This document shows, one piece after another, positions 1-64,000 of a DNA stretch of 64,000 bases. Under the pieces are notes generated by a model. It ran no database searches. It worked only from the letters and a program-made list of their open reading frames with translations, and was not told the DNA's origin. Within the stretch, counting starts at the first letter, position 1, and every line of letters begins with the position of its first letter. Both the position numbers and the translations under genes were made by a program. Source of the stretch: Planctomycetota bacterium (GTDB lineage Bacteria > Planctomycetota > PLA2 > JAEUHO01); the NCBI GenBank assembly GCA_965223505.1, contig CBDCWP010000030.1, positions 192,001 through 256,000 on the forward strand, given 5' to 3'.

Positions 1-493
1 CCTTCGGCTTCGGCAGCAGCACGCGGTCGATCACGTGGATCACACCGTTGCTGCATTCGATGTCGGCCTCGATGACGTTCGCGTTGTCGACGCGCAGGCC
101 GATCGCAAGCGGCGTGTCCGCAAGCGTGTCGGCGCTCGTTGCCTTCAACAGATCGCCCGCCATCACCTTGCCGGAGACGACGTGGTAGCCGAGCACCCGC
201 TGCAACGAGCGCTTGTTGTCGCGCTTGAGCAGAAGCGCGAGCGTGCCCTCGGGCAGCGCGGCGAACGCGTCGTCCGTGGGCGCGAAGACGGTGAACGGCC
301 CCTCGCCGCGCAGGGCGCCGACGAGGTCGGCCTTGGTGAGCGCCGTTGCGAGGGTCTGGAACCGGCCGTCGGCGACCGCGGTCGAGACGATGTCTCGCGA
401 GGCAGACTTGGCGTGCGTCGTGTCCGCCGTGGCGGGTGCGCCGGCGGAGAGAAGGAGAGCGAGGAGAATGGCGAGGGGGGCTGTGGTCTTCAT
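1..493 (-). CDS. Fasciclin (FAS1) domain secreted protein, 3' end outside window
   Basis: Own translation of minus strand from ATG at 493: signal peptide [15 protein letters not shown], then [19 protein letters not shown]...[17 protein letters not shown]...YHVV...[17 protein letters not shown], the FAS1 H1/H2 motifs. Confidence 0.9.
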
Positions 494-706
494 GCGCGGG
501 ATCTTGCCCTACGCCCCCGCGTTCGTCCAGATAAATATCTATACAAATCTACATTTGTGGAGGGCGGGGAATGTAAACCCGCCTTTGCAAGGCCGGCCAT
601 ACACACCGCCGGGTTCCCGCTCCCGGCCCTGAAAATGGCCTTCGGCAGGGGCTTTGCACTCTCTGCACCGGCAACGGGTCGCGGCTGAACGCGGAGAAAC
701 GACGCG

Positions 707-940
707 ATGAGGTACTACATCCGACAACAGAAGAAGTACGTCTCGGGGCCCCACGAGATCGAGCACATCCGGCGGTGGATCAAGGAGGGCAAGGTCCGGC
801 CGAACATGGAGTTCTCGGGCGACGAGATCGACTGGGCGATCGGCATCGAACTGCCCGACCTCTTCCCGAACGCCCTGAATCCGGCGCGCCGCGAGCGGAC
901 ACGCGCCAATCGTCAGCGCCGGTTGCAGCGCTACCGGTAG
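707..940 (+). CDS. Small GYF_2/DUF4339-like protein
   Basis: 77 aa, YYI...SGPH...IRRWIKEGKVRP...DW pattern; similar to N-terminus of 4619-5449; GGAG upstream. Confidence 0.6.
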   Translation: MRYYIRQQKKYVSGPHEIEHIRRWIKEGKVRPNMEFSGDEIDWAIGIELPDLFPNALNPARRERTRANRQRRLQRYR

Positions 941-1734
941 ACGTGCTGCCCGAAGAAGGCCGACATGTCGGCCCAGGCCTGCTTCGCCGCTTCTTCGTGG
1001 TACTTGACCGGCTCGAGTCCGTGCGCGTCGGCGTTCGGGTTCGTGAAGGCGTGAACGGCCCCTTCGTACGCCTTGAACTCCCACTCGATCTCCGTCTTGC
1101 CGAGCGTGTCCTTGAACTTCGCCACCGCCTCCGCAGGCACCAGCGGGTCGTCGGCGCCGTGGCAGACGAGCAGGGCGGCCTTCACGTTCGGGACGTCTTC
1201 TTCGCGGGGCGTGATCGGCTGCGCGTGAAACGCGACGACCGCTCTGAGATCGGCGCCCGCGTAGGCAAGCTCGAGCGCGACGGACCCGCCGTAGCAGAAC
1301 CCGATCGCCGAGATGCGCTTCGGATCGACGGCATCCTGCTTGGCGAGCACGTCGTAGCCCGCCCGGATCCGGCGTCGTCCGAACCCGTGCGGGTCGTCGC
1401 GAAACTCGCTCGCCCATGCGCCGGCTTGTTTCGGGTCGTTCGTGAGCTTGCCCTTGCCGTACATGTCGGCGACGAACGCGACGTAGCCCATCTTGGCCAG
1501 CGCGCGCGCCCGCTCCTTGGGATGTTCGGCGATCCCCCACCACTCGTGAACGACGAGCACGCCGGGCCGGTTGTCGCGGCCGGCGGGAAACGCGAGGTAA
1601 CCCTCGAGCTCCGTGTCGCCGTCGCGATAGGTCACGTTCTTCGTCTGCACCGTCCCTGGCGCGACGGTCTCCTCTTCGCCGCACGCTGCGACGAAGAAAC
1701 AGAGGGACAGAAGGGGAAGCAGCCGGATACGCAT
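931..1734 (-). CDS. Dienelactone hydrolase family lipoprotein
   Basis: VVHEWWG, GFCYGG nucleophile elbow, YEGAVHAFTNP; lipobox-like VAACG; start placed at MRIRLL. Confidence 0.9.
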   Translation of the reverse strand: MRIRLLPLLSLCFFVAACGEEETVAPGTVQTKNVTYRDGDTELEGYLAFPAGRDNRPGVLVVHEWWGIAEHPKERARALAKMGYVAFVADMYGKGKLTNDPKQAGAWASEFRDDPHGFGRRRIRAGYDVLAKQDAVDPKRISAIGFCYGGSVALELAYAGADLRAVVAFHAQPITPREEDVPNVKAALLVCHGADDPLVPAEAVAKFKDTLGKTEIEWEFKAYEGAVHAFTNPNADAHGLEPVKYHEEAAKQAWADMSAFFGQHVYR

Positions 1735-1840
1735 CGAAGGGGCCTCTCGTCGGCCGCGGAGCCGGGCCGCGACGAGCGCAGAGTCTAGCCGATCGGTCGG
1801 CCGCACCGCAGAGCGAAGCGTCGGAGTAGGATGCGCGCTC

Positions 1841-2617
1841 ATGCGCGCCGTGCTCACGATCGCCTGCTTCCTCGCCTGCGTGACGACGGCGTTCGCCGAA
1901 CGCTTTCCGGAGCGGCCGGGAGAGCGCGAGTTCATCCTCGACGAAGCGGACCTGATCACGCCCGCGGACGAGGCTGTCATCCGCGAGATCTGCGACGCGG
2001 CCCGGACCGAGACGAAGGTGCCGATCCTCGTGGTGACCATCCGGTCGCTCAACGACTACCAAGCCGGACATCGGTCGATCGAGCGCTATGCCGCGAGCCT
2101 GTTCAACGAGTGGGGCGTCGGATTTCCGGACTGGAACCACGGGATCCTGCTGTTGATCTCGGAGGGCGACCGCAAGGCGCGCATCGAGCTGGGCTACGAC
2201 TACGCCGGCACGCGCAATCGTGAAGCGAAACAGGTGATGGACGAGCTGATCATCCCCCGTTTCAAGGAGGGCAAGTTCTCGACCGGCATCGTGGACGGGG
2301 TTCGAGGTCTCGACGCCATCGCGCGTGGGATCGACATCCCGAGACCGCCGAAGCCTTGGTGGGTTTGGCTCGCCTGGGTCGGGTTCATCGCGCTCGCCGC
2401 CTTCACGGCGGCCTCGCTGATTCGAAAGGGTTCGTCGGGGTGGGCGTGGGTGCTATGGGCAGCGATCTTCACGGTGCTCTTCTTCATCTTGAAAGCGTTC
2501 CTCGAAGGCGCGGCGCGCGGCGGCGGCAGCGGCAGCGGCAGCAGCGGCGGTGGATGGAGCGGCGGTTCGTTCGGCGGGGGCTTCTCCGGCGGCGGCGGCG
2601 CGACGGGGTCGTGGTGA
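1841..2617 (+). CDS. TPM domain (YgcG-like) membrane protein
   Basis: ILDEADLI...LFNEWGVG...NHGILLLIS..DRKARIELGY; Gly-rich tail ending GGGGATGSW. Confidence 0.9.
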   Translation: MRAVLTIACFLACVTTAFAERFPERPGEREFILDEADLITPADEAVIREICDAARTETKVPILVVTIRSLNDYQAGHRSIERYAASLFNEWGVGFPDWNHGILLLISEGDRKARIELGYDYAGTRNREAKQVMDELIIPRFKEGKFSTGIVDGVRGLDAIARGIDIPRPPKPWWVWLAWVGFIALAAFTAASLIRKGSSGWAWVLWAAIFTVLFFILKAFLEGAARGGGSGSGSSGGGWSGGSFGGGFSGGGGATGSW

Positions 2618-3282
2618 TGCGCGCGCGCCGGCTGCTCAGCGACACGGAGCGCACGCGGATCGAGGACGCGATCGCTGCGTCGGAACGCGAGACGACCGGC
2701 GAGCTCGTCGTGTGCATCGCGACCCGCTCGGGGCGCTACGACCGCGGCGAGGACTTGTTCGGCGTGTTCACCGGCATGCTGGCTGTGACGGCTGCGTGGT
2801 TGCTGTTCCAGGACGTCAGCACGATCGGATGGCAACCATCGCCCTCGTTGAACCTCGTCGCGGTGCTCTTGCTGTTTCTGGGCGGCTTCACCATCGGGAC
2901 GGCTGCCGCCGCGTGGCTGCCGGCGCTGGGGTTGTTCTTCACGTCGCGCCGGCAGATGCTCGAAGAGGTCAAGGAGCGCGCGGCGGTCGCCTTTCACCGG
3001 TTCGGCATGCGGGGGACGCGCGCCGCCACGGGCATCCTGATCTACGTCTCGTTGCTCGAGCGCATGGTGTGGGTCGTGGGCGACGACGCGGTCAGCGAGA
3101 AGATCCCGGCCGACGAGTGGAACGAGATGCGCGACATGCTCGTGAACAACCTGCGCGACGGCAGACCGGCGGAAGCGTTGTCGCAGGCCGTGGAGCGCGC
3201 CGGTGCGCTGCTGCGCGAGCACCTACCGGGCACGCACGACGACACCGACGAGATCAGGAACGAGATCCGCTTCCTGGACTGA
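2617..3282 (+). CDS. TPM domain membrane partner protein
   Basis: RIEDAIAASERETTGELVV...TGILIYVSLLER...VGDDAV; start overlaps the upstream stop (TGATG). Confidence 0.85.
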   Translation: MRARRLLSDTERTRIEDAIAASERETTGELVVCIATRSGRYDRGEDLFGVFTGMLAVTAAWLLFQDVSTIGWQPSPSLNLVAVLLLFLGGFTIGTAAAAWLPALGLFFTSRRQMLEEVKERAAVAFHRFGMRGTRAATGILIYVSLLERMVWVVGDDAVSEKIPADEWNEMRDMLVNNLRDGRPAEALSQAVERAGALLREHLPGTHDDTDEIRNEIRFLD

Positions 3283-3385
3283 CCCCGACGGCCCTTGGTC
3301 GCCTGGACGTCGCAACGCTGGAAGCGACCAAGCTCGAGGATTCTGCGACCGCGGTATGCTGGCTGCAGACTAGGAGGACATCACG

Positions 3386-3859
3386 ATGAAGTTGAATGGC
3401 AACGTACTGATTTTCGCGCTGGCCGTGGTCTTCGTACTTCCGCAGCTCGTGGACGCGCGCACGCGGACCGGCAGTGATCTCGGATCGCGCGTCGCTGCGC
3501 TCGAGACGACGATCAACACGCTTCAAGGCGACTTGAGCACCCTCCAGACCGACGTTGCGACGCTTCAAGCCGACGCCGTCATCGACTCGGGCCAGGACCT
3601 CCGCACGCTGTACGGCGTGTTCCAGGCGGACGGCACGGTCGCGAGCGGCACGGACTACAGCGTCGTACGCAACAGCACGGGCAACTACACGATCACGTTC
3701 GATACGCCGTTCCCGACGGCGCCGAGCGTCGTGTTCAACGGCGGCGGCGGCGGGCAGTCCTTTGTCGTGGGCCCCGCGAGCGTCACCCTCACCAACTTCG
3801 ACAACAGCGCGATGCCGTTCGACAGCGCCATCATGTTCACGGTGACCGGGACGCAGTAG
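3386..3859 (+). CDS. Secreted hypothetical protein (coiled coil plus beta-rich C-terminal domain)
   Basis: AGGAGG RBS, signal peptide, heptad segment RVAALETTINTLQGDLSTLQTDV, then GNYTITFDTPFPTAPSVV. Confidence 0.75.
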   Translation: MKLNGNVLIFALAVVFVLPQLVDARTRTGSDLGSRVAALETTINTLQGDLSTLQTDVATLQADAVIDSGQDLRTLYGVFQADGTVASGTDYSVVRNSTGNYTITFDTPFPTAPSVVFNGGGGGQSFVVGPASVTLTNFDNSAMPFDSAIMFTVTGTQ

Positions 3860-3862
3860 CTA

Positions 3863-4399
3863 CTAGGTCGTCGCGACCTCTTCGTCGGGCAGCTCTTCGG
3901 GCTTGGGCTTGTCCCAGTCGACGCCGGCCCAGCAGTTGGGCGTCCAGATGTCCTTGTTGCCGGCCTGCTTCGCGTAGAGGAAGAGCTGCATGCGATAGCC
4001 GGTCATCCAGCGCAGCGGCAGCTGAAAGAGCGCTTGCTCGAGCGTCAGCTCTTCGCCAATCGGCGTGGTCGCCGTGCGCGTCTCCACCTCTTCCTGCGTG
4101 AGTCCGTCGAAGTATTCGGTGAGCTCCGCCTTCTGGCGCTCCATGGCGGCGGGGAACTCCTCCGGCTTCATCTGCTTGCCGCGCTCCGACACCTCCTGGT
4201 AGCCGTCCCAATTGCCCTCGGCCATGGCGCGCGTGCCGCCGATGCCGCAGTACGAGAGGTACTGCAGCAGCTCGTGCATGCTGCGCTGGTCCGGCGTCGG
4301 GCGGAAGTCGTAGGTGCCTTCCGGGATCTTGGTGAAGAGATGGGTGCAGATGTCGCACTCGTTGAGGATGCCCGCGAGAATTGCGTCCTTGCCCAGCAT
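3863..4399 (-). CDS. DinB/YfiT-like protein
   Basis: YDFRPTPDQRSMHELLQYL and YRMQLFLYAKQAG resemble the DinB-like family; GGAG RBS. Confidence 0.7.
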   Translation of the reverse strand: MLGKDAILAGILNECDICTHLFTKIPEGTYDFRPTPDQRSMHELLQYLSYCGIGGTRAMAEGNWDGYQEVSERGKQMKPEEFPAAMERQKAELTEYFDGLTQEEVETRTATTPIGEELTLEQALFQLPLRWMTGYRMQLFLYAKQAGNKDIWTPNCWAGVDWDKPKPEELPDEEVATT

Positions 4400-4618
4400 G
4401 TCGTTGTCTCCGTGTCGATGGACGGTGCAGCAGGACCGCGTAGCCTATCGGGATGCGAGGGATGAAGGCGACGGTCTGGTTGGGTTTGTGGAAGGCGCTC
4501 GTCGGCTGCGGGGAACGCCCGCAAGCCGTTCGGGCGACCGGGGACGTCGCGCGCATCCGGTCGGGCCGGGCGCAGCAAGAGGATCGCCGGGCACAGCAGC
4601 GGCAGTTTCGAACGGAGC

Positions 4619-5449
4619 CTAGTACCGTCGGCGTCGTCCGCGGCCGCCGCGCATTCTGCGCCCGCCCCGACCGGCTGCGCGCCTGCCGAAGAACGCATTG
4701 GCGTTGGGGCTCAAGAGCAGAAGGATGATGACGAGCGGAAGTGCGATCTGGAGGAACGAGGAGAACGACAGCCCCTGCGTCAGCTCCCGCAACCCGAACA
4801 GCAGTCCAAGGCAGGACAACATGATGTGGATGGTCCGAGCCACGCCGGATCCGCCCCTGATGGCGAGCCCCAGCACGATGTACCCGATGCAGAAGACCGT
4901 GAAGACGATGCCGGCAAGCAGGAAGAACGAACGCTCCGCATCCGGGTTCGTGAAGGGATCGTCGGGGTCGATGGCGGCGGTCGCGAGAAACGAGAGCCCG
5001 GCGAGCAGCCCGTAGAGCGCGCCGGTGATGAAATCCAGAAACACGACGGTCGTGACCTCGCCGGGCGGCCCCGAGGGACGCGCGTAGCGACCTCGCGGTC
5101 CGTCGTCGTAGTCGTCGTGATGACCGTACGACCTGCCGCCGCGGTATCCACGCCGACGGCGGCGTCCCCCGCCGCGCACGGACGCCGGGAGCGGCGCGTC
5201 CGCGACCGGGTAGGCGGGTTGGGCGGCGTACGGAACGGCCGGCTGCGCCTGGGGGACCTGTACGGGCGCGACACCCGGGGGCGGAAACAGCTCGGGGCAC
5301 TGATGTCCCTGACGCCAGTCGCCGCCTTCGAGCGAGTACAGCATCTCGGGCCGCGCGCGCCCCGCCTGGATCCACTTCAGGACCCGGGACTTGTCGAACG
5401 GCCCCTGCACGTCTTGTCCCTGCGCAATGAAGTACTGCGGCTCGCGCAT
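4619..5449 (-). CDS. GYF-domain membrane protein
   Basis: N-terminal YFIA..DVQGPFDK..VLKWIQAGR..P, Pro/Arg linker, about 4 hydrophobic helices. Confidence 0.75.
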   Translation of the reverse strand: MREPQYFIAQGQDVQGPFDKSRVLKWIQAGRARPEMLYSLEGGDWRQGHQCPELFPPPGVAPVQVPQAQPAVPYAAQPAYPVADAPLPASVRGGGRRRRRGYRGGRSYGHHDDYDDGPRGRYARPSGPPGEVTTVVFLDFITGALYGLLAGLSFLATAAIDPDDPFTNPDAERSFFLLAGIVFTVFCIGYIVLGLAIRGGSGVARTIHIMLSCLGLLFGLRELTQGLSFSSFLQIALPLVIILLLLSPNANAFFGRRAAGRGGRRMRGGRGRRRRY

Positions 5450-5573
5450 CGTCTACAGCCCACCCGCGGACAGGGTACATGGCGCGCGACTTCGGCGCAG
5501 CCACGACGGCGTGAAGGACGTCGATCGGGGCGATTGGCGTCGGTCGTGCCAGAATGAGAACGGGAGTGATGCG

Positions 5574-6161
5574 ATGAATCGCGTTGGATGGACCCTGGGC
5601 GTGCTGCTGGTGGCCGCCGGCTGCGGGAGCAGCAGCGATCCGAACCCGAACCCCTTCGGCTTCGACTTCGATCGGTTCGCGTACCCGGGCATCGTCGTCG
5701 TGCCGCTCGACGCGTACCAGCAGGGGCGCGCGACGAACGCGACCGACAACACGAACGCGACGAGTCCGATCAACCAGCACGTGCGCGGCGCGGCTGACAC
5801 CGCAGACGACGACCCGTTCATCGCCGACTGGGACACGCTGATCGGCCTCGCACAGAACGGACGCGACGACCGGAACGTGATGCGCTTCTATCTCGCGTAC
5901 GAGATCTCGACGAACCCGACGTCGGGACAGTGCACGGTCACGATTCACGTGTTCGAGGGGTTGCCTTACGACTCGGCGCGCCCTTCGATCGCCACGTACA
6001 TGGCGACGGTGATGTTCGGCGAGCCGCACCGCGACGGGTTCGTCATCACGACGCCGGGGGAGTGCGAGGACGAGGCCGGACACCGTGCGGCGGTGGCGCT
6101 GGCGGCGGGTCCGCACTTCGCGAACGGCTGGTCGACGGCGCGACCGTCGCACGTCCCGTAG
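5574..6161 (+). CDS. Hypothetical lipoprotein
   Basis: MNRVGWTLGVLLVAAGC lipobox; GGAG upstream. Confidence 0.65.
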   Translation: MNRVGWTLGVLLVAAGCGSSSDPNPNPFGFDFDRFAYPGIVVVPLDAYQQGRATNATDNTNATSPINQHVRGAADTADDDPFIADWDTLIGLAQNGRDDRNVMRFYLAYEISTNPTSGQCTVTIHVFEGLPYDSARPSIATYMATVMFGEPHRDGFVITTPGECEDEAGHRAAVALAAGPHFANGWSTARPSHVP

Positions 6162-6166
6162 GCGGA

Positions 6167-6679
6167 TCAGCGGCGCAAGAGGGTCGACGGTATTAGCTCG
6201 AGTCCCTGTACGACCTGCGAGCGGGCTGGTTCGTCGCCGGTGGAGACCCGTCCGCCGTCGAAGTCCACGACCTCGATCGACTCGTCCTGCGCATCGACGA
6301 GCCAGACCTCCTTGACGCCCAGGCCGAGATAGCGGCGTGTCTTGACGTTGCGATCTCGATCGCGCGACCAAGGCGACAGGATCTCGAAGACGATCCGCGG
6401 CACGCCGACGTATTGCGCCTCGTCGTCCGGTAGCTCGTCGATGACGACGATGTCGGGCTCGAAGACGTTGAGCTCGTCGATGAGCACGCCGGCGGACGCC
6501 GCCTGGACGTTGTCGGGGCCGACAAGCGACATGAGGACCGAGAGGATGCGGCTCTGGATCCGCTGGTGTCCGAACGCGGGACGCGGTTCCTTGACCAGCA
6601 CGCCGTCGAGCAGCTGCACGTGCAGGTCTTCGGGCAGGGCCTCGAAGTCCTTGCGTGTGAAGAGAACGGTCATGGTCAT
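6167..6679 (-). CDS. Uma2 family PD-(D/E)xK endonuclease
   Basis: QLLDGVL..P...HQRI, FEPDIVV, VFEILSP, GVKEVWLVD. Confidence 0.9.
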   Translation of the reverse strand: MTMTVLFTRKDFEALPEDLHVQLLDGVLVKEPRPAFGHQRIQSRILSVLMSLVGPDNVQAASAGVLIDELNVFEPDIVVIDELPDDEAQYVGVPRIVFEILSPWSRDRDRNVKTRRYLGLGVKEVWLVDAQDESIEVVDFDGGRVSTGDEPARSQVVQGLELIPSTLLRR

Positions 6680-6773
6680 GAGAGTCTATCGCGCGAGCAC
6701 CGTCTCCGGTTACGCACGGGGCGACGAGATCCGACTGCGGGCGCGCGGCCGGCGCCGAGGTAGACTCGGGACC

Positions 6774-7079
6774 ATGGCACGACGGAAGTTCGTCCTGCGC
6801 GTCGTACTGGTGCTGATGGTGCTCGGCGCCGTGGTGAGGATGGCGTCACCTTCGCAGTCCGTGACGCCCAGCCGACCTGGAGCGCTGGCGCCGGTCGTGC
6901 TCGGCCACAGCGAGATCGCGCGCGCCTCGGGCCGCATGGCGTTCTGTTGTTTGTGGCACGAGCCGAGACGCCCGTACGCGGTCGCGGTGCCGGTGGCGCT
7001 GATGCTGGCCTCGATGGCGGCAATCGCATTCATCCAGATACGGCGCAGCCGGAGCGCCTCGCAGCCGCCGCGCGACTAG
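6774..7079 (+). CDS. Small hypothetical membrane protein
   Basis: ATG at 6774 in ORF 6342-7079; two hydrophobic segments. Confidence 0.4.
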   Translation: MARRKFVLRVVLVLMVLGAVVRMASPSQSVTPSRPGALAPVVLGHSEIARASGRMAFCCLWHEPRRPYAVAVPVALMLASMAAIAFIQIRRSRSASQPPRD

Positions 7080-7186
7080 GAACCGTTCATGGCTTGGGGA
7101 TTCCCCGCGAAGGTGACGCAGCGCATGCAATTCGATGCATCGTCGGCGGCTCTGCTCGTTGCAGCCCGTGCCGCGTTGGACGAGCT

Positions 7187-7266
7187 GGGTTCTGCACCTT
7201 GAAGGCGCATGAATGGAGCCCCGGGTCGGGTTCGAACCGACGACCCCCGCTTTACGAAAGCGGTGC
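7187..7266 (-). repeat. Distal att site: 80-bp direct repeat (53 nt of tRNA-Thr 3' part plus 27 nt downstream)
   Basis: Identical to 17947-18026 by eye; lacks the tRNA 5' 22 nt. Confidence 0.95.
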
Positions 7267-7361
7267 CTGTCAACACCAGATGGGTCGCTTGAGTCAATGA
7301 GCACAGTCCACGACGTGTGGACTGGGACGATGACAACAGGAGGGTTTGGGGGGCGTCAAGG
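7267..7361. repeat. Conserved island-end arm, copy 1
   Basis: CTGTCAACACCAGATGGGTC...AGTCCACGACGTG...GAGGGTTTGGGGGGCGTCAAG, closely matches 14178-14271. Confidence 0.9.
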
Positions 7362-7405
7362 CGTCGCCCGAAGGCATGTGCCGCCCACACCTCGGTTGGC
7401 GTGCG

Positions 7406-8596
7406 CTACCCGCCGTCCGGCGGCCATTGCTGATCGAACAGAATACCGGCGTGGCGGCTCAGCACCGCCCTGACGACCGCGCCAATGCGCCACGCAGTCT
7501 CGTCGGCGTCTGGTTGGTGTGGCTCCGACCACAACTTCACCAAGGCGCTGCGCGCGCTCGAACGCGGCCTCTCGGACTCCTGCTGCGAAACTACGAATGC
7601 CCGCACGTCAGCCAAAGCGGACTTGCTCCGCAGCACGACTCTGGCTAGTGCTTCTGCTACCTCTTGCCGCTTCTCGTAGCTCTTAAACTTCGTCGGTGCC
7701 TCACGGACGATTTTGGCCAGCCCCTCTTGGAGCAGCCCACCCCGGAGGGCCCTATCCGTCATCACAACTGTGCTCGCAGCGCCTGGGGTCTTCAATGTGG
7801 CTCGTATCTTGGACAGCCACTTCTCTTGGGTGATGGACACCTTGCTCCGCCGCACCAGCGCCAACTCCGCTCCATTTCCTGCCTTGCGCGCCCGTGCCTC
7901 GACCAGAAGTCCTGTAGCAGGATCAATCGACATTCGGGCGCGTATTGAAGTGAGCACTACCTCGGGTCGAGTTGATGTAACTGTCTTGCGCTCGAAGAAG
8001 TCACGTTGGAGCCAGCTTGCCGACGAACGACCGCCGATGCCAAGCCCGGCGCGGAAACGAACCCGGTCACGTGCTATCTCGTCAATGACAATCCTCACAA
8101 TCGTCTTCTTGGGAGAGATCGTGACCGTTGGAATCCCTGAGTCAGAGCAAATACGATCGACTTCCGACTGCAGCTTGTCGACAACTACGGCGACCAATCC
8201 CGGGCCAGGAAGAGCTGCTTTCAGTTCGCCGTTTGAGGCGACAACGATGCGAGATCGGTCAGCTGCGCACCACGTCTCTTGCTGAACGCCCTCCCGCTTG
8301 ACCGAATAGAACAAGCCGAACGCTTCGTCCTTGCGGAACAACTCGACGATGCCGCTCAGCGCCTTCATGTTCGGGGGGTCGCCGGGCCTGAGTTCAAGGT
8401 CAAACGAGACGTGTATGTGCTTCTGCTCTTCGAATCTTGCTACCAGCTGCTCCCGAATCGACTTGGTTCCTTCACCGTCGTCTGCATGAGCGACAGAGCC
8501 ACAGCACAGGAGCGCGATCAACGCACAGGTGACTCGCGCTCTCTTGAGAGGCCGCCTAGAAGTCAAACCCCACACCGGCGAACGCGCTGGCTTCAT
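7406..8596 (-). CDS. Secreted hypothetical protein, paralog of 14309-15475
   Basis: Signal peptide ending SVAHA-DD; shares blocks LVARFEEQKHIHV, SWLQRDFFERK, IDPATGL..ARARKAG with the paralog; start uncertain. Confidence 0.75.
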   Translation of the reverse strand: MKPARSPVWGLTSRRPLKRARVTCALIALLCCGSVAHADDGEGTKSIREQLVARFEEQKHIHVSFDLELRPGDPPNMKALSGIVELFRKDEAFGLFYSVKREGVQQETWCAADRSRIVVASNGELKAALPGPGLVAVVVDKLQSEVDRICSDSGIPTVTISPKKTIVRIVIDEIARDRVRFRAGLGIGGRSSASWLQRDFFERKTVTSTRPEVVLTSIRARMSIDPATGLLVEARARKAGNGAELALVRRSKVSITQEKWLSKIRATLKTPGAASTVVMTDRALRGGLLQEGLAKIVREAPTKFKSYEKRQEVAEALARVVLRSKSALADVRAFVVSQQESERPRSSARSALVKLWSEPHQPDADETAWRIGAVVRAVLSRHAGILFDQQWPPDGG

Positions 8597-9464
8597 CAAG
8601 ATCCCATGGGACTTCGACCACGATCGTCACGAGTTTGCCTGAGGGGAGCTTCTTGACAAAGCTCAATTGGAACGAATTGGAGTCTGCGTCGAAACCGAGG
8701 AAGCGACTAGCTCCTACTGTGATCCCCCAGCCAGCTGGGGATGGTGGACTGGGAACTCCGGGATAGCTCGGAGAAGAGATTGGATCGAAGTGCGGTTCCC
8801 AGTCCGCGAAGTCCCAGGGGCGAATCAACCTGATGAGTTCAATTATCAGTTGAACAATCCACCAATTCGAAGGCCGACTGCCGCCGGGACCAAAGCCATG
8901 AGGCCCGACGCTTGACGGCGCTCCCCCCCCACCCGCCCCCGCGTCAGGGGGATCGAACTCAGCCGGGCGCTTGAATGGAGGAGTCCATTCGGGAGGAACA
9001 TCTCCATGCTCCAGGATGTACTCAAGAACCCACTTCAACTCCTCAAAGAAAGTCAGTCCTTGCGGGATGACAGAGGTGGGTTGTGATTTGACCACTGAAG
9101 GGGTGCCCGGTCGGATCGGAGTCGGTTGCACCAACGGGCTGCCACCGCCGAAAGCGCTCGGAGCGGACCCAGGGGGCCCTCGGAACGGATCATGTCCCCC
9201 CGGTGCGAATGGATCTAGGAGCGGGCCAAAGGGGTCGGCAGGCTGGCCTTGGGGATCCGCAGACGGGCCCCAGGGGTTCGCAGACGGACCGCGTGGGGGA
9301 TCCCCGGACGGGCTGAAGGGGTCGCCGTCGTAGGGAGCATATGGATCTCGTAGCCCGAAGTCCGGATGCTTCGCCGGGTCAGTTCTCCCCCCAGGATACG
9401 TGGTATCACCGAGGTCAAAGCCCGGCGGTTGTCGTCTGATCGGGTCGCCCTGCGGATCGCCCAT
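8556..9464 (-). CDS. Pro/Gly-rich hypothetical protein with beta-rich C-terminus
   Basis: 302 aa, repeats GPSANPW/GPSADPQ/GQPADPF/GPLLDPF; C-terminus homologous to 15536-15845. Confidence 0.7.
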   Translation of the reverse strand: MGDPQGDPIRRQPPGFDLGDTTYPGGRTDPAKHPDFGLRDPYAPYDGDPFSPSGDPPRGPSANPWGPSADPQGQPADPFGPLLDPFAPGGHDPFRGPPGSAPSAFGGGSPLVQPTPIRPGTPSVVKSQPTSVIPQGLTFFEELKWVLEYILEHGDVPPEWTPPFKRPAEFDPPDAGAGGGGAPSSVGPHGFGPGGSRPSNWWIVQLIIELIRLIRPWDFADWEPHFDPISSPSYPGVPSPPSPAGWGITVGASRFLGFDADSNSFQLSFVKKLPSGKLVTIVVEVPWDLDEASAFAGVGFDF

Positions 9465-9479
9465 TGTTCACCTGCAATT

Positions 9480-9812
9480 CTAGTACGGGCGCCACGTGGG
9501 ACGTTGCATCAGGAAGTGAACGCCGTCGGTGGAGTCGTCTGCCGCGTCGAACGAGTACTTGAAGCGGAGGATCTCCTTGCAGCCAGTGAGATCGACGTCG
9601 ATCGTCGCCACTGAGCTTGCTCCTGAGAACGAGCCGAGAGCCGTGAACGACGTGTCTTCGGCATTCCGGTGCTCGACGGCAATCGTGAATGTCGGCGACC
9701 CCACCATCTGGGTGATGTCCGCAACGAAGGTTGCCGCGAGGCCACCACGCGCGAACTCCGGGCTGTAGTACGGCGTGCCGTCCATCTCGAATATTGATGT
9801 ACCTACGATCAT
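9480..9812 (-). CDS. Small beta-rich hypothetical protein
   Basis: GGAGGAG RBS before ATG at 9812; 110 aa; first gene of an apparent three-gene operon. Confidence 0.75.
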   Translation of the reverse strand: MIVGTSIFEMDGTPYYSPEFARGGLAATFVADITQMVGSPTFTIAVEHRNAEDTSFTALGSFSGASSVATIDVDLTGCKEILRFKYSFDAADDSTDGVHFLMQRPTWRPY

Positions 9813-9940
9813 AGCTCTCTCCTCCAACGCACCCTGAGTGCGCAGCCGTGGCGTCGTTTATCAAATGGACACAGAGTGTCCGGTTGGCCGCTGGCGGAAG
9901 AAGCGCCGCGAAGAGAAGCCGAGTCCCCCTCGAACGTTCT

Positions 9941-11338
9941 GGCAGAGCAACGTTCTTTCTGTAAATCGCTGAGCGGTTGATCAAGCGTCGTCCCTCGGCA
10001 AGTACCTCCGTCCGGTTTCCCATTCCTCGCTGATCTCGATGAGCACCGCGCTTGCGAGCCGCAGCAAGGACGCTTCGTTCGGAAACAATCCGGCGACGCG
10101 AGTGCGGCGGCGGATCTGCTGATTCAGGTTCTCGAGGCTGTTGGTGGTGCGAAGGCGCTTGCGCTGCGCTTCGTTCAGGCCGAGATCGAACACGGTGAAG
10201 CCCTGCGGAATGTTCTCTTCGGCCCAGCGCGCCAGGTCGGGCGCGGGCTTGTCCCACTTCTTCACGAAGGCCTTGAGCTTCTCTTCGGCCTCGCGACGCG
10301 ACGTCGCATTGAACGCGGCGCGAAGGTCAGCGGCAACGTCGCGTCGAAGCTTCTGGCGCGGAACGTAGCTCTGCGCGTTCTGCTGCAGGTGGAACTGGCA
10401 GCGCTGCCAGGCCACGCCGGCGAACCGCGCCGCCAGCGCGGCCGCAATGCCCTTGTGGCCGTCGCTGGTGATGAGCTCGACGCCGTGAAGGCCGCGATCC
10501 TGGAGAGAAGCGAGGAACTCGCGCCAATGGACCTCGGCCTCCGAGAGGCTCACGCTCGTTCCCAGCACGCTGCGCTTGCCGTGAGAATCGACGCCGATGG
10601 CGATCAGCACAGCGCAGTCGCGCACCGATCCGCCGTGGCGCACCTTCTCGTAGCGAGCGTCGAGTACGAGGTACTTGAACGCGCCGAGCGGACGTGTGCG
10701 CCAGCGCTCGAGCTCCTCGTCGAGCAGCGCAGCTGCTCGAGACACGCTCGTGGAGCTGATCTCCAGGCCGTTGCAAAGCACCTTCGTGATCGCCTCGACA
10801 CGCCGCGTCGAGACGCCCTGGACGTACATCTCCGCCAGGGCCAGCGTGAGCGCTCTCTCGCTTCGCTGGCCGCGTTCGAGGCTGGAGGGGTAGAACGTGT
10901 CGCCGCCCTCGACGTCGCGAACCTGGGGCACCTGGACGTCGATCTCGCCCAAGCGGGTTCTGACGCGCTTGCGCTTGAAGCCGTTGGCGTAGCCGCGGCG
11001 CTGATCCGTGCGTTCGTGGGGCTCGGCGCCGAGGAAGGCACTGCGTTCGACCTTCATGGCCTCGTTCACCAGCACCCGCATCGCCTCAGCCATGCCGTCG
11101 AACCCGTTCTCGCTGAGCGCTTCCAGTGCGTCGCCCCAAGGCGTACGCTGTTCGTGGTGGGTCACGTCGTTCCTCCTTTGCGTGGTGTCGTTACCTGCAA
11201 AGGTACGGCGTTGATCCGCCACTCAGTTCGCCCCGGGAGATGGCGGCGCGCCCGCTTCGCTTGAATCAGCTAGCTGATTCAAGCGAAGCGAGCGCCTCTC
11301 CTCCGGGGAGCCATTTACAGAAAGAACGGTACACCCTC
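9941..11338 (-). mobile_element. IS256-family element, copy 1
   Basis: Imperfect terminal IRs sharing CGTTCTTTCTGTAAAT; 8-bp target duplication AACGTTCT at 9933-9940 and 11339-11346. Confidence 0.95.
9981..11222 (-). CDS. IS256 family DDE transposase
   Basis: EMYVQGVSTRRV, LDARYEKVR, SDGHKG, WQRCQFH, RTTNSLENLNQQIRRR. Confidence 0.95.
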   Translation of the reverse strand: MADQRRTFAGNDTTQRRNDVTHHEQRTPWGDALEALSENGFDGMAEAMRVLVNEAMKVERSAFLGAEPHERTDQRRGYANGFKRKRVRTRLGEIDVQVPQVRDVEGGDTFYPSSLERGQRSERALTLALAEMYVQGVSTRRVEAITKVLCNGLEISSTSVSRAAALLDEELERWRTRPLGAFKYLVLDARYEKVRHGGSVRDCAVLIAIGVDSHGKRSVLGTSVSLSEAEVHWREFLASLQDRGLHGVELITSDGHKGIAAALAARFAGVAWQRCQFHLQQNAQSYVPRQKLRRDVAADLRAAFNATSRREAEEKLKAFVKKWDKPAPDLARWAEENIPQGFTVFDLGLNEAQRKRLRTTNSLENLNQQIRRRTRVAGLFPNEASLLRLASAVLIEISEEWETGRRYLPRDDA

Positions 11339-11697
11339 AACGTTCTTGCCTCCTGCGTACCAGTTGCTGCATCTATGACGGTAGCGCCTGCTGCGGGGTC
11401 GTCAACGGCCATTTGCGCGGCGGGACGAAAAACTAGTCAGAGCAAAGAGTGCGCCAGCAGCCATTTCTCCAAGAGAGTTTGCAACAACTGGTACTTGAGG
11501 AAGCTCGAACGAGTTCGAGAGACTACTGGCGCGACGGCACTGTAACGAACCAGGACGACGCACAAAGCGATTTGCGACCAAGGGGTAATCCGAAAGTACA
11601 GAGATGAGATGAGAAGGCCGGTCTCCCCTGTCCCGCAGTCGCGGTAAACCGCGCTGCAAATGAAACACGGGCTTGACGGCCCAAAGGGAGAACCGGC

Positions 11698-12747
11698 ATG
11701 ACGAATCGTATCACCGAGACAATCGGGGTGGATCTGGGGGACCGCTATTCGGCGTACTGCGTGATCGACGAGGGTTCGGGTGAGATGCAGGGCGAGGGGC
11801 GGATCCGTACGACGCCCAAGGGGTTTCGCGAGTTCTTCGCCAAGCGAGCGAGCTCGCGAGTGGTGCTCGAGGTCGGGACTCACTCGCCGTGGACGAGTCG
11901 CATCATTGCAGAGAGCTGCGAGCAGACGTTGGTGGCCAACCCGCGGCAATTGGGGTTCATCTTCAATAGCGCGCGCAAGTCGGATCGCGTGGACGCGCGA
12001 TTGCTTGCGCGCGTGGGACGCCTGGACGCGTCGTTGTTGTGTCCGATCCGGCATCGCGGACTGAAGGCACAGCAGGACCTGGCGGTGGTTCGTGCTCGGG
12101 CTGCGTTGGTATCGGCACGCACGAAATTGGTGAACAGCTTGCGCGGATTGACCAAGAGCTTCGGCGCCCGTATTCCGAAACAAGCCGCCAAGTCGATCAG
12201 CACGGAGACGCGCTCGCGCGTACCCGAAGAGTTGCGGGATGCCGTACGACCGCTCCTCGTTTCGATCGAGGGTCTCACGGGCGAGATCAAGAAGTACGAC
12301 AAGTTGATCGACGATCTAGCGACGACGCACTATCCCGAGATCGGGGCACTGACGCAGGTGGCCGGCGTGGGCAATCTGACGGCGTTGACATTCGTGCTGA
12401 CGTTGGAGGACCCGGCCCACTTCGCCGAGAGCCGCGACGTGGGGGCGTTCCTGGGACTGACTCCCAAGCGCGACCAATCAGGTGAGACCGACAAACAGCT
12501 GCGCATCTCGAAAGCCGGCGACAAGGTGCTTCGCACGCTACTGGTTCAGTGTGCTCACTACATTCTTGGGCGCAACGGACCACCGAGTGACCTGAAGCGC
12601 TACGGCGAACGGGTTGCCTCACGGGGCGGAAAGATCGCGAAGCGCAAGGCGGCGATCGCCGTGGCACGCAAGTTGGCGGTGCTTCTGCACTCGCTATGGC
12701 GAAGCGGCGAAGCGTACGTGCCCGAGCGAAAGGCCGTTTCCGCGTAG
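11698..12747 (+). CDS. IS110 family (DEDD) transposase/recombinase
   Basis: IGVDLG, VVLEVG, RKSDRVDA, VAGVGNLTA, LGLTPKRDQSG, ISKAGD..LR. Confidence 0.95.
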   Translation: MTNRITETIGVDLGDRYSAYCVIDEGSGEMQGEGRIRTTPKGFREFFAKRASSRVVLEVGTHSPWTSRIIAESCEQTLVANPRQLGFIFNSARKSDRVDARLLARVGRLDASLLCPIRHRGLKAQQDLAVVRARAALVSARTKLVNSLRGLTKSFGARIPKQAAKSISTETRSRVPEELRDAVRPLLVSIEGLTGEIKKYDKLIDDLATTHYPEIGALTQVAGVGNLTALTFVLTLEDPAHFAESRDVGAFLGLTPKRDQSGETDKQLRISKAGDKVLRTLLVQCAHYILGRNGPPSDLKRYGERVASRGGKIAKRKAAIAVARKLAVLLHSLWRSGEAYVPERKAVSA

Positions 12748-13010
12748 CGGCTGCCTTGAATAGCCACGAACGCGGCGACAACACCAGATTTCACGCTTCA
12801 TCCCGAGTCCGGGCGACTGCGGTGTACCTGGCGGACGCAATGCGACGTCGCTACTGAGATTGCAGCGCCCCGGCTCACTCGGATCTCCTCATGCACCGGA
12901 CCTCAGATGCAGGTCCACCAAGAGTGCGTATAGAAGCCTGGGCAGGAGCGTGCCTCTGGAAACGTGGCCGCCGACGCGGCTCGACTTGACAAGATCGGCC
13001 TTCTCATAGA
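12748..13010 (+). ncRNA. Putative bridge RNA/seekRNA-encoding region of the IS1111-type element
   Basis: About 260-bp noncoding region 3' of the transposase, the position known for IS1111-type guide RNAs; local hairpins such as GGACCT-CAGATGC-AGGTCC; exact RNA ends unknown. Confidence 0.6.
12986..12991 (+). promoter_or_regulatory. Outward -35 hexamer TTGACA of a probable circle-junction promoter
   Basis: Perfect TTGACA immediately inside the right IR, as is typical of IS1111-type elements. Confidence 0.55.
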
Positions 13011-13037
13011 AGCCAGAGCATTTTCTCACCATTAGCG
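13011..13037. repeat. Left inverted repeat of the RAYT-like unit (interrupted by IS110; continues at 11596-11601)
   Basis: AGCCAGAGCATTTTCTCACCATTAGCG matches the reverse complement of 14087-14113 at 25/27. Confidence 0.85.
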
Positions 13038-13075
13038 CTAGCCAAGACACTCACCATTAGCGCTAGCCAAGACAC
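13026..13075. repeat. Perfect 25-bp tandem duplication
   Basis: TCACCATTAGCGCTAGCCAAGACAC twice, overlapping the stop codon of the RAYT-like gene. Confidence 0.95.
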
Positions 13076-14046
13076 TTTGAGGCCACATTGGCGCAGCGAC
13101 TCCGATACTCAGGATCGTGAACCATGAGGTAGCGGTGCTGTACTTGGCGTTTGGTGGCGGTCGACGCCGTGCAGTTGGTGTAGCGCGTTATCGCTGCGTA
13201 GGTGAGGCCGGCAAGCTCACGCAAGAGACCGACCGTAAGCACCGGCCATGCATCCCGCTTTCGCGTTCCGCTCACTGTGCACCGAAGCTCGAGGCCGCGA
13301 GACTCCTCCGCCACGACCGCCAGCACTCGCGATGCCGCCACGTACGGCAGGCCGGGCTTGGTTCCGTCCGCCAGACGCGCCTTACGCAGCATCCACGACA
13401 TTACGCGCGAGGGTGCTGCGCCGACAAGCGAGTCCCAGCAGTCATCGCCGTGCGCCGCCGTCGACAGACGCAATTCGATGACTGCGCACTCCTCCGATGA
13501 GATATCCCGTCCGAACCGTCGTTGATACGCCAGCGCGCGTTCGGTGGGACGACATCGTCCTATGCGCGCGTCGATCCACTCGCCCCAGAGCCACGGGGGC
13601 CGACGCCGGCGCGTGAGATGGAACGCACTGCAGAATGGGTATTCTCGCGAGGCCGTGACCAGGCGCGCGTCGAGCGCATTCTGGTCGATGTATCGAACAA
13701 GGACTGTCGCGTATCTCTCCGAGCGCACCGGCTTTGACAGAAAGCGACTCCGGAACAGCGGCCCGTCTCTCCTACGAGTGCGGTTGAAGTACCTCACGTA
13801 GAGATTCTGGACACGCTGCATCACACCCGAGAGCTCGCCGGTCGTGCTTTCGAGGAGCAGATGGAAGTGCGTTGACAGAATGGCGTACGAGACGATCCGG
13901 ATTCGGCCGCGCCGTACCTCCCGTGCGAGCAGCGACAGGAAGAACCGCGCGTCTTGCCTCGTCTCGAAGACGGTCCTACGCGCGAGCCCACGGTTCATCA
14001 CGTGGTGCAGGAGCCCGGGGTGGTCGACTCGTTGACGTCTCGGCAT
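13063..14046 (-). CDS. REP-associated tyrosine transposase (RAYT)-like HUH/Y1 protein with C-terminal HTH
   Basis: MPRRQR..PGLLHHVMNRG, YAILSTHFHLL (HUH), YFNRTRRRDGPLFRSRF, VRYIDQN, YPFCS; C-terminal LLRELAGLTYAAI. Confidence 0.88.
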   Translation of the reverse strand: MPRRQRVDHPGLLHHVMNRGLARRTVFETRQDARFFLSLLAREVRRGRIRIVSYAILSTHFHLLLESTTGELSGVMQRVQNLYVRYFNRTRRRDGPLFRSRFLSKPVRSERYATVLVRYIDQNALDARLVTASREYPFCSAFHLTRRRRPPWLWGEWIDARIGRCRPTERALAYQRRFGRDISSEECAVIELRLSTAAHGDDCWDSLVGAAPSRVMSWMLRKARLADGTKPGLPYVAASRVLAVVAEESRGLELRCTVSGTRKRDAWPVLTVGLLRELAGLTYAAITRYTNCTASTATKRQVQHRYLMVHDPEYRSRCANVASKCLG

Positions 14047-14086
14047 GAGGTTCGCCGGGACATCGCGCGAACGTCGCTGCCGGTCA

Positions 14087-14119
14087 CGCTATTGGTGAGA
14101 AATTGCTCTGGCTCGGTAC
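14087..14119. repeat. Right inverted repeat of the RAYT-like unit
   Basis: Reverse complement GTACCGAGCCAGAGCAATTTCTCACCAATAGCG; 5 bp from the CCA end of the internal tRNA fragment. Confidence 0.85.
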
Positions 14120-14124
14120 GGGTG

Positions 14125-14271
14125 TGGAGCCCCGGGTCGGGTTCGAACCGACGACCCCCGCTTTACGAAAGCGGTGCCTGTCAACACCAGATGGGTCTCT
14201 TGAGTCAATGAGCACAGTCCACGACGTGCGGACTAGGACTACGGGAACATGAGGGTTTGGGGGGCGTCAAG
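14125..14271 (-). repeat. Internal att site: tRNA-Thr 3' 53 nt (14125-14177) plus conserved arm copy 2 (14178-14271)
   Basis: Matches 7214-7361; the tRNA part is identical to 17974-18026. Confidence 0.95.
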
Positions 14272-14308
14272 ACAGGGGCGTAGGGGCAAGCCGACGTACG
14301 ACGCGAGG

Positions 14309-15475
14309 CTAGCCCTTCTTCCCGGCAGGCCAAGCTGCGTCAAAGTGCTTTCTGGCGTAGCGGCGTAACGCTGCTTCCACCTCGTCGCTCACGCTTCTCT
14401 CGATGTCGGAGTCGTCATGTCGGCTCTGCGATGCGACCCAAGTTCGAGTGACATGCTTGCGCACGTCAGCGCGCGATGGCGCAAGGACCCGGCGTTTCGC
14501 GATCATGGCACTCACGTCCAATCGACCAGACTCACCCCCCAAGATCACCGCTGCCAGTCTCTCTGCCGCGTCCGTCAGACGCTTCGGCTCCACTAGCGCG
14601 TCCGGCGATTGTCCCGCGATGGCCATCAATCCTTCGTATAGAAGATGCGAGCGAATCTCGCGCTCTCTCCGAGGGTCCAGCGCGGCGACACCACTCGTCG
14701 CCGACGCAATGACTCTTTGGATTCTCGACGGCCACGCACTGGCTTGTATCTCAACGGGACGACGCTTCATGCGGATCTCGTCCCCGGTCCCCGCCTTGCG
14801 CGCATGAGCCGAGAGTGGGAGTCCCGTAGCACGATCGATGCGCATGGCCGCTCGCGTCGAGCGCAGAATCACCTGGTTCGTCTTCTCGTCGACTACGACC
14901 TTCTTTCTCTTAAAGAGATCCTCGTCCAGCCATGTCGCGCCGACGCCAGAATCGACCCCCATCCCCACGAAGAGGCGTATCCGGTCGTTCTCCTTTTCGT
15001 CTACAAGGATCTTGAATGTGACGACCACTGGCGAGAGCTCAACTAGCGGGATCTTCCACTCTTTGCAGAGACTGCTAATCACGCCTTGCGCCCTCGCTGT
15101 CTCGGCACGAATCAATTTCCATGCGACTGAGAACGCGTATACGGGCTTACCACCTGCAACCGCAACCATACGGGTCCTATCGGCTACAAACCACGACACG
15201 AAGTTGGAGTCGCCATCGGCGACTCTGTGGGAAACGCCATGCAGATCGCCCTCGCGAAACACCTCGAACACGCTGTTCATTGCGGGCGTGGACGATGCGC
15301 TTCCCGGATTGACGCTGAGCGTGTACGCAACATGAATGCGCTCTTGCTGCTCAAAGCGATCTACGAGTTCCTTTCGGGCGGCGGCGGCGTCGGAGGCCTC
15401 GTCCGCACTGACGACGGCGACCGCGAGCAGAAGAACAGCCAGCGAACGAAGCACAATCATGGTCGTCAGTTTCAC
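14309..15475 (-). CDS. Secreted hypothetical protein, paralog of 7406-8596
   Basis: Signal peptide LAVLLLAVAVVSA-DE; LVDRFEQQERIHV, TWLDEDLFKRKKV, IDRATGL..AHARKAG. Confidence 0.8.
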   Translation of the reverse strand: MKLTTMIVLRSLAVLLLAVAVVSADEASDAAAARKELVDRFEQQERIHVAYTLSVNPGSASSTPAMNSVFEVFREGDLHGVSHRVADGDSNFVSWFVADRTRMVAVAGGKPVYAFSVAWKLIRAETARAQGVISSLCKEWKIPLVELSPVVVTFKILVDEKENDRIRLFVGMGVDSGVGATWLDEDLFKRKKVVVDEKTNQVILRSTRAAMRIDRATGLPLSAHARKAGTGDEIRMKRRPVEIQASAWPSRIQRVIASATSGVAALDPRREREIRSHLLYEGLMAIAGQSPDALVEPKRLTDAAERLAAVILGGESGRLDVSAMIAKRRVLAPSRADVRKHVTRTWVASQSRHDDSDIERSVSDEVEAALRRYARKHFDAAWPAGKKG

Positions 15476-15535
15476 CCCGCGCGGTTTACCGAGTTTCGGT
15501 AGGAAGTCTTGGGTGGCCCTCGCGCCAGCAGCCCC

Positions 15536-15845
15536 CTAAACGTCAAAGTCGATGCCGACAAAGAACGGGATCTTCCCGTCTTCCGGCAGCTCGACTACAA
15601 CGTAGACCTTCGCACCGTTCGCAAGTCTATAGACTATGCCGACGCTATTACTGGAAACTCCGAAGAAACCGATTGGACTCGCTCCCGGTGATATGGGGAC
15701 TCCCCATTTTCCTACGTACGGCGGCTCCTCCGGGGGAGGAAAGCCAAAAGCAGTGGGCCCAAAGTAACCAGGTTTGCTTTTGCCACTCCAGCCGAACATT
15801 TCCCACAGGAGATCCGTTAACCATTCGATGAGCCACGCATTTGCT
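15536..15845 (-). pseudogene. 3' remnant of a Pro-rich gene paralog, truncated by IS256
   Basis: NAWLIEWLTDLL...GFFGVSSNSVGIVYRLANGAKVYVVVELP...FVGIDFDV aligns with NWWIVQLIIEL...LGFDADSNSFQLSFVKKLPSGKLVTIVVEVP...FAGVGFDF of 8556-9464. Confidence 0.75.
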
Positions 15846-17243
15846 GGCAGAGCAACGTTCTTTCTGTAAATCGCTGAGCGGTTGATCAAGCGTCGTCCCT
15901 CGGCAAGTACCTCCGTCCGGTTTCCCATTCCTCGCTGATCTCGATGAGCACCGCGCTTGCGAGCCGCAGCAAGGACGCTTCGTTCGGAAACAATCCGGCG
16001 ACGCGAGTGCGGCGGCGGATCTGCTGATTCAGGTTCTCGAGGCTGTTGGTGGTGCGAAGGCGCTTGCGCTGCGCTTCGTTCAGGCCGAGATCGAACACGG
16101 TGAAGCCCTGCGGAATGTTCTCTTCGGCCCAGCGCGCCAGGTCGGGCGCGGGCTTGTCCCACTTCTTCACGAAGGCCTTGAGCTTCTCTTCGGCCTCGCG
16201 ACGCGACGTCGCATTGAACGCGGCGCGAAGGTCAGCGGCAACGTCGCGTCGAAGCTTCTGGCGCGGAACGTAGCTCTGCGCGTTCTGCTGCAGGTGGAAC
16301 TGGCAGCGCTGCCAGGCCACGCCGGCGAACCGCGCCGCCAGCGCGGCCGCAATGCCCTTGTGGCCGTCGCTGGTGATGAGCTCGACGCCGTGAAGGCCGC
16401 GATCCTGGAGAGAAGCGAGGAACTCGCGCCAATGGACCTCGGCCTCCGAGAGGCTCACGCTCGTTCCCAGCACGCTGCGCTTGCCGTGAGAATCGACGCC
16501 GATGGCGATCAGCACAGCGCAGTCGCGCACCGATCCGCCGTGGCGCACCTTCTCGTAGCGAGCGTCGAGTACGAGGTACTTGAACGCGCCGAGCGGACGT
16601 GTGCGCCAGCGCTCGAGCTCCTCGTCGAGCAGCGCAGCTGCTCGAGACACGCTCGTGGAGCTGATCTCCAGGCCGTTGCAAAGCACCTTCGTGATCGCCT
16701 CGACACGCCGCGTCGAGACGCCCTGGACGTACATCTCCGCCAGGGCCAGCGTGAGCGCTCTCTCGCTTCGCTGGCCGCGTTCGAGGCTGGAGGGGTAGAA
16801 CGTGTCGCCGCCCTCGACGTCGCGAACCTGGGGCACCTGGACGTCGATCTCGCCCAAGCGGGTTCTGACGCGCTTGCGCTTGAAGCCGTTGGCGTAGCCG
16901 CGGCGCTGATCCGTGCGTTCGTGGGGCTCGGCGCCGAGGAAGGCACTGCGTTCGACCTTCATGGCCTCGTTCACCAGCACCCGCATCGCCTCAGCCATGC
17001 CGTCGAACCCGTTCTCGCTGAGCGCTTCCAGTGCGTCGCCCCAAGGCGTACGCTGTTCGTGGTGGGTCACGTCGTTCCTCCTTTGCGTGGTGTCGTTACC
17101 TGCAAAGGTACGGCGTTGATCCGCCACTCAGTTCGCCCCGGGAGATGGCGGCGCGCCCGCTTCGCTTGAATCAGCTAGCTGATTCAAGCGAAGCGAGCGC
17201 CTCTCCTCCGGGGAGCCATTTACAGAAAGAACGGTACACCCTC
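15846..17243 (-). mobile_element. IS256-family element, copy 2
   Basis: Same ends, same length (1398 bp) and identical transposase translation as copy 1; flanks CATTTGCT and GATGGGAG do not match. Confidence 0.95.
15886..17127 (-). CDS. IS256 family DDE transposase
   Basis: Translation identical to 9981-11222. Confidence 0.95.
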   Translation of the reverse strand: MADQRRTFAGNDTTQRRNDVTHHEQRTPWGDALEALSENGFDGMAEAMRVLVNEAMKVERSAFLGAEPHERTDQRRGYANGFKRKRVRTRLGEIDVQVPQVRDVEGGDTFYPSSLERGQRSERALTLALAEMYVQGVSTRRVEAITKVLCNGLEISSTSVSRAAALLDEELERWRTRPLGAFKYLVLDARYEKVRHGGSVRDCAVLIAIGVDSHGKRSVLGTSVSLSEAEVHWREFLASLQDRGLHGVELITSDGHKGIAAALAARFAGVAWQRCQFHLQQNAQSYVPRQKLRRDVAADLRAAFNATSRREAEEKLKAFVKKWDKPAPDLARWAEENIPQGFTVFDLGLNEAQRKRLRTTNSLENLNQQIRRRTRVAGLFPNEASLLRLASAVLIEISEEWETGRRYLPRDDA

Positions 17244-17704
17244 GATGGGAGTGATGCGAGAGAGACTCGACCCGAACAACAGATTCGCTCAGGCCTGGTA
17301 CAGGAAACACGGACCACCTCCATGCGGTGTCCCTCGCTGTGTCTGAGGAGCGCTATCAGATCCCCACGGCTGATGACCCTCGGTGCCGTTGCGGGGGCTC
17401 TTGGCGCCTTGTACGAACCAACGAAGTTCTGAACAGCCATCTTTCGCGACTGCGCCCACCTGATGAACTTGCGGCAGCAACAGCAGAACTTATGGCGAGT
17501 CCTCGGTGCCCAGTCCTGCGCGGCGATGAAGTCCTCGAACAACGGGTAGTCCCACTCCTCGATGGGGATGTCCTCCCAAGCCGCAAACAGCGGCCTGAGC
17601 TTCTCCCGGTAGGCCCGCTGGGTAGCGGGCGCTAGCCCGTGGGCGTTTACGAGGGCGTTGAGGAACTTCTGCAAGATGTCCTGGTTGATGGTGGCGGTTG
17701 TCAT
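17244..17704 (-). pseudogene. Tyrosine integrase N-terminal remnant
   Basis: FLNAL..HGLAPATQRAY...WAPRTRHK....RKFIRWA.....NFVG..KAPRAP..APRVIS core-binding pattern; no catalytic domain; next to the tRNA; cut by IS256. Confidence 0.75.
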
Positions 17705-17928
17705 GGCGGGTCCTTTCGGACCGCACCCGGTGTTGACGCTGGTCATGTGGAACTCTCCGTTCCACGTTCAAATACGCAGCTGGCAATCCGCCGAGACGAG
17801 GTGTGCCATGAGCTGTGCCCATTGCACTTGCCGAGTCCACGGCAGGGGGAGCCGCAGCAACGATCGAAGCGGGGGTCAGGCGAGCCGTAGATCGGCTGCA
17901 AGCCGGAGTTCCGCCACGGGGGCGGCAC

Positions 17929-17950
17929 ACCCCACGTTACGACGTGGGGT
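17929..17950. terminator. Hairpin downstream of tRNA-Thr
   Basis: ACCCCACGT-TACG-ACGTGGGGT perfect 9-bp stem; no U tract. Confidence 0.35.
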
Positions 17951-17973
17951 TCTGCACCTTGAAGGCGCATGAA

Positions 17974-18048
17974 TGGAGCCCCGGGTCGGGTTCGAACCGA
18001 CGACCCCCGCTTTACGAAAGCGGTGCTCTACCACTGAGCTACCAGGGC
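17974..18048 (-). tRNA. tRNA-Thr(CGT)
   Basis: GCCCTGGTAGCTCAGTGGTAGAGCACCGCTTTCGTAAAGCGGGGGTCGTCGGTTCGAACCCGACCCGGGGCTCCA; full cloverleaf, anticodon CGT, encoded CCA. Confidence 0.97.
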
Positions 18049-18065
18049 GCGCTCTAGAGAGGCGT

Positions 18066-18093
18066 AAGCTAGTGCACCGCCCGCCGGAGTCCA
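18066..18093 (-). promoter_or_regulatory. Possible sigma70 promoter for the tRNA
   Basis: Minus strand TGGACT-N16-TAGCTT ending 17 nt before the tRNA. Confidence 0.4.
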
Positions 18094-18401
18094 GAGAAGT
18101 GCGCCCCTGGTTAATGGGTCACTTTGACAAGGGGGCGGATCGGCGGCGGCAGGAGCCGTCGCAGGAACTCTTCAGTCGTGGTCGGCTTGTCCGGGGCGAA
18201 GGCGCCGCAAAGCCGGCGAGGACGCCGCGTGGTAGCCCACGTAAGGACGAGAGCGGAGCGGTCGGCAAAGCGCCGTCGAGCAACCGGCAAGCCGCTTACC
18301 CGCGCGGATCGGAAAGCTAACGCACTCCCGCCCCTGCGACGGATCTCCGTCCTGAGCAGAGGCCGCACACGGAGATATACTCGGTCTAGGCTGGTTCTCA
18401 C

Positions 18402-19790
18402 ATGGCGATCGCTACGGCAATGACCACCCGGTGTCCCCGCTGTGAGGCCCCCATCACAGGGGACTTCAAGTACTGCCCCGAGTGCGCATTCCGACTCAAG
18501 GCCGGGCCCGCGCCCGAGCCGGAGCAGGCCGCACCCCGCTGGCCGCATCTGCTCGTGCTCACCGGATTCGTCGGCCTCATCGTGCTCTTCGTCGTCCTCG
18601 GCCTGTGGATCTTCGACATGCTCGGCACCGACGACCGCGATCCGCGCGGCACCGGCTTCCGGCGCATTCCCATGGCCGACATCCTCAGCCAGATGCAGCC
18701 GCTCGAAAGCCGCATTGCGGAGTGGGTCGAACCCAAGGATCCCAATGAAGAGCCGGAGCAGCCGGTCGACGAAGACGAGCCGCTCGACGAACCCGAGACC
18801 GAAGCAGCGGAAGATCCCGTGCCGCACTTCGACCCCGTTGCCGTGAGAACCCGCAGACTTCGCATGATGCGTTTCGAGGTCACCAACGGGCAATACGCCG
18901 AGTTCCTCAGCGCGCTCGACCAGGGATCGAAACTTCCGAAAAACGTGCAGGATTGGCTCACGACGCTCTTCGAGCCCGGTACGGAAGGCGAGCGAACCTA
19001 CACCGCCGCGTACGTCGCCGCGTGGTGGGTGGCGCTCGTCAAGCATCTCGAGGAGAAGACCGGAAGCGCCCCCCCGATTCCGGGCGATCTTCCGATGACC
19101 GTCGAGGCGCTGGAGAGCAGCTCCATCCCGGCGAAGTACCGCACCCTGCTCTTCGCGCCGCCGCATTGGATCCACATCGAGAACGGCGCGTTCACCTGGC
19201 GGTTACCTGACGGCAAGGAGAACTACCCGGCAACGGGAATGGCGTTCACCGACGCGCAGACCTTCGCGTCGTGGGCCGGGGATCTGCTCGGCGTAGCGCT
19301 TCGCCTGCCGACCCTCGCCGAGTTCAAGCGGGCGGCCCACCAGGGACGTCCGTACCGCACGGCGCAGGACCCCGGTTGGAAGTGGCCCTGGGGCAACGAG
19401 TTCAACCCCTACTTCTGCAACAGCTTGAACTTCTATCCCGAGGGCGAGACGCCGGCCCTTCGGCGCGTCAATGAACGCTATGTCTGGGGCCGCGGCGTCA
19501 CGGAAGAGGGCGTCTACGGGCTGGCCGGCAATGCGCGCGAGTGGGTGCGCAACGGCGCGTACGAGTGGGTACTGACCCCCGACCCGACCGAAGACGACCC
19601 GGACCGCAAGCGCGTCGAATACTACTGGTCCCACCCCGGCGACCCCGGCGAGCACTCCTGGGCCCCCACGGCGGGCGGTTCCTACCTCATGGGTCTCGAC
19701 GAGTGCAAGGCCGAGGACTCCAAGGCGGAGCTCAAGACCTCGCGCCAGATCGACGTCGGATTCCGCCTGGTCTACGAGCCCATCATCTAG
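18402..19790 (+). CDS. Zinc-ribbon/TM/formylglycine-generating enzyme (FGE-sulfatase) domain protein
   Basis: CPRC..CPEC, TM helix, FEVTNGQYAEF, LRLPTLAEF..AA, WPWGN, GVYGLAGNAREW, GFRLV. Confidence 0.85.
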   Translation: MAIATAMTTRCPRCEAPITGDFKYCPECAFRLKAGPAPEPEQAAPRWPHLLVLTGFVGLIVLFVVLGLWIFDMLGTDDRDPRGTGFRRIPMADILSQMQPLESRIAEWVEPKDPNEEPEQPVDEDEPLDEPETEAAEDPVPHFDPVAVRTRRLRMMRFEVTNGQYAEFLSALDQGSKLPKNVQDWLTTLFEPGTEGERTYTAAYVAAWWVALVKHLEEKTGSAPPIPGDLPMTVEALESSSIPAKYRTLLFAPPHWIHIENGAFTWRLPDGKENYPATGMAFTDAQTFASWAGDLLGVALRLPTLAEFKRAAHQGRPYRTAQDPGWKWPWGNEFNPYFCNSLNFYPEGETPALRRVNERYVWGRGVTEEGVYGLAGNAREWVRNGAYEWVLTPDPTEDDPDRKRVEYYWSHPGDPGEHSWAPTAGGSYLMGLDECKAEDSKAELKTSRQIDVGFRLVYEPII

Positions 19791-19823
19791 CCCGAGCGGC
19801 TCGTCGGCGGGTACAAGACACCC

Positions 19824-20672
19824 GTGCGCATCGTCCTTGCTCTCTTCGCCCTCCTCCTGCTCGCGGGCGTCGCCATTCTCGTCGTGGCGTACTTCGAGGA
19901 GTCGGAGCCGGCTGACGAACAAGCCGTCTACGACGAGGACGAGGAGCCGGAACCGAACGACGAACCCGCGGACGCCCCTCCCGTCGTCGACGACGATGAC
20001 GATCCGCGGCGCGTACCGCGGGTGCTTCCTCCGGACGCGGCACTCGAAGACATCCGCGACGCCCTCGCTGCGAATGACGTCGATGCCCTTCAGGCGGCGT
20101 ACGAACAGCTCGGACGACTCGCTGCGAGCAAGGGACGCGTACGTACGGCGCTACGCAACCAGATCGCATCGATGGCCGACGCCGACGTGCGCGCGATCGC
20201 CATCGCCGCGATCGGGCAATCGCGGGACGACGACAACGAGGAGTGGCTCGTCTCGGTATTGACCGACAGGCGTGCCGCTCTCACCGATCGTACGTCCGCA
20301 TTGGTCGCACTCGCCACCGCGCTGGAGCCGTCCGACGAGAACTTCAAGATGCGCCACGGAGCGGTCGTCGTGCCGCTGACGGCGATCAACGAGTCCCACG
20401 CGTCGGCCATCCGATCGTTCCTCGATGAACCGGGCTCCTCGAGTCGTTCAGCGATGCTCGGCACGACGAGCGCGGAGTCCGTTGCCCTGGCGTTGATACG
20501 GAGCACGCTGGACTCGGCGGTCTACGCACGCATGATCGTTACGGACGACGGACGGCGGCGTGCGCATCTTCGCGAGCTGACTGACACGCATTGGAAGTTG
20601 CTGCGTGAAACCGCGGCCAGCTGCGAAGACCTCGACGATCAGACGAAAGACAAGATCGCGAAGGTCGAGTAA
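19824..20672 (+). CDS. Membrane-anchored acidic/HEAT-like hypothetical protein
   Basis: N-terminal TM, acidic linker, DADVRAIAIAAIGQ HEAT-like motif. Confidence 0.7.
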   Translation: MRIVLALFALLLLAGVAILVVAYFEESEPADEQAVYDEDEEPEPNDEPADAPPVVDDDDDPRRVPRVLPPDAALEDIRDALAANDVDALQAAYEQLGRLAASKGRVRTALRNQIASMADADVRAIAIAAIGQSRDDDNEEWLVSVLTDRRAALTDRTSALVALATALEPSDENFKMRHGAVVVPLTAINESHASAIRSFLDEPGSSSRSAMLGTTSAESVALALIRSTLDSAVYARMIVTDDGRRRAHLRELTDTHWKLLRETAASCEDLDDQTKDKIAKVE

Positions 20673-20675
20673 CCG

Positions 20676-20879
20676 CTAGCGCGCGAGGAATTCCTTGCTG
20701 CGAACGCGCAAGCTACGAGAGGCACGCAACGGCGTTCCCGCGGATGCGTCTTCTTTGCGCGCCATGATGCGCCGCAGCTTCTTTTCCCAAACGACCTGCA
20801 CGCACTCGCTCATGTACGGACAATTCTGCGTCCTGCACACGTAGGTCTCAGAACCGAAGCAGTCTTTTTTCTTCGCCAT
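20676..20879 (-). CDS. Small Cys-rich basic protein
   Basis: 67 aa, CFG...C....CPY..EC; GAGG RBS. Confidence 0.6.
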   Translation of the reverse strand: MAKKKDCFGSETYVCRTQNCPYMSECVQVVWEKKLRRIMARKEDASAGTPLRASRSLRVRSKEFLAR

Positions 20880-21101
20880 GAAACCTCACCGATCTGCGGG
20901 CCATCGTACGGGTCGCTCGAAGCGCGCACAAGGGGCCCCGCAGCCGCCCTGCCTCTGACCCTTGATCGGCAAACGCGCGCAGTTCCTCAAGCGAAGGAAT
21001 GCCAAACAGTCCGGCCGGGCGATAGCACGATGTTACTGGGGCTCGTGGCGCGGCGCCGACGAGCGCCAGTGCGTCCCCGGCAGTGGTAGGCTGCGCGGCC
21101 C

Positions 21102-21494
21102 ATGCACCCCCACACGCACCGCATCGGCCACGACCTCGTCGAGGTCGAACGCTTCCGCAGCACGCTCGAGAAGCACGCTGACGGGCTGCGCAGGCGCGTC
21201 TTCACAGAAGGCGAATGGGAAGCGGCGTCGAAACGCCCGGACAAGGTCGCCGTGCTCGCTGCGCGTTTCGCCGCGAAGGAAGCTGCATTCAAGGCGCTGG
21301 GCACCGGGTGGGGCAAGGGTGTCAAGTGGACGGACGTCGAGGTGATCGGCGGCGAGCGCACGGCGCCTGCGTTGGTGTTGCAGGGACACGCGCACCGCAT
21401 TGCGCAAGAAGCCGGCGTGTCGCTCGAGGTGAGCATCTCGCACACCGACTCGATGGCATCGGCGGTCGTCATCGCCGCACCGCGCGCGTCGTAG
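21102..21494 (+). CDS. acpS: Holo-[acyl-carrier-protein] synthase
   Basis: IGHDLVEVERF, RFAAKEAAFKALGTG, VSISH. Confidence 0.93.
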   Translation: MHPHTHRIGHDLVEVERFRSTLEKHADGLRRRVFTEGEWEAASKRPDKVAVLAARFAAKEAAFKALGTGWGKGVKWTDVEVIGGERTAPALVLQGHAHRIAQEAGVSLEVSISHTDSMASAVVIAAPRAS

Positions 21495-21520
21495 TTCGAG
21501 TCGTCGCTCGCGTCCCCCAC

Positions 21521-21689
21521 GAACAACCAGCCCCGTCGCGCGCACGCCGCGATCGTCTTCGCGGCGTGTCGCCTCCATCGAACAACCAGCCCCGCCGCGC
21601 GTGCGCCGCCACCGCTTTGGCGGCGCATCGCTCCTTCGATCGACAAGCCCGTCGCGCGCACGCCGCGATCGTCTTCGCGGCGTGTCGCC
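21521..21689. repeat. Three tandem ~59-bp units, each with a 10-bp hairpin
   Basis: CACGCCGCGA-N6-TCGCGGCGTG in units 1 and 3; TGCGCCGCCA-N6-TGGCGGCGCA in unit 2. Confidence 0.85.
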
Positions 21690-21696
21690 AGCAATT

Positions 21697-21727
21697 GAAA
21701 AGCGGGCGTCCGAAGGACGCCCGTTTC
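21697..21727 (-). terminator. Intrinsic terminator, possibly bidirectional
   Basis: GAAAAGCGGGCGTCC-GAA-GGACGCCCGTTTC between convergent genes. Confidence 0.75.
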
Positions 21728-21759
21728 AGAGTCGTTGTCGTTGCGTTGTCGCGAACGGT

Positions 21760-23931
21760 CTAGTTCTTCGACGGCACCTGCAGGCGATGCGCGTGGAAGA
21801 TCGCGCGACGCTGCTCGGGCGTGAGGTTGCTGACCGAACCCAACGCGGCGAGCGCCGCGGCGGCAACCGCACCGTCACCGTTCGCGGCCGCGATCAGCGC
21901 GTCGACTTGCTCCGGCGTCCCGTCCATCGCCGAGAGCACGTTGCCGAGCGCGGTCGCGGCGGCGGCACGAATGTCGTCGCCTTCACCCTCGGTGAGCACC
22001 TTGACCAGCGCGTCCGCGCCACCGACCCGGATGTTGCCCAACGCGCGCGTGGCGTTGATGCGAATCTCCGGCGTCGGCGCCGACGTCGCCGCGGTCGAAA
22101 GCGGCTCGATCGCGACGTTCAGGTCGAAGCTGCGGCAGCTGAAGTCCGTCTGCGCGAACGCATCGGCGGCCATCGCGGCAAGCGCGTTCGCCCGCTCGCG
22201 ATCCGGGTTCAGATCGCCCGCTTCGGCAGCCGTCGAGATCTTCGACATCGCATCCGCCTCGACGATCGGCACCTCGATGAAGCCGGCGACCTTGTCGCCG
22301 TACTTGTCGGCGAAGAGGGACTGCACGGCGTCCTTCTTGCTCTCGGCCGTGTCCTGCAGGAGGACGACGATGCGCATGTCGCGCGTGCGGGCATCGGCGA
22401 GCAGCTCGTCGATGACCATGAGCGAGGAGAGGTGACGCTCGGCGGGGATCGTGTTGTCCTGGTCGCCGAGGTCGGCACGGACGACGATCACGTCGAGCGT
22501 GGGCGCGCCCTTGGCACGCATGACGCCCTCGGTGCCCGACGCCTCGCCGGCCGCCACGTACCCGCTGTGCGCGAGGGCCATGAGCAGCTGCGAGCGCGTC
22601 TCGTCGTCGTCGTCGATCACGAGGACCTGACGAATGGCGCTCTCGGACGCGGCCTGCGCGGCGAGCGCCGCGACCTTGTCGCTGTTGGCGACGCCGGCCT
22701 TCGGGCTCATGTGCAGGACGGCGATCGCCGCCATGTAGCGCACCCGCTTCTGCGGCGCGACGAGGGCGGAACCGATCGGGTGGTCGCCGAGCTCTTCGTC
22801 GCCGTACGTCGCGGCAACGAGCTGGCACGCGGCCGCGGCCACGTCCCAGTCACGGCGCTCGAGGCAGTTGGCGAGCGCGTCGCTGGCCGCCTGGAAGCCC
22901 TGGCTCTTGGCCAGATTGAACGCGCCGGCGAGCGCCTCGGGCGCCGAACCGCCGTTGGCGGTGATCACGTCCGACTCGACCTTCTGCGCGAGGAGCGAGG
23001 AGACGAGCAGCGCGCGGGCGGCGCCGTTGCCGGCGTCCAGGTCCAACGCGTCGGCCGCGCACTCTTCCGCCATCAGGTAGCGGTAGAGGTACGAGGGCGC
23101 CGAGTAGCTCGCGAGCGCGCCGTCTTCCCAGCGCCAGATGTTCTGCGAGTCGTCGAACGTGGCGACGACCGAGACATCGTTGCTGTAGAAGCGGCGGCCG
23201 AGGGCCACGTAGGCGTCCGCGGCGCGCATGGTCGGGCCGCCGATGTTGGCGACCGCACCCGCGGCCTTCTCCTTGACGCCGGCATCTTCGTCATTCTCGG
23301 CTGCCCGGCTCAGAGCCGGCAGTCCGCGCGGGTCCCCGATGTGACCGAGCGTCGCCGCGGCGTAGAACCGCACACGGCTGTTGTCGGACGACAGGGTCTC
23401 CGCCAGCGCCAGCGTGGCGTCGCCGCCCAGCTGGTGCAGGGTGCGCATGGCATTGACGATGGTTCCGGCGTCTTCACTCTCGAAGTACGGGTACAGGTAG
23501 GGAACCGCCAGCGCACCTGCTGGACGAAGCTGTACCTGCGCACTCCGACGACGATCAAGCGCGTCGTCCTCGACGGCTTGCTTGACCAAAGCTTGAATTG
23601 CATCCGCGTCCGACAGCTCGGTCTTGGCGGCGGGCTTGGCCTTGTCGATCAGGTAGTTGATGAGCCGCTCGTGCTCACCACCCTGAGCCATGGCGCGCAG
23701 AAGCACACGGTTGTCCGCGTCGCGAATGAGCGCGAGGACCTCGGCGTCCTCGGGGTTGCTCTTCACGTAGTTCTGCAACTTGCCCAACGCCTGCTCGTAA
23801 CGGCCGGCGGCGTAGTCTTCGAGGGCCGACTTCAGCTCGTCGGGATCCGCGTGCGCGGCACCCATCGAGCAAAGGACGAGCGCTAGAAGCGCCAGCATTC
23901 CGGTTGCGACCCGAAGGCGTACTGCCTTCAT
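21760..23931 (-). CDS. Secreted HEAT-repeat protein with receiver-like domain
   Basis: Signal peptide, TPR-like start, HEAT motifs (VRFYAAATLGHIGD, IRINATRALGNI), QVLVIDDDDETR receiver-like segment. Confidence 0.8.
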   Translation of the reverse strand: MKAVRLRVATGMLALLALVLCSMGAAHADPDELKSALEDYAAGRYEQALGKLQNYVKSNPEDAEVLALIRDADNRVLLRAMAQGGEHERLINYLIDKAKPAAKTELSDADAIQALVKQAVEDDALDRRRSAQVQLRPAGALAVPYLYPYFESEDAGTIVNAMRTLHQLGGDATLALAETLSSDNSRVRFYAAATLGHIGDPRGLPALSRAAENDEDAGVKEKAAGAVANIGGPTMRAADAYVALGRRFYSNDVSVVATFDDSQNIWRWEDGALASYSAPSYLYRYLMAEECAADALDLDAGNGAARALLVSSLLAQKVESDVITANGGSAPEALAGAFNLAKSQGFQAASDALANCLERRDWDVAAAACQLVAATYGDEELGDHPIGSALVAPQKRVRYMAAIAVLHMSPKAGVANSDKVAALAAQAASESAIRQVLVIDDDDETRSQLLMALAHSGYVAAGEASGTEGVMRAKGAPTLDVIVVRADLGDQDNTIPAERHLSSLMVIDELLADARTRDMRIVVLLQDTAESKKDAVQSLFADKYGDKVAGFIEVPIVEADAMSKISTAAEAGDLNPDRERANALAAMAADAFAQTDFSCRSFDLNVAIEPLSTAATSAPTPEIRINATRALGNIRVGGADALVKVLTEGEGDDIRAAAATALGNVLSAMDGTPEQVDALIAAANGDGAVAAAALAALGSVSNLTPEQRRAIFHAHRLQVPSKN

Positions 23932-24297
23932 GAAAGCCCTCCCTTCGACGGCGGTCCGCCCCGAAGCCTCAACCCTCCCGAGTAGCGCTTCGGACGCACC
24001 GGCATCATGCACCCTCAAAATGCGAGCAAGTCCCGGCAGAACCGGAACTTGCAGTCGCGGGAGTGTACGCCCGCCCAGATACGAGTGTCAAGAACGGCCT
24101 CACCACGGCGAGACGACCGTATCCGTCGCAAGACAAACACTTTACGCTGATTCGGTGTCGACTCGTGCGGCATCCGTACAACATTCGGGCGACTCCGATC
24201 CTGGCCGATCGTCGCGACCGGCCACGCGTTCCTTTTCCAACGCCCCGAACGCCGGGCGCGCGCGGACGGGACGCGACCATGGTCACGCCGCGCGCGT

Positions 24298-25705
24298 TCA
24301 CGGAAACAGGCGCTCGCAGAGCGCGCGTTCGACCTGCGGTCCGGCGCCGGGAACATGCACGCCCCACGGGCCCGGCAGCGGTGTGATCCAGATCCACTGG
24401 CACTGCGGCGCTTCGGCCCGGATCCTCTCCGTGCGCTTGCGCAGCTCGTCGGAGATGCCGGCCGCGCCCTTCCAGGCGCGAACGGTCGAGATCACGACGC
24501 AGGTCCCCGGGATCACGTCCCGCGCCAGGTGATGCACGTCGGCGGTCGGAACGCCCTTGGCCCGCGCCCCGTCGATGAGGACTCGGCCGCGCTCCTCGAA
24601 GTCGTCGTCGTCCAGCACCCACAGACCGCGGGTTTCGGGCCGAATCCGGTCGCCGCCGGACAGCTGGAGCGCGCGCCGGCTGACCCGCAGCACGACCTCG
24701 TCCGCGTCGGCCGTGAGGGCGCCCTGCCCCGTCTGCGCGGCGCGGCCCGTGAAGTTGGAGACGCGCACGGCGGCCCGCATCCGGGCGTGGTCCAGCTCGT
24801 CGCTCGGCTCGTCGAGCAGTCGCTCGGCGACGTGCTCCGGATTCTCGGGATAGAGGATCACGTCGCAGCCGGCGATCAGCGCCCGGCGGGACGCTTCCAC
24901 GGGCCCGCAGTCGCCCAGCACGCCGTCCATCATCATGCCGTCCGTGAACACGAGCGGCCGCGCGCCCATCGGGCCGAGCCGGTCGATGATCGGCCGGGAC
25001 AGCGTCGCGACCGCCTCGCTCGGGTCCAGCGCCGGAAACGCCGCGTGCGCGGTCATGATGCCGTGGCAGGCCTCGACGACTCGCGGGTCGAGGAACGGAA
25101 CGAGCTCGCGTGCTTCCAGGGCCGCCGCGTCGGCGACGACCTTGGGCACGGCGTCGTGACTGTCCTCCCGCGTCGCGCCGTGGCCGGGGAAGTGCTTGCC
25201 GACCGTCAGCACGCCGCCCCTGGCGGCGCCGCGCGCAAACGCCGCGCCCAGGGTCGCGACGCGACCCGCGTCCCAGCCGAAGGAACGGTTGCCGACGATG
25301 GGATTGAGCGGCTCGCTGCGCACGTCGAGCACGGGCGCGAAGAGCACGTCGATGCCGACCGAGCGCGCGTCGGCGGCGGTGATCTCGCCGAACACCTCGC
25401 ATTCGTCGGGCGACGCGGCGAGACCCCAGATGCCCGCTTCCGGCAACCGCCGAAGTCCCCTGGACTTGCTGCCCGGCGCCGCGCTCCATGTCGCTGGCGA
25501 CGAAGATCGGGCGACGCCCGGCCTTCTCTCGCAGCTGCTGCGTGAGCTTCGCAACCGTCTCGAGCTCGCCGCCGAACAGCAGGAAACCGGCGACCCATGG
25601 CTGCGACGCGCGGCGCAGGGCAACGCGCGCTTCGTGTTCTGCCTCTACGGGTTCGCGGTCGAGACGAATCGCGGGAGCGATGAGCGGCAGATCGAGTGTG
25701 GGCAC
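24298..25705 (-). pseudogene. Glycoside hydrolase family 3 (NagZ-like beta-N-acetylhexosaminidase), frameshifted
   Basis: FVASDMERGAGQQ in one frame; FAPVLDV, GNRSFG, KHFPGHG..DSH, IMTAH, FTDGMMM in another; shift at the C4 run 25457-25460. Confidence 0.8.
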
Positions 25706-25758
25706 GCCGGAAGCCTACGCGCGACGGACGACCCGAACGGCGAAATCGGCGAGCGCGC

Positions 25759-28700
25759 TCAGCGGCCGCCGTCGTCGCTCTCGTCGTCGTCGTCCCGCTC
25801 GTCCTCGAAGAGCCCGCCGCCGGGAGGCGCGTCATCGGGAAGCCGCACGGGACCGCGCGGGTTGGTGCGCGTGCTGCCCTCGTCCTGCGGCTCGAAGCCC
25901 GGCTCGGGCGGCGGCAGCTTGCCGGGCTGGCTCAGACCGCGGCCCGTCGCGCCGCCGAAGAGCTGGGTGAAGTAGGCATCCCAGCGACCGCAGCCCATCT
26001 CCGTCCAGCCACCGAGCATGTTGCGGTGGTGGCCGCTCGACCCGTACCACGCCCAGAACGCGCCGCGGCCGGTGTTGCGGCCCATGGCGATGTTCTCGCC
26101 GACGCCGCCTCCATAGCCCTGGCGCTTCGCGCGCGCGCCGGGCGTGACGTTCTGCGGCGTCTGGTTCTTGCCCGGCGGCACGTTGTGGGCGAAGTAGTTG
26201 TTCTCTTTCATGTGCCGGCTGTGACCGCGCGCCGCGCGCACCAGGCGCTCGTTGATCTTCACCGAGTAGAGGCCCATCATGAACCGGTACTCGTTGACGG
26301 CGCGCGTGTTGTCCTTCTCCTGCTCGGTCGCGGTGGTGTCGAGCTTCTCGTTGTACGCCATCACGCCCAGGTAGTTCTCGCGGCGGCTGGCGGACTTCCC
26401 GTCCGGCGTGTACGCCGGCATGTCGATCGCCAGGTTGATGCGGTCCTTGATCTCGTCCAGGTCGGGCCGGTAGCCGCTGTCCACGCGCGACAGCACCTCG
26501 TCGACCTCCGTGATGAGCTCGAGCTCCGCCTGCAGCTTCTTGTCCCACTGCGCGACGAGATCGAACGGGCGCTCCCAGATCTCGCGAACGAGCCCGACGC
26601 GGTGATCGACCTCCTTCTGGCCCTTCTTCGTGGGATTCGGATACGGATATGCGGACGCGTCGCGAATCAGCGCGAGCGCGTTGGCGCGGCGCTGCTTGAG
26701 CAGGCCGTACATCTTGCTCTTGTACCTGTTGCTCGTCGCCGACTTGGAGTTCGCGACCTGGTCGATCAGGTACGCGCGGCGAGAGGTCAGCGCGTTGTGG
26801 AACCGCTGCGCCGCGGGCTCGCCGATGGCGATCAGCGCTTCGTACGCGGCCTTGCGCACGTCGGCGTCCTTGTCGGACATGCGCTGCATCGCGTCGGCGA
26901 TGGCGGCTTCGCGCAACAGGGTTTCGCGCCGCTCGGGCGTGACGTAGCGCTCTTCGTGAACGACGTAGCCGCCTTCGGGCAGCGGCTCGTTGCGCCAGCG
27001 CGCAATCACAGGGAACAGTGCGCTCGTGGCGACGCCGCTTTGACCGGCGTCGTACATCGCCTCGTCCGCGGCGTCGGTGGCGCCGACCAGGTGCAACAGC
27101 GCCGCGATCCGAAACGCCTGCTCGCCCTCGGCGTCGAAGCGGTCGACGATCGCCCCGATCTGCTTCGGACTCAGGCGATGCCAGCGATACATCGTGCTGC
27201 CGCCCTTGACGGCCGCGGCGACGGTCTCGGCGTCCGCGTCGATTAGCGACACGACGATGCGTTCCGACATGCGGATGCGGCGGTACTTCTGCTGGTTCGC
27301 CTTGATATCCGCGATCAGCGCGTCGAGCGCCTGATGCGCGCGCACGACGTCGGACTTCACCGCGGCGAGCTTCTCGTGCCACGGCCCGCTCGGACAGAGC
27401 GCCATGCCCTTGTCGAGCTCGGCCAACGCCTGCTCGAAGGCGAGCTCCGCGGCGTGCGGCGCGGCGGCCTCGAGCGCGGCCTGCGCGGCGTCCTCCGCGG
27501 CCGGTGTCGTCTTCGTCGGAACGGTCGGCTCGGGATCGCCGCCGCCGTCGGGTTGCTTGGACGGAGCGGTCTCGGGACGCGGGTCGAGCTGCGTCGGCGC
27601 CAACGCCTCGTACTCGGCGATGCGTTCCTTCAGCGTCGGCGCCGCCGGGGTGCCCGCGAACGGCGTCGTGCGTTCACGCAGGTAGCGCGCCGCCACGGCC
27701 GCGCCGCTCGACTTCAACAGGCCCGCCGCCGTGTCGAGCAGCTTCCGGGCGGCCTCGGCCGCGGCGTCGTTGACCTCGGTGCGACCGGCCGCGACCGCGT
27801 CGGACGCGTCGATGGCGACGGGTGCGCCCCGCCCGAGCGACTCCCAGCGCGCGACGGCCTTTCCGTACTTGCCATCTTCCAACAGCTTGGCGACGGCGGC
27901 GCGGGTCGTCTCGGACTCGGTGCGGATCCACTCGTCGTGCGACGAGAGGATGCGCGTCTTCATGTCGTCGAACCGCTGCACGTTCGCGTCGCCGAAGTCG
28001 GCGATGAACACGCGACGCTCGGTCGAGAGCGACGCCGCCGTGAAGTCGAGCCTGTCGTTCCAGATCTCGTTCAGGCGTCGATCGATGTCGCCTTCGACGC
28101 CCTTGAGGATCGACAGGTAGCGATCGGCCTGGTCGCGTACGGAGCCGGCGTCGGGATCGTTCGCGAGGTCGGCGAAGATCACGCGCGCTTCGGCGTACTT
28201 CTTGTCCTTGTACAGCTCGCGCGCCGCGTCGAACTGCTTCTCGGCCGCAACGCGTGTCTTCCCGCCGGTGTCGCCGATGACCTGCGCGATGGCGATGGCG
28301 ATACCGGTGGCGACGAGCAATGCGACGATCGGAACGGCGAGCTTCTTCTTGCCCGCGGCGGCGCGCGCGCGTTCGCGGTTGCGCTCGACGGAATCATCGC
28401 TCTTCGGCGCCGTGTCGGCCTCGTCGTCCTTCGCCACGCCCGTCTTCGTCTCGGTGGACGCGGGCGCTTCGGTCTTGGGGTCCGAGGCGACGACATCGGT
28501 CGCGGGCTTCGGCGGGGCAGGAGGCGCGGCGGGCCGTGCGGGCGCGGCCGCCTTCGCGGGGACGGGCGTCGAAACGGCCGCGGCGGCCGTCGAGGGGATC
28601 ACAGTGGTCTCGCCCAGCGAACCCACCATGTAGGTGATGCGCGCTTCGCCCACCTCGATCACGTCACCATCGTCGAGCGAGACCTGCTTGACGACGGCGC

Positions 28701-28905
28701 CGTTCACGCGCGTTTCGTACCCGGTGTTGCCGTCGCGGAGCCGGTAGCGGCCGTTCGCGATCGGATCGATGGTGCAGTGCTCGCCGGCGACGCCGTCGCA
28801 CGTGAGCTGCAAATCCAGGCCTGGGTTGCGCCCGACGCGAACGACGGACCCGGAGAGGTCCGCTTCGAACGTCTGGCCTTGGACCTCGATCCGAATCCTG
28901 GGCAT
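25759..28905 (-). CDS. Large FHA-TM-helical-CAP/SCP domain protein
   Basis: FHA: VRVGR, VAGEHC, TRVNG; TM; CAP: VNEYR, LVRAARGHSRHM..NYFAH, GENIA, WYGSSGHHRNML. Confidence 0.85.
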   Translation of the reverse strand: MPRIRIEVQGQTFEADLSGSVVRVGRNPGLDLQLTCDGVAGEHCTIDPIANGRYRLRDGNTGYETRVNGAVVKQVSLDDGDVIEVGEARITYMVGSLGETTVIPSTAAAAVSTPVPAKAAAPARPAAPPAPPKPATDVVASDPKTEAPASTETKTGVAKDDEADTAPKSDDSVERNRERARAAAGKKKLAVPIVALLVATGIAIAIAQVIGDTGGKTRVAAEKQFDAARELYKDKKYAEARVIFADLANDPDAGSVRDQADRYLSILKGVEGDIDRRLNEIWNDRLDFTAASLSTERRVFIADFGDANVQRFDDMKTRILSSHDEWIRTESETTRAAVAKLLEDGKYGKAVARWESLGRGAPVAIDASDAVAAGRTEVNDAAAEAARKLLDTAAGLLKSSGAAVAARYLRERTTPFAGTPAAPTLKERIAEYEALAPTQLDPRPETAPSKQPDGGGDPEPTVPTKTTPAAEDAAQAALEAAAPHAAELAFEQALAELDKGMALCPSGPWHEKLAAVKSDVVRAHQALDALIADIKANQQKYRRIRMSERIVVSLIDADAETVAAAVKGGSTMYRWHRLSPKQIGAIVDRFDAEGEQAFRIAALLHLVGATDAADEAMYDAGQSGVATSALFPVIARWRNEPLPEGGYVVHEERYVTPERRETLLREAAIADAMQRMSDKDADVRKAAYEALIAIGEPAAQRFHNALTSRRAYLIDQVANSKSATSNRYKSKMYGLLKQRRANALALIRDASAYPYPNPTKKGQKEVDHRVGLVREIWERPFDLVAQWDKKLQAELELITEVDEVLSRVDSGYRPDLDEIKDRINLAIDMPAYTPDGKSASRRENYLGVMAYNEKLDTTATEQEKDNTRAVNEYRFMMGLYSVKINERLVRAARGHSRHMKENNYFAHNVPPGKNQTPQNVTPGARAKRQGYGGGVGENIAMGRNTGRGAFWAWYGSSGHHRNMLGGWTEMGCGRWDAYFTQLFGGATGRGLSQPGKLPPPEPGFEPQDEGSTRTNPRGPVRLPDDAPPGGGLFEDERDDDDESDDGGR

Positions 28906-29157
28906 GGGGTGCATTCCGTCCGGGCGAACGACGACGCTGATGGGCTTGACCGGCCGGACCGAGTCTACCCGCCGCGGGCGCGGGACTCTCCTGCGGGAGC
29001 CGGTGGGAGGGCACATGGCCTCCCTTTCGACTCGACGAAGGGGAGAACCTGAGGGTTCCGGAGGGGGAGCGGGATCACGGGACCGCCGATTCGCGATGAC
29101 GCCGGAGCGGGAGGGCGAGCGGGACCGGGGTCAGGAGCAGGGGCGGAAACGCGCGGC

Positions 29158-30351
29158 TCAGTCCGAGAGGTGCAAGAGGAAGTCCATCAGCTCGTGACCC
29201 CGCTCCACCTGGAAGCCCGCATCCCGCGCCGCGACCTCGGAGAAGCCCGTCTTGCGATGACTGCGAACGCCCGCGCCGTAGATCGCGAAGGGCACCGGAT
29301 CCGGTAGGTACCGTCCGTTCTCCGCCGACGCCGCCTCGCCGCCGATCATCACCACCCGCGCGTCCAGGCCCGCCTCGAGCGCGCGCAACGCCACGCCCAG
29401 CACATACCCGTCGATCCGCTCCAACGCCTCGACCTTCGCCACGAAGTCCCGCGCGTGCGACGCCGCCGCCAACGCGTCCACGTGCACGATCGCCAAATCT
29501 CGCGTCTCCAACGCCTCCAACGCGGCGCGCGCCTTCGCCCGCAACCGCGTATCCGGCAATCCAGTCGTGCCCTCCGGCCGCACCGTCGGGATGCCCTGCA
29601 GCTTCGCCGCGCCGACGAACGTCGGGTTCACGCCCACGGCCGTCGCCTTCACGCCCGTCCGTTCCTCGAAGTTCGGCAACGGGATCGAGATGCCGCTGCC
29701 CCACGGCCATAGCATCGTCGCCGGGTTCTCACCGAGCTCGCCGCGCAGCTCGTTGACCTCGTGCTTGCGCAAGATCTCCGACGCGCGCTCCACCGAGGCC
29801 AGCAATCGACCGATGCCGGTGCCGCGCGGCAACGCCGTGGCAAGGCGCTTGCCCACGACCTCGTACGGCGGCACCGTCCGCACGCGCACGTCGCGCGCGC
29901 CCTTCCACAACAGGACGTTGCGCCAGCCCTCGCCCGGCTGAAACGCGAGGTCCGGATCCTCCAGCTCGTCGTTGACCGCGCGCAACAACATCGTCGCCTC
30001 GTCCTTGCCGATATGGCCCGCGGTCGGATCGAAGATCGTCTCGTCGTCGGCGGTGACGAGCGAGAGGCGAAACACCTGATCGAGCGATCCGACCGGCACG
30101 TCGTACGCCGCCGCGTCCAACGCCCCGCCGATGTCGCCGTAGGAAAGCGGGTCGATGCCGAACGACGCCAACGCGAACGCGCCCTCCTCCGGTCGAATGC
30201 CTGCGGGCGCCGGCACGAGACGCCCCATGCGTCCTTCGCGGGCCATGCGGTCCAGGTGCGGCGTCGCGGCGGCTTCCAACGGCGTGCGGCCGCCCAGCTC
30301 TTCCAGCGGACGATCCGCGGCGCCGGAGGCGATGACGATGAGCGTTTTCAC
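29158..30351 (-). CDS. Cofactor-independent phosphoglycerate mutase (ApgM)-like protein
   Basis: ADRPLEELGGRTPLEAAATPHLD, NPATMLWPWG, KVEALERID, DPVPF; several catalytic residues look altered. Confidence 0.85.
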   Translation of the reverse strand: MKTLIVIASGAADRPLEELGGRTPLEAAATPHLDRMAREGRMGRLVPAPAGIRPEEGAFALASFGIDPLSYGDIGGALDAAAYDVPVGSLDQVFRLSLVTADDETIFDPTAGHIGKDEATMLLRAVNDELEDPDLAFQPGEGWRNVLLWKGARDVRVRTVPPYEVVGKRLATALPRGTGIGRLLASVERASEILRKHEVNELRGELGENPATMLWPWGSGISIPLPNFEERTGVKATAVGVNPTFVGAAKLQGIPTVRPEGTTGLPDTRLRAKARAALEALETRDLAIVHVDALAAASHARDFVAKVEALERIDGYVLGVALRALEAGLDARVVMIGGEAASAENGRYLPDPVPFAIYGAGVRSHRKTGFSEVAARDAGFQVERGHELMDFLLHLSD

Positions 30352-30449
30352 TGAGGTCGACCGGCCACCGGGGACTGAGGAAGGGTCGCGCGTCCCGCGC
30401 GCGAGCGCAGCTTACCGGTGAGCCGCGACGGGCCCCAGATTCCCTTTGC

Positions 30450-30917
30450 CTACGACGACGGCTCTTCGGGCTCCGGCAGTTCCTCGCCCGGCATCACCAG
30501 CCAGGGGAACGCTTTGCCGGGCACGCTCACGCGCTCCAGCTTCACGTCGTACGTGTGCAGGATCACCTCCATGACCGCGCCGACGCGCAGCTCGTGGACG
30601 TGGCCGGAGTAGGCGATGAGCTCGCGCGGCGCGAGCACGGCGTGCAGATGGATGAACGGCCGTCCGTCGTCGCTCGCCACCGAGATGGTGCCGGTGAGAT
30701 TCCCGACCTCCATGGGCTCGTCGAACTTGCGTTTCACGTACTCGTTGATGTCGGGATCGAGAAAGCTCAGGACCGCGTTGCTCACGGACCCGAGGCCGGT
30801 GATGAACCCGGCGGTGACCTTCTCTTCGCTCACGAACTGCCGCAGGCAACCGATCGCCTCTTCGCCCGGGTCCATGCGCATGAAATACCGCCCCTCACCG
30901 ATGCGGTGGTACTGCAT
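30450..30917 (-). CDS. PPC/DUF296 domain protein
   Basis: RMDPGEE, GLGSV, EVGNLTGTIS, FIHLHAVL, SGH. Confidence 0.88.
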   Translation of the reverse strand: MQYHRIGEGRYFMRMDPGEEAIGCLRQFVSEEKVTAGFITGLGSVSNAVLSFLDPDINEYVKRKFDEPMEVGNLTGTISVASDDGRPFIHLHAVLAPRELIAYSGHVHELRVGAVMEVILHTYDVKLERVSVPGKAFPWLVMPGEELPEPEEPSS

Positions 30918-31029
30918 GGACGCTCCCCTGCCCGGCACAGCATCGTGCCGGTTCAAAACCCTAAGAGCCCCCTATCAGAGGGTCAAGGCGCGTGTGCGAA
31001 CGGGACGTATCATGTCGCGCCCCGCCGGA

Positions 31030-31956
31030 ATGTCGAACGCAACGCACTATCACTTCGTCGTGAACCCGGTCGCCGGACGCAAGGACCGGCGCCCGCTCGT
31101 GGACCGAATCGCGACGATTCTCGAGGCGCGCGGCGCCCGCGTCACGCAGTACGTCACGGCGGCCGCAGGCGACGCGGTGGCCCACGTGAAGACCCTCGAG
31201 CCCGGCGATGCCGACCGGCTCGTCGTGGTCGGCGGCGACGGCACGCTCAACGAGGTCGTCAACGCCCGGGCGGCGCCGCCGCCGTGGCCCGTCGCCGTGC
31301 TGCCGGTCGGGACCGCCAACCTCGTGGCGCGCGAGCTCGGGATGCCGCTGTCCCTTGACACGGAGGAAACCGCCGCCTGCCTCTTCGACGCGAAGCCGTG
31401 GCAGGTCGGCCTGATGGAGATGCGGCGCGGTGAGACGTCGAAGCTCGCGGTCGCGGCGGTCGGCGTGGGGCTGGACGGCGAGATCGTGCGCACGATCTCC
31501 GATCTGCGCGCCGAGGAGGGCTCGAGCGGGTACCGGCAATGGGTGCGGCCGATCTGGAAGACGCTTCGCGAATATCGGTTTCCGAAGGTCACCGTCACGG
31601 TCGACGACCACCGCACGTACGTCGCCTCGAGCTGCATCGTGCAGAACGCGCACAGCTACGGCGGCTTGTTCGAGATGTCGCCGAGCGCGCAGATGGGCTC
31701 GGACGTCTTCGACATCACGCTGATCCGCGCGCGCACGCACCGAGATCTGTTTCGGGTCCTCTTCGGCTCCTGGACGCGAACGGTGTCCGGCTACAAGGAC
31801 GTCAAGATCCTGTCCGGAACGAACGTGCGGATCCACAGCCCGCGGCCGCTCGCGGTGCAGGCGGACGGCGACCCGGCAGGTGAAACCGACATCGAGCTGC
31901 GCTACCTGCCGGACGCGATGGAGATGCTGCGGGTCTCACAGGTCGACCGCAACTGA
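31030..31956 (+). CDS. Diacylglycerol kinase family lipid kinase
   Basis: VNPVAG, GGDGTLNEVVN, PVGTANLVA, QADGD. Confidence 0.92.
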   Translation: MSNATHYHFVVNPVAGRKDRRPLVDRIATILEARGARVTQYVTAAAGDAVAHVKTLEPGDADRLVVVGGDGTLNEVVNARAAPPPWPVAVLPVGTANLVARELGMPLSLDTEETAACLFDAKPWQVGLMEMRRGETSKLAVAAVGVGLDGEIVRTISDLRAEEGSSGYRQWVRPIWKTLREYRFPKVTVTVDDHRTYVASSCIVQNAHSYGGLFEMSPSAQMGSDVFDITLIRARTHRDLFRVLFGSWTRTVSGYKDVKILSGTNVRIHSPRPLAVQADGDPAGETDIELRYLPDAMEMLRVSQVDRN

Positions 31957-31963
31957 CGTCGCG

Positions 31964-32815
31964 TCACGCGGCGTCCTGTCCGGTCGCGACGCGAATGCCC
32001 TTGATCGAGTGCAACAGCGGTTCGAGCTGATCGAGCACGATCATGTTCGGCCCGTCGGACTTCGCGTTGTCGGGGTCTTCGTGCACCTCCATGAAGAACC
32101 CGTCGACGCCCACCGCGGCCGCGGCGCGCACGAGACCGGGCACCTCGGTGCGGTCGCCGCCCGACTTGTCGCCGAGCGCGCTCGGACGCTGCACGCTGTG
32201 CGTGCCGTCGAAGACGACGGGATGTCCCATCGCGCGCATCATCGGAAGCGATCGGAAGTCGACGACGAGGTTGCCGTAGCCGAACGACGCGCCGCGCTCC
32301 GTCAGCAACACGTCCTTGCAGCCCGACTCCTCGAGCTTCTGCACGACGGGACGCATGTTCTCCGGCGCGAGGAACTGTCCCTTCTTCACGTTCACGGCCT
32401 TGCCGGTCTTCGCGGCCGCCACGAGCATGTCGGTCTGTCGGCACAGGAACGCGGGCACCTGCAGGATGTCCACGACCTCCCCCACCGCCGGCGCCTGGTC
32501 GGCGCTGTGGAAGTCGGTCAGGACGCGCACGCCGGTCTCGCGGCGCACCTGCGCGAGGACGTCGAGCCCCTCGTCGATGCCGGGCCCGCGAAACGAGTGG
32601 ATGCTGGTGCGGTTGGCCTTGTCGAACGACGACTTGAAGCAGTACTGGAAGCCCGCGCCTTCGGCGATCGCGCGGATGCGTTCCGCGTGACGCAGCGCCA
32701 TGTCGCGACCCTCGATCACGCACGGACCCGCGATCAACAAGGGGCGCTCGCCGGGCCCCACGTTCTCGGCGCCGACGCGGCAGGGCGTGATCTGGACTTC
32801 GGCGGTGGTGCTCAC
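31964..32815 (-). CDS. kdsA: 3-deoxy-8-phosphooctulonate (KDO8P) synthase
   Basis: [44 protein letters not shown]. Confidence 0.96.
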
Positions 32816-34113
32816 TTCGAACTCTCCACACCCAGTTTGCGGTACGGCGCGTCGGGACGCTCACATCGAACCAGATCTTCGTAGGTCTCGCGCACGCGAA
32901 CCACAGCGAACTCGGCCCCGTCCACCAGGACCTCGGGCGGCCGGCGGCGCTCGTTGTAATTGCTGGCCATCACGAAGGCGTAGGCGCCCACGCTCATGAC
33001 CGCGAGCACCTCGCCCGACGCAACCGGCGGCAGCGGCCGGTCTTGCGCCAGAAAGTCCCCGGTCTCGCAGACGGGCCCGACGATGTCGCACGGCGGCGCG
33101 TCGGCTTCTTCGCCCAGGGGCGGCGGCGCGTCGCCGGTGACCGGCCAGATGCGGTGGTAGCCCTCGTACAGGCTCGGACGAATGAGATCGTTCATGCCGG
33201 CGTCGACGATCACGAAGCGCCGGTCTCCCGACGCCTTGTTGAACAAGACGGTCGTCAGCAGCACGCCGGCGTTGCCGACGATCACGCGCCCGGGCTCCAT
33301 GATGAGCTTCAGGCCGCTCGAGCGAACGTCGTCGCGAACGGCGTCGGCGTAGTCGGCGAGGGCGGGGACGTTCTGATCGCGGTAGTAGATGCCGTAGCCG
33401 CCGCCCATGTTGAGCCACTCGATGTCGGGGATGTCTCGTCGAAGGTCGGTGGCGAGCTTGGCCGTTCGGCGCACGGCGGCTTGATACGGCTCGACGGACG
33501 AGATCTGGCTCCCGATGTGACACTGGATGCCGACGAGCCGCAGGTGCGTCGACGCGGCGATGCGTTGCGCGAGCCGGCCCGCGCGCTCGATGTCGACGCC
33601 GAACTTGGTCTCCTTCTGCCCCGTCGAGATGTAGCGGTGCGTCTTCGGGTCGACGTCGGGGTTGACACGAATGGCGACGTCGCCGCGTGTTCCGAGGCGC
33701 TTGGCGACCCGTTCGATGAGATCGAGCTCGGCTTCGCTCTCGACGTTGAACATGAGCAGCTTGGCTTCGAGGCCCGCCATGACCTCGCTCTCGGTCTTGC
33801 CGACACCGGAGAAGACGATGCGACTCGGGTCGGCGCCGGCGGCGAGAACACGTTGCAGCTCCCCCTCCGAGACGATGTCGAACCCCGTGCCGGCTTCGCG
33901 CAGGACGTTGAGCAGCGCGAGGTTGCCGTTCGCCTTGGCGGCGAAGCAGATGAGCGGATCGAGATCGCCGAACGCCTTGCGAATGCCGTCCACGTGATCG
34001 CGCACGGTGCGGGTGGAGTAGACGTACGCAGGCGTGCCGACCTCCCGCGCCAGCGCGTCGAGGGGCACGTCTTCGCACCAGAGGCGGCCGTCGTGGTGGT
34101 GGAACCGGTCCAT
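32812..34113 (-). CDS. lysA: Diaminopimelate decarboxylase
   Basis: [40 protein letters not shown]. Confidence 0.96.
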
Positions 34114-34126
34114 CGAACGAACGACT

Positions 34127-34213
34127 GTAGGGGCGGCCCTCGTGGCCGCCCACGAACTACTACAGTGTGAACGCCGCTCGCCGATCGCGGGCGGGCACAA
34201 GGCCCGCCCCTAC
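34127..34213. repeat. Inverted pair of GTAG-type REP elements
   Basis: GTAGGGGCGGCCCTCGTGGCCGCCC (34127-34151) and GGGCGGGCACAAGGCCCGCCCCTAC (34189-34213). Confidence 0.85.
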
Positions 34214-34215
34214 AC

Positions 34216-35094
34216 CTACACCCGGTGCCCGATCCTGGACGTCAACCGGTTCGTCGGCTGGACCGGCGCCTCGATCGAGCCGCCGTCGCTCATGCGGTCC
34301 AGGTACACCTTCAGCTTCTTCAGCGTCTTGGTGTGGATCTGGCACACGCGGCTCTCGGAGATGCCCATGACGCGGCCGATCTCCTTCATCGTGAGGCCTT
34401 CGTGATAGTAGAGCGCGATCACGGTGCGCTCGGGCTGGGTCAGCACCTCGACCAACGCGCCCGCCAGGTCCTGCGCGACGAGCTTGTCGAACGGAACCTC
34501 ACTGTCCTTGTCCATCAACGCGTCGAGCTTGCGCAGCATGCGCGGGTCGTCGTCGCGCTCGTCCTGCTGGTTGAGCGTGTACACGTTGGTGAGGTTCGAC
34601 TCGCGCCGCATCTTGACGGTCTCTTGATGCGACAGCTCCATGTACTGCGCCGTCTCGTGGTCGCTGGGCTCGCGGCCCAGGTCCTTGCGAAGCTCGGTCA
34701 GCGCCTTCTTGTAGGCGCTCGCGCGGTTGCGCACGAGGCGCGGGACCCAGTCCTGGGACCGCAGCTCGTCGAGGATCGCGCCGCGCACCCGCGTCGCGCA
34801 GTACGACTCGAACGGCGTGCCGCGCTCGAGATCGAAGTTCTCGATGGCCCGCATCAGGCCGAAGACGCCCGCGCTGCGCAGGTCCTGCACGTCGATCGAC
34901 CGCGGCAGGCGCGCCGCGATGCGGTTGCCGATGACCTTGACGAGGTAGTGGTAGGCCTCGACCAGCTGGTTGCGAAGCACCGGATCGCCGTGCGCCTTGT
35001 ACTTGCGCCAGACCTCCGTCATGTCCGGTCCCCGGCGCAGTCTGCGCTTCGGGGCGTTGCCGTTCTTCTGCGTCAGGGCCTGGCGAGCCTTCAC
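34216..35094 (-). CDS. FliA/WhiG family RNA polymerase sigma factor
   Basis: RNQLVEAY, DLRSAGVFGL..AIENFD, RVRGAILDELRSQDWVPR, LTMKEIG.VMGISESRVCQIH; GTG start after GGGAGG. Confidence 0.92.
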   Translation of the reverse strand: MKARQALTQKNGNAPKRRLRRGPDMTEVWRKYKAHGDPVLRNQLVEAYHYLVKVIGNRIAARLPRSIDVQDLRSAGVFGLMRAIENFDLERGTPFESYCATRVRGAILDELRSQDWVPRLVRNRASAYKKALTELRKDLGREPSDHETAQYMELSHQETVKMRRESNLTNVYTLNQQDERDDDPRMLRKLDALMDKDSEVPFDKLVAQDLAGALVEVLTQPERTVIALYYHEGLTMKEIGRVMGISESRVCQIHTKTLKKLKVYLDRMSDGGSIEAPVQPTNRLTSRIGHRV

Positions 35095-35373
35095 GACGAT
35101 CCCTCCCATGTCCTTCGGGCAGGGCATCGAAACCGGCGCGCCGTAGGTCGCGCCGAGAGGCCCCCTCCCCGAGGCCCCCCGGCGCACGGCACCGGATGTC
35201 TGGCGTACGAAAGACACCCGATCTCGATGTCGCTGCCCGTCGAACCGATCCTTGCGGTGCCCACCGCGCCCACCAAGGTCAAATCTCTTCATCCGGCGCC
35301 GATCGGAACCGACCCAATGAAGGGGGACGACCTACCAGACTTCGCGTTTTCGCCCGGCGAGAACGGTCCGCAA

Positions 35374-35420
35374 CCTCAAGATGTTGTATTGAAACAGGAT
35401 ACGAACGCTACAGCTAGAGA
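35374..35420. promoter_or_regulatory. Possible tandem NrdR boxes
   Basis: CCTCAAGATGTTGTAT (35374) and ACGCTACAGCTAGAGA (35405), starts 31 bp apart, fitting a CwA-N4-TwG core. Confidence 0.4.
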
Positions 35421-35591
35421 TTTGTCACGAAATGGTCACGGCCCCGTGATGCACCGGGGGCTCCCGCCGACAGCAGCGTTTGTAGCACCGGGGTCCCCCA
35501 CTGTCGGGCGCTCTGCTCGCAGCATTCGCGGCGTCCCGATCTGTCGCGCGGGTACAAATCGCTCTCGAATCCCTGCGGAAGGCATTGAGAC

Positions 35592-36950
35592 GTGAGCGAA
35601 ACCATGGAACAGGTCGTGGCGCTGACCAAGCGCCGCGGATTCGTCTATCCCTCGTCGGAGATCTACGGCGGCCTGCAGGCCACGTACGACTACGGCCCGG
35701 TCGGGATCGAGCTCAAGCGCCTCATCAAGGACGACTGGTGGCGCGCGATGGTGTCCGAGCGCGAGGACGTCGTGGGCCTGGACGCCTCGATCCTCATGGC
35801 CGCTCGCGTCTGGGAGGTGTCCGGCCACGTGGGCGGGTTCAACGACCCCCTGGTGGACTGCAAGAAGTGCAAGGCGCGCTTCCGCGAGGACAAGCTCGAT
35901 CAGTCGGTGTGCCCGAAGAAGCCGTCGAAGAAGCCGGGCGAGTGCGGCGGCGAGCTGACGGAGCCGCGCCTGTTCAACCTGATGTTCAAGACGAAGGTCG
36001 GGCCGGTGGACGACGACGCCGCCGTCACGTATCTGCGGCCGGAGACGGCGCAGGGCATCTTCGTCAACTTCAAGAACGTGATGGACACGACGCGCGTGAA
36101 GATCCCCTTCGGCATCGCGCAGATCGGAAAGGCGTTCCGCAACGAGATCGTGACGGGCAACCAGATCTTCCGGATGCGCGAGTTCGAGCAGATGGAGATG
36201 GAGTTCTTCTGCGAACCGGGCACGGACGCGGAGTGGCTCGCGTACTGGCAGAAGGAACGGCTCGAGTGGTGGCGTTCGCTGGGCGTGCGGTCGGAGAACC
36301 TGCGGATTCGCGACCACGAGGCCGACGAGCTGGCGCACTACGCGGCGGGCTGCGGCGACGTCGAGTACAAGTACCCGTGGGGTTGGGACGAGGTCGAAGG
36401 CGTCGCGAACCGCACCGACTACGACCTCAAGGCGCACACGGACGGCAGCGGGCGCAAGTTGACGTACCGCGACGAAGAGAAGAAGGAGTGGGTCACGCCG
36501 TACGTGATCGAGCCTTCCATGGGGGTCGATCGCTGCTTCTTGACGGTGCTGTGCGACGCCTACGAGGTCGAGGTGAAGCCCAACGGCGAGAAGCGCACCG
36601 TGCTGCACCTGCACCCGAAGCTGGCCCCGACGCAGGTGGGCGTGTTCCCGCTGGTCAAGCGCGACGGGATGCCGGAGAAGGCGCGCGCGATCTACGACGG
36701 CATCAAGCACACGTTCCGCGCGTTCTACGACGAGGGCGGCACGGTGGGGAAGCGCTACAGCCGTCTGGACGAGATCGGAACGCCGTTCGGCGTGACGGTC
36801 GACAGCCAGACGCTGGAGGACGGAACCGTCACGGTGCGCGACCGTGACTCGATGGCGCAGGACCGCGTCGCGTCCGATCAGGTCGCGAGCTTCATCGCGG
36901 AGCGCATCGGCGGCTGGACGCGCGAGACGGCCGGCAAGGCGGACGCATGA
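35592..36950 (+). CDS. glyQS: Glycine--tRNA ligase (homodimeric type)
   Basis: KRRGF..SSEIYGG, YLRPETAQGIF, FRMREFEQMEMEFF, ELAHYA, VIEPSMGVDR. Confidence 0.96.
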   Translation: MSETMEQVVALTKRRGFVYPSSEIYGGLQATYDYGPVGIELKRLIKDDWWRAMVSEREDVVGLDASILMAARVWEVSGHVGGFNDPLVDCKKCKARFREDKLDQSVCPKKPSKKPGECGGELTEPRLFNLMFKTKVGPVDDDAAVTYLRPETAQGIFVNFKNVMDTTRVKIPFGIAQIGKAFRNEIVTGNQIFRMREFEQMEMEFFCEPGTDAEWLAYWQKERLEWWRSLGVRSENLRIRDHEADELAHYAAGCGDVEYKYPWGWDEVEGVANRTDYDLKAHTDGSGRKLTYRDEEKKEWVTPYVIEPSMGVDRCFLTVLCDAYEVEVKPNGEKRTVLHLHPKLAPTQVGVFPLVKRDGMPEKARAIYDGIKHTFRAFYDEGGTVGKRYSRLDEIGTPFGVTVDSQTLEDGTVTVRDRDSMAQDRVASDQVASFIAERIGGWTRETAGKADA

Positions 36951-37381
36951 TGCGTGCCGCCCTGTGCTTCGTGTTGTTGTTGGCGGCGTGCTCGTCGAAC
37001 AGGGCGCCGGACGTCGATCCGAACGCGCCGGTGCCGGCGACGAACGTGCCGCCGCGGTTCGCGCGCATCAACCAGGTGCTCGAGCAGGCGCGCTTCCTGC
37101 TCTACAAGAACCGCGTCCCCGAGGTGCGTGCGTTGGACAACACGATCACCGACGAGGGACTCGCGTTGATTCGCGCGCGTTTGCCGAACGACCTGCGCCG
37201 GGCGGACGTGCCGCGTTACGAAGAGGGCCGCCGGGCATTCGGCGAAGCGCTGAAGGAGTACGCGGCGTCGGTGTCCGATCCGAACGACGCGCGGCTGCGT
37301 GCCGCGATCGAACGGCTCTACGACGCCCAGCGCGGTTGGGCCGACGCGTACGTGGGGCGACCCGTCGAATCGGCGATCTAG
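36947..37381 (+). CDS. Hypothetical lipoprotein
   Basis: LLLAAC lipobox; overlaps the glyQS stop. Confidence 0.75.
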   Translation: MMRAALCFVLLLAACSSNRAPDVDPNAPVPATNVPPRFARINQVLEQARFLLYKNRVPEVRALDNTITDEGLALIRARLPNDLRRADVPRYEEGRRAFGEALKEYAASVSDPNDARLRAAIERLYDAQRGWADAYVGRPVESAI

Positions 37382-37470
37382 CGCCGACGGATTCGATACC
37401 CTCTCCCTTGCGGTACGCACGAGCTCGTGCATCGCCGACCCCAGTGACGAACATCGAAGAGAAGGAAGCG

Positions 37471-37920
37471 ATGCAGCTCCTCGAACATCTATTTGTTTCC
37501 GGCGAGTTCCCCGAACGAGCCCGCCTGCTGTCCGGGCTGACGCTCGAGCAAGTCACGCTACGCCCCGATGGCGCGTCGCACTCGATCTACGAGGAGCTGT
37601 GGCACGTCGTGGCGTACCAGCACAGCGTCGTCGGCGGGGGCGACCCGGACGGCGCACGGTTTCCGACTGCGGCGCCGGAGCACGAGCACCAATGGCACGA
37701 CCTGGTGCGGAAGTTCCTGGACGGCGCTCGCGCTGCAGCGGCGTTGGGGCAGGCGCCCGAGCAGTTGGCGCGCGAGCTCGAGCCGGGGCTGACGCTGGCC
37801 GACGAGCTGAAGTGTGTGGCCGAGCACAACGCCTTTCACCTTGGCAAGATCGTTGCGTTACGGCAGCGGATTGGTGCGTGGCCGACAGCGGACGCGCCTG
37901 CTTCCGATCCCAGCTTGTGA
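37471..37920 (+). CDS. DinB family protein
   Basis: HSIYEELWHV, EHNAFHLGKIV; AAGGAAG RBS. Confidence 0.85.
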   Translation: MQLLEHLFVSGEFPERARLLSGLTLEQVTLRPDGASHSIYEELWHVVAYQHSVVGGGDPDGARFPTAAPEHEHQWHDLVRKFLDGARAAAALGQAPEQLARELEPGLTLADELKCVAEHNAFHLGKIVALRQRIGAWPTADAPASDPSL

Positions 37921-37972
37921 GTTCCGAGACGAGGTGGGAAAGGCCGGCACGCATTCCGTACGATCGGCGGCG

Positions 37973-38764
37973 ATGGAGGCCCTGCGCGCGATTCGCGAGC
38001 TCTACGATCGTCACGAGCGGCGGCCTGTCGTCATCGACGGCATGGCGCGCGAAGAGACGAGCCGAACCCTGCGATTCGTCAACCTCGGCCGAGGTCCGGG
38101 CGTGGTGATCCACTCGAATCTCGACGAGGACAGCGCCGACGAGGCGATCGGTGCGGAGGTGGCTCGCTTCCGAGACGCCGGACAGGCGTTCGAGTGGAAG
38201 CTCCACGACTACGACGAGCCGTCTGATCTGCGACGGCGGCTGGGACGATTCGGCTTCGTTCCACAGCCGGAGGAAGTGCTCGTCGCGTTCGATCTCGACG
38301 GGCCCTTGCCGGCGACGCCGTCGGAGGTGGAAGTGCGATCCGTCGCTGACGTTGCGGGGTTGGACACAGTCCACGGCATCCGCAGCGCTGCGTTTGGTCG
38401 CGAGCAGGCGTGGCAAAGGGAGGCTCTGCGCGAGGAGTTCGCACGCGCACCGGAGGAGCTGCGCGTATTCGTCGCGTACGTCGACGGTGAGCCTGCCGCC
38501 GCCGGTTGGTCGCGTTTGCTTCCTGGCAGTCCGTTCGCCACCCTTTGGGGCGGCGGCACGGTGCCCGCTCGTCGTCGCCGGGGCGCCTACCGCGCCCTGG
38601 TGGCCCGGCGCCTTGCGGACGCGCGGCAGCGAGGGTACCGCCAGGCACTCGTCGATGCCGGGCCGGAGAGCCTGCCGATCTTGGAGCGACTGGGGTTCAT
38701 GCGCGTCGCCCGGATGACGCCGATGATGTGGCATCCGCCGGAAGCCGACGCGCAAGAAACGTAA
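37973..38764 (+). CDS. GNAT family N-acetyltransferase
   Basis: LWGGGTVPARRRRGAYRALV, SLPILERLGF. Confidence 0.88.
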   Translation: MEALRAIRELYDRHERRPVVIDGMAREETSRTLRFVNLGRGPGVVIHSNLDEDSADEAIGAEVARFRDAGQAFEWKLHDYDEPSDLRRRLGRFGFVPQPEEVLVAFDLDGPLPATPSEVEVRSVADVAGLDTVHGIRSAAFGREQAWQREALREEFARAPEELRVFVAYVDGEPAAAGWSRLLPGSPFATLWGGGTVPARRRRGAYRALVARRLADARQRGYRQALVDAGPESLPILERLGFMRVARMTPMMWHPPEADAQET

Positions 38765-38891
38765 CGCCGGTCATGTTCTCGCGATGCGCCGCGCACGTCG
38801 AGCCGACGCCGTCGTGGCGCATACATGACGTGCAGGACTGGGCGTAAAGCGGGATCTTGCGCTGCGGGCGACCTCCCGGTTGACTCCCTCG

Positions 38892-41800
38892 GTGATCGGC
38901 AGCCGCGTCAGCGCCTACGAGGTCCTCTCCGAACTGGGTTCGGGCGGCATGGGGGCGGTCTACCTCGCCCGGTGCGCCGAAGCGTCGGCCGGGCTGGACG
39001 TCAGCACGCAGGTCGCGCTGAAGGTCATCCATCCGAACCTGCTGAGCCAGCCGGGGTTCTTCAAGCGCTTCCTGCGCGAGGCCCAGATCGGCCAGGACGT
39101 GCAGCACGAGAACGTCGTGCGGACCTACGACTGCGACGCGACCGACGTCGATGGCGCGGCCGCGCACTTCCTGGTCATGGAGTACGTCGAGGGCCAGACG
39201 CTGCGCGATCTCCTCGACGAGTTGGAGCGCGTCCCCGAGGAACTCTGCCGCCACGTCGGGTGCGAGGTGGCCAAGGGCTTGGCGGCGATCCACGAGGTGG
39301 GGGTCGTCCACCGCGACATCAAGCCCGAGAACGTGCTCATCACCGAGGACCACGTCGTGAAGGTGATGGACCTGGGCGTGGCGCGGCTCCAGGACGAGGC
39401 GATCCGGCTCTCGCAAACCGGGGCATTCGTGGGATCGCTGGAGTACGCCGCGCCCGAGCAGTTCCGCTCGGCCGACGGTGAGCCGGACGGACGCGCCGAC
39501 CTGCACTCCTTGGGCGTCGTGCTCTACGAGTTGGCGACGGGGCAGCATCCCTACCGCGACGAGGACGCCTCGAAGGTCCTGCGCAACATCCTCGACGTGG
39601 CGCCGAGGAAGGCGGGGGAGGTGAACCCGCAGCTATCGCCGTTCTTCGAGGAGGTCATCGGCACGCTGATCGCCAAGGACCGCGATGAACGGTTCGCCGA
39701 TGCGGCCGCCCTCGCGGCCGTGCTGGAGGAGGGCGAGCAGGGCGAGTGGTGGAAGGATCGCGCGAAGGCGCTGCGCATCGAGACGAAACGACCGCTGCGC
39801 CGCATCCGCATCCCCCGCGAGACGGCGCTCTACGGTCGCGACGACGACCTTGCCAAGCTCCAGTCACTGTACGAGAAGGCCAGGGATGGCGATGGGCAGG
39901 TCCTGCTGATCGAGGGCGAGGCGGGCATCGGCAAGACGCGGCTGGTGGACGAGTTCGTGGGGCGGCTTCGTCAGGAGGGCGAAGACCTCAACTTCCTATT
40001 CGGCTCCTACCCTCCGGGCGGCGCGGCGACGGCTTCGGGAGCCTTCTCCGAAGCGTACCGGGCGCAGTTCGGGGCGGAGGGCCTGGAGGAGACGCTCCGA
40101 GACCACCTGACCGTCACGCCCCTGCTGGTCCCCGCATTCGCCGCTCTCCTCAAGGGCGACGCGCCTCCCAAGGACGCCGAGCCCTTGACGAAGGACTCGC
40201 TCCAGACGGTGTTCGTCCACGCGACGCGCAATCTCGCCGCCGAGCGGCCGACGATCGTCTTGATCGACGACCTGCACTTCGCGCCGGAAGACGCGCGGTC
40301 GTTGTTCATGACGCTGGCGCTCGCCGTGCCGGGGCATCCGATCTTGCTCGTCGGGACGATGCGGCCGGGGGTGGACGAGACATGGATCTCGAACTTGACG
40401 AGGCTGGACCACGCCTCGCAGGCCGCGCTGCCGCGTCTCGGGCCGAAGGACTTGTCAGCGCTCCTGGAAGATGCATTCCGGTCCGAGCGACTTGCCGACG
40501 AGTTGGGCTGGAAAATCGCCCAGAGGTCCGACGGCAACCCCTTCTTCGCCTTCGAGATCATACGGGGCCTGCGCGAGGGGCAGTTCATCACGCAGCAGTC
40601 GGACGGCACCTGGGTCAGCACGCAGGTGATCCAGGACATCCAGATCCCCTCGTCGGTGCTGGACCTCGTGAGGGCACGCATCTCCGACTTGAGCCAGGGG
40701 GAGCGAGACCTGCTCGACGTGGCGTCGTGCTGCGGCTTCGAGTTCGATCCCGGGCTGCTGGCCACGGCCCTTGGCCAAGGCCGGATCCCTGTGCTCAAGG
40801 GTCTGGCGCAGATCGAGCGCGCCCATCGGCTCGTCCGGTCACGAGGTCGCAGCTTCGTTTTCGACCACCATCAGGTGCAGGAGGCGATCTACGACAGCCT
40901 GCCCGAGATGCTGCGCGAGGAGTACCACGCAGCCATCGCCGACGCGCTGGAGACGCGCGAGCAGGCCGCAGACAAGGATCCGCAGGACCTGGATGGTGCG
41001 TTGTGCGTGGACCTGTGCGAGCACTTCCTTCGAGGGGCGCAGGGGGACAAGGCTCTTCGTTATCTCGGCCCCGCCTTGAATCACTTGGAGGGAGCATATG
41101 TAAACGATCAGGCGGTCTCGCTGGTGACGCACGTCTTGGACGTCCCCGGGTTGCTGGAGGGCAGCATGCGGAGCGACACTCTGCTGCGTTTGATCTCGGT
41201 GCTCATGCGCCTCTCGCGTTACGCAGAGGCTGGAGAGGCTTGCAAGGAGGTGCTGCGCATCAGCGAGGCCCCGCGTGACCCAGCGAGAGCCGCCCAGGCT
41301 AGCGGCGAGTTGGGTTGGGCTCTCTATCGGCAGGGGCAGTACCAGGAGGCAGCCTTTAAGTTCGAGTCGGTGTTGAAGCTCGCCCGGGATCTCGGTGATC
41401 GGTCGATGGAGGCAAGGGCCGCTCTGGGTCTTGGCGGTGTGTTCGACTCCCTCGGGCAGCACATCGAGGCGCGTGCGGCTTGGGAGCGGGCCCTGGCTCT
41501 TGCCAGAGAGACTGGAGACCGGCGGACGGAGTCCGCATGCGTGACGAACATCGGCAACGCCTTCGCCGCCGAGGGGCGCAGCGCCGATGCCATCGAGCAC
41601 TACGAGATGTCGCACTCCCCGGACGATGGCCTCGAAGGCCGTTGGCGTCTCAATAGTCAGGCGATCACGCTTCACAATCGGGGAGTGGTCTTGGCGGCGC
41701 TGGGCGATCAAGAGGCGGCCGTGAGCTGTCAGGAGACGGCGATTCGAGTCAGTCGCGAGGCCGGATTCACGCACCTGACGGGCACGTCACTGATGGAGTT

Positions 41801-42296
41801 GGGACGCCTGCTGGAAGCCCGCGGCGAGCTAGAGGAGGCCGCCCGTACGCATGCTGATGGGATCCAGGTGCTCGCGGGGGTCGTGCGTGATGAGTTCGCC
41901 GCCTTGGGGCACCTCGCGTATGGGGTCCTTCTGGGACGCCTGGGCCACGAGGCCGAGGGGCGCGCCCACCTACGAGAATCGCTCGCTGTGGCTTCAGAGG
42001 CAGGAGCGCCAGGGGTGCGACTCCTCGCACTTCTCCAGCTGGAGCGTCTGGGTGAGTGTGAGGCCGAGCGTGTGCTAGCTGCCTTCGAAGAGGACAAGGA
42101 CCGCCTTCACCACGACGTGAAGCGAGAGGTCCTGCTGCTCCTCTACGACATGACGGGTGAGCGCCGGTACCTAGAGGATGCCCATCGACATCTCATGTTC
42201 TTCGTCGAGCACGCGCCCGCGCAGTACCGCGAGACCACGCTCACCAACGTCAGACTGCACCGCGAGATCATGGAGGCGTGGGACGAGCAGCAATAG
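38892..42296 (+). CDS. Ser/Thr kinase-STAND ATPase-TPR protein, copy 1
   Basis: LGSGGMGAVY, HRDIKPEN, DLG, YAAPE; Walker A GEAGIGKT, Walker B IDDLH, SDGNPFF; TPR-like C-terminal part. Confidence 0.93.
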   Translation: MIGSRVSAYEVLSELGSGGMGAVYLARCAEASAGLDVSTQVALKVIHPNLLSQPGFFKRFLREAQIGQDVQHENVVRTYDCDATDVDGAAAHFLVMEYVEGQTLRDLLDELERVPEELCRHVGCEVAKGLAAIHEVGVVHRDIKPENVLITEDHVVKVMDLGVARLQDEAIRLSQTGAFVGSLEYAAPEQFRSADGEPDGRADLHSLGVVLYELATGQHPYRDEDASKVLRNILDVAPRKAGEVNPQLSPFFEEVIGTLIAKDRDERFADAAALAAVLEEGEQGEWWKDRAKALRIETKRPLRRIRIPRETALYGRDDDLAKLQSLYEKARDGDGQVLLIEGEAGIGKTRLVDEFVGRLRQEGEDLNFLFGSYPPGGAATASGAFSEAYRAQFGAEGLEETLRDHLTVTPLLVPAFAALLKGDAPPKDAEPLTKDSLQTVFVHATRNLAAERPTIVLIDDLHFAPEDARSLFMTLALAVPGHPILLVGTMRPGVDETWISNLTRLDHASQAALPRLGPKDLSALLEDAFRSERLADELGWKIAQRSDGNPFFAFEIIRGLREGQFITQQSDGTWVSTQVIQDIQIPSSVLDLVRARISDLSQGERDLLDVASCCGFEFDPGLLATALGQGRIPVLKGLAQIERAHRLVRSRGRSFVFDHHQVQEAIYDSLPEMLREEYHAAIADALETREQAADKDPQDLDGALCVDLCEHFLRGAQGDKALRYLGPALNHLEGAYVNDQAVSLVTHVLDVPGLLEGSMRSDTLLRLISVLMRLSRYAEAGEACKEVLRISEAPRDPARAAQASGELGWALYRQGQYQEAAFKFESVLKLARDLGDRSMEARAALGLGGVFDSLGQHIEARAAWERALALARETGDRRTESACVTNIGNAFAAEGRSADAIEHYEMSHSPDDGLEGRWRLNSQAITLHNRGVVLAALGDQEAAVSCQETAIRVSREAGFTHLTGTSLMELGRLLEARGELEEAARTHADGIQVLAGVVRDEFAALGHLAYGVLLGRLGHEAEGRAHLRESLAVASEAGAPGVRLLALLQLERLGECEAERVLAAFEEDKDRLHHDVKREVLLLLYDMTGERRYLEDAHRHLMFFVEHAPAQYRETTLTNVRLHREIMEAWDEQQ

Positions 42297-42329
42297 GCGG
42301 CCTCGCTGGCGCACCTGAATATTCTCTCG

Positions 42330-42523
42330 ATGCGTTCGTCGGGACGCGGCTAGAGCACGCCGCATGGCGTGCCGAAGCGCCGCAACGCCCGAGTTCTTCG
42401 GCGTTGCGATGCACCCCCGTACGCGGGGGTGCAAGGGGGTGCATCGAACCCGCAGATCGCACTACTACCCGACGTTTCGGGCTCCGAGAGCATCACCTCG
42501 TCATCGTGGCGCATCCATGACGT
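42330..42523. repeat. Degenerate ~190-bp repeat, copy 1
   Basis: TCGTCGGGACGCGGC...AGTTCTTCGGCGTTGCGATGCACCCC...GGCGCATCCAYGACGT shared with 46918-47112. Confidence 0.8.
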
Positions 42524-42539
42524 GGGAGAGTGGGCGTGA

Positions 42540-42989
42540 CTACTCGACGTCCTCACCGAGCGTACGAAGGTCGATGAGATCCTGCGGGCGTCCCGTGGCC
42601 CGCTTGTTGCGGATCAGGTCATGCCGGGAAATCACGTGGATGGGGCAGTCGCCGTACTGCGACTCGACACGCTCCGGCCACGATTCATGGAACTCGAGGC
42701 CTGTAACACCCATCAAGATGTCGATGCGGTTCGGGGGAACACCGATCTGGTACACCATTTCTTGGTTTGCGAGATCCTCAACCGTGACTTCGGAGACCGG
42801 CGCGCCGAACGAAGTCAGCGCCCGGTGCACTCGTGCGGCGTTCTCCGCCGATGCCTCGACCCAGATGTCGAGATCCTTGGTGAAGCGAGGCTGAGCGTGG
42901 AACGTGACCGCGTAGGCCCCGACCACGAGGTAGCGGACCTTAGCGGCGTTGAATGCGAGCAGTAGATCTCTGAAGTCGGGGTTGATCAC
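42540..42989 (-). CDS. Nucleotidyltransferase (DUF6036/AbiEii-like)
   Basis: YLVVGAYAV..H..PRFTKDLDIWV, LIRNKRATGRPQDLIDL. Confidence 0.85.
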   Translation of the reverse strand: MINPDFRDLLLAFNAAKVRYLVVGAYAVTFHAQPRFTKDLDIWVEASAENAARVHRALTSFGAPVSEVTVEDLANQEMVYQIGVPPNRIDILMGVTGLEFHESWPERVESQYGDCPIHVISRHDLIRNKRATGRPQDLIDLRTLGEDVE

Positions 42990-43149
42990 CGTCGGCTCCC
43001 TGCCACACGCGGGCTTCCAGCACCATCTCCCACATGGCCTCCATGCGTCTCTCCGGAGCCACGCTACGCCAGAAGGCCGCGTCGAACGCCTGCTCGTCCT
43101 CTCCCTGGCGGACCAGACTCCCAGTTATGACGCGATCGCCAGACACCAT
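42940..43149 (-). CDS. Small partner protein of the nucleotidyltransferase
   Basis: 69 aa, DAAFWRSVAPERRMEAMWEM...PRLQRS; overlaps the nucleotidyltransferase start. Confidence 0.7.
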   Translation of the reverse strand: MVSGDRVITGSLVRQGEDEQAFDAAFWRSVAPERRMEAMWEMVLEARVWQGADGDQPRLQRSTARIQRR

Positions 43150-43255
43150 GGGCGCATTGTACCGGCCACTGGGGCCGTCCACGCGTCGGAAGACGCTGTG
43201 TCTCCGCGTGTGCGGGCCGCTTGCGCTGACAGGCCGTTCCCGCTTCACTCGTTCC

Positions 43256-46200
43256 GTGATCGGCAGCCGCATCAGCGCCTACGAGGTCCTCTCCGAGCTG
43301 GGTTCGGGTGGCATGGGGTCCGTCTATCTGGCGAGGTGCGCCGAGGAGGCGGCGGCGCTGGACGCTGGCGTCCAGGTCGCCCTCAAGGTCATCCATCCGA
43401 ACCTCCTGAGCCAGCCGGGCTTCTTCAAGCGCTTCCTGCGCGAGGCCCAGATCGGGCAGGAGGTGCAGCACGAGAACGTCGTGCGGACCTACGACTGCGA
43501 CGCGACCGACGTCGATGGCGCGGCGGCGCACTTCCTCGTCATGGAGTACGTCGAGGGCCAGACGCTGCGCGATCTCCTCGACGAGTTGGAGCGCGTCCCG
43601 GAGGAGCTCTGCCGCCACATCGGTCGCGAGGTGGCCAAGGGCTTGGCGGCGATCCACGAAGCGGGCGTCGTCCACCGCGACATCAAGCCCGAGAACGTGC
43701 TGATCACCGAGGGGCACGTCGTCAAGGTGATGGACCTGGGCGTCGCCCGCCTCCAGGACGAGGCGATCCGGCTCTCCCAGGCGGGCGCGTTCGTGGGCTC
43801 GTTGGAGTACGCGGCGCCCGAACAATTCCGTTCCGCCGATGCCGAGCCCGATGGCCGCGCCGATCTGCACTCGCTCGGCGTCGTGCTCTACGAGTTGGCC
43901 ACGGGGCAGCATCCCTACCGGGACGAGGACATCTCGAAGGTCATGCGGAACATCCTCGACGAGGAGCCGCGCAAGGCAGGGGAGATCAACCCGCAGCTAT
44001 CGCCATTCTTCGAGGAAGTGATCGGCACCCTCATCGCCAAGGAGCGCGATGCTCGCTTCGCCGATGCGGCCACCCTCGCGGGCGTGCTGGAAGAGGGCGA
44101 GGGCGGCGAGTGGTGGAAGGCGCGCGCCAAGGCGCTGCGCGTCGAGACGAAGCGTCCGCTCCGGCGGATCCGCATCCCGCGCGAGACGGCGCTCTACGGC
44201 CGCGACGACGACCTCGCGAAGCTCCACGCACTGTTCGACAACGCGAAGGCGGGGAACGGTCAAGTGCTCTTGATCGAAGGCGAAGCGGGCATCGGCAAGA
44301 CGCGCCTCGTGGACGAGTTCGTCGGGCGGCTGCGGCAAGAGGGCGAGGACATCAACTTCCTCTTCGGCAGCTACCCGCCGGGCGGAGCGGCGACGGCGGC
44401 GGGAGCCTTCTCCGAGGCGTACCGCGAGCAGTTCGGCGAGGAGGGCGCGGCACCCTGGCTTTCGCAGACGCCGATCCTGGTTCCCGCCTTCGACGCGCTG
44501 CTTCGCGGGGAGCCCGCGCCCAAGGACGCGGAGGCTCTCACGAAGGACTCGCTCGGGACGGTGTTCGTGCACGCGACGCGCAACCTCGCCGCCGAGCGGC
44601 CGACCATCGTGCTCATCGACGACCTCCACTTCGCGCCCGAGGATGCGCGGGCGTTGTTCTTGACGCTGGCCCTGGCTGCGCCCGGACATCCGATCCTGCT
44701 CGTGGGGACCATGCGCCCCGGTGTGGACGAAGAGTGGATCTCCCACGTGGCGCGGCTGGATCAGGCGTCGCACACGGGCCTGTTGCGATTGGGGCCGAAG
44801 GACCTGTTCAAGCTCCTCAAGGACTCGTTCCGTTCTGACCGCCTCGCTGAGGAACTGGGCATGCAGATCAGCGTGAAGTCCGACGGCAACCCGTTCTTCG
44901 CCTTCGAGATCATTCGGGGCCTGCGTGAGGGGCAGTTCATCACGCAGCAACTTGACGGAACCTGGGCTAGCACCCAGGTGGTCGAGGAGATCCAGATCCC
45001 GTCGTCGCTATTGGATCTCGTGAACGCGCGCGTTGCGGGCCTGTCCGAAGCAGAGCGCGATCTTCTCGATGTCGCCTGCTGCTGCGGGTTCGAGTTCGAT
45101 CCTGGCCTGATCGGGGACGTGCTGGGCCTGCGGCGCATTCCGCTGCTCAAGCGGTTCGGGCAGATCGAACGGGCGCATCGCCTCGTGCGCTCATCGGGGC
45201 GCAACTACGTCTTTGATCACCATCAAGTGCAAGAGGCTCTCTACGGCAGTCTGCACGAGCAGATGCGCGAGGAGTACCACGCCGCCATCGCCGACGCCTT
45301 GGAGGCTCGCGCGAACGCCGACGACAAGGACCCGAAGGACTTGGATGGCGCGTTGTGCGTAGACCTGTGTGAGCACTTCCTGAAGGGAGCGCAGGGAAAG
45401 TCTGCCCTCCGCTATCTCGACGCGGCGCTCACGCATCTGGAGGTGAGCTACCTAAACGAAAGCGCCATCAAACTCGCCGAGCGCGCTCTCGCGTCTCCCA
45501 GTCTGTTGGAGGGCGACCGGCGCTTCGATGTACTTTACCGAGAGAACGGAGTACTGGGCCGCCTGGGGCGCCGGGATGCGCAAGCAGAGGTTCTTGCTGA
45601 TGCGCTAGCTCTCGCCAACGGCTCGGGGAACCAGGGCGCTTCCGTGAAAGCGGAACAGGCCATGGCGTATCTGCTGGAGAGGACCGGCCGCTACGAGCTT
45701 GCGCTTCCGCACGCTCGACGGGCACTCGACATTGCCCGTGCCACCGATGATCGCAGGGGCGAGATAGGTGCGATCATCGTCGAGGGGTTAGTGCGGTACG
45801 CCCAGGGAATGTACTCGGAGGCCATCGCACAGTTCGAGCACGCACTATTGATCGCGCTGCAGATCGATGATCTCCTGGCCGAGGCCAGTGTGCGCCACAA
45901 CCTGGGGAACCCCTTGGCGAGCCTCGGGCGCATCGACGAGGCATGGGTGCACTTTAGTCGTGCGGCAGAATTGTATGAGGAGGTGGGTGACCTGCTGGCC
46001 CGGGGCAACATCGCGAACAATCTCGGACTAGTTTTGGTACTCAGAGGCCGACTTCGAGAAGCGGAATCCTGCTACGAGCGCGCTCTTGCCTACAAGCAGG
46101 CAGCGGGCGATCGTGCTTCCGAGTCCGTGACCATCGGAAACTTGGGGCAGTTGCAGTTGATGTACGGGAGCACGGACCATGCGCGGGTCGCTTGTGAGCG

Positions 46201-46768
46201 TGCGCTGACACTCGCTGAGCAATCTGGTGCACTACATGCAAGATGCGAGAGCCTCCATGCGCTTGGCATGGTGGCAGCGCAGGCTGGTGAACTTGTGCAA
46301 GCACGTGGCTGGTACGAACAGGCGTCGTCCGTTCGAAACGACGCTGGCTCGCTTCAAGGCGAAGCGGAGACTCTCTTGGCGCTTGGAGAGTGCCTGCTTC
46401 AGGAGGGACACCGCGAGCGAAGTGACGCGCTGATGGAGGCAGCCTTGGCGTTGGCAAGGGAGACGGGTGCGCGAGGCGCGGAGGTCGAAGCGGCCTGCCA
46501 CCTGGCGCTGCGACCCGGCGGGGACGTCGATGAGGCGTTGGCGTGTTTTGATGCGAGGCATGATGCGCTGGCACACCGTGAAAGGATGAGGGCGCGCTAC
46601 CTGTTGTTCAAGGCGACAGGCAGGCGCGAACACCTTGCCGAGGCCCGGCGCCTCCTGAACTACTTCGTAGAGCACGCCCCTGCGGAGCATCGCGAGTCGA
46701 TGTTGACCAACGTGCGCCTGCACCGCGAGATCATGGAGGCATGGGAGGCGCATCAGGCGGCCTCGTAG
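43256..46768 (+). CDS. Ser/Thr kinase-STAND ATPase-TPR protein, copy 2
   Basis: Same motifs as copy 1; GTG start VIGSRISAYE; TPR motifs HNLGNPL, NNLGLV, GNLGQL. Confidence 0.93.
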   Translation: MIGSRISAYEVLSELGSGGMGSVYLARCAEEAAALDAGVQVALKVIHPNLLSQPGFFKRFLREAQIGQEVQHENVVRTYDCDATDVDGAAAHFLVMEYVEGQTLRDLLDELERVPEELCRHIGREVAKGLAAIHEAGVVHRDIKPENVLITEGHVVKVMDLGVARLQDEAIRLSQAGAFVGSLEYAAPEQFRSADAEPDGRADLHSLGVVLYELATGQHPYRDEDISKVMRNILDEEPRKAGEINPQLSPFFEEVIGTLIAKERDARFADAATLAGVLEEGEGGEWWKARAKALRVETKRPLRRIRIPRETALYGRDDDLAKLHALFDNAKAGNGQVLLIEGEAGIGKTRLVDEFVGRLRQEGEDINFLFGSYPPGGAATAAGAFSEAYREQFGEEGAAPWLSQTPILVPAFDALLRGEPAPKDAEALTKDSLGTVFVHATRNLAAERPTIVLIDDLHFAPEDARALFLTLALAAPGHPILLVGTMRPGVDEEWISHVARLDQASHTGLLRLGPKDLFKLLKDSFRSDRLAEELGMQISVKSDGNPFFAFEIIRGLREGQFITQQLDGTWASTQVVEEIQIPSSLLDLVNARVAGLSEAERDLLDVACCCGFEFDPGLIGDVLGLRRIPLLKRFGQIERAHRLVRSSGRNYVFDHHQVQEALYGSLHEQMREEYHAAIADALEARANADDKDPKDLDGALCVDLCEHFLKGAQGKSALRYLDAALTHLEVSYLNESAIKLAERALASPSLLEGDRRFDVLYRENGVLGRLGRRDAQAEVLADALALANGSGNQGASVKAEQAMAYLLERTGRYELALPHARRALDIARATDDRRGEIGAIIVEGLVRYAQGMYSEAIAQFEHALLIALQIDDLLAEASVRHNLGNPLASLGRIDEAWVHFSRAAELYEEVGDLLARGNIANNLGLVLVLRGRLREAESCYERALAYKQAAGDRASESVTIGNLGQLQLMYGSTDHARVACERALTLAEQSGALHARCESLHALGMVAAQAGELVQARGWYEQASSVRNDAGSLQGEAETLLALGECLLQEGHRERSDALMEAALALARETGARGAEVEAACHLALRPGGDVDEALACFDARHDALAHRERMRARYLLFKATGRREHLAEARRLLNYFVEHAPAEHRESMLTNVRLHREIMEAWEAHQAAS

Positions 46769-46917
46769 GCGCCCCGAACATTCGTGAGATGCCCTCGTCG
46801 AGCCGCGACAGTGAGATCGACCACATCTGCTTTGATCAGACAGGTGCGTACATTCCTCTGGGTGGCTAGCTCATGCGCAAGGCTTGATGGTTTGATCGCC
46901 GGGGGGCGGCGGCAGGA

Positions 46918-47112
46918 TACGCTCGTCGGGACGCGGCAGGGGAATGCGGCTTGGCATGCGGAGGCGGCGTAGTGCCTCTAGTTCTTCGGCGTTGCGATGC
47001 ACCCCGTGTCCCCGGGGGAGCAAGGGGGAGCATCGCAGACACAGGCCAACGAATTGCGCCACGATCTGGGCTCCACGGGCGCCACGTCGTCATCGCGGCG
47101 CATCCACGACGT
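46918..47112. repeat. Degenerate ~190-bp repeat, copy 2
   Basis: Matches 42330-42523. Confidence 0.8.
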
Positions 47113-47139
47113 CGAGGACGGGGCGTAGATCGGTGTCAG

Positions 47140-47376
47140 GACGACACCCGGCCCGCGCGCTTGAGTACGGGTCACTCCAAGGATGGCGACGCCGACCTCC
47201 AGCAACAGGTAGATCACGAGTGTCACGCTGGGTCGGCCGTCGACGACGAGGCTCAGTACGCGACCTGCCGCGAGACCCGTCATCAAGAAAACGACGGAGA
47301 GCACGGCGGCTCGCGCCCAAGGGGGGCCGAACGCGGCCATCAGCCAGTAGAGCGACAGGCTCCCCCCGCGAGCAGC
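47140..47376 (-). pseudogene. Fragment of a DUF4345-like membrane protein
   Basis: FLMTGLAAGRVLSLVVDGRP....YLLLEVG; N-terminal half appears missing; ends approximate. Confidence 0.45.
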
Positions 47377-47431
47377 AGGCAGAATCTGGTGAACGTCAAG
47401 TCAGTCCTCGTTCTTCCCGCGGGCGTCTTGG

Positions 47432-47527
47432 GTCGAGCACGCGCCGGAGACGTATCGCCTCACCACGCTCACGAACGTCAGGCTCCACCGTGAGATCACG
47501 GATGCGTGGATCGCGTTGCGCGACTGA
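47432..47527 (+). pseudogene. Orphan C-terminus of a third kinase-STAND-TPR gene
   Basis: Own translation VEHAPETYRLTTLTNVRLHREITDAWIALRD*, matching VEHAPAQYRETTLTNVRLHREIMEAW of copy 1. Confidence 0.85.
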
Positions 47528-47542
47528 GCGACGCGCGGCGTC

Positions 47543-49174
47543 CTAGTTCTCGACGACCTCTTCCATGCTCGGCATCGTCTCTTGATGCGCGAGCGCCGCC
47601 ACGATGAACTCGCGGAACAACGGGTGCGGCCTCGTCGGCTTGCTCTTGAACTCGGGATGGAACTGCACACCCACGAAGTACGGATGCTCGGGTAGCTCCA
47701 CGATCTCGACCAGATCGCGCTCCGGGTTCGTCCCGCCGATCAGCATGCCCGATTCGACCAATCGATCGCGGTACTCGTTGTTGAACTCGTACCGGTGACG
47801 ATGGCGCTCCTGCACCGTCTCGTCGTCGTACGCCGCGCGTGACTTCGATCCGGCACGAAGCGCACAGACGTACGCACCCAGACGCATGGTGCCGCCCTTC
47901 TCGAGTCCCTTCTGATCCGGCATCAGGTCGATCACCGGATGCGGCGTGTGCTCGTCGAACTCCGTGCTGTGCGCACCTTCGAGCCCCGCCACGTTGCGCG
48001 CGTACTCGATCACGGCGCACTGCATGCCGAGACACAGCCCCAGGAACGGCACCCCGTTCTCGCGCGCCCAGCGGATGGCCTCGACCTTGCCCTCGATGCC
48101 GCGCTCGCCGAACCCGCCCGGCACCACGATGCCGTGCACCCCGCCCAGGCGCTGCGCCGCGTTCTCCGCCGTGATGTCCTCGGCCTGTACCCGCCGCACC
48201 CGCACCTTCGACTCCGCGTGGAAGCCCGAGTGCGCGATCGCCTCGTACACGCTCTTGTACGCGTCGGTCAGCTCGATGTACTTGCCGACCAGCGCGACCT
48301 CGACCTGTCGTTTGGGGTTGCGAATGCGCTCGAGCAACGCGTGATAGGCGTCGAGCTGCAGTTCACCCATCGGCAATCCCAGCCGCTCCGTGATCAGCCG
48401 GTCCAGGCCCTGCTCCGCCAACATCTGGGGCACCTCGTAGATGCTCGTCGGCACGTCTTGCTCTTCCACGACGCAGTCCACCGGCACGTTGCAGAACAAC
48501 GAGAGCTTCGAACGAATCTCCTGTGTCAGCGGACGCTCCGTACGACAGATCAACACATCGGGCTGGATGCCGATCTCGCGCAGCTTCATCACCGAGTGCT
48601 GGCTCGGCTTCGACTTGAGCTCGCCACTGGCCCGCAGGTACGGGATCAACGTGAGGTGGCAGACCATCGCGTTTTCGCGGCCCACGTCGAGGATGAACTG
48701 ACGAATCGCCTCGAGGAACGGCTGGCTCTCGATGTCACCCGCCGTGCCGCCGAGCTCGCAGATCAGCACCTCGGCGTCGCCGGCGCCGGCGCGGATGCCC
48801 TGCTTGATCTCGTTCGTGACGTGCGGGATGACCTGGACCGTCTTGCCCAGGTAGTCGCCGCGCCGCTCCTTCTGGATGATGCTCGCGTAGATCTTGCCGG
48901 TCGTGTAGTTGCTGTCCTTCGTCAGGACCGCGCCCTCGGTGAAGCGCTCGTAGTGGCCCAGGTCGAGATCGGTCTCGGCGCCGTCCTCGGTGACGTAGAC
49001 CTCGCCGTGCTGATAGGGCGACATCGTCCCCGGATCGACGTTGAGGTACGGGTCCAGCTTCTGGTGCTGGACGCGGACGCCGCGGCCCTCGAGAAGGAGT
49101 CCGATCGACGCGCTCGTGAGTCCTTTGCCGAGGCTCGAGGCCACGCCCCCGGTCACGAAGATGTACTTCGTCAC
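47543..49174 (-). CDS. pyrG: CTP synthase
   Basis: [55 protein letters not shown]. Confidence 0.98.
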
Positions 49175-49289
49175 GTTGTGCTCTCCCGGGAAATGCAGAT
49201 TCTATCCGGACCGCCTCCGGAGGCAGCCAATTGAGCGGGCCGCCGCATCTCTGCCTTCCGAGCCCGGTTCTACAGGACGTGGCGGACGC

Positions 49290-50012
49290 TCAGGCGCCGC
49301 CCTCCCGGGCGAGCGCCGTCAGGAACGCGTCGTAGTCGGCGCGCGTGTCGATCCCGAACGCCGCGCGCGACGAATCGAGCACCTGGACGCGCCAGCCGTT
49401 GTCGAGCGCTCGCAGCTGCTCGAGCCGCTCCTGCGTCTCGCGTTCCGTGGGTCCGAGCTGAGCGAACTCGAGCAATCGCTCGCGGCGAAACGCGTAGATG
49501 CCGACGTGATGCAGCACCTCGCCCGCGACGTCGTCGCCGGGCGGATCGCGCTGGAAGCCGAGCGCCCAGCCCTCCGCGTTCCGGATCGCCTTGACCGCGT
49601 TCGGGTCCGCGAGCTGCGCCTCGTCGGCGAAGGGGAAGCCCAGCGTGGCGATGTCCGCGCCCTCGTGCACCGCGGCCGCGAGTGCGGCCAGATCGGCCGG
49701 ATCGAACAAGGGCTCGTCGCCCTGGACGTTGACGAAGACCTCCTCGTTGAGGTTCTCCGCCGCCTCGGCGCAGCGGTCGGTGCCGGAGGTGTGGTCGGCG
49801 CGGGTGCGGATGACGTCGCCGCCGAAGTCGCGAACCGCGTGCTCGACCCGGTCGTCGTCGGTCAGCACGAATACGCGGGTCACGCCGGTCGCGATGCGCG
49901 CCCGCTCGACCACGTGTTGGACGAGGTACTTCCCCGACTCGTCGAGCAGAACCTTCCCGGGCAGCCGCGTGCTGCCGAAGCGGGCGGGGATGAGGATGGC
50001 GTAGCGCGCCAC
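49290..50012 (-). CDS. kdsB: 3-deoxy-manno-octulosonate cytidylyltransferase
   Basis: IPARFGSTRLPGK, SGTDR, NVQGDEP, HVGIYAF, ERLEQLRAL. Confidence 0.95.
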   Translation of the reverse strand: MARYAILIPARFGSTRLPGKVLLDESGKYLVQHVVERARIATGVTRVFVLTDDDRVEHAVRDFGGDVIRTRADHTSGTDRCAEAAENLNEEVFVNVQGDEPLFDPADLAALAAAVHEGADIATLGFPFADEAQLADPNAVKAIRNAEGWALGFQRDPPGDDVAGEVLHHVGIYAFRRERLLEFAQLGPTERETQERLEQLRALDNGWRVQVLDSSRAAFGIDTRADYDAFLTALAREGGA

Positions 50013-50028
50013 GCGCTCACTCCTGTGG

Positions 50029-50685
50029 CTAGTTTCCGGAGGTCGTCACCGTAAGCGAAGGCGACCGATTCCGCAGCATCGCAATCGCTTGTTTCACCTG
50101 CGAGTAGATGGCGGGAATGTGCTTCGAGTGCTCCTGCATGCCCTGTCCGCGCATCGAGAGCAGCGTCCAGCTGCTCACGCCGTCGTCCACGGTGACCCGG
50201 CCACGGGCCTGGCTGTGGGTGAAGAGCTGAAACTGCGAGTCCGTCGGCTTCGCGGCCTCGAAGAACTTGATCTTCTTCAACCCCTCGACCAGATCGAGCA
50301 TGTCCTGGTCGGGCACGACGCCGGTGCCCTCCTCGGCGTTCGTGGAGCCCTGGCGAATCTGCTCCGCCTCGGGGTGGCTCTCGTTGACGAGCACGATCTT
50401 CATCGGCGCCGAGCCGCTGCCGGGCCGGCGGCCGAAGCGCGGGTTCTCGTGCAGGTAGCGTTCGTGAGCGAGCGCCTCCCAGACGACCTTGACCGCCGGC
50501 TTGCGCCGTTCGGGTCCGTCCAGGCGGTCGGGCGTCGGCGCGTCGCCGCGATCGGCGACCGACGGCGCGGCCGGCCTGGGGGCTTCGGCCTTCGACGGCT
50601 GGCTGGAGGACGAGCAGCCGGATGTGACGAAGCTGACACAGAGCAGAAGGCCCAGCGCGGCGGCTACAAAAGAGGTGGATCGCAT
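50029..50685 (-). CDS. Hypothetical lipoprotein
   Basis: GGAGG RBS; FVTSGC lipobox. Confidence 0.75.
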   Translation of the reverse strand: MRSTSFVAAALGLLLCVSFVTSGCSSSSQPSKAEAPRPAAPSVADRGDAPTPDRLDGPERRKPAVKVVWEALAHERYLHENPRFGRRPGSGSAPMKIVLVNESHPEAEQIRQGSTNAEEGTGVVPDQDMLDLVEGLKKIKFFEAAKPTDSQFQLFTHSQARGRVTVDDGVSSWTLLSMRGQGMQEHSKHIPAIYSQVKQAIAMLRNRSPSLTVTTSGN

Positions 50686-50817
50686 GGAAACCTCCGACAA
50701 TGGGGCTATGGAGGCACCGTGCCTCTGGCGGCGTCCAACGTCAAGCCCATGCGCGCGCCTTGACCCCCGCATTTGCCCTTCATAGGCTCTTTTGTGACAA
50801 GGAGTTGTGACGATCCC

Positions 50818-52335
50818 GTGACGAATTCCCGCCGACCGTTTCTGTTGTTGCCGTTGCTCCTCGTGTGCTGTGTCGCGCCGTGCCTGCGCCCGACCGAGGC
50901 GGCCGATCCGCTGCCGGACGGCGCCGTCGCCGTCGTGGCCGGCAAGACGCTCACGTTCAAGGGCCTGTGCTACGCCGCGTACCAGCACGCGCTACCGAAT
51001 CTGCGCTCCGCCGGCAGCATCGAGCGCCGCATCCTGCTGCAGGTGATCGACGAGCGCATCGTGGCCATGGAGGCCGAGGCGCTGAAGGTGGCCGTGACCA
51101 ACGACGACCTCAAGCAGCGCTACCGGGAGTGGGACAAGGCGCTGCGCGACAAGAGCAACGGCATGCGCACGCTGGCGGACCTCATGCGCGAGAAGCGCAC
51201 GTCCGTGCGGGAGTTCTGGCAGCAGATGCGCCACCAGCTCACGCTCGAGCGCGTCGCGAACCACAAGATCTACCTCAACGGCAAGCTGTCGAAGAGTCCC
51301 GCGAAGCGGCTCGGCGAGATCGCGCTGGTGCTGGAGCAGCTTCGCAAGCAGTCGGAGGTCGCGTTCGGCGTGACCATCGCCTCGCCCGTGCCGAAGCACT
51401 GGCGCCGCGAGGTGAAGCTGGAGAACGGAAACTGGCTCGCGACGGTCAAGAACCACGTGAAGTCGCCGCTCGCGCCGCGCCCCTTGACCAAGATCGACTA
51501 CGGCGAGCAGCTGGTGCTGCGGCTGAGCTCGGGCGCCGTGCGCGAGATCCTCGATCAGGAGTGCAAGACCGCGCTCATGGCCTCGAACGACCTGTCGCTC
51601 ACCGACGAGGAGTGGGACGAGGAGATCGGCGTCCAGAAGAAGCTGTGGCTGCTACAGCGCGAGCTCGCGAGCCAGGAAGCGTGGCGCAGCCTCTCCTACG
51701 ACGAGTACGTGAAGGTCAAGTACAAGATCTCGCTCGAGGACATGCGCAAGAACCGCTACTGGCGCGGCTTCTTCGGGCTGCTGCGCCGATTCCGCAACTC
51801 GGACGAGGTCCGCGAGCGGGTCCCGGCGCGCTACGAAGAGCAGCGCGAGAACGTCTGGGGGCCGTACATCCTGATCTGGGACATCACGATCGGGTTCGCG
51901 CAGGAGAAGGGCTTCGGCGACCGCAGCGGCCGGACACGCCGTCAAGCGGTGCAGATCGCGCGCGAGGTGCCGAAACAGCTCGCGAAGGGCATCCCGTTCA
52001 CGCAGGTCGTGAGCAAGATCAACGCGCAGAAGGACCCGACGTTCAAAGCCGAGCGCCGGCGCATCCGCAAGTCGCAGGAGGAGCACCTGCTGTGGGAGCG
52101 CGCGATCACCATGGAGGACGGGCAGCTGAGCGGCATCATCGAGACGCTCTCGGACCTGCATCTGATCCGGCGCGAGAAGAAGTACCCGGCGCCGGAGCGC
52201 GAGAAGGTGCTGCCGCTCGTGCTGGAGGGCATCGCCCGGCACGAGGCGCGTACCTGGCTCGGCAACAAGCTGCTCGACAACGAGGTCGTTCGGATCCGCT
52301 GGCCGCTCGAAGAGCGGACCGGCAAGCAAGACTGA
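50818..52335 (+). CDS. SurA/PpiC-like periplasmic chaperone
   Basis: Signal peptide, AVAVVAGKTLT, LLQVIDERIV..EA..LKVAVT, degenerate parvulin segment GQLSGIIET...HLIRR. Confidence 0.6.
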   Translation: MTNSRRPFLLLPLLLVCCVAPCLRPTEAADPLPDGAVAVVAGKTLTFKGLCYAAYQHALPNLRSAGSIERRILLQVIDERIVAMEAEALKVAVTNDDLKQRYREWDKALRDKSNGMRTLADLMREKRTSVREFWQQMRHQLTLERVANHKIYLNGKLSKSPAKRLGEIALVLEQLRKQSEVAFGVTIASPVPKHWRREVKLENGNWLATVKNHVKSPLAPRPLTKIDYGEQLVLRLSSGAVREILDQECKTALMASNDLSLTDEEWDEEIGVQKKLWLLQRELASQEAWRSLSYDEYVKVKYKISLEDMRKNRYWRGFFGLLRRFRNSDEVRERVPARYEEQRENVWGPYILIWDITIGFAQEKGFGDRSGRTRRQAVQIAREVPKQLAKGIPFTQVVSKINAQKDPTFKAERRRIRKSQEEHLLWERAITMEDGQLSGIIETLSDLHLIRREKKYPAPEREKVLPLVLEGIARHEARTWLGNKLLDNEVVRIRWPLEERTGKQD

Positions 52336-52350
52336 GCGCGTCTCGCGGTT

Positions 52351-53859
52351 CTACGGCGTGCGGCGGGCGTGGAGCCAGCCGCGCTCGTAGCTGAAGAGGT
52401 CGGGCTCGTCGTAGCCGAGCGTCGCGAGCGCCTGCTCGGCGGCCTCGTCCTGGCCCTTGGCGGCGGCCGCCCAGAAGGCCTTGCGTGCGGCGATCGCCTT
52501 GGCCTTCGCGTCGTCGTTCAGCTTCAGCTCGCCGCACCACCACTCGAACCAGGCGTCGGCGATCTGATCGCGCGTCACGCCGTGCAGCTCGCCTTCGTCG
52601 AAGAGCTGATTGATGGCCTTGTTGAGCTCGGGCATGTCGTTGCTGCGCCCGAGGTACTTCGCCTCCTCGGGGAAGCCGACGAACTCCTTGCCTCGCTTCT
52701 TGAGCGTCTGCAGGGCGAATTGGAACCCGAGCCGGCTCTCGCTCTCGTCGCGCACGACGCCGATGAAGCAACCCTCGTAACGAGGCTCCAGTACGCCCGA
52801 GAGCTTGGTCACGACCGATGCGCGCACCGCCGAGAGCGGGTGGTGGAAGTAGCGGGCCAGGTCACCCATGACGTCGGGGTCTTCCGACGCGATGAGGGCC
52901 TGCACGGCCGTGCGGATCTCGGTCTCGGGCGCGTCGCTGTCGACGATGGCCTGGAGCTGGTCGAGGGAACGCCGGGACCATGCGGGCGTCTGCTCGAGGA
53001 TCGTCATCGCGCCCATGCGAACGGCGTTGTCGGCGTCGTCGAGACGGCCGTGAACGAGCGCGAGCATGGCGTCTTCGGTGATCGCCTCGGCGCATTTCGG
53101 CGCGGGGCCGAACACGGTCTTGTGGATGGCCTGCATGCAGCGCAGCCGCACGAGACGGTCCGGATCCGATTCGACGAGCGCGGCGATGGTCGGGATGCTC
53201 TCGCAATCGCCGAAATGACAGAGCGCCGATGCGGCGGCGATGATCAACAGGCCCTCGTCCTTCTTGTTGGTCGTGGGGTTGTTCGACCGCATCAGGCACT
53301 TGCGCATGCCCGGCGCGAGGTCGGACCAGTCGAGCAGCTTGGCCACCTGGATCGCCCCCAGTCGGGTGACGTCGCCTTCGCGCGTCAGCCACTGTTCGAC
53401 GGTCGCGCGCACCTCGAACGTCTGATCGGGCGCGAAGTGCTCGATGAAGTCCGGGTGGCTGGACATGCGCGAGAGGATGACGGTGCGCGTGTCGAACGGG
53501 CCTTCGCGCCAGGCCTTCTCGACCAGCGTGAGGCGGTTGCGCTCGAGCAGGATGCCGACGCAGCGGCCGCGAATGCTGAACGCCTTGTCGGGGTCCCTGA
53601 TGACGTCGAGGATCATGTCGTCGACCCAAGGCTCGTTGGGAGACTCGACGAGGTCCTTGTGATGCCGCTTGCGCACGGACGGGTCGTCGGAGTGGAGCCC
53701 GTTGAGCGCCGACATCACCTTCAGGTTGGGCAGGAAGATGATGAAGAGGACGACGAGGACCACGAGCAGCGAGAGGAAGATCGCGGCGTAGCGCTTCCAC
53801 GGCTTGGACGGCGCCGCGTCGGGCGCGCCGGCTGCTTGCTTCTTGGGTGCTTCCGTCAT
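52351..53859 (-). CDS. Membrane-anchored HEAT-repeat protein
   Basis: TM helix, DPDRLVRL, DADNAVRMGA, HPLSAVRASV motifs. Confidence 0.78.
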   Translation of the reverse strand: MTEAPKKQAAGAPDAAPSKPWKRYAAIFLSLLVVLVVLFIIFLPNLKVMSALNGLHSDDPSVRKRHHKDLVESPNEPWVDDMILDVIRDPDKAFSIRGRCVGILLERNRLTLVEKAWREGPFDTRTVILSRMSSHPDFIEHFAPDQTFEVRATVEQWLTREGDVTRLGAIQVAKLLDWSDLAPGMRKCLMRSNNPTTNKKDEGLLIIAAASALCHFGDCESIPTIAALVESDPDRLVRLRCMQAIHKTVFGPAPKCAEAITEDAMLALVHGRLDDADNAVRMGAMTILEQTPAWSRRSLDQLQAIVDSDAPETEIRTAVQALIASEDPDVMGDLARYFHHPLSAVRASVVTKLSGVLEPRYEGCFIGVVRDESESRLGFQFALQTLKKRGKEFVGFPEEAKYLGRSNDMPELNKAINQLFDEGELHGVTRDQIADAWFEWWCGELKLNDDAKAKAIAARKAFWAAAAKGQDEAAEQALATLGYDEPDLFSYERGWLHARRTP

Positions 53860-54025
53860 GGCCAAGGTCGCCTCCGCGGGTGCCAGGAGCCTATTCACGC
53901 ATGAGCACGCGGCGCGCCAAGATTCGGGACGCGAGCCGTTCGCGAGCGGGTCCGGGCTATACAAAGACCTCTTCCGCGCCCGCCCCCGGGCTCTTCACGC
54001 GATCAACGGCAGAACGGAGCCGCCC

Positions 54026-54979
54026 ATTCCCCCCGACCCCACACCGATCCGCCTGACGCTGGGCTCCGAGGCGGCCGGGCAGCGCCTGGATCGTGCGCTG
54101 GCGGACCGTCTGCCCGAGCACTCCCGCACGGTGCTCACGCAGTGGATTCGGGCCGGCCGGGTCCTCGTGGACGGCGAGCCGCTCCCGGCCAAACACAAGG
54201 TCGCGGGCGGCGAGGAGGTGGAGATCGACGTTCCGCCGCCGCGGCCGACGGAGCTGGTCGCCGAGGACCGGCCGCTGGACGTCCTGCACGAGGACGAGTG
54301 GTTGCTGCTCCTGAACAAGCCGGTCGACTGGACGGTTCATCCCGGCAGCGGCCGGCACACGGGCACCGTGGCCAATGCGCTCGTGCACCGGTTCCGGAAC
54401 CTGCCCGTCTTGGGCGGCTCCGACCGCCCGGGCATCGTCCATCGGCTCGACAAGGACACGTCGGGGGTGATGGTCGTGGCGAAGACGGAGCAGGTGCAGC
54501 GCGCGCTGTCGGACGCGTTTGCGCAGCGGACGGTGGAGAAGTCGTACCTGGCGTGCGTGCACGGGGTGTTCGACGAGGAGAGTACGACCGTCGATCTGCC
54601 GATCGGCCGGTCGCCGACGCATCGAACGCGCATGACGATCATCGAGGGCGGGCGCGAGTCCGTCACGCACGTGAGCGTCGAGCGCCGGTTCACGCGACAC
54701 ACGCTGCTGCACTGCCGCCCGCGCACGGGACGCACGCACCAGATCCGGGTGCATCTGCGCGCGCTGCATCACCCGATCGTGGGGGATCCGTTCTACGGCT
54801 GGAAGAGCGCGCCGGGCGACGGGCTGCCCGGCCGATTGATGTTGCACGCATGGCGATTGGCGTTCGTGCATCCGGGTACCGGCGAGAAGGTGTCGTTCGA
54901 GGCGCCGCCGCCGGAGGACTTCGTGCGCGGGCTCGAGGCGCTGGAGGCGTTGCCGCCGCGCGAGCGAGGACGGCCGTAG
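54026..54979 (+). CDS. rluD: RluA/RluD family pseudouridine synthase (start uncertain, possibly ATT)
   Basis: S4 [12 protein letters not shown]...[40 protein letters not shown]. Confidence 0.9.
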
Positions 54980-55142
54980 CGCCGTTCGTGGTGACGGGGC
55001 GCTTCCCGCGAGCGCGGGCCCTCGTGGCAGCCCGAGCCCGACCCCTCGCACGTTTCTCTCGGGGCCCCCCAAACGCAACATCGCGCGAGCGCCCCCACGG
55101 GATACGCCGAGTAGCATTCGAGGTCGAATCGCGGAGGGTTCG

Positions 55143-56786
<1,644 letters not shown>

Positions 56787-56801
56787 CCGCGGGTCGTTCG
56801 C

Positions 56802-56997
56802 GGGCGACCACGGGTCTCCCCGGATCCGACGTAGGGGCAGCCCTTGTGGCTGCCCAACCGTGGATGTGTCGGGACCTGATCGACGAACGGTTGGGCGGCC
56901 ACGAGGGTCGCCCCTACATTGGGCGGCAACGAGGTCGCCCCTACATTGGGCGACCACGAGGGTCGCCCCTACTGGCGACCACGAGGGTCGGCCCTAC
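56802..56997. repeat. GTAG-type REP cluster
   Basis: One forward REP (56831-56855), four tandem reverse copies such as GGGCGACCACGAGGGTCGCCCCTAC (56893-56997) and one degenerate copy. Confidence 0.88.
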
Positions 56998-57551
56998 TGC
57001 CCGATCGCGTCGATCTTCGCCTTCCATCGTTCGATGACGGCCTGGTTCTTCGCGGCAAGGGAGTCGCCGCCCGGCAAGTCGTCGAGCGCACGCTGCAACG
57101 CATCGCGCGTGCCGGAGAGCCGCTTGACGGCGGCCTCGGTACCCGGCTTCGCCTTCATCGACTCGATCTGCTTTTCGAGCATGGCGATGTTGCTCTCCAT
57201 CTTCTCGCGCGCCGCGGGAGACACCTGCGGAGACCGGTGGCTGCTCACCTCGCGCACGATCGCGTTCCAACGCTCGGCGCTCCACCCGTGGCGCTCCAGG
57301 GCCTTCAACAGATCCGCTTGCCCTTCTTCACGAAGCCTCTTGATCTCGGTTGCGATCGCGACGTACTGCTCCATGACCTCGTCCGTCAGCACGAGCTCTT
57401 CCACCGTCATCTGCTCGCGCACCTCGTCGGCCGGGTTCGCGGCGCCGTCGCCGCCGGGATCGACGGCCGTGACGTCGGCCGGCTCCTCGTCACCGCACGC
57501 GGCGAGGCCGAGTCCGCAGGCAAGTACAAACGCGAGCGAAACGTAGCGCAT
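56994..57551 (-). CDS. Hypothetical lipoprotein
   Basis: GLGLAAC lipobox; helical; GGAG RBS. Confidence 0.75.
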   Translation of the reverse strand: MRYVSLAFVLACGLGLAACGDEEPADVTAVDPGGDGAANPADEVREQMTVEELVLTDEVMEQYVAIATEIKRLREEGQADLLKALERHGWSAERWNAIVREVSSHRSPQVSPAAREKMESNIAMLEKQIESMKAKPGTEAAVKRLSGTRDALQRALDDLPGGDSLAAKNQAVIERWKAKIDAIGQ

Positions 57552-57637
57552 GAATCCGTCTCCCAACCGGGGCGCGACATCGTACTCCCCTGCCGCGGCT
57601 CGCATTCAACGCGTCCGGCCCGGTACGATCTCGCGCC

Positions 57638-58090
57638 ATGACCGACCCGCCCCCGAACCCGCTTCCGCGCCTCGGCCCCGTCGACCACATCGGCATCGCG
57701 GTTCGAAGCCTCGACGAAGGCAAGCAGCTCTACGGCGACGCATTCGGTCTGACGCTGCTGCACGAAGAAGAGGTCCCCACCGAGAAGGTCCGCGTCGCTT
57801 GCTACGACGGCGGCGGATTGCGGATCGAGCTGCTCGAGTCCACCGACCCAGAAGGCCCCATCGCCCGGTTCGTAGAACGGCGCGGCCCGGGCATCCACCA
57901 CGTCTGCTACCGCGTCGACGACGCCGACGCGGCGCTCGCGCGCCTCAAGGAGGCCGGCCTGCAGACGCTCGACGACACGCCCCGGCCGGGCGCCGGCGGC
58001 TGCCGCGTCGCGTTCGTCCACCCCAAGTCGGCCGGCGGCGTCCTCGTCGAGATCTCCCAGCCCCCCGCCGATGGAGCCGCGCATGAGTGA
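57638..58090 (+). CDS. mce: Methylmalonyl-CoA epimerase
   Basis: DHIGIAV, IELLE, GIHHVCY.VDD, AFVHPK..GGVLVE; context. Confidence 0.92.
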
Positions 58091-59633
58091 GGACCCGCGC
58101 ATCGAGGGCCTGCGCGAACGTCGCGAGGCCGCGCTCATGGGCGGCGGCGCCGCCGCCATCCAGCGCCAGCACGACAAGGGCAAGCTCACGGCGCGCGAGC
58201 GCATCGACCTGCTCGTCGACGAGGGCACGTTCGAAGAGATCGACCCCTTCAAGCTCCACCGCTGCCGCGAGTTCGGCATGGAGAGCAAGCAGTTTCCCGG
58301 TGACGGCGTCGTCACCGGACTCGGGCGCGTCGACGGGCGCGTCACGGCGGTCTTCGCGCAGGACTTCACCGTATTCGGCGGGTCCCTCTCGGGCGCCAAC
58401 GCCGAGAAGGTCTGCAAGCTGATGGACACGGCGATGAAGATCGGCGTGCCGATCGTCGGCCTCAACGACTCCGGCGGCGCGCGCATCCAAGAGGGCGTCG
58501 TCTCGCTGGGCGGGTACGCCGACATCTTCCTGCGCAACACGCTCGCCTCCGGCGTCGTGCCGCAGCTCTCCGCGATCCTCGGCCCGTGCGCGGGCGGCGC
58601 GGTCTACTCCCCTGCCATCACCGATTTCGTCATCATGGTGGACGGCACGTCGTACATGTACGTGACCGGCCCCGGCGTCACCAAGACGGTCACGCACGAA
58701 GAGGTCACCCACGACGAGCTGGGCGGCGCGACGGCGCACTCGGAGAAGTCGGGCGTCGCGCACTTCCGCGTCGACGACGACGCGAGCGCGATCGCGGCCA
58801 CGCGGCGGCTGCTGGCATTCTTGCCGCAGAACAACACCGAGGTCCCGCCCGCGGGGCGCGGCACCGACGATCCGAACCGCATGGAAGAGCGCCTCAACGC
58901 GCTCGTGCCGGAAGACCCGAACAAGCCGTACGACATGCGCGAGGTCATCCAGCTCGTCGTCGACGACGGCGACTTCATGGAGGTGCACGAGCACTTCGCC
59001 GGCAACATCGTCGTCGGGTTCGCGCATCTGGGCGGACGCACCGTCGGCGTGATCGGCAACCAGCCGCAGGTGCTCGCCGGCTGCCTCGACGTGGACGCCT
59101 CGGTCAAGGGCGCGCGATTCGTGCGCTTCTGCGACTGCTTCAACATTCCGCTCGTCACGTTCGAGGACGTCCCGGGGTTCCTGCCCGGCACCGACCAGGA
59201 GTGGAACGGCATCATCAAGCACGGCGCGAAGCTCCTGTACGCGTACTGCGAAGCGACCGTTCCGAAGCTCACCGTCATCACGCGCAAGGCCTACGGCGGC
59301 GCGTACGACGTCATGTCGAGCAAGCACATCCGCGGCGACTGGAACCTGGCCTGGCCGAGCGCCGAGGTCGCGGTCATGGGGCACAAGGGCGCGGTCGAGG
59401 TGATCTTCCGCAAGGAGATCGCGGCCGCCGACGACCCGGCCGCACTGCAGGCGAAGCTCGAACAGGAATACCGCGATCAGTTCGCCAACCCCTACGTGGC
59501 CGCGGAGCGCGGGTACCTCGACGACGTGATCGAGCCGAAGACGACGCGCCCGAAGCTCGTCGCGGCATTGGCGATGCTCGAGACCAAGCGCGACCAGAAC
59601 CCGCCGAAGAAGCACGGGAACATCCCGCTCTGA
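58083..59633 (+). CDS. pccB: Acyl-CoA (propionyl-CoA) carboxylase beta subunit
   Basis: [50 protein letters not shown]. Confidence 0.93.
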
Positions 59634-61144
59634 TGGCCGTGAAGAAACGCACGATCCGCAAGCTGCTCGTCGCGAATCGCGGTGAGATCGCGCTGCGCGT
59701 GATTCGCGCCGCGCACGAGGCGGGCATGCGTACGGTCGCGGTCTACTCCGATGCCGACCGCACGTCGATGCACGTTTGCGGCGCGCACGAAGCCGTGCGC
59801 CTCGGTCCGCCGGCGCCGGGCGAGTCCTACCTGCGCGCCGACGCGGTTCTGGCCGCGGCCGAACAGACCGGCGCGGACGCGGTTCACCCCGGCTACGGCT
59901 TCCTCGCCGAGAACGCGGCGTTCGCCGAAGCCGTCGAGGCGGCGGGACTCGTGTTCGTCGGCCCGTCGGGCGACGCCATGCGCGCCATGGGCGACAAGAT
60001 CTCCGCGAGGCGCACCGTGAGCGGTTCCGGCGTGCCGGTCGTGCCGGGCGCCGAGCTGCCGAACGCGGACGACGACAGAGCCGTGCTCGAGGCGGCGCGC
60101 GGCGTCGGGTTCCCGCTGCTCGTGAAGGCGTCGGCGGGCGGCGGCGGCAAGGGCATGCGCCTCGTCGACGCCGAAGACGGCGTGCTCGAAGCCGTCCAAC
60201 GCGCGTCGTCCGAAGCCGTGACGGCCTTCGGCGACGGAACGGTCTACCTCGAGCGATTCGTCGAGAAGCCGCGTCACGTCGAGATTCAGGTGCTCGCCGA
60301 CGCTCACGGCAACACCGTGGCGTTGGGCGAGCGCGAGTGCTCGGTGCAACGCCGCCATCAGAAGGTGATCGAAGAGACGCCTTCGCCGATCGTCACGCCG
60401 GAGCTGCGAGCGGAGATGGAAGCGGCCGCGATCGCGACGGCGAAGAGCTGCGACTACCTCGGCGCGGGCACGGTGGAGTTCCTGGTCGGCGCGGACCGGT
60501 CGTTCTACTTCCTCGAGATGAACACGCGCATCCAGGTCGAGCACCCGATCACCGAGCTGCGCTACGGCGTCGACCTCGTCGCTGAGCAGCTGCGCGTCGC
60601 TCAAGGGCTGCCGATCTCGTTCGCCAGCGAGACGCTGGAGCCGCAGGGACACGCCATCGAAGCGCGCATCTGCGCGGAGGACGCCGACCAGGGCTTCATG
60701 CCGAGCACCGGAACGCTCGGCGCCATCCAGCTACCCGGCGGTCCGGGGGTTCGCTGCGACGGCCACGTGTACGTCGGGCAGGAAGTGACGCTGCACTACG
60801 ACAACCTCCTGCTCAAGCTGATCGTGCATGCGGACGATCGCGACGAGGCCATCCGGCGCATGCGCCGCGCGCTTCACGAGACGCGCTTGCCGGGCGTGAC
60901 GACGAACATCCCGTTGTGCCTGCGCACGCTCGACGACCCGGCGTTCGCCACCGGCGACTACGACACGTCGGTGCTCGACGGCAGCGCGCCGCCTGAACCG
61001 CAGGCCGGCGACCTGATTCCGGTGGTCGCCGCGGCGCTGGCCATGCACCGGCGCGTCAAGAAGACGGCAATTCCCGAAACCGTTCAGTCCGGCCCGAAAC
61101 CGTCGGCATGGGTCGTCGCGGGAAGGCACTGGTGGCGCCGATGA
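59633..61144 (+). CDS. Biotin carboxylase subunit of acyl-CoA carboxylase
   Basis: LVANRGEIA, HPGYGFLAEN, GGGGKGM, RECSVQRRHQK, EMNTRIQVEHP. Confidence 0.95.
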   Translation: MAVKKRTIRKLLVANRGEIALRVIRAAHEAGMRTVAVYSDADRTSMHVCGAHEAVRLGPPAPGESYLRADAVLAAAEQTGADAVHPGYGFLAENAAFAEAVEAAGLVFVGPSGDAMRAMGDKISARRTVSGSGVPVVPGAELPNADDDRAVLEAARGVGFPLLVKASAGGGGKGMRLVDAEDGVLEAVQRASSEAVTAFGDGTVYLERFVEKPRHVEIQVLADAHGNTVALGERECSVQRRHQKVIEETPSPIVTPELRAEMEAAAIATAKSCDYLGAGTVEFLVGADRSFYFLEMNTRIQVEHPITELRYGVDLVAEQLRVAQGLPISFASETLEPQGHAIEARICAEDADQGFMPSTGTLGAIQLPGGPGVRCDGHVYVGQEVTLHYDNLLLKLIVHADDRDEAIRRMRRALHETRLPGVTTNIPLCLRTLDDPAFATGDYDTSVLDGSAPPEPQAGDLIPVVAAALAMHRRVKKTAIPETVQSGPKPSAWVVAGRHWWRR

Positions 61145-61659
61145 AGTACTACGTCGAGTGGGCCGGCATGACGCACGTCGTCGAGATCCGTCAAAAGGGT
61201 GGCGAGACCACCGTGACGGTGGACGGCACCGCGTATCCCGCCGACGTCGCGTCGGTCGAAGGCGGCGACCTGCTCAACCTGCTCTTCGAAGGCAACAGCG
61301 CGACGTACGCGGCACGCTTCGAGAACGGCGCGGCGGTGCTGTCGTTTCACGACCGCGAGGTGCGCGTCCCGATCGAGGACGAACGCACCCGGTTGGCGCG
61401 CGAGGCCACGGGGGGCAAGCGCGGCGGCAAGGCCAGGTCCGACATCCAGAGCGTGATGCCGGGCGTGGTGAAGGAAATCCGCGTGGCAGAGGGCGATCCG
61501 GTCAAGAGCGGGCAACCGCTGCTGATCCTCGAAGCCATGAAGATGGAGAACGAGATCCGCGCGCCGATGTCCGGCATAGTGAAGAAAGTCCATGTTGCGC
61601 CCGGACAGGCGGTCGAAAAGGGCGCCGAGCTGATGGCTTTGGGCGCGGCCGGCGAATAG
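61141..61659 (+). CDS. Biotin carboxyl carrier protein
   Basis: EAMKMENEI biotinylation motif. Confidence 0.95.
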   Translation: MKYYVEWAGMTHVVEIRQKGGETTVTVDGTAYPADVASVEGGDLLNLLFEGNSATYAARFENGAAVLSFHDREVRVPIEDERTRLAREATGGKRGGKARSDIQSVMPGVVKEIRVAEGDPVKSGQPLLILEAMKMENEIRAPMSGIVKKVHVAPGQAVEKGAELMALGAAGE

Positions 61660-61723
61660 GGCCCAACAAAGCGGACCCGTGCGCCGTACAGTCGGACGGC
61701 AGAGATTCGTTGGAGCGTTCAAG

Positions 61724-62551
61724 ATGGACAAGTTGGCACTCGTATTGGCCGTTGCGGCCGTCGCACTCGCGGGCTGGACCGCGTTCGGCGCCGGACATTC
61801 CGCCGGCACGGACGTGGAGCGTCTGGATTCGTTGGATGCGTCGGTTTCCGAGCTGACTGCGTCCATCGCGTCGCTCGAGAAGCGGATCGGAGAGATTCCC
61901 TCCGCGGCCATGGTCGGCAACGGCGGCATGACGGGCGATGACGCGGGCCTCGAAGGCAACGTACGCCCCGCGACGATGTCGGACCGCGTCGCCGAGCTCG
62001 AGAAAACCGTCAAGGATCAGAACGAGCGGCTCGCGTCGATGCAGGATCAGGTCGACAAGCAGCCGGGCGCCGGGCGCTTCATCAGCCCGCGGCATTCGAT
62101 CTTCTTCCGCAGCGTCGACGACGCCGCCAAGCAGCTCGAGCTCGATCCCGGGCAGCGCGCCCAGATGGACCGCATCATCGAGTCCACGAAACGTGAGCTC
62201 GAGGACCTCTACAACACGCCCAACGACGAAGGCAAGACGTGGGCGGAGATGAAGAAGTTCAACCTCAAGAAGCTGACCAGCGGCGACGCGAGTGACGGCA
62301 TCGTCGCGTTTACCTCGAACTTCGCCAAGATCGCCAAGTTCAAGAAAACGAAGATTCCCGGCAGCAACGAGACCTTCGGCGAAGCGGAGACGCGCATCAA
62401 GAACCTCGCCAAGGAGAACATCGGCGAGACGCTGAACCAGGAGCAGAAGGAGAAGTGGGACAACGCCCACACCGATCACCTCGTCGGCGGCGGCGGCTCC
62501 AGCATGACGTTCTCGTCGGTCGTGATGGAACGCGAGGCCGAAGACAAGTAG
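61724..62551 (+). CDS. Secreted coiled-coil hypothetical protein
   Basis: GGAG RBS, signal/TM segment, coiled coil, LNQEQKEKW motif. Confidence 0.75.
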   Translation: MDKLALVLAVAAVALAGWTAFGAGHSAGTDVERLDSLDASVSELTASIASLEKRIGEIPSAAMVGNGGMTGDDAGLEGNVRPATMSDRVAELEKTVKDQNERLASMQDQVDKQPGAGRFISPRHSIFFRSVDDAAKQLELDPGQRAQMDRIIESTKRELEDLYNTPNDEGKTWAEMKKFNLKKLTSGDASDGIVAFTSNFAKIAKFKKTKIPGSNETFGEAETRIKNLAKENIGETLNQEQKEKWDNAHTDHLVGGGGSSMTFSSVVMEREAEDK

Positions 62552-62577
62552 CAGACGCCGTTTTCGGCGAGCGACGG

Positions 62578-64000
62578 TCAGTCGCCCTTGATCGTCTCCA
62601 AAGCCTCGAGCGCTTCGTTCCGCGCCTCGGCGTGATCGACGATCGGATTCGGATACGTCTCGCCCAGCCGCACGTCCGCGTCGGCGAGCACGTCGTCCGA
62701 CGCCTCCCAAGGCGCGTGGATGTGTTCGGTCGGTAGCGCCGCCAGCTCGGGCACCCAGCGCCGCACGTAGGCACCGTCGGGATCGAATTTCTTGCCCTGC
62801 AAGACCGGGTTGAACACACGGAAGTAGGGCGCCGCGTCCGCGCCGCAGCCCGCGACCCACTGCCAGCTCGCGCTGTTGTTCGCGAGATCGGCGTCGACCA
62901 GCGTGTCCCAGAACCAGGCCGCGCCGTCCTGCCACGGTAGGAGCAGGTCCTTCACGAGGAACGACGCCGCGATCATGCGGACGCGGTTGTGCATCCACCC
63001 CGTGTGCCAGAGCTCGCGCAGGCCGGCATCGACGATCGGATACCCCGTGCGCCCCTTCTGCCACGCGGACAGCTGGTCCGCGTCGTCGCGCCACGGGAAG
63101 TCCGCGAACTCGGGTCGGAAAGGCGCCTCCGGCAGGTCGGGCCAATGATGAAGCAGGTGATACGAGAACTCGCGCCAGCCCAGCTCGCGCAAGAACGCAT
63201 CCGCGCCCTTGGCTTCGTTGCCGACGCGGTCCGCCGCCGCGGCCTCGTGGCGGCACTGGCGCGGGCCGATCTCGCCGAAGTGCAGATGGGGCGAGAGCCG
63301 TGAGGTGCCTTCGATGTCGGGGCGGTCACGTTGTGACGCATAGTCCGCGATCGGTCCGTCGAGGAACGCCCGCAGCCGCTCCTGCGCGCCGGCCTCGCCC
63401 GGCGTCCACGTCTCGCGCAAGCCGCCGGCCCAGTCGGGCCGCGTGGGCAACAGGCGCCAGCTGGCGAGGTCGTCGGACGCGGGCGCAGACGTGGGCGCGC
63501 GAAGGGTGTCGGGCGCGGCGACCGTCGGCTCGGGTTCCGGCCGCGCCAAGCAGGCTTTCCAGAAGGGCGTGAAGACGCGGTAGGGCTCCCCGGACTTGTT
63601 CGCGACGTCCTCGGGCTCGTAGAGCAACACGCCGCCGAAACGCTTGCAGGCGACACCGCGCTCCTCGAGGGCTTTGGCCAGCGCGGGCTCGGCCTCGGCG
63701 TCGTCGGGCTCGTACCCGCGTGTCCAGTGGACGGCGGTCGCACCCGTCTCCTCGATCAGCTCGTCGAGCACGTCTTCGATGCGGCCCTTGCGCAGCACGA
63801 GCATCGAACCGGCGTCCTCCAACGACGCCTGCAGCGACGCCAGGCTGTGGTGCAGCCACCAGCGGCTCGCCCCACCGAGAGACGCGCGCTCGTCGAACAC
63901 GTAGAGCGGGATGACGGGGCGGCCCGTATCGACGGCCGCCTTCAGGGCCGGGTTGTCCGCGAGCCGAAGATCCCGACGAAACCAGTGGATGACCGGATCA
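62578..64000 (-). CDS. phrB: Deoxyribodipyrimidine photolyase (class I), 5' end outside window
   Basis: HWFRRDLRLADNPAL, TSRLSPHLHFGEI, WREF, GRTGYPIVDAG, WMHNRVRM, WQWVAGCG.DAAPYFRVFNP. Confidence 0.96.
   Translation of the reverse strand, partial: DPVIHWFRRDLRLADNPALKAAVDTGRPVIPLYVFDERASLGGASRWWLHHSLASLQASLEDAGSMLVLRKGRIEDVLDELIEETGATAVHWTRGYEPDDAEAEPALAKALEERGVACKRFGGVLLYEPEDVANKSGEPYRVFTPFWKACLARPEPEPTVAAPDTLRAPTSAPASDDLASWRLLPTRPDWAGGLRETWTPGEAGAQERLRAFLDGPIADYASQRDRPDIEGTSRLSPHLHFGEIGPRQCRHEAAAADRVGNEAKGADAFLRELGWREFSYHLLHHWPDLPEAPFRPEFADFPWRDDADQLSAWQKGRTGYPIVDAGLRELWHTGWMHNRVRMIAASFLVKDLLLPWQDGAAWFWDTLVDADLANNSASWQWVAGCGADAAPYFRVFNPVLQGKKFDPDGAYVRRWVPELAALPTEHIHAPWEASDDVLADADVRLGETYPNPIVDHAEARNEALEALETIKGD

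Follow-up and report, generated by a model that had tools for sequence, protein, structure and literature searches.

Two kinase-STAND-TPR genes with divergent sensor regions in a likely stack of site-specific cassettes at an alkA-derived site

The window, a stretch of 64,000 nucleotides from a Planctomycetota bacterium, carries a 10-kb insert in the interval between glyS and pyrG (Table 1). Together with a lipoprotein gene, these two genes are neighbors in four other genomes (G003, G038, G001, and G032). The insert contains two kinase-STAND-TPR genes, g1 and g2, and three copies of a motif that translates to the end of alkA, two of them preceded by a conserved arm of ~190 nt. The units set off in this way are 0.8 to 4.6 kb long and hold one or two genes each, including a nucleotidyltransferase and its small partner, which we take to be a possible toxin-antitoxin pair. 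We found no clear alkA-end copy immediately 5′ of g2, where the table lists a weak candidate; the family leader also occurs without the alkA-end motif in G037. The arm repeat had no match in Rfam at E ≤ 1. One hairpin, about 60 nt from the core, is common to the junctions, with slight compensatory change and fold z scores of −0.4 to −5.4.

Table 1. Features of the insert, in window coordinates.
Feature	Position	Strand	Remarks
DinB-family gene	37471..37920	+	Left part of insert; Pfam DinB_2
GNAT acetyltransferase	37973..38764	+	Insert cargo; Pfam; GC3 0.79
M0, alkA 3′-end copy	38814..38847	+	W-R-I-H-D-V-Q-D-W-A-stop; directly 5′ of g1
g1	38892..42296	+	1134 aa; GTG start inferred
g1 kinase	to ~39750	+	
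g1 STAND NBD/helical/winged-helix	~39816-41080	+	
g1 TPR array	~41130-42150	+	Followed by C-terminal cap
R1, conserved noncoding arm	42316..42505	+	TGCACCCC sites in direct and inverted orientation; predicted arm of an integrase attachment site
M1, second alkA 3′-end copy	42506..42539	+	GTGGCGC core at its start
DUF6036-like nucleotidyltransferase	42540..42989	-	Pfam, just under cut-off
Small partner ORF of nucleotidyltransferase	42940..43152	-	75% identical in G017
Possible eroded alkA-end copy and family leader	43170..43255	+	5′ of g2; weak
g2	43256..46768	+	1170 aa; architecture as g1; TPR ~45480-46600
R2, second arm	46912..47094	+	74% identical to R1
M2, third alkA 3′-end copy	47095..47128	+	
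DUF4345 fragment	47129..47340	-	Pfam
C-terminal remnant of third kinase-STAND-TPR gene	47420..47527	+	Start approximate

Both g1 and g2 are intact ORFs that match Pkinase, AAA_16, and TPR_12, each above the Pfam cut-offs, and encode a PknB-like kinase, a STAND ATPase of the AAA_16 type, and an array of 40-residue TPR repeats. The kinase motifs are complete (Gly loop, VAIK lysine, HRD, DFG in the form DLG, and APE); judged by these motifs, both proteins are predicted Hanks-type Ser/Thr kinases. Walker A and B, sensor-1, GxP, and winged-helix elements are present, followed by helical repeats, which places both proteins among the STAND NTPases with a TPR sensor. An alignment-assisted AlphaFold model has a mean pLDDT of 93 and folds the entire TPR array. 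Foldseek matched PknB and the STAND-TPR protein 6mfv (E 1.4e-14), and the kinase compares with PknA/PknB structures at Z 32 and an rmsd of about 2.0 across 260 to 270 residues. The single-sequence STAND-TPR model is poor (pLDDT 51), and from its Foldseek list we take no more than its agreement with an LGN/Pins-type TPR profile match. With the ATPase as query, the best E value in a PDB sequence search was only 0.036, and the best NCBIfam match was a kinase/cyclase fusion (TIGR03903, E 7e-35, under cut-off).

Contigs from run X1 cover positions 39906-42410 and 44884-48026, including the ATPase-TPR junctions of both genes, with 0 differences, which speaks against an assembly chimera; because X1 is possibly the source sample itself, the agreement bears on the assembly only. 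The apparent lack of the g1 TPR in sample X3 comes from low-depth data, of which 66% was read, and no contig bridges the gap. One joint seen in X3, leading to a gene that lies 46 kb upstream, was rejected as an artifact, given that just 3 to 4 letters are shared and glyS would be deleted.

The preliminary description of this DNA had reported two genes nearly identical up to a TPR region that is barely alignable and lower in GC. Near identity applies to the kinase only (92%), and the rest of the flank forms a gradient, with 83% in the NBD and 74% in the helical/winged-helix region. Identity then drops near 41130/45480 to 30% in the TPR, although the two regions can still be aligned as members of a single family of 40-residue repeats. 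As described, it returns at VEHAP..LTNVRLHREIMEAW, with 66% in the cap, and a third copy of that C terminus lies at about 47420-47527. The drop in GC3 is real, from 0.94/0.91 in the kinases of g1/g2 to 0.75/0.69 in the TPRs; the two drops rank 1 and 2 among the genome's 358 long ORFs (some of whose frames are spurious), and low TPR GC3 is confined to the four mobile copies examined. Total GC falls little, from about 0.69 to only 0.60-0.66. The proposed NLR-like architecture, with a sensor much more divergent than its chassis, was borne out.

We compared these sensors with those of 196 family proteins, which remained from 214 after 18 failing the kinase, ATPase, or cap filters were removed before pair counts; the set is skewed toward g1 and toward the TPR of g2. 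TPR length fits 40-residue steps in 182 of the 196 (54 expected). The TPRs of g1, g2, and the copy in G003, a genome of another genus, are among the most divergent of all, and repeats within one array are at most 38% (g1) or 32% (g2) identical. No close donor TPR was found for g2 (best 40 to 42%) or, among these 196 proteins, for g1 (best 37%), and no TPR block common to different backbones was found for either.

Informative sites are clustered into tracts (p = 1e-4), the mapped breakpoints fall within the kinase-ATPase half, and the domain trees conflict, with the TPR trees disagreeing with the others. The kinase-ATPase half is of mosaic ancestry, and recombination spans the whole signaling half. 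Uniform divergence, congruent trees, and invariant orthologs, which would have spoken against a diversifying array, were not what we found; the TPR of the positional counterpart in G003 is just 25% identical to that of g1, in contrast to 88% for the kinase. Other genes are 81% (pyrG), 68% (MTAP), and 61% (alkA) identical between these two genomes; an out-of-frame pyrG comparison of G000 with G017 was left aside.

In G003, alkA is immediately followed by this g1-type gene, whose leader is that of g1. Junctions of arm plus motif also occur behind intact alkA in G017 and G038, and the junction pattern was matched in 3 of 40 genomes (control, 0). After this junction, G017 has an 81% identical counterpart of the DUF6036-like gene, and G038 has a homolog in that place; in G001, a copy of the DinB gene (79% identical) is found some 6 kb past alkA. 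One of four matches in a metagenome pattern scan is a true arm, on L080; the other three are unrelated palindromes. L080 and G017 differ by a 1,309-bp insertion between otherwise almost identical flanks (644/645 and 2655/2656), with a 15-bp direct repeat at its bounds. Since the relatives carry such junctions behind alkA, since L080 and G017 form a filled/empty pair, and since a g1-type gene stands behind alkA in G003, integrase-less cassettes were likely added to the array site specifically, in preference to its growth by local duplication. In the genome studied here (G000), the stack is detached from alkA, which is on another contig with its site empty. No integrase was found within the arrays examined, and none could be linked to the site. 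In 16 regions flanking alkA or the arrays, several of which are short contigs, there was no match to four recombinases of G000. Our literature search returned no report of alkA or a glycosylase as an integration target.

Very probably, a cassette would consist of a new alkA end, cargo, and arm, recombined at the GTGGCGC core by a tyrosine integrase encoded elsewhere, with the earlier alkA end displaced. Homologous recombination among copies would then, we think with good though lesser confidence, mix and homogenize the conserved half while the TPR diverges by substitution and by gain or loss of 40-residue repeats; the TPR would diverge separately from that half because it is too divergent to recombine.

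The preliminary description proposed that the TPR sensor is exchanged by recombination between conserved flanks; on that reading, a local tandem duplication would have had its TPR blocks swapped through a double crossover between ATPase and C-terminal cap. Identity and GC3 are indeed lower across the TPR and rise again at the cap, and the TPR trees conflict with the others. In 5 of 6 pairs, the four-fold sites of the TPR stand at chance level or close to it, but such silent-site saturation is weak evidence in an alignment of 30% identity. We nevertheless consider this history very unlikely, given that identity declines gradually, the cap is just 135 nt and 50 to 70% identical, no TPR block shared with a different backbone was found for g1 or g2, and attachment-like junctions lie between the genes. 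In the helical domain, moreover, g1 is 84% identical to the copies from G003 and C43 and only 74% identical to g2. What stands is that there are two intact genes and that recombination occurred; cassette stacking at an alkA-derived site fits better than duplication, and exchange of TPR blocks between flanks is not what the recombination data show. It is still more improbable that sensor diversity was never selected, with TPRs of mobile copies drifting to lower GC and gene conversion keeping the 5′ half. Such relaxed selection would agree with repeat scores 9th, 8th, and 4th from the bottom of 196, with a GC3 drop confined to mobile copies, and with a genome rich in broken family fragments. Against it, four of four ORFs are open across the TPR up to the conserved cap, scaffold positions fit the consensus in 70 to 77% of repeats versus 28 to 33% elsewhere (family median, 81%), and the alignment-assisted model folds the entire array.

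Alternatively, cassettes with the same history could encode ordinary one-component signaling kinases whose inputs are metabolites or host proteins and whose phosphorylation target is a regulator, for example an ECF sigma factor. An ECF sigma gene is nearby at 4 of 30 family loci examined (three in G000, on C10, C5, and C21, and a fourth in G001), and kinase-associated ECF groups are described in PMC7826278. The kinase/cyclase fusion as best NCBIfam match (under cut-off) and the miscellaneous remaining cargo point the same way, as does the scarcity of defense neighbors, which are not enriched around family loci. Among 92 neighboring ORFs, PADLOC reported a single island with a type I restriction enzyme and SoFic, a mad2-like protein, and three matches to mad3/mad8 that we read as ABC ATPases. 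Yet g1, g2, and the G003 copy have neither an ECF neighbor nor the N-terminal extension seen in paralogs linked to ECF genes, and their TPRs, among the most divergent of 196, are unexpected for a fixed host ligand. We regard ordinary signaling as rather unlikely.

Our preferred reading, held at about even confidence, is that g1 and g2 are mobile cassettes without an integrase, stacked in succession at an insertion site that arose from the 3′ end of alkA, and that their products recognize different ligands inside the cell, with invader proteins as the likeliest candidates. By analogy with other STAND proteins, ligand binding in the TPR groove would probably lead to ADP/ATP exchange and oligomerization, upon which the kinases would activate one another in trans and phosphorylate a host target. 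The genes are possibly sensors for invader proteins; we give slightly less than even odds to a protein ligand from a phage or another foreign source combined with growth arrest as the output. A search of viral contigs with the g1 ATPase found no relative. The broadest version, in which non-attC, integron-like capture at the alkA 3′ end stacks single-gene NLR-like receptors with compatible chassis and unique sensors into a reshufflable immune repertoire, the front cassette being expressed from a DNA-repair operon, is doubtful.

With 1,249 matches and members in 27 of 31 genomes, these data indicate a large, uncharacterized family of STAND proteins with kinase output. The locus joins two phenomena that are usually separate, non-integron site-specific cassette capture and fast diversification of NLR-like sensors. 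Because natural pairs combine a near-constant chassis with different TPRs, ligand specificity is directly testable by domain swaps.

The name SWACOS, reportedly from Leipe in 2004, is said to cover STAND proteins with an adenylyl cyclase or Ser/Thr kinase. It is used as a clade name in PMC13581612 and PMC13236601, and the supplement of the former had no match for kinase/SWACOS. By profile and architecture, the g1/g2 family resembles SWACOS-type STAND NTPases in that a Ser/Thr kinase is fused to TPRs and to a STAND module of the AAA_16 type, with an ATPase that matches TIGR03903 below its cut-off, but g1 and g2 lack a cyclase domain and lie on attachment-bounded cassettes. They share the effector-STAND-TPR layout with Avs and bacterial NACHT NLRs, for which bioRxiv 2022.07.19.500537 describes a conserved NTPase, a rapidly diverging C terminus, and the Walker B signature D[GAS]hDE. 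The likeness to Avs suggested earlier shrank to the Walker A motif: PADLOC Avs2 matches span about 40 residues there (E 0.009 to 0.07, in a 2023 library without newer Avs families), no match to Avs and NACHT profiles went beyond that level, and Walker B reads LIDDLH, which departs from the NACHT signature. The g1/g2 family also differs in having a kinase as its effector, in its roughly 10 paralogs per genome, and in loci without defense context. Fungal NLRs whose repeats shuffle and are highly conserved vary in repeat number and at variable positions in a fixed scaffold, according to PMC13449251, and to that extent the g1/g2 family is similar; the repeats within g1 and g2, at ≤38% and ≤32%, are far less alike than the ~80% used for that class, a level attained by just 15 of 190 members of the family. 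Integron cassette arrays and CALINs likewise hold small, promoter-poor cassettes with DinB, GNAT, and toxin-antitoxin-like cargo, and their newest unit lies beside the insertion point, as we infer here. The junctions appear not to be attC hairpins with a stem-base crossover, and an integron was rejected after a search of G000 (92% complete) for its integrase (TIGR02249) gave 0 matches over cut-off. CIMEs and tandemly accreted integrative elements are, according to PMC5704250, integrase-less, attachment-bounded units stacked at a replaced gene 3′ end. Ours are smaller units (0.8 to 4.6 kb) targeting alkA, with no parent element found, and near-identical strains differ by the exact presence or absence of a 1.3-kb unit; like CIMEs, the units at the alkA site are bounded by attachment sequences, lack an integrase, and lie at a replaced gene end.

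Both g1 and g2 contain all of the kinase, Walker A and B, sensor-1, GxP and winged-helix motifs, and the profile matches in the table confirm the effector-STAND-TPR layout proposed in the preliminary description. An alignment-based AlphaFold model had a mean pLDDT of 93, and its structure matches were PknB/PknA and the STAND-TPR structure 6mfv. The two genes are 92% identical in the kinase, 83% in the NBD, 74% in the helical domain, 30% in the TPR region and 66% in the cap. A divergent TPR region and renewed similarity beyond it were thus as described, but the upstream flank is not constant, its identity falling gradually. The lower GC of the TPR region held, GC3 dropping from 0.94 to 0.75 in g1 and from 0.91 to 0.69 in g2. 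Contigs from a sequencing run crossed both ATPase-TPR junctions without change. The feature is real, and its function is putative.

Kinase-STAND-TPR features of the window
Feature	Position	Reading	Profiles above cut-off
g1	38892-42296	long ORF, GTG start inferred	Pkinase, AAA_16, TPR_12
g2	43256-46768	long ORF, GTG start inferred	Pkinase, AAA_16, TPR_12
Third C-terminal remnant of kinase-STAND-TPR gene	about 47420-47527		

The window corresponds to C30:192001-256000 of the source genome, G000. This genome holds 10 family matches, at least one occurs in 27 of 31 genomes, and of 7,994 candidates scored in a database search 1,249 were hits, 120 of them listed. Our comparison set comprised 196 of 214 proteins. 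The TPR unit is a 40-residue LGN/Pins-like repeat; arrays fell within 5 residues of 333+40k in 182 of the 196 proteins (54 expected), and variability was focused on about ten repeat positions, which we infer face the groove. Pairwise kinase and ATPase identities rose together (Spearman 0.75); the correlation was weaker for ATPase with TPR (0.21) and almost nil for kinase with TPR (0.05), with closeness to the repeat consensus as a confounder. Close pairs (80 to 90% identity in the N-terminal part) mostly had moderately similar TPRs (median 54 to 58%), and TPR identity was ≤35% in only 8 of 146. Seven of these eight involve g1, g2, their paralog on contig C43 or the copy in related genome G003, and GC3 drops by 0.15 to 0.23 in these four mobile copies (−0.02 to 0.12 in 24 other measured members); therefore, the combination of constant chassis and divergent, low-GC3 TPR is specific to this subgroup and does not describe the family at large. 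Elsewhere in G000 we observed an orphan TPR-plus-cap C-terminal fragment and short kinase fragments (C11:72462-73202 and C11:88094-88483), and a paralog with a frameshifted kinase domain and an ECF sigma gene nearby (C5:63177-59451).

The preliminary description also proposed that recombination exchanges the TPR sensor. In the kinase-ATPase half of the four closest genes, 55 adjacent pairs of informative sites shared a pattern, compared with 35.6 expected (p = 1e-4), and clustering persisted at one site per codon (p = 7e-4). Across 16 proteins, every domain rejected the trees of the others; in a column-permutation control the gains of 158, 99 and 126 exceeded the highest permuted values (31, 73 and 50; 19 permutations each), although rate differences may contribute to the gains. 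The C43 paralog grouped with P0032 in the kinase tree (95), but the NBD tree placed it beside g2 and the copy from G003 (100). Recombination is thus supported for the chassis, but no donor TPR was found for g2 or, among the 196 proteins, for g1. Four-fold distances among the four closest genes were 0.37 to 0.81 in the kinase and NBD; TPR four-fold sites were saturated or nearly so in 5 of 6 pairs, which is weak evidence given how poorly this region aligns. Relative to housekeeping identity between G000 and G003 (pyrG 81%, MTAP 68%, alkA 61%), the g1-type chassis is unusually close (84 to 88%) and the TPR unusually far (25%). Chassis homogenisation and sensor swapping both fit these data; because the identity profile is gradual, homogenisation is favoured.

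The C43 paralog, the closest, has canonical repeats (C43:11044-16639) and lies in a separate island, adjoining a tyrosine recombinase at tRNA-Sec, that also has a ParB_N fragment. Another island (C21:372000-386000) carries a type I restriction enzyme, SoFic, a related tyrosine recombinase, an IS-like transposase fragment and a family kinase fragment.

In four relatives (G003, G038, G001 and G032), glyS, a lipoprotein gene and pyrG adjoin one another, so 37382-47542 is an insert. A 34-nt motif encoding the final residues of an AlkA-type glycosylase (HhH-GPD) stands in front of g1 and again behind both g1 and g2; a ~190-nt arm precedes the two copies behind the genes, and the two arms are 74% alike and absent elsewhere in G000. 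The arm-motif junction also lies downstream of intact alkA in G038 and, as two full copies, in G017, and a junction-pattern scan matched 3 of 40 genomes (control, 0). A reversed nucleotidyltransferase follows the junction in the window, G017 and G038 alike. In metagenome contig L080 the flanks agree with those of G017 at 644/645 and 2655/2656 bases, but a 1,309-bp unit bounded by a 15-bp direct repeat is missing; this unit brings its own alkA end together with an FGE-sulfatase gene and the arm. In G003, the closest g1 homolog starts ~50 nt after an intact alkA and shares this end type and the leader. A 79% identical copy of the insert's DinB gene lies downstream of alkA in G001. Several findings stand against a simple cassette picture: the source genome's own alkA, on C24, has an empty site; searches of the arrays examined found no integrase; and g2 is preceded by an eroded motif at best.

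The G017 array (C49:194-5667), with L080, contains at least four junctions and an exact filled/empty pair; the domain of its newest unit's FGE-sulfatase is described as receptor-type in conflict systems. In G038 (C12:10298-14157) and G039, a reversed TPR-CHAT gene lies directly 3' of alkA with the same replaced end, and is thus a second cargo of the repeat-effector kind here. The palindrome GAATATTC at the far end of the arm (window 42316-42330, and G017 and G038 arms) is kept in 4 of 5 arms and is possibly a host-factor site. A close kinase-STAND-TPR homolog in G037 has another DUF6036-like nucleotidyltransferase (G037:C518:5971-6423) 3 kb away; no alkA junction was detected there.

Among alkA 3' ends from 21 genomes, downstream genes varied where the end reads Y-M-W-R, while G000, G018, G013, G032 and G005 have other codons at the core and retain an AhpD-like neighbour, so insertion may require a particular target sequence. 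In the literature searched, thin in subscription papers, alkA was nowhere described as an integration target. The gene directly behind alkA on C24 (below 87700, minus strand), which we take to be AhpD-like, ends C-x-F at TGA, as at L093 and L049:2393-2986, and a second ORF appears to continue past the TGA; selenocysteine readthrough or a split gene is possible, and G000 encodes tRNA-Sec.

Following established STAND biology, a ligand docking on the TPR would release the ATPase, which would then oligomerise and allow the kinases to be activated in trans. Tentatively, and with slightly more doubt than belief, we suggest an invader as the ligand, because the mobile-copy sensors accumulate changes at about the neutral rate or above it but retain reading frames and scaffold positions. 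Counting against an invader, defence matches among 92 neighbours were few, no relative was found on viral contigs with the g1 ATPase as query, and ECF sigma genes are neighbours at 4 of 30 loci.

The g1 and g2 proteins would work like NLR/Avs receptors, but they fail the PADLOC Avs profiles. They fail the NACHT Walker B signature as given in bioRxiv 2022.07.19.500537. The SWACOS description, reportedly that of Leipe 2004, fits them. The window array resembles integrons, but no integron integrase scored above cut-off in G000 (92% complete), and the single hairpin shared by the arms sits some 60 nt off the junction core. The array would work like CIME accretion as described in PMC5704250.
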